DNA from: Copranaerobaculum intestinale | Lineage (GTDB): Bacteria > Bacillota_I > Bacilli_A > Erysipelotrichales > Erysipelotrichaceae | Reading direction: 5' to 3' | Length of the DNA: 32,000 bases | Assembly (NCBI RefSeq): GCF_009831105.1 | Contig: NZ_WUUQ01000001.1 | Span: 600,001-632,000 of the forward strand | Shown: one piece after another, positions 1 to 32,000 of the stretch | Layout: the number at the start of each line of letters is the position of its first letter | Numbering within the stretch: the stretch's first letter is position 1 | Position numbers and translations under genes: made by a program | Notes under the pieces: generated by a model | Told to the model about the DNA's origin: nothing | Database searches by the model: none | What the model saw: the letters and a program-made list of their open reading frames with translations, nothing else

Positions 1-750
1 CACTTGAATAGAAAATAGGCTGTCCCTTATCAAGTCCACGCTGTCCTTGCCCTTGCTGTCAGAGTTTGGGAGCATGATTTTTGTTCCCAAGTCCAACGAA
101 GCGGTACTAATATCACTTGAAAATTCATTTATCTTTTTGATGTAGTCGGGAGCGTAGGCAATAAACGAAGCGGACAGCACGAACACCACCACAAAGTTAA
201 TAACGGCATGAAGTGCCTTGCTGGTTTCCCGTTTTATCAGTCCCGTATAGGCAACATACATTCCCACCACTAAGATAATGAGAAGCAGGAAACCAACATA
301 GAAGCCCGTAGAAGAAAAACCGTTCTGTGTTACGCCTGCAAGGGTCTGTATGCTCTTTCCGATACTGTCTGCCATATCGTTGATGAAGTCCAGCTTATAG
401 GCTTCCTGCACCACATAACCCGTTGCATTGCTTAAATAAAGGCTTATCGTCCAGACAAAGTTGGTAATGCAGTAAAGCCCGTACTGTACCGATTTTCCGA
501 TACCGTCCAGCCAGTTCCACGGAAGCCACGACCAGCTATTATCGACGAAAAAATCAAGCTGGTAGTTGGAAAGCGGATATTTAGAATAAAGATTTTCTGC
601 GTTTATGGTATCGTCCACAAGCCCCGTCGCATGAGCCACCGTCCCCAGAAGTGAAAGCAGGATAAGGGAAAGTGCCACGACAAACAGAGCCATTTTGAGA
701 AAGTGGAAAATCTTCTTTTTTGTGAACGCACCTTTTATCCTTTCTTTCAT
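1..750 (-). CDS. Conjugation channel membrane protein, Tn916 orf15 / TcpH (VirB6-like); N-terminal 250 codons, 3' end off window
   Basis: The ATG at 748-750 overlaps the TGA of the upstream VirB4 gene (ATGA). My translation starts MKERIKGAFTKKKIFHFLKMALFVVALSLILLSLLGTVAHA and continues with several hydrophobic helices. The frame stays open to base 1. This ORF is not in the supplied track because it runs off the edge. Confidence 0.85.
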   Translation of the reverse strand, partial: MKERIKGAFTKKKIFHFLKMALFVVALSLILLSLLGTVAHATGLVDDTINAENLYSKYPLSNYQLDFFVDNSWSWLPWNWLDGIGKSVQYGLYCITNFVWTISLYLSNATGYVVQEAYKLDFINDMADSIGKSIQTLAGVTQNGFSSTGFYVGFLLLIILVVGMYVAYTGLIKRETSKALHAVINFVVVFVLSASFIAYAPDYIKKINEFSSDISTASLDLGTKIMLPNSDSKGKDSVDLIRDSLFSIQV

Positions 751-3200
751 CACTCCACCTCATTTCTCTGCACGGGCGGTCTGGTATCAAAAGCGTGTAG
801 CAGTTCTTCAAAGACTGGGTGTATCTGCACCACGCCGACACGCCCGTATAAGTCCTGCAATAAACATTGTCCGTTTTCCAAATCACGAAGCCGTTTCTGG
901 TTGTTCTCGTCGTCCTTGTCGATACCAAAAAACTCTAAGGTCTGTTTTATCTCGTTAATGTCAGTAGAACGAAAGGCAAACTTCAAGCCGATATTGTTTT
1001 TCAGACTTTCCTTTGAAACATCATAGGCAGACTGGGTAACAAAATAAACGCCTGCCTGCATAGCTCGTCCAGCACGAACCAGCTTGTTAGAGAGCGTTTC
1101 TCCTTGTGCCACATTTAAGAACGCCCACGCTTCGTCAAGGTCTACAATCTTAAAAATACTTCTGTCCGAATGGATAAAATCAAGGGCAAAGGTACTAATC
1201 ACAATCAGCATAGAAACCGATAATAATTCAATGGTCGTGTATTCCTCAAAAGTGGTATCTTTATCTGGCAGTACAAGGTCAGCTACTTGAATGATGTTGA
1301 GCTGGTTATCCAGACTGATAGCATTTTCTACCGTCCCGTCTGAAAACAGCAGATGTGCAAAGTCGTAGTCCGTGAAGCTGTCGATATGGTCTGCGATATT
1401 TCTTGATATGGGCGTATCTTCACGGCGTAGCTCGTCTATCACATGGAGCAAGCCCCGACTGTTGCTCTGGGTAACGGAGCGTACCGCTTTACGAAGTACG
1501 GGGAATTTTTCGCCGTCCCTAGAGGAAATACCCGTAAGGAATGTTAAGATGTCGATTGCCAGACTTTCAGCGTCTTTTACATTCTTCATAATCACGAATG
1601 GGTCAAGAAGTCCTGCATTTCCTTTATCGCTGGTTAAGTTTACGATATTGATTTCATGTGCGATTTCTGGAAGTGTTTCCTTCCAGTTGCCACGCTCTGA
1701 TTTTGGGTCTAAGATAACCGCCTGTCCCCCAAAGAGAACCGAATAATACACCAGAAGATTGTTACAGAACGACTTTCCACCGCCAAGCGAACCGACAAAA
1801 GCAGACGCAAGGGCGTTGGTAACTGTACCTTTTATACCTTGACTGGCAAGGGACGGTTGCAGGTACACATTTCTTCCCGTATCAACGGAATAGCCCATAT
1901 AGATACCCGTAGTTTCTCCTAACTGCTGTGTCGCACCAAAGCCAAGCCCAGCTAAAAAATCTGATTTTACATACTGCACATAATCATTGATATATCGCTT
2001 GCTGGCAGGTAAAAATTCAGAATGAAGCCCCAGCATATCCCCAGCAGGACGCACCAGCTTTACATTGAGGTCGTCGTAAAAGTCCTTGACTTCATCACAA
2101 CGGCGTTTTAATTCGTCCAAATCATCAGCCGATACACGCACTACATAAGAGAGCTTATACATACTTTCTTTTGTCTGGTCTAAGTCCGTTTCCAGCTCAT
2201 CCACGCTGTCTAATGCGTCCACCACATTTGAACTGGTTTCACTTCCTGCTTGATAGGCGTGATTATCCAAATCTTTCAATTCCTTTTTCTTATTTCTTAC
2301 TGTGGTAAGAGCCTTTCGATTCTCCACGATTTCTACATTCATAGAAGTATCAACGGGGAATGTGAATTGCTGTTGTTGGAAATAGAAGATTTCACTTGAC
2401 GGAAAATCAAGCTCCCCGACAATCGCATTGACGGTAAAGTAGGACACATAGCTTTCCTTGTCCTCATGTTCCAATCGTAAATACCGCTGGCTTTCCTCAA
2501 TCACACACCTTGTCGGACGGATAAGGTCGTAGTATTTTATCAGCGTTTCTTTGTTCAATTTCTTCTTTGGTAACTGATACTCATAATCTTCATAGGCGAT
2601 ACCGTTCCTGCCGTAAAGATGTTCCATGAGATACCCAAAATCATTGATTTCCAAGCGACGCACCTTGAAGCGACGGGAGATTTTATTTTCCAGTAACTTT
2701 TCCATTTTCATGTAACGGTTGATTTCATCATTCGGCATGGAAACAAAATCATTCATCAGCGTGTGGTTCACTTCATGGAGAAATTCCGTGAACGTCAGCC
2801 ACGCCGATTTTTTTATGTTCTTCAGATTGAGCTGTTCTTCCGTAACCATGAGCTTAAAGCCAAGAAAAAAGCGGTAGTCCACTTGATTGTCACCAATCAT
2901 AGATACTAACGCTTCGGTCTGTTCGTCTATTTTCTGGCAGGCAACTTCCTTTAATTTTCCAGTTACCAGCTTCTTTGACTGCTCCTGCATACTATGGATT
3001 GAGCTTTCCGTAGCAATCTGCAACGCATGAATTTTACCCTCACGGGACTGTGCGATAAGCTGTCGGAAACTGTCATGCACGATAAATTTCTGCTCTGCGG
3101 ATAGAAAAGAATAGTTGTACGGTATCAGCTCATAGTAAGCGAACACCTCATTGTCCTTGTTCCAGACAAGGTTATTGTCAATATATTTTATCGGGAACAT
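750..3200 (-). CDS. VirB4-type conjugative transfer ATPase (Tn916 orf16 / TcpF family)
   Basis: 816 aa, with Walker A GSLGGGKS and Walker B IVDLDEAW. The size matches Tn916 Orf16 (815 aa). The start overlaps the upstream orf17-like gene. Confidence 0.95.
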   Translation of the reverse strand: MFPIKYIDNNLVWNKDNEVFAYYELIPYNYSFLSAEQKFIVHDSFRQLIAQSREGKIHALQIATESSIHSMQEQSKKLVTGKLKEVACQKIDEQTEALVSMIGDNQVDYRFFLGFKLMVTEEQLNLKNIKKSAWLTFTEFLHEVNHTLMNDFVSMPNDEINRYMKMEKLLENKISRRFKVRRLEINDFGYLMEHLYGRNGIAYEDYEYQLPKKKLNKETLIKYYDLIRPTRCVIEESQRYLRLEHEDKESYVSYFTVNAIVGELDFPSSEIFYFQQQQFTFPVDTSMNVEIVENRKALTTVRNKKKELKDLDNHAYQAGSETSSNVVDALDSVDELETDLDQTKESMYKLSYVVRVSADDLDELKRRCDEVKDFYDDLNVKLVRPAGDMLGLHSEFLPASKRYINDYVQYVKSDFLAGLGFGATQQLGETTGIYMGYSVDTGRNVYLQPSLASQGIKGTVTNALASAFVGSLGGGKSFCNNLLVYYSVLFGGQAVILDPKSERGNWKETLPEIAHEINIVNLTSDKGNAGLLDPFVIMKNVKDAESLAIDILTFLTGISSRDGEKFPVLRKAVRSVTQSNSRGLLHVIDELRREDTPISRNIADHIDSFTDYDFAHLLFSDGTVENAISLDNQLNIIQVADLVLPDKDTTFEEYTTIELLSVSMLIVISTFALDFIHSDRSIFKIVDLDEAWAFLNVAQGETLSNKLVRAGRAMQAGVYFVTQSAYDVSKESLKNNIGLKFAFRSTDINEIKQTLEFFGIDKDDENNQKRLRDLENGQCLLQDLYGRVGVVQIHPVFEELLHAFDTRPPVQRNEVE

Positions 3201-3576
3201 AGTTCACACTCCTTACTGCCGTGATTGTTTCATTCAAGGTCTGCTTATGCAGTTTTACGGCTTTTCCCGCATAAGTGATTTTAGGTCGCAGGGCATAGGT
3301 TATCTGTGATTTCAAAAAGCTGTACGGCTTCTTTCCGTCAAAGGTTTTCTGCGACATAAACCAAGTGAGAGCAACGGGAATACCGAAGTATTTGAGAAAT
3401 GCTCCCTCAATCATGGAAAGTGGGGGAATATCCCCAAACAGAATGATGATAAATTCCGTAATCACAAACCATGTAATCTGTGTAAAGGTAACGGGAAAAG
3501 GCAGGTTAAAGTCATTGATTGCATACAAGACTTTTTCCACGTTCCAGATACCCGTATAAGATTTAATCTTTTTCAA
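3178..3576 (-). CDS. Small conjugation membrane protein (Tn916 orf17 / TcpE-like)
   Basis: 132 aa with two hydrophobic helices (ITWFVITEFIIILFG, FGIPVALTWFM). It has a 23-nt overlap with the VirB4 start. The position is conserved in Tn916-like elements. Confidence 0.75.
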   Translation of the reverse strand: MKKIKSYTGIWNVEKVLYAINDFNLPFPVTFTQITWFVITEFIIILFGDIPPLSMIEGAFLKYFGIPVALTWFMSQKTFDGKKPYSFLKSQITYALRPKITYAGKAVKLHKQTLNETITAVRSVNYVPDKIY

Positions 3577-3604
3577 GTTCTTTCAGCTCCTTTCGTAAGT
3601 TCTT

Positions 3605-3640
3605 CAAAGAGAAAAGGACAGCCATTTTCAGACTGTCCCT
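3605..3640 (-). terminator. Rho-independent terminator downstream of ardA
   Basis: On the minus strand, stem GGACAG (3633-3638 rc) pairs with CTGTCC (3616-3621 rc) and is followed by TTTTCTCTTT. A second small hairpin AGCAAC/GTTGCT lies at about 3664-3681. Confidence 0.6.
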
Positions 3641-3693
3641 TAAAAGAGAAATACGCTGTCAGTAGCAACCATGCCGTTGCTGATCTTCCAGCG

Positions 3694-4197
3694 TTAATAT
3701 GGTATCTCGCATATCCCTCGGCTTGTTTCAATAAAGCAACCGCCCATATCCAAATCTCGCCCGTAGGCTTCATAATCAATGTAGTTCTGTAAGCTGGGTG
3801 GAATGTCCCCAAGTGCCTGCAATTCGTCTATGTAGTAATAGGCAACATCTGTCATGGTTTCACAGTCGGGATAATAATAAATATCGTCCTTGTGTTCCAC
3901 GACTTCTTCCAGCGTCCCGTAGTGACTGATAAATTCGTCCAGACACTCTACGATATAGTCGGGAAGTTCCTCTATCATTTCATACATCTCATTGAGTTCT
4001 TCAATGGAAACATACTCGCCAATCGCAATGGGGAAGTTGTCGGTATCATGGATAGCGTATTCCTCATACTGTTCATTCAAGCCGATTTTTTCTTTTACAT
4101 CTTCCTCGTCAATGGGGAACGTGAACCAAGCACCGACTAAATAACCCTCATTGTATTTACCGAGATTAGCAATGTAAACCGCCATATCATCTATCAT
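3694..4197 (-). CDS. ardA: Antirestriction protein ArdA (Tn916 orf18 homolog)
   Basis: N-terminus MIDDMAVYIANLGKYNEGYLVGAWFTFPID is the typical ArdA start. The protein is very acidic and about 167 aa. I chose the ATG at 4197, 6 nt after GAGGTG, over the GTG at 4206 in the track. Confidence 0.9.
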   Translation of the reverse strand: MIDDMAVYIANLGKYNEGYLVGAWFTFPIDEEDVKEKIGLNEQYEEYAIHDTDNFPIAIGEYVSIEELNEMYEMIEELPDYIVECLDEFISHYGTLEEVVEHKDDIYYYPDCETMTDVAYYYIDELQALGDIPPSLQNYIDYEAYGRDLDMGGCFIETSRGICEIPY

Positions 4198-4214
4198 AAG
4201 CACCACCTCATTTC

Positions 4215-4718
4215 CTACTCTGGTAGTTCAAAGATACCGTGTTCCGTTACTAAGAATTTCCCGTGTTCCTGCAAGTGAGAAGCGTAGGCTTCAAAGTCAA
4301 AGTAGTATTCTTGACAGTCCTCGGATAAATGTTTGAACGTCGAGTCATTCATCAGCTTTTGCCTTGCAACATCTATCATGCTTTTGCAGTCGGGATAAAC
4401 CGTAATCACGTTCCTGCAAATATAAAGTGCTTCTAAATTCTCAAACACCGTAAGTAGTGATACATATTCTTCCTGCATATCGCTTGAAAGCTGGCGGTAC
4501 ATAAACTCTAATTCGTTAAGCTGGTACACGCTTGTATGTTCGTGGACTTCATCAGCATAAGGCAACACCTTTTCGATAATGCGGTACGCCGTGCTTTCTG
4601 CACCGACACCTAACTTTTCTTCAAACTCGGCAACATCTATCGGCAGGTCGAACCAGTATGATGTTGTTTCTTCGCCAGTTGTTTCTCTCGTTTCCACCAG
4701 CACCCTTGTTTCCTGCAT
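4215..4718 (-). CDS. Second, divergent ArdA-like antirestriction protein
   Basis: 167 aa, acidic, with the same layout as the neighbour: YWFDLPIDVAEFEEKLG aligns with AWFTFPIDEEDVKEKIG, and YPDCKSMIDVA aligns with YPDCETMTDVA. It lies 17 nt upstream of ardA. Confidence 0.75.
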   Translation of the reverse strand: MQETRVLVETRETTGEETTSYWFDLPIDVAEFEEKLGVGAESTAYRIIEKVLPYADEVHEHTSVYQLNELEFMYRQLSSDMQEEYVSLLTVFENLEALYICRNVITVYPDCKSMIDVARQKLMNDSTFKHLSEDCQEYYFDFEAYASHLQEHGKFLVTEHGIFELPE

Positions 4719-4933
4719 TGTTCTTCACGTCCTTTCTGTTGTTTCATCACATCTTTTAAGGTCTGGTACGGCATACCAAACACAAACTTTGAAAAATCTT
4801 CTAATTGTCTTTCTTCATAATCGGCAGGGCTCAGCCGTTTCATTTCACGCCACACCTTACGCTTGTAAGAGGGCAGGTCAGAAATGTATTCACAGCCGAC
4901 TTTTGCCTGCATATCCTTAAAAATATCGTTCAT
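4637..4933 (-). CDS. Hypothetical ICE protein (98 aa from MNDIFKDMQAKVGCEY)
   Basis: The ATG at 4931-4933 is preceded by GGAGTG. The 3' 82 nt overlap the ArdA-like start at 4718, so the true C-terminus is uncertain. Confidence 0.5.
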   Translation of the reverse strand: MNDIFKDMQAKVGCEYISDLPSYKRKVWREMKRLSPADYEERQLEDFSKFVFGMPYQTLKDVMKQQKGREEQCRKQGCWWKREKQLAKKQHHTGSTCR

Positions 4934-4962
4934 GTAATCACTCCAATCTGAAATTTTGGTAT

Positions 4963-4998
4963 GAAAAAAGCAGTCAATCATAAGACTAACTGCTTTGT
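4963..4998 (-). terminator. Rho-independent terminator closing XRE-TM cassette 1 (copy A of a 36-37 bp repeat)
   Basis: The minus strand reads AAAGCAGT-tagtcttatgattg-ACTGCTTT-TTTC. Copy B at 9167-9203 is identical except for one inserted base. Confidence 0.75.
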
Positions 4999-5017
4999 GT
5001 GAATATTAAATTATAGC

Positions 5018-5794
5018 TTATCCTAATCTCTTTTTAATCTTTCTTTTTAGTTTGAAAAAGAAACTCGTTGAATATTGCTCGTTTTTCACTAATAGTTCAT
5101 AGGTTTCCATAACATTGATTGTATATACAAAACCCAACATTCCAACAGCAAGACCGAAAAATGCAAAGGAATGATATTCTGTCCATGAAATATAGCCTTT
5201 CACAGTAAATAGAAAGAAAATTAGTCCTGCTATAAAGAGAACAGTACAAGGAACAGCAACTATTACATATTTTTTCTTTTTTGAAGTGTATTCGCTTTTC
5301 AATTCTTTTAGATATTCATAATCAAGTAGTAAAGGTTCTTGCCTTAAAATGTTGTATTCTTGTTTTTCATAAAAAATTGCTACGACAAAAAATATAATTC
5401 CTGCCACAAAGCAAAATGCCATACCTAAATAACGCCAAGTCATATTATCTAAAAACAAGGTATATGGTATTCCAGCAAAAATGCAAAGCATAACCCCTAA
5501 AGCAAGATAAAGTCCTAATTTTTTCTGATTAGCGATAAACCCTACCGACATTTCCTTGCTTACATAATATCCTCGTTCTTCACTATTCTTTACATTCTTT
5601 TCGTCTTTCAAAAGATAATCCGTAGATACTTCAAAAATGTTTGATAATTGTAAAAGCTTTTCTGTTTCTGGAAACCCTTGATTGTTTTCCCATTTACTAA
5701 TTGCCTGCCTAGTAGTGCCTATTTGTTCAGCTAGTGCTTCTTGCGATATTCCTTTTTCTTTTCTTAACTTGAAGATTTTTTCTCCTAAACTCAT
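5018..5794 (-). CDS. Membrane-tethered XRE-family HTH regulator (N-terminal HTH_3, about 4 TM helices)
   Basis: 258 aa. The HTH is [37 protein letters not shown], followed by four long hydrophobic segments. GGAGG RBS. There is no counterpart in the canonical Tn916 backbone. Confidence 0.85.
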
Positions 5795-5875
5795 TGTGTG
5801 ATACCTCCTATGATTTGATGAATAAATTTTATCAAGCCATAATGTTATATTCTATATTTTTTGAAATGCACATTA

Positions 5876-5909
5876 GCAACTTCAAGTTGCAACCTTGTAT
5901 AATATACAA
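5876..5909. promoter_or_regulatory. Two adjacent perfect palindromes (candidate operators) upstream of the XRE-TM gene
   Basis: GCAACTT-C-AAGTTGC lies at 5876-5890 and TTGTATA-A-TATACAA at 5895-5909. The second contains a TATAAT hexamer. Both lie 80-115 nt upstream of the start at 5794. Confidence 0.55.
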
Positions 5910-5997
5910 AATTCATAGATTTTTCTGGTAAGTACAGCGTTTTATGTAATACAACATTCAAATTATAACATTCGCATATCAGTACCACAATAAAATT

Positions 5998-6219
5998 TTA
6001 TGCACCGATAATCTTATTGAACAGCTCTAACAATACATCTTTCACACCGCCAGCATTGAATACCAAACCGACAGCAATCAAGGCAACTACCAAGAAGCCG
6101 ATAAGTTTGGAAAACTCACGCTTGAACCCTAAGTAGATACCGATAACCACAATCGCCATAAGCACTAAGCTCTGTGCGTTACTTAAAAACCATTGATACA
6201 AATTTTGTCCGAAATTCAT
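5998..6219 (-). CDS. Small integral membrane protein (73 aa, 2 TM), at the Tn916 orf19 position
   Basis: MNFGQNLYQWFLSNAQSLVLMAIVVIGIYLGFKREFSKLIGFLVVALIAVGLVF has two clear TM helices. It lies just downstream of the relaxase gene. Confidence 0.7.
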   Translation of the reverse strand: MNFGQNLYQWFLSNAQSLVLMAIVVIGIYLGFKREFSKLIGFLVVALIAVGLVFNAGGVKDVLLELFNKIIGA

Positions 6220-6354
6220 TTAATTGTCCTCGCTTTCTTCTAATTGTTTCATTTTATAGTCAGCTTCTTTGCCGACATTCAAAATACACATCAAGACTAT
6301 GCCGATACCCATTCCCATAGATACCAGCAGGAAGTCTTTTAATAATACCCACAT
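6220..6354 (-). CDS. Possible 44-aa membrane peptide (below the ORF-track cutoff)
   Basis: My translation is MWVLLKDFLLVSMGMGIGIVLMCILNVGKEADYKMKQLEESEDN. Its TAA abuts the ATG of the 73-aa gene (TAAATG). It fills the gap between the relaxase and that gene exactly. No strong RBS was seen. Confidence 0.35.
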   Translation of the reverse strand: MWVLLKDFLLVSMGMGIGIVLMCILNVGKEADYKMKQLEESEDN

Positions 6355-6366
6355 TTTTCATCACTC

Positions 6367-7563
6367 CTAAATTTCTACTAAATCTTTTGCAGGGGTCGTC
6401 TGCTGTTTGATTATCATTTCATGCTTTTCTGTGAGCTTTGCCTGCTGTTCGATTGTCTCCATGTAATCTGTACCGTTTCCCTTATCAATCTTTTTCAGCA
6501 TTTTCAAGGTCGGTGCTACCTGCCTTTGTACCCAACGCAATGTACGATCTAAGGTATAAGGTTCTGGCTTTGTCGTCAGTTTCAGACTTTGCCGATTATC
6601 GCCGATAAACCAAGCCCAGCGGTCATTGAGTTTCCAGTCATTTTTCCGCTTGTCTGGTTCTTCATCAACAAACCGTACATACTGATTGATGATAGAAAAG
6701 GCGGTCTGCTCTGCGTCGTAATACGTCAGCAAATCCCGTACTGCATAATAGGCACGTTCATTTCTAAGCCGTATCTCAAAACGGTTGATAATATCGGCTT
6801 CTTCCAGAGGTGTCCCTAACTTGACATACTGCTCATAGTCCTTTTCATAGATACAGAAATATACATCAGATTTCAGCGAACCAAGATAAAGGGTACGTCC
6901 CATATATTCTCTGTCGTCCTCGCTGTGCTTGATAAGCTCGCCCGACTGGTAAAACTTATAACTTCTGGACTTTCCGATATATTCCCGTTTTCTGCATTTT
7001 TCCGCAAGCTCTGGAATATCCAAAATGCCCGTATGGTCGTTGATAGCAAGGTCGATACGCTTCATCACGCCACCGTCTATGAGTGCGTCCATGAGAAAGT
7101 CATACCAGCTTCTTTGCTGTGCCAGCAGGTAACTCTCAAACTGTCGGCAACCACGCCCCTTTAACTCTAAAAGGACACCTTTTTCTTCGTCAGCCGACGT
7201 ATAGATAAAGATGTCCCCTAAAGAATAATGCTCCGTATAACTGTAATGTCCGTAATCTTCATGGAGCATATAGTTGATATTCAGTTTTAATATATCTTTG
7301 ATGATGTGCTGTATATCCAGCGTGGGAAAACGAATTTTCACATAATCAAACAGCATGGTAAGCGGTGCTTCTGGATTGAACCTTGCCAGTTCTTTATGCA
7401 GAGTTTCCAGAAGTTCCTTTGACGGCTTCATTTTTCCGCTTTCTATCTTGTTGAGATATTCCCTTGTGATACCAGAAGCCACCGCCAGCCTGCCTTGTGA
7501 GATACCGTAAGCAATCCGTTTCTCCCGTAATTCTTTTATCCATTGTTCTTCATTCAGAACCAT
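6367..7563 (-). CDS. Rep_trans-family relaxase/replication initiator with N-terminal XRE HTH (Tn916 orf20, MobT type)
   Basis: 398 aa. The N-terminal HTH (GISQGRLAVASGITREYLNKIESGK) is fused to a Rep_trans-like body. It sits between the FtsK-like gene and the small membrane genes, as in Tn916. Confidence 0.9.
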   Translation of the reverse strand: MVLNEEQWIKELREKRIAYGISQGRLAVASGITREYLNKIESGKMKPSKELLETLHKELARFNPEAPLTMLFDYVKIRFPTLDIQHIIKDILKLNINYMLHEDYGHYSYTEHYSLGDIFIYTSADEEKGVLLELKGRGCRQFESYLLAQQRSWYDFLMDALIDGGVMKRIDLAINDHTGILDIPELAEKCRKREYIGKSRSYKFYQSGELIKHSEDDREYMGRTLYLGSLKSDVYFCIYEKDYEQYVKLGTPLEEADIINRFEIRLRNERAYYAVRDLLTYYDAEQTAFSIINQYVRFVDEEPDKRKNDWKLNDRWAWFIGDNRQSLKLTTKPEPYTLDRTLRWVQRQVAPTLKMLKKIDKGNGTDYMETIEQQAKLTEKHEMIIKQQTTPAKDLVEI

Positions 7564-7746
7564 ACCCCCAATCTGTCAAGTGTGAAGTTTTTTAAGGCGA
7601 CTTCACAGCCGATTTTTACTGGGAAATCATGCCAGAAGCCTTATGTTTCCTATGTTTTTCGTCTATTGTCTATTTGCAAACGTACCCCTCTGTTAGATAC
7701 CGAGGGGTTTTACCTGCTGGCGTGGCTTACGCCACACCAGCAACGG
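7564..7746. promoter_or_regulatory. Candidate oriT region (orf20-orf21 intergenic)
   Basis: Three hairpins are present: GTGAAGT/ACTTCAC (7582-7606), ACCCCTC/GAGGGGT (7684-7708), and CTGG-GTGGC/GCCAC-CCAG (7717-7740). Tn916 oriT maps to the equivalent intergenic region. The nic site was not identifiable by eye. Confidence 0.5.
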
Positions 7747-9141
7747 CTAGTCCGTGCCGTCGCCTTTCGCTTCGCACGTCGCCGTCCCGTCCTGCCTTGC
7801 TTGTGCAAGAGAGCCGATAGTCTGCAAAAAGTCATGTCCTTTCGGGACTAAAGGCGTGTAAAATTCGCTGATAACGCTTGTTCCCACATCACAATAGCCA
7901 CGCCCCTTGATACGCTTCTGGAAAAACTGCTTTTTCACATCTGAACCAAACAGCATACCGTAACCTAATTCGCTGATACGCCCAAGTCCCACGCGGAAAT
8001 TGAAGTTATCTCTGATACCGTCCGAGAAATACTTTGCGTCTGGACGCTGGCAGGCAACGATAAGGAAATATCCTGCTTGCCGTCCTAACATAACGATTTT
8101 CTTTAACTGGCTAAGTAAGCCCACGCTTTCTTTTGTCCCCAGCATTTCAAAAAACGCCACATATTCATCAAAGATAAGAAAGCAGGGTGGCAGTCCCAGA
8201 TAAGCGTAGTTTTCGCCCGTCTTATAGTTCGGGTGTCGCTTCATTTCCTCACTTCGCTGTACCATACCCTCATAAAAGGCATTGACGCAATCAATCATTT
8301 TTTCTTTGGTGTGATACACATTTTCCATAACTGTCCCTAAGTCTGCTAAGTCCGCATTTTTCGGGTCTAAGATGTAAAGGACAGCGTTGGTATGCAGTAA
8401 GGCTTCAATGAGCGTCAGCAGAAAATAGGTTTTACCGCCACCAGTCCCACCAGCAATCAGAGCGTGAGGGAGTGCGTCATATTCCCAGACAAGATTTTTC
8501 ATCAATTTAAGACAGCCATTTTCTGCCCGTACTTCATCAATAGTAATGCGGTTCGCTATCATATCATAAAGCAGGGTATATTCGATATAACCGTCATGTA
8601 AGGTCTTGTCGGTCAGCTCACAATATAATCCACTTTCCAATTTATCCTCTAACCGTAAAAGCTGGTCTTGATATTTTCCCAGCGTAATTTCACAGCGGAT
8701 ATGAAGCAGTCCCTTTTCCATTTGATAATAAATCTTTGGAAACCAGACGATTTTTTCCCTTGATCTGCTTTGCAGGTCAGTAAAAAAACCGCTGTCTTGT
8801 ACGGTATCGGCTTCATACCACTTATTTTCCAGTATCATTCTCGCCAGCTTTTGACGGTGCAGGAGCTTCTTGAAACTGTCGTAACAGAAGCGGTAATACA
8901 GAAAAGCGACCAATGCACAAACACCAGTCGCTATCAGTATGGTTATGAAGTTGTAAGGGGAAAGCGTCAAGCCGTTCTCTAACAAGCTGAAATGCTCCCA
9001 GTCGGTACGCATGAGCTGTTTGATATTCAGTAGCAGGAGAACCGCCACGAATAAAAACAGAAGCGTCCCTATGGAAAAATGGTAGACAAGGTGCTTGTCG
9101 CTGGCTCTGATACGGTGTCCTCTATTCCAAATCTTACGCAT
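7747..9141 (-). CDS. FtsK/SpoIIIE-family coupling protein (Tn916 orf21 / TcpA-like)
   Basis: 464 aa with two N-terminal TM helices, Walker A GGTGGGKT and Walker B LIFDEY. AAGGAG RBS. Confidence 0.95.
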   Translation of the reverse strand: MRKIWNRGHRIRASDKHLVYHFSIGTLLFLFVAVLLLLNIKQLMRTDWEHFSLLENGLTLSPYNFITILIATGVCALVAFLYYRFCYDSFKKLLHRQKLARMILENKWYEADTVQDSGFFTDLQSRSREKIVWFPKIYYQMEKGLLHIRCEITLGKYQDQLLRLEDKLESGLYCELTDKTLHDGYIEYTLLYDMIANRITIDEVRAENGCLKLMKNLVWEYDALPHALIAGGTGGGKTYFLLTLIEALLHTNAVLYILDPKNADLADLGTVMENVYHTKEKMIDCVNAFYEGMVQRSEEMKRHPNYKTGENYAYLGLPPCFLIFDEYVAFFEMLGTKESVGLLSQLKKIVMLGRQAGYFLIVACQRPDAKYFSDGIRDNFNFRVGLGRISELGYGMLFGSDVKKQFFQKRIKGRGYCDVGTSVISEFYTPLVPKGHDFLQTIGSLAQARQDGTATCEAKGDGTD

Positions 9142-9166
9142 AAATCATTCACTCCTTTCTGGGTAC

Positions 9167-9203
9167 GAAAAAAGCAGTCAATCATATAGACTAACTGCTT
9201 TGT
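9167..9203 (-). terminator. Rho-independent terminator closing XRE-TM cassette 2 (copy B of the 36-37 bp repeat)
   Basis: It has the same AAAGCAGT...ACTGCTTT-TTTC hairpin as 4963-4998, with one extra T in the loop. Confidence 0.75.
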
Positions 9204-9241
9204 AAATGTTGCAAGATATAATCATAAATCTGCATTTTTAG

Positions 9242-9568
9242 TTATATTAAGGTCGCACATATAATGCCAATTACACCAATAGCCAAAAATAACAGTCCAA
9301 TACCTGCTGATTTTTTACGTTTTTCTAATTCTTTTGAGTTGCTTTCACTCATATTTACAATAGGGTATTTTCTTCTTCCGATTAGATACATAAGCAAACC
9401 ACTTGAATTATTCCCACTCATTGTAAATACTCCCCAAAATTTAGGGTGCTTTAATCCTCTGGCTGTTGCGTCTATAACAGTCATATGATAAATCTGAAAC
9501 ACAACACAAAACGCTCCTACAAGTGCAACTGCTCCACAAATTACCGCTAAAACTATGTTCAAATTCAT
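9242..9568 (-). CDS. Small membrane protein (108 aa, 3 TM), possibly PLDc_N-like
   Basis: Hydrophobic N- and C-terminal helices. The central WGVFTMSGNNSSGLLMYLIGRRK loosely resembles the PLDc_N W...G..Y..gr signature. Probably co-transcribed with the upstream XRE gene (15-nt gap, AAGGAGG RBS). Confidence 0.7.
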   Translation of the reverse strand: MNLNIVLAVICGAVALVGAFCVVFQIYHMTVIDATARGLKHPKFWGVFTMSGNNSSGLLMYLIGRRKYPIVNMSESNSKELEKRKKSAGIGLLFLAIGVIGIICATLI

Positions 9569-9583
9569 AACAAAATATCCTCC

Positions 9584-9991
9584 TTAAAATTTTTTGATTA
9601 TCTGGTAAAGTAATGCTGATGAAGTGATAACCATAAGACAAAATATTCCAACTAAGAAATAACGGTTATCTGGTATAAACATATTTAATGCTATCAGCAA
9701 TGCTACGACAATGATATTTACAATAATTGCCCATATCATTTTTTGGTTGCTTTTTACAACATTTGTACTTTCTTCTAAATGTTCAATCATTTTTTCATCA
9801 CCCTTTAGCAATTCGTCAAGACTTATAGAATATAGGTTGCTCAACTCTATTACATTGATAATGTCTGGGTAAGATTTTTCATTTTCCCAGTTTGAAATTG
9901 TCTGCCTTGATACATTGATTTTTTCTGCAACATTTTCTTGTGTCATTCCAGACTGTACTCGTGCATTTTTAAGTTTCTTACCTATTTCCAT
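9584..9991 (-). CDS. Membrane-tethered XRE-family HTH regulator (135 aa, 2 TM)
   Basis: The HTH is KLKNARVQSGMTQENVAEKINVSRQTISNWENEKSYP, followed by two C-terminal TM helices. AAGGAG RBS. Confidence 0.85.
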   Translation of the reverse strand: MEIGKKLKNARVQSGMTQENVAEKINVSRQTISNWENEKSYPDIINVIELSNLYSISLDELLKGDEKMIEHLEESTNVVKSNQKMIWAIIVNIIVVALLIALNMFIPDNRYFLVGIFCLMVITSSALLYQIIKKF

Positions 9992-10158
9992 ATTCCGATT
10001 GCTCCTTTCGGTGTCATTGTCATATATTAACCCTCAAATGTCTATCCAATATCTTCGACAAATCCTTTTTTTCCTTGTCAAAATTATTTTACATAGCTTA
10101 AATACGGCTCTTTTGGCTCATTATACTGTAATTTCAGAGTATAATCTATGACCTAGAT

Positions 10159-10542
10159 TTATTTTTTCGTCTGTCCCTGCGGTACATGGTTCTGTGGATT
10201 GCCTGCGTTCTGATTGCCTTTATTCTTCAACACAATATCCTCTGCCTTTACATACCAGTCCACATCTGCACCACCAAACGTCTTTCTTGATACCGTATCG
10301 GCTACGGGATTGACAAGCTCTACAACTGCATTGTACGGAAATTCCCTTAACGGCACTTCTGGCGGTACGGACACGGGGATAATTCCACCATGCAGACTAC
10401 ATTTCAAGTCATAGATACGCTTTTTAAGCTGGGTACTCGGTGTCCCGTCCTCATTCTGTAAGAAAACATCACGCACCGCTGTAAATTTTAATTCTCCAAA
10501 TGTTTTCTCTTTGTCAATAACAAAACCGTTTGATAATCTCAT
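10159..10542 (-). CDS. HelP-like helicase processivity factor (Tn916 orf22 homolog, DUF961-type)
   Basis: 127 aa, against 128 aa for Tn916 Orf22. It is a paralogous pair with the next gene (FGELKF / FGTLEF, VELVNP / VKLVNP). Confidence 0.8.
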   Translation of the reverse strand: MRLSNGFVIDKEKTFGELKFTAVRDVFLQNEDGTPSTQLKKRIYDLKCSLHGGIIPVSVPPEVPLREFPYNAVVELVNPVADTVSRKTFGGADVDWYVKAEDIVLKNKGNQNAGNPQNHVPQGQTKK

Positions 10543-10557
10543 AAATTCTTCACTCCT

Positions 10558-10884
10558 TTACTTTTCTTCAACTGCTACAATATCATCAGCAACTAATACA
10601 TAATCGGTATGTCCCATATCCCCGATTGCGTAACCTCTGCCGTACAACTTCGGATTGACAAGTTTTACTTTCTGTTCATACTTGAACTTCTTTTCGCCAG
10701 CCTGCACGGGAATTTCCACTACAACATTTTCGCCTTTCTGTACGTCAGAATAAAGGTTATAGCTTCGTCTGGCTAAGACCCTGCGGTTATTTTTATCTCT
10801 TTCAAAGATAGGCTCGCTTTCTCCTGCAAATTCAAGAGTTCCAAAAGACTGTGCCATATCTGGCACGACATATTTCATTTCCAT
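10558..10884 (-). CDS. HelP-like helicase processivity factor (Tn916 orf23 homolog, DUF961-type)
   Basis: 108 aa, against 104 aa for Tn916 Orf23. It is the first gene of the DNA-processing block. Confidence 0.8.
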   Translation of the reverse strand: MEMKYVVPDMAQSFGTLEFAGESEPIFERDKNNRRVLARRSYNLYSDVQKGENVVVEIPVQAGEKKFKYEQKVKLVNPKLYGRGYAIGDMGHTDYVLVADDIVAVEEK

Positions 10885-11116
10885 AATGTTTTACCTCGTT
10901 TCTTTCTATTTTGATAAATTGATTGTAATTTCTTATTCTGGCGGTTTGGGAAGTACCAGCAATCCCCCAGATAGTAAAGGGTAAAATCAATGCTTCGCAC
11001 CCTTGACTATCCGTGTTCTTGCAGGTTGGTGGCAGACAAGCCAGAATAAGCAAAAGTCTGCCGTTTGACAGCTTCGGCGGAGAGCGTGATTTTTCTTTCA
11101 TCATACCGTTACCGCC
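10885..11116 (-). other. Structured 232-nt untranslated leader between the adhesin gene and orf23
   Basis: An 11-bp perfect long-range inverted repeat CTTATTCTGGC (10932-10942) / GCCAGAATAAG (11040-11050) is present. There are nested hairpins GATAGT..GGGT..ACCC..ACTATC (10969-11010) and GGCAGAC/GTCTGCC (11031-11062). The only ORF here (10832-11104) overlaps orf23 and looks spurious. Confidence 0.45.
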
Positions 11117-14100
11117 TTATGATTTCTTCATTTTACGGCGTTTGTAAAGATATGTTCCAGCCAGTCCACCAGCAGACGCAAGCAACATCACAAGAAATGC
11201 CATTACATTTGTACTGTCGCCCGTTTTGGGACTGTCGCTCGGTCTGCTCGGCTTTTCTGGTATCTGTGGTGTTTCGGGTTTCTCTGGTTCTTCTGGCTTT
11301 TCCTTAAAGGTAATCGTCTGTCCCTTATCCTCAATATCCTTATGCTCGGTAACTTTCTTCGGCTCGTCTGGATTGCTTAAATCGTACAATTCTTCAAAAG
11401 TTACAAGCTGTTTACCGTCAAGAGAAGTAGCGTCAAACGTAAAAGCAACTTCCACTTTCATAGTTTCGCTGTCAGCAGTAAACGTATAATCATTTTCCAC
11501 ACATTTTCCATTGATAAGAAGTTCTGCATTTTCTTCTTTCAACATCTGCCAGCCCACAAGTTTGTACTGTGTACCAACTTCTAAGCCCTCTAAGGTTACG
11601 GTATCAATGATTGTAACGTTTTTTCCAGCTTCAAGCTCTTTGTTGCCGTCCTTATTCGTAGCAGTCGTATGAATTTTGATGATACGCTCTGTGATTAAAA
11701 CGGTCTGCCCGTCGTCCTCAATGTCTTTGTGTTCCGCAACTTTCACGGGTTCGTCTGGATTGCTCAAATCATACAATTCTTCAAAGGTAACAAGGTTCTT
11801 GCCACCTAAAGCAGACGCATTGAATGTATAGGCAATTTCCACTTTCATTTCTTCCTCATCAGCGACAAAGGTATAATCATTTTCTGCACGTTTCCCGTCA
11901 ATGATAAGCTCGGCGTTTTCCTCTTTTAACATCTGCCAGCCTTTGAGCTGATATTTTGTGCCTTTTGTAAGTCCGTCTAATTTGACAGTATCAACAATCG
12001 TAATCTCTTTTCCTGCAAGGATAGTCTTTTCGCCGTCCTTGCTGGTCGCTGTGGTATGGATAGAGATTTCTTTTTCGTATTCATCAGTCAGCGTTCCTAA
12101 ATCAATCAAAAGATTATTTCTTGATACCACGATTTCAAAAGGTGGGATAAGTTCAAAGCCTTTGTTGCTTTCAGAGCGTAATTCCTCAATGACGTAAGTA
12201 TCGTAAGGTAACGCACCTTTGCTGTCGTCTGGTTCAGAAGTTCCAAACCACACACCGTCCTCGCTGGTCTTGCCTGCGTTGGTATTGTGCTTATGAGAAG
12301 CCCAGTCAGCAGAAGTGGAGAACTGCCCGTTATTGTCAGTTACCACGATATGACTTTCTCCTGTCGTCTTGCTTGTGATCCTAAAGGGAACATCAGCAAG
12401 ACGCTTGTGTGTGCCTGCACCGATTTTTACACCCTCAATATCTCCACGCTTAATCTGATTATAGATAGAATGGGCTTTGTCGGTTAAGTCCACGATTTTT
12501 CCATTTTCTGTGATTGTAAAATCAATCGGCTTTGCACCGTCAGTTAAGTAACCGTCGGGAGCTTCACTCTCAACAATACGGAATTTTCCATAAGGTAAGA
12601 GGTCAGCAGAAGTAGAAGCGACACCCTCAATATCGGTACGAATTGTCTTTACCACTTCATTTTTCTTGTATAGCTTGCCCTCAACCAAAACAGAATTATC
12701 ATTTAAGGAAATGATGTCAAAAGCAGTATCTTTCAAGGTTGCACTTCCTTGTGGCTTCATATCGCCCGTTTCTAAATCTCGCTTCTGAATTTTCACACCG
12801 CCACGGATAACCTTGTCTGATACGGAAAACTGGTTACTTCCAGATAATACGGCAAGGTCGTCGTCCTCGGTAATCTGTGTTACATATAAGCCCTTTATCT
12901 GTTCGGACTTATCGCCAGCCTGCATATATGCACCCTCTAACAAGTAGCCGTTTGGAGCTTTTGTTTCTTCTATGGTTAGTGTCCCAAGTGGAAGAACGGC
13001 TTTTCCGTCTTGCATATAGAAGCTGTCGCCAGACACCTTGTATGCGTCCGCTAATTTTGTGATGTAATGAGTTGTCCCGTAGCTGTCTGTTTCAGCGATT
13101 GTCTTTGTAACCCATGTTCGAGTAGCTTCGGCAGGGAGATTGTCTTTGTTATAGAAGCCAGCATAATACTTCCATGTAAATTCCGCACCTGCTAAAGAAG
13201 CGTTCCCTTGCGGATTGTCTTTCTTTGTTTCCATATCTATCTTGAAAAGCTCAATCAAAGTGTCCGTTACTTTTGGCGTATCAGATACGTTCAAAGTCGC
13301 CGTCTTTCCAGCTTCAATCTTTAAGGAATATACAGTTTTATCTACTTTATATCCTGCTGGTGCGGATAATTCCTTGATATAGACTGTGCCTGCTTTTACC
13401 TCTGCAACATCTGTATTTCCGTTTTCATCAGTCGTAAGGGTGGCAAGCTGTTTCGTGCAGTCCTTATCAGTAAAGACACCATAGGTCGCACCAGCGATTG
13501 AGTAATTCCCGTTACCGTCTGTAATGCTGGCATTACTGGAAGTCTTTTTAAGTTTCGCATTTCCAACATTCAGCTTCGCCCAGAATTGCCCCAATTCCTG
13601 CCCCTCGCCAGAGTAGATATAACCGCCACATTCATAGCGTCCTTTATTTTCTTTGACAAAGGTTCTTGCACCAGAGAAAACTTCGTCCTGCGTTGCCTTT
13701 GGAATTTCATCATAAGAAGCTCGCACGTTATCGCATTGCCAGCCAAGATGTACGCTCAATCTCTGCCAGACTACACATTGTTCCAACAGATAGACTTGCT
13801 TGTAGTTCAGTTCCTTGTGAGCTTCGCCATACTGTTTGACATACTCTAAGGATAACGCCACATCTGAAATCTGGTTGGCATTCATGCGTGAGCTTGCGTC
13901 AGCTCTGGTCTTGTAGCCATTCCTAAAATCTGTGTTAATGTCGATACAATAGGCTGTTTTGCCCTCAACTTTCATCATGCCCTCATTGAATGTCGAGCCG
14001 ATAGAACCGTCATTCATTACTTTTTCAATGATACCGACACGCTCTGCACTTTCTGTCCAGTATTGCTTACTTTCTGCATGAACGGGTGTAGTCGGTAAAG

Positions 14101-14161
14101 CAGTAACGATAGTTGCAAGAGCTAAGAAGCCCGTACACAATCGTTTCAATGTCTTTTTCAT
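11117..14161 (-). CDS. ICE-encoded sortase-anchored adhesin. It has an N-terminal thioester-type domain, Cna-B/SpaA-like folds, two VaFE/ester-bond type repeats and an SPKTG sorting signal.
   Basis: - Signal peptide: MKKTLKRLCTGFLALATIVTALPTTPVHA.
- Thioester-type motifs: AYCIDI Cys motif plus EQCVVW (TQxA[IV]W-like).
- Cna-B-like modules: repeated L.ETKAPxGY-like motifs (IKELSAPAGY, IEETKAPNGY, VESEAPDGY).
- Anchor: C-terminal SPKTGD, a TM helix, then KRRKMKKS.
- Start: the ATG at 14161 has a GGAG RBS. The track's alternative ATG at 14182 overlaps that RBS. Confidence 0.9.
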   Translation of the reverse strand: MKKTLKRLCTGFLALATIVTALPTTPVHAESKQYWTESAERVGIIEKVMNDGSIGSTFNEGMMKVEGKTAYCIDINTDFRNGYKTRADASSRMNANQISDVALSLEYVKQYGEAHKELNYKQVYLLEQCVVWQRLSVHLGWQCDNVRASYDEIPKATQDEVFSGARTFVKENKGRYECGGYIYSGEGQELGQFWAKLNVGNAKLKKTSSNASITDGNGNYSIAGATYGVFTDKDCTKQLATLTTDENGNTDVAEVKAGTVYIKELSAPAGYKVDKTVYSLKIEAGKTATLNVSDTPKVTDTLIELFKIDMETKKDNPQGNASLAGAEFTWKYYAGFYNKDNLPAEATRTWVTKTIAETDSYGTTHYITKLADAYKVSGDSFYMQDGKAVLPLGTLTIEETKAPNGYLLEGAYMQAGDKSEQIKGLYVTQITEDDDLAVLSGSNQFSVSDKVIRGGVKIQKRDLETGDMKPQGSATLKDTAFDIISLNDNSVLVEGKLYKKNEVVKTIRTDIEGVASTSADLLPYGKFRIVESEAPDGYLTDGAKPIDFTITENGKIVDLTDKAHSIYNQIKRGDIEGVKIGAGTHKRLADVPFRITSKTTGESHIVVTDNNGQFSTSADWASHKHNTNAGKTSEDGVWFGTSEPDDSKGALPYDTYVIEELRSESNKGFELIPPFEIVVSRNNLLIDLGTLTDEYEKEISIHTTATSKDGEKTILAGKEITIVDTVKLDGLTKGTKYQLKGWQMLKEENAELIIDGKRAENDYTFVADEEEMKVEIAYTFNASALGGKNLVTFEELYDLSNPDEPVKVAEHKDIEDDGQTVLITERIIKIHTTATNKDGNKELEAGKNVTIIDTVTLEGLEVGTQYKLVGWQMLKEENAELLINGKCVENDYTFTADSETMKVEVAFTFDATSLDGKQLVTFEELYDLSNPDEPKKVTEHKDIEDKGQTITFKEKPEEPEKPETPQIPEKPSRPSDSPKTGDSTNVMAFLVMLLASAGGLAGTYLYKRRKMKKS
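11306..12061 (-). repeat. Tandem duplication inside the adhesin gene (units of 123 and 129 codons)
   Basis: Unit 1 runs 11675-12061 and unit 2 runs 11306-11674. Each begins IHTTAT(S/N)KDG and contains GWQMLKEENAEL, LVTFEELYDLSNPDEP and EHKDIED(D/K)GQT. Confidence 0.9.
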
Positions 14162-14235
14162 AAATTTTAATACTCCTTTCATTTTTGGTATAAAAATAGA
14201 CGCTCATTTCTGAACGTCTATAACATACGAGTATC

Positions 14236-14264
14236 TTGATTTCTAGTGATAAATGATTTATAGT
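14236..14264 (+). promoter_or_regulatory. Putative sigma-70 promoter pointing out of the ICE toward the tRNA fragment
   Basis: TTGATT (14236-14241), a 17-nt spacer, then TATAGT (14259-14264). No ORF follows it. Confidence 0.4.
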
Positions 14265-14461
14265 TTGTTTGTAATGTTTTCTGATAAATTAAAGCTTTAA
14301 ATTAGCCTTTGTTGCTAACAACCTGCTAACACTCTACGGTGTATGAGGGTACACCAGAGAGTATCAACAATTAAACATAACAAGCACTTATGCTTTAATT
14401 TACGGCATTAAACGCTCCCAAGAGGATAATCGAACTTCTAGCTACCACGGTTCGCAGAGAA

Positions 14462-14506
14462 CTCCTAAGCGGTAGGTCGGGTGTTCGAATCACCTCGGGA
14501 ACGCCA
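14462..14506 (+). other. Orphan 3' half of tRNA-Arg(CCU), anticodon loop to CCA. Putative att direct repeat at the ICE end.
   Basis: The segment reads CTCCTAA, GCGGT, AGGTC, GGGTG-TTCGAAT-CACCT, CGGGAAC, G, CCA. No complementary 5' acceptor strand (GTTCCCG), D arm or 5' anticodon stem lies upstream. Confidence 0.6.
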
Positions 14507-14513
14507 AAAACTC

Positions 14514-14555
14514 CGCCGGAAAACCCAGTAAAATCAAGGGTTTCCGGCGTTTTTT
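14514..14555 (+). terminator. Rho-independent terminator directly after the tRNA fragment
   Basis: CGCCGGAAAACCC (14514-14526) pairs with GGGTTTCCGGCG (14538-14549) with one bulged A, followed by TTTTTT. Confidence 0.8.
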
Positions 14556-14594
14556 CATTTTTACGGAAAAAGTGAAAAATCGTAAAATTCACAG

Positions 14595-14761
14595 ATTTTC
14601 ATTAGCAAAATCTCCGTCAGCTAATGGAAATTAGGACGAATGTCGTCCGCCTTTCAGGTGAACGACTTGCTAATAAAAATTAGCAGGATTTTCGCTATTT
14701 TGCTAATGAAAATGCCCTCTCTGCTAATGGCAGAAAAATTCGAGCAAAATTCCTGCTAATG
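14595..14761. repeat. Dense array of TGCTAATG-type motifs (iteron-like protein-binding array)
   Basis: - Plus-strand copies: 14619-14627, 14668-14675, 14701-14708, 14722-14729, 14754-14761.
- Minus-strand copies: 14600-14607, 14679-14686.
- The 17-mer ATTTTGCTAATGAAAAT lies at 14697-14713, with its exact reverse complement at 14595-14611.
- The palindrome TGCTAAT-AAAA-ATTAGCA lies at 14668-14685. Confidence 0.8.
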
Positions 14762-14876
14762 AATAAGGCGTTCGTTACCCTGTTAATTCGTTCATTTAGG
14801 GGTGGTCAAGCGACAATCGCACACTACTTCTATGCCATTTCTTATTATATAATTGCGGTAACAGGAGGTGGTTGTT

Positions 14877-15056
14877 TTGAAAGAACAAAAATATCATTTA
14901 TACCTTTCCAAGGACGAATACAGCGAAGTGCTGCAATCACTTATCCGTTTGAAGAACAGCCTGATAGCACAAGGCAGATACACGGACGCAGCAGATGATA
15001 TTCTTTGCAAGGTGCTTTCAGCCAAGAAAAGAAAGTTCAAAATCAAATATATCTGA
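14877..15056 (+). CDS. Small transposon-associated protein, TnpW-like (59 aa from a TTG start)
   Basis: AGGAGG at 14863-14868 lies 8 nt before the TTG at 14877. The product is MKEQKYHLYLSKDEYSEVLQSLIRLKNSLIAQGRYTDAADDILCKVLSAKKRKFKIKYI. The TnpW assignment comes from my memory of similar small ORFs in clostridial transposons and is not verified. Confidence 0.55.
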   Translation: MKEQKYHLYLSKDEYSEVLQSLIRLKNSLIAQGRYTDAADDILCKVLSAKKRKFKIKYI

Positions 15057-15064
15057 ACACGAAT

Positions 15065-15096
15065 AAAGACCGCCTACACTTTTGTAAGCGGTCTTT
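15065..15096. terminator. Bidirectional terminator between convergent tnpW-like and ant(6) genes
   Basis: AAAGACCGC (15065-15073) pairs with GCGGTCTTT (15088-15096), a 9-bp stem flanked by A/T runs. Confidence 0.7.
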
Positions 15097-15131
15097 GCTA
15101 ATTTAGAGTAAGTTAGACAAATATGAATTTG

Positions 15132-16013
15132 TCAATACCTATTACCATAAAGATATTTATTTGAAATTCTCTTTTGTGTTTCCAAATATTTTGTAACGTT
15201 TTCATCATAATCAGGATAATTATAACCAAGTGAATCTGCCACTTTTTTAGATATTTTTTTGAACAAACATAGACACAAATCAAACGATTTCCACATTTCT
15301 TCATACGAACTCATTGAATATGTATTTAGTAAGTTATCCCACAATTCTTTTGAAATATGCTTATCTAAAAATTTATAGTTTTTACCCAAACTGAAATTAA
15401 ATCCTTTTTCAGTACCGACATACCAACTAATCATCCTAAGAAGCTCATGACGTAATACTTCATTCATATGGTCTATTGCAAATAGTATTTCACCACGAAG
15501 TAAGCCCTTGGATACATATGTTGCAACATTCCAAAATTCGTTACAACAGTCATCAAACTTTCTTTCTGTTGGACACTTAATGTAATAATCTTCATCTGTG
15601 GGAACTATTTCTGTTTTAATCATATTATCTTTATCTAACATGATTTTTACAAGTTTATCGCGAGTAAGATACTCCTCAAGCATTGAAACAGGTAACAAAG
15701 TTAAATCAATCTTTACACCATCATCAAAAAGCATTATATAAGAAAATCCTTTTTCTTCTGGAGGAAATAATTCCATATCTTCAGGTTTTTGCATCATAAT
15801 TCTGTTACCAAAAACACTAAGCCAGTCATCGCTTTTCAAAAATTCTCCCATATCTATAACAAAAAAAGTAATATCATAATCTTGAAGATTGTCTTTTGGT
15901 ATATTAACATTAGTGCGAGACCCCTCAAGAGTTACAATTCTAATTCTCTCATCTTGAAAAGCAAAATTCAAAACTAAATCGTATATTTCTTTTTCAGTCC
16001 TCATTTCATTCAC
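15132..16013 (-). CDS. ant(6): Aminoglycoside 6-nucleotidyltransferase ANT(6)-I family (streptomycin resistance; aadE/aadK-like)
   Basis: 293 aa. Long stretches match my memory of ANT(6)-Ia: DERIRIVTLEGSR, DYDITFFV, MMQKPEDMELFPPEEKGFSYIMLFDD, KIDLTLLP, DDCCNEFWNV, EILFAIDH and RHELLRMISW. The gene is visibly more AT-rich than its flanks. Confidence 0.93.
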   Translation of the reverse strand: MNEMRTEKEIYDLVLNFAFQDERIRIVTLEGSRTNVNIPKDNLQDYDITFFVIDMGEFLKSDDWLSVFGNRIMMQKPEDMELFPPEEKGFSYIMLFDDGVKIDLTLLPVSMLEEYLTRDKLVKIMLDKDNMIKTEIVPTDEDYYIKCPTERKFDDCCNEFWNVATYVSKGLLRGEILFAIDHMNEVLRHELLRMISWYVGTEKGFNFSLGKNYKFLDKHISKELWDNLLNTYSMSSYEEMWKSFDLCLCLFKKISKKVADSLGYNYPDYDENVTKYLETQKRISNKYLYGNRY

Positions 16014-16057
16014 CTCAATAAAATTATATCACAAAAAAAGATTGATTCTAACTGTTC

Positions 16058-16825
16058 TTATAATTTGATAACCGCATCAAGGCAGAGCGTAAGTGCATAT
16101 TCGTATGCATTACCGCCCCAGTTTCTTTCGTCGTATTTGTCAACATCTGCAAGACTGTCTGCGGTATAAAGTATCATACCCCAGGTTGCCCCTCTGAAAT
16201 CAGCACAGGCCGCCAGAGCAGAACATTCCATTTCTACAACTGCACAGCCTTCACTTTTGCGATAAGCCACCTTTTCTTTGGTTTCACGGAAAAATCCATC
16301 CGTTGACCAGGTTATAACCTCCTGATATTTCATACTATGCTCAAGAATGGTTTCTTCAATTGCTTTTCTTGCCTTCTCGCTGATTTCCACAAATCGAGAA
16401 GGGGGCGCATAGTGATAAGATGTTCCCTCATCACGCAGAGCCTTGTTTGGTACGAGGAATGTACTTTCGGGGAACTTTTCCAGAGCACCGCAACTACCTG
16501 CCGAGATTACCTCTCTTACACCATAACCAATCAGCCAATCAAGTATCTGTGTGGCTGCTGCCGCACCAACGGGTGCTTGACAAAGCACAATGTCCTCACC
16601 CTTGTATTTGGTGATGTAAATGGGATAATGCTTCGTTGCACTCTCAAAAGTGGATACCTGTTTGGTATCACTTTTACTGGCATATTCATCTATGTAAGCA
16701 CCAAGAAATGCGAACACACATTTCTTGGGTAAGTTCAAACCAAGATTTTCATGAGTGGGATTAAGAACTGCTGTCTGCTCTGTATCAAACTCCAAAATCG
16801 GTATTTCGTTTTTAATAATAGCCAT
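16058..16825 (-). CDS. Nucleoside phosphorylase, PNP_UDP_1 family (uridine/purine nucleoside phosphorylase-like)
   Basis: 255 aa. It has APVGAAAATQILDWLIGYGV, ISAGSCG and the VVEMECSAL motif, comparable to YEMES in E. coli Udp. GGAGAG RBS. It ends 44 nt upstream of ant(6) on the same strand. Confidence 0.85.
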   Translation of the reverse strand: MAIIKNEIPILEFDTEQTAVLNPTHENLGLNLPKKCVFAFLGAYIDEYASKSDTKQVSTFESATKHYPIYITKYKGEDIVLCQAPVGAAAATQILDWLIGYGVREVISAGSCGALEKFPESTFLVPNKALRDEGTSYHYAPPSRFVEISEKARKAIEETILEHSMKYQEVITWSTDGFFRETKEKVAYRKSEGCAVVEMECSALAACADFRGATWGMILYTADSLADVDKYDERNWGGNAYEYALTLCLDAVIKL

Positions 16826-16857
16826 ACTATCTCTCCGTCAAATTCATATTTACGAAA

Positions 16858-19800
16858 ATGACAATTGATACAGATCATCCGATCGCAATGGATGAGACAA
16901 GTGTCGTGAAGGCAACATTCCAGTTACAGAAGCGAAATGATTCAGGAAACTTTGTGGATGTAGCAGGATATGAAGCCTTCCATCCAAGTAAAAACGGCAG
17001 TTTTGAATCGGGCATGCTGGAGCCGGGAGCTTATCAGCTGATCGAAACCGCAGCACCGGACAGCTATCAGCGATTAACCGCTCCGATACCGTTCACGATT
17101 ACGGCTAAACAGATTACCACTGTTGCGAATCATGAAAGCGGCAAGATCATCAACCAAGCGCTGGGGAATGTTGAAATTACCAAATACAGCGATGCGCATG
17201 TATATGATAAAACCGGTGCGCAGCAGACCTTGGCTAGCGTTACATTCTCCCTTTATAAAGGTGACCATACGCAAATTTCTGCGGATACTCTCGTTGCTTC
17301 TTTGAAGACAAATGAGCATGGAATTGCTTTATGGAAGAATTTGGAGCCAGGCATTTACACAGTAAAGGAAACAAACGGATTGACTGGTTTTGCGCAGAAT
17401 GACGCTTACTATGAAGTAACAGTTCTCAGTAAACAGTCTGAAGTTAAAACCTATACGCCGGATCGAACCGATGATCCTGCTTATATCAGCGGCGGTCAGA
17501 TTTATAATGAGTCCACTATGGGGAAACTCGTTATTCATAAGACGGACACTGCAGGAAAACCGTTAAAGAATGCAGTCTTTCATGTGTATGCCTATGATGA
17601 ACATGGAAAGCCAAAAAATATTCCGGAGGAAGTTATCACAACAAATGCGGATGGTTACGGCTTCAGTAAGCTGCTGGCAGCCAGCAAGAGCGGTACTGCC
17701 TATCTGGTTCGGGAAGTAGAGGCTCCAAGCGGCTATTCATTGGATGAACAATATGAAATGCTCGAGAAAGTTGTTACGGTAAAACCACTTCAAAGTACGG
17801 ATATTATTATAGCCAATAATGAGCAGTATGGTGATACGGATAATTATATCGCTTTCAAAAATACGTTGAAGAACAATTATGAACAATATAAATTCAAGGT
17901 AGATAAAGGTATCCTATCGGTATCCGGATCGCGCAGCGTGAACGGTGAAGATAAGCAGATGTATGCCCATGAATATGATAAAGCATCTTCTGTTGACGAG
18001 CAGGATACGATGAGTCTGCTGGAAAGCGACAGCAAGGTTGCGTTTAAGATCTTCGGCTTTGCCGACGGACAAAATAAGATCGATGCTGAGAATGTGATTG
18101 TTACAGATGATAACATCAAAATGCAGTATCTTAAAGACAGCCTGTATGTGGATGAAGCAATGACTAAAGATGCATATGCTATTTCATCTATTACAATTCA
18201 CCGCGCTTATATCGGCGGTTCAGATGCCCCTGTTCATGCCGAGATCCAGTATCAGACATACGGACAGTCCAGCACGGTTTGGACTTCTTTGAAAACCATT
18301 CACGATGTTCAAAATTTATCTGCTGCCGGTGAAACGGTTGATGTGTCTGCCTTGTCAGATAAAATAGTTCATTTCCGGGTTATCTATTCCGGAACAAAAG
18401 CGAATTTCTATTCTGACGGAATTGATTTCAAGGCGGTATTCAAACAGCGTGCATCTGATGCGTCCGCTCATGAAATCCGCCGCATCACCAACGCTGCTGA
18501 TGTGCAGTATCAATTTAATGTAAAGGATGAAACCGGAAATGTTGTTTCAGAAACATTAGATCAGCAGCAAACAAAGACTGTTGAGGTGCGGTATCCGCTG
18601 TTACAGACGAGCCGTCCAAAAGTGGATATTGATATTTCGGTCGATAATGACAAGGCGGGAACAAAAACCTTTAATCCGGGGGATCAGGTTTTATATACGC
18701 TGAAGGCAAGCAATACGTCGTATAATGCTGCACAGCTGTTTGATTCTCCGATTGTGAGCTTTGATCTGCCGGTTGGACTAAGCTTGGATGACGTATATCC
18801 GAGTCAATCGAGTCCGTATTTGGTCATGATCGGTAAAAATCCAAGTGAAGGAAAAACGATTGATCTGAAGAATGTTCGGATCGTTGAATCAAATACGGCC
18901 GCAAAAGAAATTAATGATGCAGGAGAGGTTGTTACTACGTCTAAGACGACAAAGAAGATTACGATGTTCTTTGACGGATTAACGATTGAACCGGGGATGA
19001 ACTTATTTGTTCGATTCTCCACGCATATATCACGAGGCAGTAATTCGGTCAATAATTTGATCGCGCCTTCTTATTTAAGCAGTTCACAAACGGTTCCGCA
19101 GTCAGTTGAAAATCCTTATGGCAATTCATTTGACGCAACCTCCATGGGTGGGGCGATGGTAAATGATGAAGATCTTGATAAAATCATTGACGGTACTTCC
19201 GGACCGATAACTTCATCAGTACCGCGCTATGTATTTGCTCATGATGCGATCAGCGTCAGCGAAATCAATAATCTGTCCATTTATAAGGAAGCAAAAGGAC
19301 AGTCAGATAAGGAATATAAAGGTTCCGGACAGGCAGCTACCACCGTGCCAAACGGAAGCATGGATTATCGTATTGTTGTTAAAAACGGTTCTACTTCAAC
19401 AAATAAAGTAACCAAAGCAAGAGTTTTGGATATCCTGCCTTTTGCCGGAGATACTTTGGTGAATCGAAGCAATTTGAACGGAACCCCCACAGACCGCGGC
19501 ACCTCTATTGTGAAGCGGCCGATCTTGAAAAAGGACGGGGTTAAGGTCTATGATCATGACGGAATAGAAATTCCTTCTCAATATGTAACGATTTATTATT
19601 GTGTTGATCCGATTGAAACATGGACCGCCGCAAATCGCAGCGCGGCACAGCGTGAATTGGATCTGCCAATGATTTACGGTACGATGGAAAGCGGAGCATG
19701 GACCAGCGGCAACCGTAATTGGGTAACGGATCTTAGCGGATATACGATGGATCAGGTTACCGCGATTGGGGCAGAAGTGGACTTCCAAGCTATGAAGCTT

Positions 19801-22143
19801 GCCGAGGGTTCTGACTTTACTATCCATATCGGTATGACTGCACCAAACTTCACAACGGATGAAATTGACGATATCACTGATAAATTTTATTTTAATTCCG
19901 CAATGTGTGCGGTTCTGCGCGACGGACATGATGCCGGTGAAGCAATCAGTGATGATAATCGTACTGAAAATGATCCGGTTAAGATGAAAGTAAATCTGCC
20001 GAAAGGCTCGATTGGTGACTACGCATTTGTCGATCGCAACAATGATGGTCTTCAGGATGCGGGTGATGTGGCCCTGTCAGGTGTTGGTGTGACCCTGTAT
20101 ACGTATCGAAAGGGTATTGATGATGCTGTACCGGTACTCATCGGGACAAAGAAAACGACAACCGATCAGTCCGGTTATTATCTCTTTGATAATTTGGACT
20201 GCAACAACCCGCTGGAGGGCAGAAGTAAAGATTCTGATGATCCAAATGATTTTGTGGGTAAAGTCATCTATAGTTATAAATTGGAATTTGAATCACCGGT
20301 GGATGAATCTGTGTATTCCTATAAACCAACCTTACAGTATGCGGGAAGCAAGGCATATCCAGCAGCTGATTCCAATATTGACAGCGATGGCTTGACTGAT
20401 TTTGTTCGATTGACGGTTACCAAAGAAGCCGATGGAAATCTGCTTGGTGAAGATGATCCAACGATTGATGCCGGTTTTGTCAGCCTTGGCGCGCTGGGAG
20501 ACTATGTGTGGATCGATGATAATCGTAACGGTATTCAAGATGCGGATGAAAAGGGAATCGAGGGTGTAACCGTTAATCTGCTTGAGAAAAAGGACGGAAT
20601 TCTGCGCTATAAGAAATCCGTGACTACGGATAAAGATGGATTCTATATATTTAAAGAGCTGCCGGCCGGTGAGTATGTGGTTGAATTTGATATAACTTCG
20701 GTCTCCAGCACCGGCTATTCACGCTATGAATTTACAAAGTATGTCGATAATGTGAATGCTGCTGATGTTAATTCGGACGCTAAAAACATGGTGCCTGCCA
20801 CCGATGATCAGGTCGCTCGCACCGATGTGATCAAGCTGGAGGATCGCGGTATTGATATGTCCATTGATGCCGGATTGACGTATTACAGCGCATTGAGCGG
20901 CCGCACCTTTGAGGATCGCAATTTCGATGATCTGAACAATAATGCGGCTGCGGATATTCCGCTGTTAAAGACAAAAGTGGAGCTGTATCGGGTCGTCAGC
21001 GGGATTCGCGAGAAAGATCCATACATGTCGCAGCCGGTAAAGGATGACGGAACCTATGTGTTTGATAAACTGCTTCCTGGCACGTATCAGGTACGTTTCA
21101 TTTTTCCGCAGGGGTATGATATTGTAAAAGGAAATATCGGTTTTGATGATACCATAGACAGTGATATTACCTATGTTGAAGACAGCGGAGAAAGCGGCTT
21201 TACCGATGTGATCGCTGTAAAGGGCAACAGCATCGAAAAGTATTGGGACGGCGGAGCACGACGTTACAGCAGTCTTGGAGATTATGTCTGGAATGACAGC
21301 AACAAGGACGGACTTCAGGATTTGGATGAACAGCCAATTGCCAATGTACGCGTGTATCTGCAAAGACAAGCTCCTGGTGAGGACTTCTGGACTGTACAAA
21401 GCGAAACCATGACAGATAAATACGGACGGTATCGTTTTGACCATTTAGAAGGAAGTACCTATACCGGAATTAAATATCGTATTTTCTTTGATCTGACACC
21501 ATTTACTCAGCTTACGATTCCGCGAAACGGAGATGCCGAGCTTGATTCGAATGCACTGCCTACCTATATGGCGGGATGGGGCTTCCCAACGGATATCATC
21601 AAGCTTGGCTATGCTAGTGAAGATATGAGCTGGGATGCTGGCATTATTGAGACCTCGGGCAGTATAGGAGATTATGTTTGGTTTGATACCAACCGCAATG
21701 GCATTCAAGATGAAGCCGGCACCGGTATCGGCAATGTCTTGGTCGTGCTGGAGCACAGTGAAGATGAGAATTTAAACGACAGCAGCTGGGTAAAAGTTGG
21801 TGAAACCTATACCAATGCATCAGGCTATTATCGTTTTGATGGATTGGCCGAAGGCTATTACCGTGTAAAATTCTACCTGCCGAATTCTTATGTAACGACT
21901 CCGAATCAGGGAACGGATATAGAAAGGGATTCTGACGGTATCCGAAGAATTCAGGATTGGTCGGTAACGCGTCCGTTCTATCTGTCTGAGGGCGGATATG
22001 ACATGAGCTGGGACTGCGGTATTTATGATGGTAATCCTAGTATAAAAACCGGAGATACGACCAATACTCAACTATATATAATGCTGATGATGTTTTCCAT
22101 GGGTTCTGTTGTATATCTATGGAGACGCAGAAAAATGATTTAA
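16858..22143 (+). CDS. Giant wall-anchored adhesin, apparently 5'-truncated. It has SpaA/Cna-B-like folds, a central region, five SdrD-B-type Ca-binding repeats and an SIKTG-type sorting signal.
   Basis: - 1761 aa; five GDY(V/A)W.D.N.(N/D)G.QD modules.
- Anchor: C-terminal SIKTGD, a TM helix, then WRRRKMI.
- Truncation: the N-terminus MTIDTDHPIAMDETS is acidic with no signal peptide, and no RBS precedes the ATG.
- An in-frame TAG lies at 16819-16821, so no longer reading frame is possible. Confidence 0.85.
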   Translation: MTIDTDHPIAMDETSVVKATFQLQKRNDSGNFVDVAGYEAFHPSKNGSFESGMLEPGAYQLIETAAPDSYQRLTAPIPFTITAKQITTVANHESGKIINQALGNVEITKYSDAHVYDKTGAQQTLASVTFSLYKGDHTQISADTLVASLKTNEHGIALWKNLEPGIYTVKETNGLTGFAQNDAYYEVTVLSKQSEVKTYTPDRTDDPAYISGGQIYNESTMGKLVIHKTDTAGKPLKNAVFHVYAYDEHGKPKNIPEEVITTNADGYGFSKLLAASKSGTAYLVREVEAPSGYSLDEQYEMLEKVVTVKPLQSTDIIIANNEQYGDTDNYIAFKNTLKNNYEQYKFKVDKGILSVSGSRSVNGEDKQMYAHEYDKASSVDEQDTMSLLESDSKVAFKIFGFADGQNKIDAENVIVTDDNIKMQYLKDSLYVDEAMTKDAYAISSITIHRAYIGGSDAPVHAEIQYQTYGQSSTVWTSLKTIHDVQNLSAAGETVDVSALSDKIVHFRVIYSGTKANFYSDGIDFKAVFKQRASDASAHEIRRITNAADVQYQFNVKDETGNVVSETLDQQQTKTVEVRYPLLQTSRPKVDIDISVDNDKAGTKTFNPGDQVLYTLKASNTSYNAAQLFDSPIVSFDLPVGLSLDDVYPSQSSPYLVMIGKNPSEGKTIDLKNVRIVESNTAAKEINDAGEVVTTSKTTKKITMFFDGLTIEPGMNLFVRFSTHISRGSNSVNNLIAPSYLSSSQTVPQSVENPYGNSFDATSMGGAMVNDEDLDKIIDGTSGPITSSVPRYVFAHDAISVSEINNLSIYKEAKGQSDKEYKGSGQAATTVPNGSMDYRIVVKNGSTSTNKVTKARVLDILPFAGDTLVNRSNLNGTPTDRGTSIVKRPILKKDGVKVYDHDGIEIPSQYVTIYYCVDPIETWTAANRSAAQRELDLPMIYGTMESGAWTSGNRNWVTDLSGYTMDQVTAIGAEVDFQAMKLAEGSDFTIHIGMTAPNFTTDEIDDITDKFYFNSAMCAVLRDGHDAGEAISDDNRTENDPVKMKVNLPKGSIGDYAFVDRNNDGLQDAGDVALSGVGVTLYTYRKGIDDAVPVLIGTKKTTTDQSGYYLFDNLDCNNPLEGRSKDSDDPNDFVGKVIYSYKLEFESPVDESVYSYKPTLQYAGSKAYPAADSNIDSDGLTDFVRLTVTKEADGNLLGEDDPTIDAGFVSLGALGDYVWIDDNRNGIQDADEKGIEGVTVNLLEKKDGILRYKKSVTTDKDGFYIFKELPAGEYVVEFDITSVSSTGYSRYEFTKYVDNVNAADVNSDAKNMVPATDDQVARTDVIKLEDRGIDMSIDAGLTYYSALSGRTFEDRNFDDLNNNAAADIPLLKTKVELYRVVSGIREKDPYMSQPVKDDGTYVFDKLLPGTYQVRFIFPQGYDIVKGNIGFDDTIDSDITYVEDSGESGFTDVIAVKGNSIEKYWDGGARRYSSLGDYVWNDSNKDGLQDLDEQPIANVRVYLQRQAPGEDFWTVQSETMTDKYGRYRFDHLEGSTYTGIKYRIFFDLTPFTQLTIPRNGDAELDSNALPTYMAGWGFPTDIIKLGYASEDMSWDAGIIETSGSIGDYVWFDTNRNGIQDEAGTGIGNVLVVLEHSEDENLNDSSWVKVGETYTNASGYYRFDGLAEGYYRVKFYLPNSYVTTPNQGTDIERDSDGIRRIQDWSVTRPFYLSEGGYDMSWDCGIYDGNPSIKTGDTTNTQLYIMLMMFSMGSVVYLWRRRKMI

Positions 22144-22156
22144 TAAGATTATGAAA

Positions 22157-22191
22157 AGAGACTTTAGCAGATTTGCCAAAGTCTCTTTTTT
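22157..22191 (+). terminator. Rho-independent terminator after the giant adhesin gene
   Basis: AGAGACTTT (22157-22165) pairs with AAAGTCTCT (22178-22186), followed by TTTTT. Confidence 0.8.
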
Positions 22192-22311
22192 GTATGTTAA
22201 AAGGTTTCATGATAGAAAAAGTTTTTTAAAAATAATCTGTCGTGTGACAAGCATGTGACAGTCCTGTAATAAGATAGGGGTGTAAAAGGAATTGTAAGCG
22301 GAGGTTGTATT

Positions 22312-24090
22312 ATGAAAAAGAAAATGGGAAAGATTCTCTCGGGAATCGTATTATCATTCACAATATTGTTAGCAGGAACTGCTTTCAATATTCATGCAGA
22401 AGACAATATGAGTTTGCAGACTCCGATTTCACTAACAACCTCAGTTGCTGATAATGCCGATACACGGGCATTTATTATTACCAATAATACAAATGAAAAT
22501 TTATCAGCGGTTCGCTATTGGGGATCAAACTCCAGCAGTGCATATGCTAATACTGTCGCTGTTGCGGCGGGAAGTAACGTGCGGGTTACCGTACCGGCCG
22601 CAGCCGGTCTTTCTCTCATCGCGGAATACGACGGCTACCGTACTTCGATAAAGGCTTATGATGCATACAATATGCCGGTTTATTATCTCATCAACAATAA
22701 CGTTGTAGCGACATATTCAGTAGTGAACAGCGGCAGCGGTACCAGCTATACTGCTCCACTGACTTATATGTTTCATAATGAAAGCTATTCTGTTTCCGGA
22801 AACAATTATAAGGAAGTTCCGTTTGGGACAAAGAGCCTTTCTTTCAATTACGAAAAAATAAATATGCCAGTCAAAACAAGTACAGTTATATATGTTGATC
22901 AAAATAATGTTCGGTTGACAGAGAAGACTTTTACTGTAACAGAGAAAGACGGCGGTCATTTTCAGCCGGATGCGGCAATTCGGATAAACGGAAAAGATTA
23001 TAAGTTAATGAGCGGTCAGGCTGCTGCTTTAAACCCTACGTATGCAGAAGGCGGTAAGAGCTACACATATCGGTATATGCTTCAGGATGACAGTATTCAG
23101 CGTGCTTACAATATTACCGTTCAGTACCTGTATAACAATGTCGTATTAGAAACAAATATAGTAAGCGTATACCCGGGACAATCAGTATCTTATGATACCA
23201 GCGACTCGGTAGTAGCAAATAAGACGGAATATCGCCGCAGTGCAGGAGAAGCAAAAACGATCCAGCATGAATATGACAATGCAACGCGGCTTTATAAAGT
23301 TAAGTACGAAAAAGTAAAAGTAAATGAACCTTATGATATTACAGTGAATTACGTAAATTTAGAAAATGGTAAAGTTTTAGAAACACATAAAACTACTGTC
23401 GATGTGAATAAGACCATTCATTATGATGTTAAGAATTCTTTTGATAAGGATAATGAAACATATATTTTATCTGGAAGTCAATCGAAAACAGTAACACATA
23501 CATTCGGTCAAGATCAGACCGTGTATAATGTATATTACAATCTTAAAGGTAAAGAAGTAACCAGCTATGATGTAAAAATTATTTATTTTGATATTACAAA
23601 GAACACGGTTTTATCTTCAAAAACCGTTAAAGCTGAATTGAATAAAGCATTGCTGATCAACGTTCCGAGCACTTACGAAAAAGGAAATAACAAATATGTG
23701 CTTTTGGGCGGACAGAACACGAGCAATACGCATGACTTCTATTCACGTACAAGAACCCATATCTACTTCTATCGTGATGTAAACGACACAGCTAATGCGG
23801 AAACAGTTGTGCAGCCGGGTGTCAACGGCACGGTTGTCGTCGGAGCGAATCAGATAATCAATGTTGATGAACAAGGAAATGCAGTTATCCGGACTGAAGA
23901 TGGGGATTTAACAATCAATGATGAAAATGAAGTCGTCAAAGATAATGAGACACCATTATCCAAAGGAAAGAAAACTACAAAGAAGGACAGCTTCCCAATG
24001 ATGTATGTATATACAGGAGTCGGTTTTCTGATTCTTGCCGGAATCCTTGTATTCTTCTTTATGAAAAAACGCAAAAAAGAAAAAGCATAA
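22312..24090 (+). CDS. Secreted, C-terminally membrane-anchored repeat protein (MucBP-like beta repeats)
   Basis: 592 aa with signal peptide MKKKMGKILSGIVLSFTILLAGTAFNIHA. At least three repeats of type Y(N/D)(I/V)T(V)xY..(N/E)..VL(E/S)T...V are present. The C-terminal TM helix is followed by KKRKKEKA, and no LPXTG-like motif was seen. GGAGG RBS. Confidence 0.8.
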   Translation: MKKKMGKILSGIVLSFTILLAGTAFNIHAEDNMSLQTPISLTTSVADNADTRAFIITNNTNENLSAVRYWGSNSSSAYANTVAVAAGSNVRVTVPAAAGLSLIAEYDGYRTSIKAYDAYNMPVYYLINNNVVATYSVVNSGSGTSYTAPLTYMFHNESYSVSGNNYKEVPFGTKSLSFNYEKINMPVKTSTVIYVDQNNVRLTEKTFTVTEKDGGHFQPDAAIRINGKDYKLMSGQAAALNPTYAEGGKSYTYRYMLQDDSIQRAYNITVQYLYNNVVLETNIVSVYPGQSVSYDTSDSVVANKTEYRRSAGEAKTIQHEYDNATRLYKVKYEKVKVNEPYDITVNYVNLENGKVLETHKTTVDVNKTIHYDVKNSFDKDNETYILSGSQSKTVTHTFGQDQTVYNVYYNLKGKEVTSYDVKIIYFDITKNTVLSSKTVKAELNKALLINVPSTYEKGNNKYVLLGGQNTSNTHDFYSRTRTHIYFYRDVNDTANAETVVQPGVNGTVVVGANQIINVDEQGNAVIRTEDGDLTINDENEVVKDNETPLSKGKKTTKKDSFPMMYVYTGVGFLILAGILVFFFMKKRKKEKA

Positions 24091-24100
24091 AGTAAATAAA

Positions 24101-24153
24101 AAACGGTTCACTTAGAACCGTTTCAGACTGTTGACTAAGTTGACAGTCTTTTT
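24101..24153. terminator. Two overlapping hairpin terminators between convergent genes
   Basis: AAACGGTTC/GAACCGTTT (24101-24123) has a T-run on the minus strand. AGACTGT/ACAGTCT (24125-24149) is followed by TTTT on the plus strand. Confidence 0.7.
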
Positions 24154-25315
24154 AAACCAGAGAATTTTGAAAGATCGTCAATACATCATCCTTATTGAGC
24201 GGGACATAGGCATTGGACAGGGAAGCGGCGGCTTTCTCAGCCATCAATGCCAGCTTTTCCTCGCCGATACCGACTTCTTTTAGGGTAGAAGCGATACCTA
24301 AAGAATTGAAAAATTCTCGAGTAGCAAGGATTGATTTTTCCGCAATTTCCTTTTTCGGAAGATTTTTATCAATATTCCAAACATTTATCCCATACTCAAC
24401 AAACTTATCAAGCGTCTCCTCTTTTAAAATGTAGCTCATCCAATTAGGGGTCAGAATTGCTAAGCCGACTCCGTGAGTAATATCGTAGTAAGCACTCAAT
24501 TCATGTTCCATCGGATGTACGGTCCAGCTTTGGGACTTGCCGTATTTGAGAAGTCCATTGATTGCCCAGCTGCTGGCCCACATGAGATTGGCACGCGCTT
24601 CATAATTTTCCGGTTCCTTCCATGCGATCGGGCCATAGTGAATGCAGGTTTTTAACAGCGCTTCCGCAAATCGGTCTACAAGATATGTGCCGGGAGTACT
24701 TTGAAAGTAGCATTCCATGATATGTGACATAATATCTGCAGTCCCGGCAGCAGTTTGATAAGGAGAAACGGAATACGTATAGGTCGGGTCTTCAAAAGCA
24801 TAACGAGGTGCCATATCCGGATGTCCTACTCCAATTTTATCGTGAGTTTCCAGATTGGATATAACTGCACCGTGATCCATTTCACTGCCGGTTGCTGAAA
24901 GTGTCAAAACGGCGATGATCGGCAGTACGTTTTTTATCTTCTTTTTATCAAGGACGATATCCCAAGCATCCCCTTCATAATCCACACTGGAAGCAATTAC
25001 TTTGGCACAATCGATTGTACTGCCGCCGCCTACGGCCAAAACGACATCAATCTTGTGTTCGCGGCAGAGTCGAACCCCCTCATTAACCGATGTTACACGC
25101 GGATTAGGCTCAATATCGCACAACTCAAACAGTTCAATCTGATGGTCCTTACAAAGCCGGATGATTTCATCATAGAGTCCGATCTTTTTGATGCTTCCTG
25201 AGCCATAGCAAAGCAGTACGCGGCTGCCATATTCTTTGATAGCTTCTGGGAGATGCGCAATCTGTCCTTCTCCAAAATAAACCTTGGTTGGAATGTCATA
25301 TAAAAAATTTTCCAT
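24152..25315 (-). CDS. Iron-containing (group III) alcohol dehydrogenase, NAD(P)H-dependent butanol dehydrogenase-like
   Basis: 387 aa from MENFLYDIPTKVYFGEGQI. It has AVGGGSTIDCAK and the metal-site segments DIMSH, H(P)MEHELS and THGVGLA. The ATG at 25315 is preceded by AGGGAGGA. The track's longer start at 25375 lacks an RBS. Confidence 0.93.
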   Translation of the reverse strand: MENFLYDIPTKVYFGEGQIAHLPEAIKEYGSRVLLCYGSGSIKKIGLYDEIIRLCKDHQIELFELCDIEPNPRVTSVNEGVRLCREHKIDVVLAVGGGSTIDCAKVIASSVDYEGDAWDIVLDKKKIKNVLPIIAVLTLSATGSEMDHGAVISNLETHDKIGVGHPDMAPRYAFEDPTYTYSVSPYQTAAGTADIMSHIMECYFQSTPGTYLVDRFAEALLKTCIHYGPIAWKEPENYEARANLMWASSWAINGLLKYGKSQSWTVHPMEHELSAYYDITHGVGLAILTPNWMSYILKEETLDKFVEYGINVWNIDKNLPKKEIAEKSILATREFFNSLGIASTLKEVGIGEEKLALMAEKAAASLSNAYVPLNKDDVLTIFQNSLV

Positions 25316-25451
25316 GTATAAATCCTCCCTTTCATTTCCTTTATTATACTCTGTTTCCCAATGAGCGCGAAACATGTTTTTATCAGAATCAGTTTTTTTG
25401 AAAAAGAGTAGATTATTTCCTTAAAATATTGTATGATAATTAGGCATTCAC

Positions 25452-25537
25452 GCAGACGTGGTGGAATGGCAGACACGCTACTTTGAGGGGGTAGTGGGCG
25501 TATGCTCGTGTGAGTTCAAGTCTCATCGTCTGCACCA
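25452..25537 (+). tRNA. tRNA-Leu(GAG), type II with long variable arm, CCA encoded
   Basis: Acceptor GCAGACG/CGTCTGC. Anticodon arm CTACT-TTGAGGG-GGTAG, with GAG at positions 34-36. T arm GTGAG-TTCAAGT-CTCAT. Length 86 nt. Confidence 0.92.
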
Positions 25538-25547
25538 TTTGTAAATA

Positions 25548-25572
25548 AAGTCCGAAAATATCGGACTTTTTT
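25548..25572 (+). terminator. Terminator after tRNA-Leu(GAG)
   Basis: AAGTCCGA pairs with TCGGACTT, followed by a T-run. Confidence 0.75.
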
Positions 25573-25933
25573 GTATGCTTTTCACCTAGCTTACCGAGCT
25601 TATACAGCAGATCAAATTCTCTTGGAAAATGAATTTTCTGTCGAACTGACTTTTTCGGGAATTTCTAAATGTACGCTGTTGGAAATACTGCTTGCTGGTT
25701 CATGGCGGATGATATATATGTATAGTTCATATGCAGATATTTCAATGGATCATAATTTTCTGTGATTAGCATCAGTATAAAAAGTATATAAATTAAAAGA
25801 TTAAATGAGATATGTGCAGTGCAGATTACCTGCGAGATCTGTTATTGATTCCAATATAATAAGTAATAATTATTTATTTATTAATAACGATAAATATTAT
25901 ATAATAAAAATAAATAAAGGATGTTGGATCAAT

Positions 25934-27265
25934 ATGAAAAATAAACTTATCGTTATCGTGACATGCCTATTGCTCATAAGCGGGTGCGAAAAGACCGAAA
26001 GCGGTCAAAAAAATTCTGAACCTAAAATACATAAATCAACAGGAACAGTAGTTCAGATCGATGAATACTCAGTAACCATAGCGCTGTCTGGAAAAACGAA
26101 GATGTCTGTTTTTGATACACGTGATGTGATTATGGATATGGGCGCCTATGAGTACAATACCGGTATTCAGGTTAAGATTACGTATATTATGAGAAAAGGA
26201 AAGAAGATAGCTAAGAAAATGAAACTGCTGAAGCCATCAGAAGAAATGCTTGTAAATAAAAAAATAATCATGCTGATAGACCAGATGTCATTGGAAGAAA
26301 AAGTAGGCCAGTTATTTTTTGTCCGCTGCCCGCAAAATAATGCTATTGAAAACCTAGAGCGTTATCATATCGGCGGCTATGTTTTATTTGGAAGAGATTT
26401 TGCTAATCAAAGTCCGGCATCTGCTTCTGCGATGACTGCAAGCTATCAAGCTCATTCGAAAATTCCTCTATTTATCGGAGTTGATGAAGAAGGTGGAACG
26501 GTTAATCGAATATCGATTCATCCCAGTTTTCGGGCAGTGCCGTTTCATTCACCGCAGAGTTTATATGCTGAAGGCGGATTCGATTTGGTAACAAGTGATA
26601 CAAAAGAAAAAGACACGCTGCTGAAAAGCCTCGGTGTGAATGTTAATTTTGCCCCGGTCAGCGATCTTTCGATGAATCCTGAGGATTTTATTTATGATCG
26701 GGCATTTGGACAAAATGCCAATATGACGGGCGAATATGTCAAAACGGTAATTACTCAAATGAGCACAGATAAGGTAGGCTCGGTACTTAAACATTTTCCT
26801 GGCTATGGCAATAACGCGGATACGCATGTTGGATTTGCCGTTGATCGGCGAAGTATAGAGACATATCAAAAAGAAGACCTTATCCCCTTTATTAAGGGCA
26901 TCGAATCTGGCGCAGACAGCGTATTGGTCAATCATGTGCTTGTAACCAGTATGGATGCTGATACTCCTGCATCCCTTTCCGCATCGGTTCATCAGCTGCT
27001 GCGCAGTCAGTTAAAGTTTAAAGGAGTTATCATGACGGATGACCTAGCCATGGATGCTGTACGGGCAGCATATGGCGATGAAGCAGCGGCGATCAAAGCG
27101 GTGCAGGCTGGCAATGACATTATCCTAAGTACCTATTTTGAAGTCCAAATACCTGCGGTCGTGCAGGCTGTGCAGAATGGACAAATTTCAGAAACCGATA
27201 TCGATCAATCTCTGATTCGGATTCTAAAATGGAAGTATAAACTGAATCTGCTTACGTTAAATTAA
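25934..27265 (+). CDS. nagZ: Lipoprotein beta-N-acetylhexosaminidase, glycoside hydrolase family 3 (NagZ-like)
   Basis: The start MKNKLIVIVTCLLLISGC contains a lipobox (LISGC). GH3 motifs KVGQLF, GGYVLFGRDF, VDEEGGTVNRI, KHFPGYG and MTDDL are present. About 100 aa of extra N-terminal beta-rich domain precede the catalytic domain. The track's start at 25805 lies in AT-rich non-coding-looking sequence. Confidence 0.85.
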   Translation: MKNKLIVIVTCLLLISGCEKTESGQKNSEPKIHKSTGTVVQIDEYSVTIALSGKTKMSVFDTRDVIMDMGAYEYNTGIQVKITYIMRKGKKIAKKMKLLKPSEEMLVNKKIIMLIDQMSLEEKVGQLFFVRCPQNNAIENLERYHIGGYVLFGRDFANQSPASASAMTASYQAHSKIPLFIGVDEEGGTVNRISIHPSFRAVPFHSPQSLYAEGGFDLVTSDTKEKDTLLKSLGVNVNFAPVSDLSMNPEDFIYDRAFGQNANMTGEYVKTVITQMSTDKVGSVLKHFPGYGNNADTHVGFAVDRRSIETYQKEDLIPFIKGIESGADSVLVNHVLVTSMDADTPASLSASVHQLLRSQLKFKGVIMTDDLAMDAVRAAYGDEAAAIKAVQAGNDIILSTYFEVQIPAVVQAVQNGQISETDIDQSLIRILKWKYKLNLLTLN

Positions 27266-27555
27266 TTAAATATCCGTGTAGGGAATAACTGATCTAACTT
27301 ATCGGGGAATAAGAATTAAAGATAATGCAGTTGTGTATAAGGTAAATTGCCGAGAGAATGAACAAGTCTAAGATTGAAAGCCGCTCAAGAAAATAAATAA
27401 AAAATTGCTTATATAGGGGATATTTTAGGTCATAAAATAACGTATTTATCCATAAAACTTTTGAATATTATAGAAAATTATATTTCACAAAAAATTAAAA
27501 TTTGTAGTAGACGAACAGATAAAAATGTAGTATCATATATAGGCAATCAAAAAAT

Positions 27556-27641
27556 GCAGAAGTGGTGGAACGGCAGACACGCTGTCTTCAGGCGGCAGTG
27601 CGAGCGATCGCGTGAGAGTTCAAATCTCTTCTTCTGCACCA
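27556..27641 (+). tRNA. tRNA-Leu(CAG), type II, CCA encoded; integration target of the adjacent islet
   Basis: Acceptor GCAGAAG/CTTCTGC. Anticodon arm CTGTC-TTCAGGC-GGCAG, with CAG at positions 34-36. T arm GAGAG-TTCAAAT-CTCTT. Length 86 nt. Confidence 0.92.
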
Positions 27642-27683
27642 TTTGTTAAATAAGCCCTATTCAAAGGGCTTTTTTAATGTTTG
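27625..27683 (+). repeat. attL-type direct repeat (last 17 nt of tRNA-Leu plus 42 nt including its terminator)
   Basis: TCTCTTCTTCTGCACCATTTGTTAAATAAGCCCTATTCAAAGGGCTTTTTTAATGTTTG matches 30241-30299 at 56 of 59 positions. Confidence 0.9.
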
Positions 27684-27740
27684 GTTATAATTTAGAACAA
27701 TTTTGGAACATTTTTTGGTAATATGATAATTGATCGTCAA

Positions 27741-28470
27741 TTAGTATAATAATTTGTTTCTCATTTTATTTAAATAAATGTGCATATATTTTAAAATCAT
27801 TTCTACGGTGTCTCCCACGCGTTGAGCAACGGCGAGTAATTTATACCATTTTTGATTAAATACGAAATGTGATTATGTCTAAGGCCGTGAGGGCTTAATT
27901 TTGTAATGCCCGCTTTCTCCGCCTAACCTTTCATCGTACGATCAACTGTTGAGTAGGGGAGTGGCTTATTAATATCAAAAACAAATGAATCTACTGTGAA
28001 GCCGTCAACTACCATAATCTGTTCGTTCCATTGTGTTAACATATCTGCTAGTATTTTGGGTATGGAAATCGTTCGTATACTTCTTTTTGATTTCGGTGCA
28101 GTTATTTTATACTTTAAACCTTTTTTCTGTCCTGCTTGCTTAATTTATTTGTAATTGTTTTAGTTACTTTAAGAGTTTTCTTATTGAAATCTATATCATT
28201 CCAGTTTAATGTAAACGCTTCACCGCGACGCAATCCAGTAAAATAAAATAGAGAATATAATGCCTTATATTGAAAATCATCCGCTAACTTTATGAATTTA
28301 AAATATTCATCAAGTGTCCAACATTTCATCTTTATTTGTTGATCATCAAAGGGTTTAATGGAAACTAATTTATCAACTATTGCGCAAACATTTATTCCAG
28401 CATCACGATTGATCAGGTAAGAACTGCCCTGCTCAGATGAGAGTAGGAGTACCATACAGTTGACAGACAT
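27741..28470 (-). pseudogene. Tyrosine recombinase (phage integrase family) pseudogene: N-terminally truncated, frameshifted, with an in-frame stop
   Basis: - The open part (28114-28470) contains box I, FYFTGLRRGEAF.
- After an A6 run near 28116 the frame shifts. My translation continues SIRTISIPKILADMLTQW...STVDRTMKG, then a stop (27923-27925), then AEKAGITKLSPHGLRHNHISYLI (box II HxLRH).
- A further shift is needed to reach the C-terminal segment (either of two remaining frames plausibly matches the integrase C-terminus).
- The roughly 170-aa N-terminal arm/core-binding part is missing. Confidence 0.75.
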
Positions 28471-28597
28471 TTAAGAACAAGGTTGCTGCTCATTTAGGAT
28501 AAAAACCGCAAACGACACCTTCCGGTAAGTTTCGCATGATTAATCAGAATCATGTTTACTAACCGGGAGATCTTGCTGCATACCCTAACATTACGCG

Positions 28598-28915
28598 GTG
28601 AGGGAAGTAATTGGGAGCGATAAGAAAGGTTTCAGCAATGGAGCAATTGCTTTCTATGAGTTAGTCTGCGGCCGGCCAGTATTCAATCAGAACTGGATCG
28701 ATGCCATTCCGTGTGATGGAGTGAATGGTTATGGTGCAAACGTTGGAGATCAGATCTTTAAGCCAGGCGAACGCTTCTGAATCAATGGAGACTTCAAAGT
28801 TCTAGAGACTTATCCTGAAACACGAAGCAATCCAAATGGTGCTATCCGAATTCATATCGGACAGAAGGATGTTGTTTTGGATGCGGCTCCTGCGTATTAC
28901 GTATATTATGAATAA
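28598..28915 (+). pseudogene. Gene remnant: C-terminal fragment of an unidentified protein, interrupted by an in-frame TGA
   Basis: The frame reads ...GFSNGAIAFYELVCGRPVFNQNWIDAIPCDGVNGYGANVGDQIFKPGERF, then TGA (28778-28780), then INGDFKVLETYPETRSNPNGAIRIHIGQKDVVLDAAPAYYVYYE. There is no RBS, and a stop lies 4 codons upstream of the GTG. A terminator follows. Confidence 0.4.
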
Positions 28916-28916
28916 G

Positions 28917-28955
28917 AAAATCCCCTTATCTCTTAATTGAGATAGGGGGATTTTT
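28917..28955. terminator. Bidirectional terminator between convergent islet genes
   Basis: AAAATCCCCTTATCTC pairs with GAGATAGGGGGATTTT, a 16-bp stem with one mismatch. Confidence 0.75.
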
Positions 28956-28962
28956 CATGTTA

Positions 28963-29481
28963 CTAAATTTCTTCTTTAAATGGAAGGATTGAATTTAAAC
29001 ATGACCAATTTTGATTTGGATTAGCTCGATAACACTGTTGACCTGAAGAAGTAGTATATCCTATGACATATCTTCTATCAGATATTACTTTAGTAAGACG
29101 ACGCTTTGATGTGTGGTTAACCTTCACGAAGTCTTCTACAGCTTGCAATCCTCCAGCAACAAAATCAGCCGGTGTGTGATTTGTTTTCCACTTCACAATT
29201 CCATCAATTATCCAGCATACTACTATACCGGCGATGAATACCGCTACTCCACTGGCCGATCTTGGTGTAGCATCGAATACTTCTAAATGATTATCACGCA
29301 ACTGAACGTAATTACTATTTGGAGAATATATTATTTCAGATAGCTGTGCTGTTTCTTCATTAGATGCTGGTTTCACTTCGATTTTGTCTATAGCCTTAAC
29401 ATTAGTTACACTTGAAATAAACATCATACATATACCTATAAATAAAGATAGAATAAATTTACTCTTTTCTATTTTAATCAT
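28963..29481 (-). CDS. Orphan secreted/membrane protein (172 aa), function unknown
   Basis: A signal-like N-terminus (FILSLFIGICMMFISSVTNVKA) is followed by an internal TM helix (GVAVFIAGIVVCWIIDGIV) and a C-terminal domain with two Cys. AAAGGAG RBS. I recognised no family. Confidence 0.7.
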   Translation of the reverse strand: MIKIEKSKFILSLFIGICMMFISSVTNVKAIDKIEVKPASNEETAQLSEIIYSPNSNYVQLRDNHLEVFDATPRSASGVAVFIAGIVVCWIIDGIVKWKTNHTPADFVAGGLQAVEDFVKVNHTSKRRLTKVISDRRYVIGYTTSSGQQCYRANPNQNWSCLNSILPFKEEI

Positions 29482-29498
29482 ATTAATTACACTCCTTT

Positions 29499-29579
29499 TT
29501 AAAATATCAATTCAAAAAGTACGCCTCCTACAATAAAACCTAATAAAAACAGTAGAATATATTTTGTTTTTTTAGACAT
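29499..29579 (-). CDS. Possible 26-aa hydrophobic peptide (MSKKTKYILLFLLGFIVGGVLFELIF), first gene of the islet operon
   Basis: The ATG at 29577-29579 is preceded by AAGGAGAG at ideal spacing. The stop lies 17 nt before the start of the 172-aa gene. A 7-bp hairpin CTCAATG/CATTGAG (29600-29621) lies in the leader. The ORF is below the track cutoff. Confidence 0.45.
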   Translation of the reverse strand: MSKKTKYILLFLLGFIVGGVLFELIF

Positions 29580-30240
29580 AATCTCTCCTTTCTTACAACC
29601 TCAATGGTTTATAACATTGAGATTTGTATACTGAATTTCCATTTATTAAATTCTATAAAAAGCTTCATAAATTCATCTTCTTTCTATTGTATGCAACTTA
29701 CCTAACAAAATGATAGCGCTTTCATATATAGAATGTTACCTCTATATAGCTAATTTATAAAACTTATCTATGTATAGTTTATGATCAACTACACATGGTT
29801 ATAAATAAACTTTGGGTAATTAAAATGAGATTTTGCAACATTGTATCTTAAAAAAATTGATATAATATGGATGTTTCAACTTGTTCAGTGAAACTATAGT
29901 TGTTAATAGGAGATGGTTTGTAATTTTAGAAAAATATGAATATTAGATCATAATATAATAATTGGATAATGTTTTAAGAGAAATTAAAGATACGATGACA
30001 CCTAGTGATTATGTTAGAAAAAATATGTCAAATCTTTATCGGATTTAACGAAAAGAAATACTATTTCTTACTACTCTGCCTTTTTAAATCAAAATAATGT
30101 AGGGAGGAGGATATATTTTTTAGAACACTTTTAGAACAATTTTTAGTGAAAAATAAAAATATGATAGAAAAAACTATAATTTATATGTTTTTAAATGGTC
30201 TAAATTAGCTAAAATCATCAATATTTTGTATTTTTTTAAT

Positions 30241-30299
30241 TCTCTTCTGCTGCACCATTTGTTAAATAAGCCCTATTCAAAGGAATTTTTTAATGTTTG
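30241..30299 (+). repeat. attR-type direct repeat (partial tRNA-Leu 3' end)
   Basis: TCTCTTCTGCTGCACCATTTGTTAAATAAGCCCTATTCAAAGGAATTTTTTAATGTTTG has three mismatches to the left copy. Two of them break the terminator stem (GGGCT becomes GGAAT). Confidence 0.9.
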
Positions 30300-30349
30300 C
30301 TGAAAAAAAGACGAAATGATCTGTAAATTAAAGTAACCGATTAAATTGT

Positions 30350-30378
30350 TTGACACATATCCTTGTTCATGGTATAGT
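30350..30378 (+). promoter_or_regulatory. Sigma-70 promoter of the cold-shock gene
   Basis: TTGACA (30350-30355), a 17-nt spacer, then TATAGT (30373-30378). This implies a 5' UTR of about 130 nt, as is typical of csp mRNAs. Confidence 0.65.
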
Positions 30379-30516
30379 TAATCACAGATAACAAGCAATA
30401 TAACTATGATTCACATGATATGTAAATTGTAATTATGTCTCAAGGCTAACAATCTTACATTTATGTGATTTTTTATTTCTTGAGTGCTTCTTATTTATAA
30501 TAAGGAGGTACTATAC

Positions 30517-30717
30517 ATGAGTACAGGTAAAGTTAAATGGTTTAATGCAGACAAAGGTTTCGGTTTTATTACAAGTGAAGCAGGGAAAGACATTTTCGTT
30601 CACTATTCAGCAATTCAGACCGGCGGTTTCCGTTCTTTAGAAGAAGGACAGAATGTAAGCTTTGAGATTACAGACAGTGACCGCGGTCCTCAAGCTTCTA
30701 ACGTAACGATCGACTAA
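30517..30717 (+). CDS. cspA: Cold-shock protein, CspA family
   Basis: 66 aa starting [18 protein letters not shown], with RNP1 KGFGFI and RNP2 VFVHYS. AAGGAGG RBS. The track's upstream start at 30484 is unlikely. Confidence 0.95.
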
Positions 30718-30752
30718 ATAAAAATTCTGAAATCCATAAAAGGACAGTGAGG

Positions 30753-30796
30753 AAAGGATCAATGCCTATACTTGTTAGGGCTTGATCCTTTTTTTG
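30753..30796 (+). terminator. Terminator after csp
   Basis: AAAGGATCAA pairs with TTGATCCTTT, followed by a T-run. Confidence 0.75.
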
Positions 30797-30942
30797 TTTG
30801 TATTTTCTGAAATCAATCGAATTGAAGGTTGTATTGATGAATGGTTATGTTAGAATATAGCTAATAAATAACGGTGTATTTTAGAAAACGCATAAAGCAA
30901 AACAGATAATATTTATGTTGTTGAAAATGAGGGGTATTAGCA

Positions 30943-31326
30943 ATGGACAAAGGGAAATCATCAAAACCGCAATATAAAAATGACCTTTTATTCACAGCCG
31001 TGCGTAAAAGATTCTTTTTGCTTGCTTTGATCTGCATTTTGCTGATAACCTCGGGCGGCATTTATTTAAGTACCAGATCAATGCAGCAGTCCGCGAAAAA
31101 TGCTTATCAGAGTGTATCCTCGCTGATTTCACAAAAAATTGATGAATCCTTGAAGCTGCTGACATCGCTATCATCACTTCCTGAGTTTTATGATCCGCAG
31201 ATACCATGGGAAGAAAAAGTAGCCAAATTGGATAAGATCAACGAACAATACGGTTATATGTTCATTTGTTATATGGATGAAGATATACAGGTATATACAC
31301 TGGGTGAAAAGAGCCTGCGAGCTTAG
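30943..31326 (+). CDS. N-terminal fragment of a Cache-type membrane sensor (TM helix plus start of the extracytoplasmic domain); probably one half of a frameshifted gene
   Basis: 127 aa with TM helix FFLLALICILLITSGGIYL. It stops at the TAG at 31324-31326, while the homologous-looking sequence continues in another frame. Confidence 0.6.
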   Translation: MDKGKSSKPQYKNDLLFTAVRKRFFLLALICILLITSGGIYLSTRSMQQSAKNAYQSVSSLISQKIDESLKLLTSLSSLPEFYDPQIPWEEKVAKLDKINEQYGYMFICYMDEDIQVYTLGEKSLRA

Positions 31327-31340
31327 CAAGCCGCGAGCAT

Positions 31341-32000
31341 ATGCAGAAGCTGTACGCTACCAGAAGCAATGTTGTTACAGACAGCTTTGTTGCCGGTGCA
31401 GACGGCGTTACTCTGAACTACACAGTGGCAGTTCCGCTTTTGATGAATGGTGAGATGACCGGTGGTTTGTTCTGTTCGATCTATTTTGATGAAATTATTC
31501 ATTTATTGAATCAAGCAATGTCCTCAGACGGGGTAGAAGCCGTTTTAATCGGTTCAAAGGGGCAGATTATGTCCTCGACAAATGGGTTAAGTTATGGTGC
31601 GGATTACATGGATATTCTGCGAGATACAACGATATTTCAACTAACGACTGATCAGCTTGAATCTTTGCTGTTAAGCCGGAAATCAGGTTCATTTACCAGT
31701 ATGAATAGCGGCAACATTCAACATACCTCCTTTGGACCGATCAAGCGGACGAATTGGGATGTATTGGTTACGGCTGATTTCTTATCTGCTTTGCTGCCGA
31801 TCGTACCTGAAATCATACTTATGAATGTGGCTATGCTTCTGTTTCTGGTATTGCTTTATTTGTATACTGTAAAACAGATGAAGAAACAGGCAGAAGCAAA
31901 TAATTCCCTTTTAATGACATTTCATGATCTTGAAAAGAAACTATTTCATAGTGATGAAGTCGAGCAAATTGATTATGAGAATATCCTGCAAATGTCGAGC
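31341..32000 (+). CDS. Continuation of the Cache-type sensor (rest of the sensor domain, second TM helix, start of the cytoplasmic part); open to the window end
   Basis: The frame is open from 31323 (LASREHMQKLYATRSNVVTDSFVAGADGVTLNYTVAVPLLMNGEMTGGLF...). The second TM helix is IILMNVAMLLFLVLLYLY. The first ATG is at 31341. This ORF is absent from the track because it has no stop in the window. Confidence 0.6.
   Translation, partial: MQKLYATRSNVVTDSFVAGADGVTLNYTVAVPLLMNGEMTGGLFCSIYFDEIIHLLNQAMSSDGVEAVLIGSKGQIMSSTNGLSYGADYMDILRDTTIFQLTTDQLESLLLSRKSGSFTSMNSGNIQHTSFGPIKRTNWDVLVTADFLSALLPIVPEIILMNVAMLLFLVLLYLYTVKQMKKQAEANNSLLMTFHDLEKKLFHSDEVEQIDYENILQMSS

What the first reader, a model, noticed from the sequence alone, without database searches (positions are those of the whole stretch)
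14595..14761. Helically phased array of TGCTAATG motifs just outside the proposed ICE end and upstream of the TnpW-like ORF
**Density.** At least seven copies of (T/A)GCTAAT(G/A) on both strands lie within 167 bp of ORF-poor DNA. An 8-mer should occur about once by chance in this window counting both strands.

**Internal structure.**
- The 17-mer ATTTTGCTAATGAAAAT lies at 14697-14713, with its exact reverse complement at 14595-14611.
- The palindrome TGCTAAT-AAAA-ATTAGCA lies at 14668-14685.
- Plus-strand copies start at 14668, 14701, 14722 and 14754. The spacings are 33, 21 and 32 bp, about 3, 2 and 3 helical turns.

**Related sites elsewhere.**
- TGCTAAC occurs twice, 11 bp apart, inside the ICE terminus (14313-14319 and 14324-14330).
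- TGCTAATT lies at 15096-15103.
- One CATTAGCA at 5871-5878 abuts the operator palindrome of the XRE-TM cassette.

**Interpretation.** This looks like a cooperative binding platform for an unidentified DNA-binding protein. Possibilities are recombinase or RDF arm sites, iterons, a centromere-like site, or a repressor array. I do not recognise it as any described consensus.
Basis: seen in the sequence. Interest (0 to 1): 0.7.

Follow-up and report, generated by a model that had tools for sequence, protein, structure and literature searches.

The report
Integrase arm-site array at an ICE end
The cluster of TGCTAAT motifs is real and conserved, and is most likely the set of accessory ("arm-type") binding sites that a widespread gut-Clostridia conjugative element uses to assemble its integrase next to a tRNA-Arg attachment site; this is a classical kind of feature in a so far uncharacterised element.

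Summary
Seven (T)GCTAAT copies lie in 14595-14761; 2000 shuffles gave at most four.

The array sits 130 bp outside the Tn916/Tcp-like ICE, whose end is at about 14465. It lies inside a 660-bp module (14462-15121) that is 100% identical in many Clostridia. That module is the left end of a ~50-kb ICE that integrates into the anticodon loop of tRNA-Arg(CCT), core CTCCTAAG, and carries a spare tRNA-Arg. In this window the Tn916-like ICE has inserted into that spare tRNA, and the large ICE is only a remnant with no cognate integrase.

Evidence for recombination-arm sites:
- In 80 kb of Monoglobus, TGCTAA clusters occur only at the two ICE ends.
- Four integrase-proximal arms carry a GCTAA pair at about -148/-137 from the core. 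One of them is the otherwise unrelated Tn916-like arm.
- In diverged arrays the hexamers are 100% conserved against 55% for spacers, and the spacing 11/22/21/32 is kept.
- Sister elements at guaA or a lysS-like gene end carry other motifs (TTGCAACA, TTTACGACAA). TTGCAACA lies on both arms.
- The neighbouring 59-aa protein does not co-vary with the motif.
- The 39-aa ORF across the array shows no codon bias.

Whether the integrase or an excisionase (RDF) is the binder is unresolved. This is a new member of a known kind, of moderate interest.

The parts
14183..14465 (.). Terminal arm of the Tn916/Tcp-like ICE. It carries ATTAGC at 14301-14306 and a GCTAAC pair at 14314-14319 and 14325-14330, i.e. 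-160, -148 and -137 from the core.
   Evidence: The arm is identical in 10 other genomic contexts up to ...AGAGAACTCC. The GCTAA pair sits at the same distance from the core as in three arms of the large ICE family, although the arm is otherwise unrelated at 28-34% ungapped identity.
14462..14469 (+). Crossover core CTCCTAAG, the anticodon loop of tRNA-Arg(CCT).
   Evidence: Identity to all related loci starts exactly here. The same 8-mer ends the species-specific native 5' halves in 9 of the 10 loci L003-L012.
14462..14506 (+). 3' half of the ICE-borne spare tRNA-Arg(CCT). The 5' half is absent from the window.
   Evidence: The complete 77-nt tRNA is called at the homologous position in L001 and L003-L012. 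ARAGORN finds none here.
14513..14555 (+). Terminator hairpin after the tRNA, with the conserved loop GTAAAATCAAGG (14528-14539).
   Evidence: Read directly from the sequence. The same loop motif lies at about -57 in the integrase-proximal arms.
14595..14761 (.). The array: seven (T)GCTAAT sites at 14600-14607(-), 14619-14626(+), 14668-14675(+), 14678-14685(-), 14701-14708(+), 14722-14729(+) and 14754-14761(+). These are candidate P'-arm arm-type sites.
   Evidence: establish the copies and their significance. In distant variants the hexamers are 100% conserved against 55.5% for spacers. The spacing is conserved.
14634..14648 (+). Small hairpin GGACGA-ATG-TCGTCC between sites 2 and 3.
   Evidence: It is conserved in close variants and in L002, and absent in L017, L018 and L049. 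Its role is unknown.
14877..15056 (+). 59-aa gene with a TTG start and an AGGAGG ribosome-binding site 8 nt upstream. It is the first gene at the ICE left end.
   Evidence: The exact protein occurs in 4253 collection blocks. It has no Pfam or NCBIfam family. The AlphaFold2 model is beta-alpha-alpha-beta with pLDDT 81 and has no significant PDB match.
15065..15096 (.). Bidirectional terminator-like hairpin after the small gene.
15116..15130 (+). Second recombination hot spot, GACAAA-nnn-GAATTT, where the conserved module ends and variable cargo begins.
   Evidence: All loci diverge from each other right after this point. In L003 a 7-kb IME with its own 432-aa integrase sits here.
15132..16851 (-). 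Cargo: ant(6) streptomycin adenylyltransferase (15132-16013) and a PNP_UDP_1 protein (16058-16825).
   Evidence: Pfam hits. The stretch is 99.9% identical to the cargo of L008, but the ICE backbone that follows in L008 is missing here.

Best explanation
**What it is.** The array is the P'-arm set of arm-type (accessory) binding sites of a site-specific recombination module. That module belongs to a family of roughly 50-kb conjugative elements of gut Clostridia.

**How the element works.**
- Its tyrosine integrase is 487 aa in the Monoglobus copy.
- It crosses over at CTCCTAAG in the anticodon loop of tRNA-Arg(CCT).
- The element's left end carries, in order: a spare tRNA-Arg, a terminator hairpin, the (T)GCTAAT array, and a 59-aa gene.
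- Its right end carries the integrase, four HTH_17 excisionase-type genes, and three further GCTAA sites at fixed distances from the core.

**Inferred mechanism.**
- The integrase's N-terminal arm-binding domain binds these sites.
- The catalytic domains bind the core.
- The phased sites and hairpins fold the arms into an intasome, and this sets the direction of integration or excision.
- The HTH_17 proteins may share or flank the sites.

**State in this window.**
- The module is a remnant without its integrase.
- A Tn916/Tcp-like ICE, whose own arm carries the same motif pair, has inserted into the spare tRNA 130 bp to the left.

**Shown versus inferred.**
- Shown: location, conservation, presence on both arms, and co-variation with the attachment site.
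- Inferred: which protein binds, and the intasome role.
For: 1. **Location.** The segment 14462-15121 is 100% identical to the left end of an ICE in Monoglobus and in at least 10 other genomes. It lies downstream of native tRNA-Arg 5' halves that end in CTCCTAAG.
2. **Clusters at both ICE ends only.** In 80 kb spanning the whole Monoglobus ICE, clusters of 3 or more TGCTAA per 200 bp occur only at the left array and in the arm next to the integrase.
3. **Fixed positions in the other arm.** Integrase-proximal arms of Monoglobus, L002 and L071, and the unrelated Tn916-like arm of the window, each carry a GCTAA pair 11 bp apart at -148/-137 (within 2 bp) from the core.
4. **Selective conservation.** Among 23 array variants the motif hexamers are 100% conserved in the distant lineages against 55.5% for spacers. 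None of 109 circular shifts reaches this difference. The order and spacing, + - + + + at 11/22/21/32-34, are kept.
5. **Association with the core.**
   - Across the 80 loci that encode relatives of the small protein, the array is present wherever the tRNA-Arg core lies upstream. The only exceptions are L055 with a single copy, and L071, whose upstream sequence is cut before the core.
   - It is absent (no GCTAAT copy at all) wherever the core is absent.
6. **Other attachment sites carry other motifs.**
   - Elements behind the guaA 3' end carry TTGCAACA repeats.
   - Elements behind a lysS-like 3' end carry TTTACGACAA repeats.
   - In the guaA-type mini-element of L069, TTGCAAC in the forward orientation occurs only in the two arms.
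7. **Arm-binding domain.** Integrase residues 10-53 match Pfam Arm-DNA-bind_4 over the full model, at E 0.0031.
8. **Fit with known systems.** Heterobivalent tyrosine integrases with long attP sites holding integrase and accessory-protein sites are established (PMC4111918; references in PMC5812530).
Against: - **Distance.** With the crossover at the element's outer core, the array lies 256-422 bp away, with a functional tRNA gene in between. That is farther than most described arm sites. It is 133-299 bp from the core inside the spare tRNA.
- **Sub-threshold domain match.** The Arm-DNA-bind_4 match scores 17.5 bits, below Pfam's cut-off of 22.3.
- **RDF not excluded.** The same pattern would be expected if one of the four HTH_17 proteins were the binder.
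- **Possible transcriptional role.** The array lies about 70-120 bp upstream of the small gene's start, so a transcriptional role is possible.
- **Dispensable in some copies.** Some variants have lost copies (L055, L057, L080).
- **Integrases of other classes not recovered.** The guaA and lysS-like class integrases were not obtained, so co-variation is shown with the attachment site, not with the protein.
- **No binding data exist.**
Confidence: 0.58

Rival explanations
1. The sites are bound by the element's excisionase-type HTH_17 proteins (RDFs) rather than by the integrase. One of these proteins has three HTH_17 repeats. On this reading the array controls the direction of recombination, and perhaps transcription at the ICE end.
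For: - Four HTH_17 genes lie directly upstream of the integrase in the Monoglobus ICE. The 233-aa one has three matched stretches, and the 68-aa one matches the TIGR01764 excisionase domain.
- RDFs oligomerise on phased repeats (PMC11963761, abstract).
- All the comparative evidence (att-linked, on both arms, spacing kept) fits this reading as well as it fits the integrase.
Against: - In the best-studied systems Xis sites sit on one arm, between the core and the arm-type sites (PMC4111918). Here the motif is on both arms.
- The Tn916-like ICE carries the same motif pair, but its RDF is unknown.
- No protein was tested.
Confidence: 0.2
2. The array is an operator or activator array for a transcription factor that controls the promoter of the 59-aa gene and the left-end operon. 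The factor could be the 59-aa protein itself.
For: - The array ends 116 bp before the start codon, and that distance is similar in all lineages at 109-123 bp.
- The palindrome TGCTAAT-N4-ATTAGCA looks like a site for a dimer.
- An unrelated phage contig has GCTAA palindromes in its immunity region.
Against: - The small protein does not co-vary with the motif. L049 and L020 proteins are 85% identical, yet one carries GCTAA repeats and the other TTGCAACA repeats.
- A 78%-identical homologue (L073) has no array at all.
- The small protein's model has no DNA-binding fold match.
- The motif also sits at fixed positions in the far arm next to the integrase, and in an ICE with a different regulatory gene set.
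Confidence: 0.12
3. The array is a centromere-like (parS) site for the ICE's ParA/ParB pair, or a set of replication iterons.
For: - ParA and ParB genes lie 1.1-3.6 kb downstream of the small gene in most ICE copies.
- Arrays of short repeats in both orientations are typical of type Ib centromeres (own knowledge).
Against: - The array follows the attachment-site class, not the partition genes. It is present in L003, L005, L009, L010 and this window, where no ParAB follows.
- It has partner sites in the arm next to the integrase.
- ParB_N/HTH_ParB proteins usually recognise 16-bp palindromes (own knowledge).
Confidence: 0.05
4. The repeats reflect a small coding sequence. A 39-aa ORF at 14640-14759 reads three of the motifs as Leu-Leu-Ile/Met. 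Alternatively they reflect a structured small RNA.
For: - Gene callers annotate this ORF in four of the ten assemblies examined (L003, L005, L010, L011).
- Spacings of 33 and 21 bp are multiples of three.
- A weak promoter-like site lies at 14560-14588, and a weak hairpin followed by a T-run lies at 14666-14687.
Against: - Variable columns fall 11/11/10 on codon positions 1/2/3.
- The ORF is truncated or absent in L017, L018, L021, L022, L035, L064 and L088.
- Two sites lie upstream of the ORF's start codon and one is read on the opposite strand; the last plus-strand copy is out of frame.
- No Rfam family matches.
Confidence: 0.03

Closest known systems
Arm-type sites of lambda Int (P1, P2, P'1-3) and of mycobacteriophage L5 Int (P1-P7)
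   Same: - Short repeats unlike the core lie on both sides of the crossover, in direct and inverted orientation, with helical spacing.
- The integrase has an extra N-terminal domain.
- attP is long and holds further sites and bends (PMC4111918; L5 from own knowledge).
   Different: - The motif (T)GCTAA(T) is new.
- There are seven copies on one arm.
- The array lies up to 420 bp from the outer core, with a whole tRNA gene in between.
- The element is an ICE of Clostridia, not a phage.
- No binding has been shown.
Tn916 Int N-terminal domain binding the DR-2 repeats near both transposon ends; also the Tn1549 integrase
   Same: - A Firmicutes conjugative element carries integrase-arm repeats about 100-150 bp inside its ends (Lu and Churchward 1994, cited in PMC5812530).
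- The catalytic region of the 487-aa integrase has weak sequence similarity to the solved chains 6EN0/6EMY/6EMZ, named only 'Int protein' in the table (E 2.6e-5). Identifying these entries as the Tn1549 integrase rests on my own knowledge.
   Different: - Here the target is a specific tRNA anticodon loop, not AT-rich variable sites.
- The repeat sequence differs.
- The N-terminal domain matches Arm-DNA-bind_4 rather than the Tn916 Integrase_DNA family.
CTnDOT arm-type sites (R1, R2, R2', L1, L2) with Xis2c/Xis2d
   Same: An ICE with several arm-type sites on both attL and attR plus small accessory DNA-binding proteins (DiChiara et al. 2007, cited in PMC5812530).
   Different: It belongs to a different phylum and integrase lineage, has a different motif, and has neither a tRNA target nor a spare tRNA.
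Genetic elements that integrate in the anticodon loop of tRNA genes and restore the gene
   Same: The crossover is in the anticodon loop. L049, L009 and L055 show the classical layout, with the native 5' half joined directly to the rest of the tRNA and followed by the element arm.
   Different: Most copies do not repair the split gene. They carry a complete spare tRNA-Arg(CCT) with its own promoter, and that spare gene becomes a target for further insertions.

Membership tests
Arm-type site arrays of heterobivalent tyrosine integrases | A short repeated motif, different from the core, within a few hundred bp of the crossover site | tested here: met
   There are seven (T)GCTAAT copies at +133 to +299 from the core CTCCTAAG at 14462, and at +256 to +422 from the element's outer core in other loci.
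Arm-type site arrays of heterobivalent tyrosine integrases | The same motif on both arms of attP | tested here: met
   The only two TGCTAA clusters in 80 kb lie at the two ICE ends. GCTAA sites sit at about -148, -137 and -108 in the Monoglobus, L002 and L071 arms. The guaA-class motif TTGCAAC is confined to both arms of the L069 mini-element.
Arm-type site arrays of heterobivalent tyrosine integrases | The integrase carries an N-terminal arm-binding domain | tested here: inconclusive
   Residues 10-53 of the 487-aa integrase match Pfam Arm-DNA-bind_4 over positions 1-47 of 47, at E 0.0031 and 17.5 bits, below the 22.3 cut-off.
Arm-type site arrays of heterobivalent tyrosine integrases | The motif changes when integrase specificity changes | tested here: met
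   The tRNA-Arg core goes with GCTAA, the guaA end with TTGCAACA, and the lysS-like end with TTTACGACAA. This is shown at the level of the attachment site. The integrases of the other two classes were not recovered.
Arm-type site arrays of heterobivalent tyrosine integrases | Integrase binds the sites and they are needed for recombination | not testable with these tools
   This needs EMSA or footprinting and mini-ICE recombination assays.
Arm-type site arrays of heterobivalent tyrosine integrases | A cognate integrase is encoded by the same element copy | tested here: not met
   In this window the ICE backbone stops at 16851, and no full integrase gene is present. The only trace is a 118-aa fragment at 28114-28470 beside tRNA-Leu. 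The copy here is therefore an orphan.
RDF / excisionase (HTH_17) binding sites | RDF genes are present in the element and the sites are phased repeats in an att arm | tested here: inconclusive
   Four HTH_17 genes lie next to the integrase in the Monoglobus ICE. The pattern of sites cannot tell an RDF from the integrase.
Partition centromere (parS or omega-type repeat arrays) | The array travels with its ParA/ParB genes | tested here: not met
   The array is present without ParAB in L003, L005, L009, L010 and the window, and it follows the attachment class instead.
Autoregulatory operator of the adjacent small protein | The motif co-varies with the protein, and the protein has a DNA-binding fold | tested here: not met
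   Proteins that are 85% identical carry different motifs. A 78%-identical homologue has no array. The model has no significant fold match.
Protein-coding repeat (39-aa ORF) | Third-position bias and conservation of the reading frame | tested here: not met
   Variable columns fall 11/11/10 by codon position, and the ORF is lost in several lineages.

The most novel reading that the evidence does not exclude
The module of spare tRNA-Arg plus flanking arm-site array acts as a portable landing pad. By carrying its own copy of the target next to integrase-binding sites, the ICE recruits further elements of the same integrase specificity. These elements then nest or stack and travel together, here a Tn916/Tcp-like ICE and elsewhere repeated insertions that leave two or three tandem 5' halves. 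On this reading the array would also modulate recombination of elements other than its own.
Probability: 0.2. Interest if true: 0.65.

Novelty: new member of a known kind. Interest (0 to 1): 0.4.

Why it matters
- **Prevalence.** The element family is very common in human and animal gut Clostridia. Its 59-aa marker protein is listed in 4253 blocks of the assembly collection.
- **Cargo.** It carries resistance genes: ant(6) in this window, and tet(O/32/O) and tet(40) in Monoglobus.
- **Practical use.** Knowing its attachment core and its arm-site motif gives a way to delimit these elements in genomes. It also helps to recognise remnants and stacked elements, and to design excision, integration or binding experiments.
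- **Transferable rule.** The three-way match between attachment site and repeat motif offers a rule for finding arm sites in uncharacterised ICEs from sequence alone.

Tried and rejected
- **Rfam.** The gathering-threshold scan of the whole window found nothing, and the E-value scan of 14150-15150 gave only chance-level hits.
- **Phage collection.** There was one diverged hit, L002, which proved useful as an independent arm.
- **Plasmid collection, Tn916-like arm.** Matches stop at about 14203-14220, so no annotated record holds that arm.
- **Far end and integrase of the Tn916-like ICE.**
  - 10 kb beyond orf16 was not enough.
- **Integrase scan of viral contigs.** It gave only near-identical copies.
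- **Pattern scan for the palindrome plus the next copy in viral contigs.** There was one unrelated phage immunity region, L109, with no tRNA-Arg core.
- **PDB sequence search of the integrase N-terminus.** Only chance-level hits to streptococcal proteases.
- **RHH idea for the 59-aa protein.** The model is beta-alpha-alpha-beta with no significant fold match.
- **'TnpW-like' label.** No family or source name supports it. A direct comparison with Tn4451 TnpW was not possible.
- **Literature.** Full-text searches found no description of this element family, its tRNA-Arg attachment site or its arm repeats; the motif string itself was not searched for.

Full report
**1. The observation**

The region 14595-14761 holds six matches to (T/A)GCTAAT(G/A), at 14600(-), 14619, 14668, 14701, 14722 and 14754. 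A seventh copy forms the right arm of the palindrome TGCTAAT-AAAA-ATTAGCA at 14668-14685.

TGCTAATG occurs five times in the window against 1.48 expected, and four of these are in the array. Seven GCTAAT/ATTAGC fall within 167 bp, while 2000 block shuffles gave clusters of at most four. The conserved unit turns out to be (T)GCTAA(T); the last G of the 8-mer is not kept in distant relatives.

**2. Where it lies**

The left 14.2 kb of the window is the orf16-to-orf24 part of a Tn916/Tcp-type ICE on the minus strand. Its genes include AAA_10, TcpE, ArdA, Rep_trans, FtsK, DUF961 and a 1021-aa TQ/SpaA adhesin. Comparison with ten other copies of this ICE, each in a different genomic context, places its end at ...AGAGAACTCC, about 14465.

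- **A shared module.** From 14462 to 15121 the window is 100% identical to DNA of Monoglobus pectinilyticus and to loci from many other Clostridia.
- **Content of the module.** In those loci the stretch begins inside a complete tRNA-Arg(CCT). It continues with a terminator hairpin, the array, a 59-aa gene and a second terminator.
- **What follows it.** Then come variable minus-strand cargo genes and an ICE backbone. In Monoglobus the backbone includes ParA, ParB, a SpaA pilin, TnpV, SNF2, a relaxase, VirD4 and VirB4, tet genes, four HTH_17 genes and a 487-aa tyrosine integrase, about 50 kb in all.
- **What precedes it.** In 9 of the 10 loci fetched with the exact protein (L003-L012), a species-specific native tRNA-Arg 5' half ends in CTCCTAAG upstream of the complete tRNA and is joined there to the element.
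- **What this means.** The element integrates in the anticodon loop, splits the host gene and brings a spare tRNA-Arg with its own promoter.
- **Repeated use of the site.** L008 and L011 show two or three stacked 5' halves, so insertions at this site recur.
- **State in this window.** The 5' half of the spare tRNA is missing, and the Tn916-like arm is joined at the same CTCCTAAG. That ICE has therefore inserted into the spare tRNA.
- **A remnant.** To the right, identity with another copy (L008) runs only through the ant(6) and PNP cargo to 16851. No ICE backbone follows and no cognate integrase is present. The array here belongs to a remnant.

**3. What the array is**

Six lines of comparative evidence point to recombination-arm sites.

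- **Clusters at both ICE ends only.** In 80 kb covering the whole Monoglobus ICE, clusters of three or more TGCTAA per 200 bp occur only at the left array and in the arm between the integrase gene and the core.
- **Fixed positions in the integrase-proximal arm.**
  - That arm carries GCTAAT and GCTAAA 11 bp apart at -149/-138 and an inverted copy at -108.
  - L002 and L071 show the same layout.
  - The Tn916-like arm of the window has GCTAAC at -148/-137, although it is otherwise unrelated at 28-34% ungapped identity.
- **Selective conservation.**
  - Twenty-three distinct array variants were aligned.
  - In the distant lineages (L017, L018, L021, L049, L088) the five hexamers between 14660 and 14769 are conserved in 30 of 30 columns, against 55.5% for spacer columns.
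  - None of 109 circular shifts of the motif mask reaches that difference.
- Order and spacing, + - + + + at 11, 22, 21 and 32-34 bp, are kept while the spacer sequences change.
- **Association with the core.**
  - Among the 80 loci from different species that encode relatives of the 59-aa protein, the array is present wherever the tRNA-Arg core lies upstream.
  - The exceptions are L055, which has one copy, and L071, whose upstream sequence is cut before the core.
  - Every locus without the core has no GCTAAT copy at all.
- **Other attachment sites, other motifs.**
  - Relatives of the small gene that sit behind other attachment sites have other repeats in the same place.
  - TTGCAACA follows the 3' end of guaA (L019, L020, L036, L069, L070).
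  - TTTACGACAA follows a lysS-like 3' end (L041, L065).
  - In the guaA-type mini-element of L069, TTGCAAC in the forward orientation occurs in the 8-kb locus only in the left arm (three copies) and in the right arm (a pair at -122/-110 from the second core).
- **An arm-binding domain.** Residues 10-53 of the integrase match Pfam Arm-DNA-bind_4 over its full length, though below threshold at E 0.0031.

Together these are the expected marks of arm-type sites in a long attP bound by a heterobivalent tyrosine integrase (background: PMC4111918; Tn916 and CTnDOT references in PMC5812530).

**4. Rivals**

- **Operator of the 59-aa protein.** This is disfavoured. The L049 and L020 proteins are 85% identical yet sit behind GCTAA and TTGCAACA arrays respectively. 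A 78%-identical homologue (L073) has no array. The AlphaFold2 model (pLDDT 81, beta-alpha-alpha-beta) has no significant match in the PDB.
- **Centromere for ParAB.** This is disfavoured because the array occurs without ParAB and follows the attachment class.
- **The 39-aa ORF some gene callers place at 14640-14759.** It is not coding. Variable columns fall 11/11/10 on the three codon positions, and the ORF is truncated or lost in several lineages.
- **An RNA.** No RNA family matches.
- **RDF rather than integrase.** I cannot separate binding by the integrase from binding by one of the four HTH_17 excisionase-type proteins encoded next to it. One of those has three HTH_17 repeats.

**5. Caveats**

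- With the crossover at the outer core, the array is 256-422 bp from it, with the spare tRNA gene in between. This is far for arm sites.
- Relative to the core inside the spare tRNA the distance is 133-299 bp. That arrangement parallels the guaA class, where core, a similar hairpin and the repeats lie within 130 bp.
- Some variants have lost copies (L055, L057, L080).
- The integrases of the guaA and lysS-like classes and of the Tn916-like ICE were not recovered.

**6. Comparison with known systems, and novelty**

The thing works like the arm-type sites of lambda, L5, Tn916 and CTnDOT. It meets the sequence-level criteria I could test: a motif unlike the core, presence on both arms, and a change with attachment specificity. 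It is inconclusive on the arm-binding domain and untested on binding.

The motif, the element family's attachment site and the spare-tRNA layout were not found in the literature I could search. I rate it a new member of a known kind, of moderate interest. The less ordinary aspect is that an ICE-borne spare tRNA next to the array serves as a target for other elements, as in this window. Whether the array plays a part in that is open.

Noticed in passing
window 14462-14506; L003-L012 9430-9630; L001 14840-15045: The large ICE splits the host tRNA-Arg(CCT) at the anticodon loop and carries a complete spare tRNA-Arg(CCT) with its own TTGACA/TAAAAT-type promoter. It does not simply restore the 3' part. 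L008 and L011 show two or three stacked 5' halves from repeated insertions. L009, L049 and L055 lack the duplication.
   Followed up: partly
window 15116-15131; L003 10240-17470: A second sharp junction, GACAAA-nnn-GAATTT, lies right after the small gene's terminator. Every locus carries different minus-strand cargo whose stop codon abuts it (ant(6), DUF3784, Aminoglyc_resit, flavodoxin, SnoaL, DUF2441). In L003 a 7-kb mobilisable element with its own Xis and 432-aa integrase sits there. It looks like a second attachment site or cargo hot spot.
   Followed up: partly
window 14528-14539; L013 about 34880; L002 about 200; L071 about 1590; L010 about 11080: The 12-mer GTAAAATCAAGG in a hairpin loop recurs about 57 bp before the core in the integrase-proximal arms and about 67 bp after the core in the tRNA terminator. 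A similar hairpin follows the guaA-type core. It may be a further protein site or a bend, or it may only be a duplicated terminator.
   Followed up: no
window 14183-14470; L097-L106 about 5700-6000: The Tn916/Tcp-like ICE with this exact adhesin sits in ten different genomic contexts. The sequence after its end ...ACTCC is TAAG in 5 of the 10, TAAT or TAAA in 2, and CTAA, CTAT or CCAG in the other 3. It therefore prefers CTCCTAAG-like sites rather than tRNA-Arg alone.
   Followed up: partly
window 14877-15056; L016, L024, L073 and others: The 59-aa protein belongs to a large unannotated family, with 799 clusters at 50% identity reaching E of 0.001 or better. Members are either the first gene at ICE left ends or lie directly after a DUF4379 zinc-ribbon gene. 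The predicted fold is beta-alpha-alpha-beta with no known fold match.
   Followed up: partly
L004, L007 and L012 at 10935; L001 at 16350; L008 at 13464; L006 at 13117; L011 at 11279: A single inverted TGCTAAT lies exactly 153 bp upstream of the ParA start in every ICE copy examined. It is one copy only and may be chance within a conserved backbone.
   Followed up: no
window 27556-28470: A 118-aa Phage_integrase fragment (28114-28470, minus strand) lies just downstream of tRNA-Leu(CAG) (27556-27641). It is probably the remnant of yet another integrated element at a tRNA gene.
   Followed up: no
L109 5440-5560: An unrelated phage contig has a dense set of GCTAA/TTAGC palindromes between two genes. 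The upstream gene looks by eye like an S24-type repressor, though no domain search was run. The region has the layout of an immunity operator and shows that this short motif is also used elsewhere.
   Followed up: no
L069 4732-5775; L010 10600-11140: There are miniature deletion derivatives of the ICEs, flanked by both cores. L010 keeps only the left module, one cargo gene and the right arm (1.7 kb). L069 has a ParA N-terminus fused to an integrase C-terminus. Such non-autonomous relics may be mobilisable in trans.
   Followed up: partly
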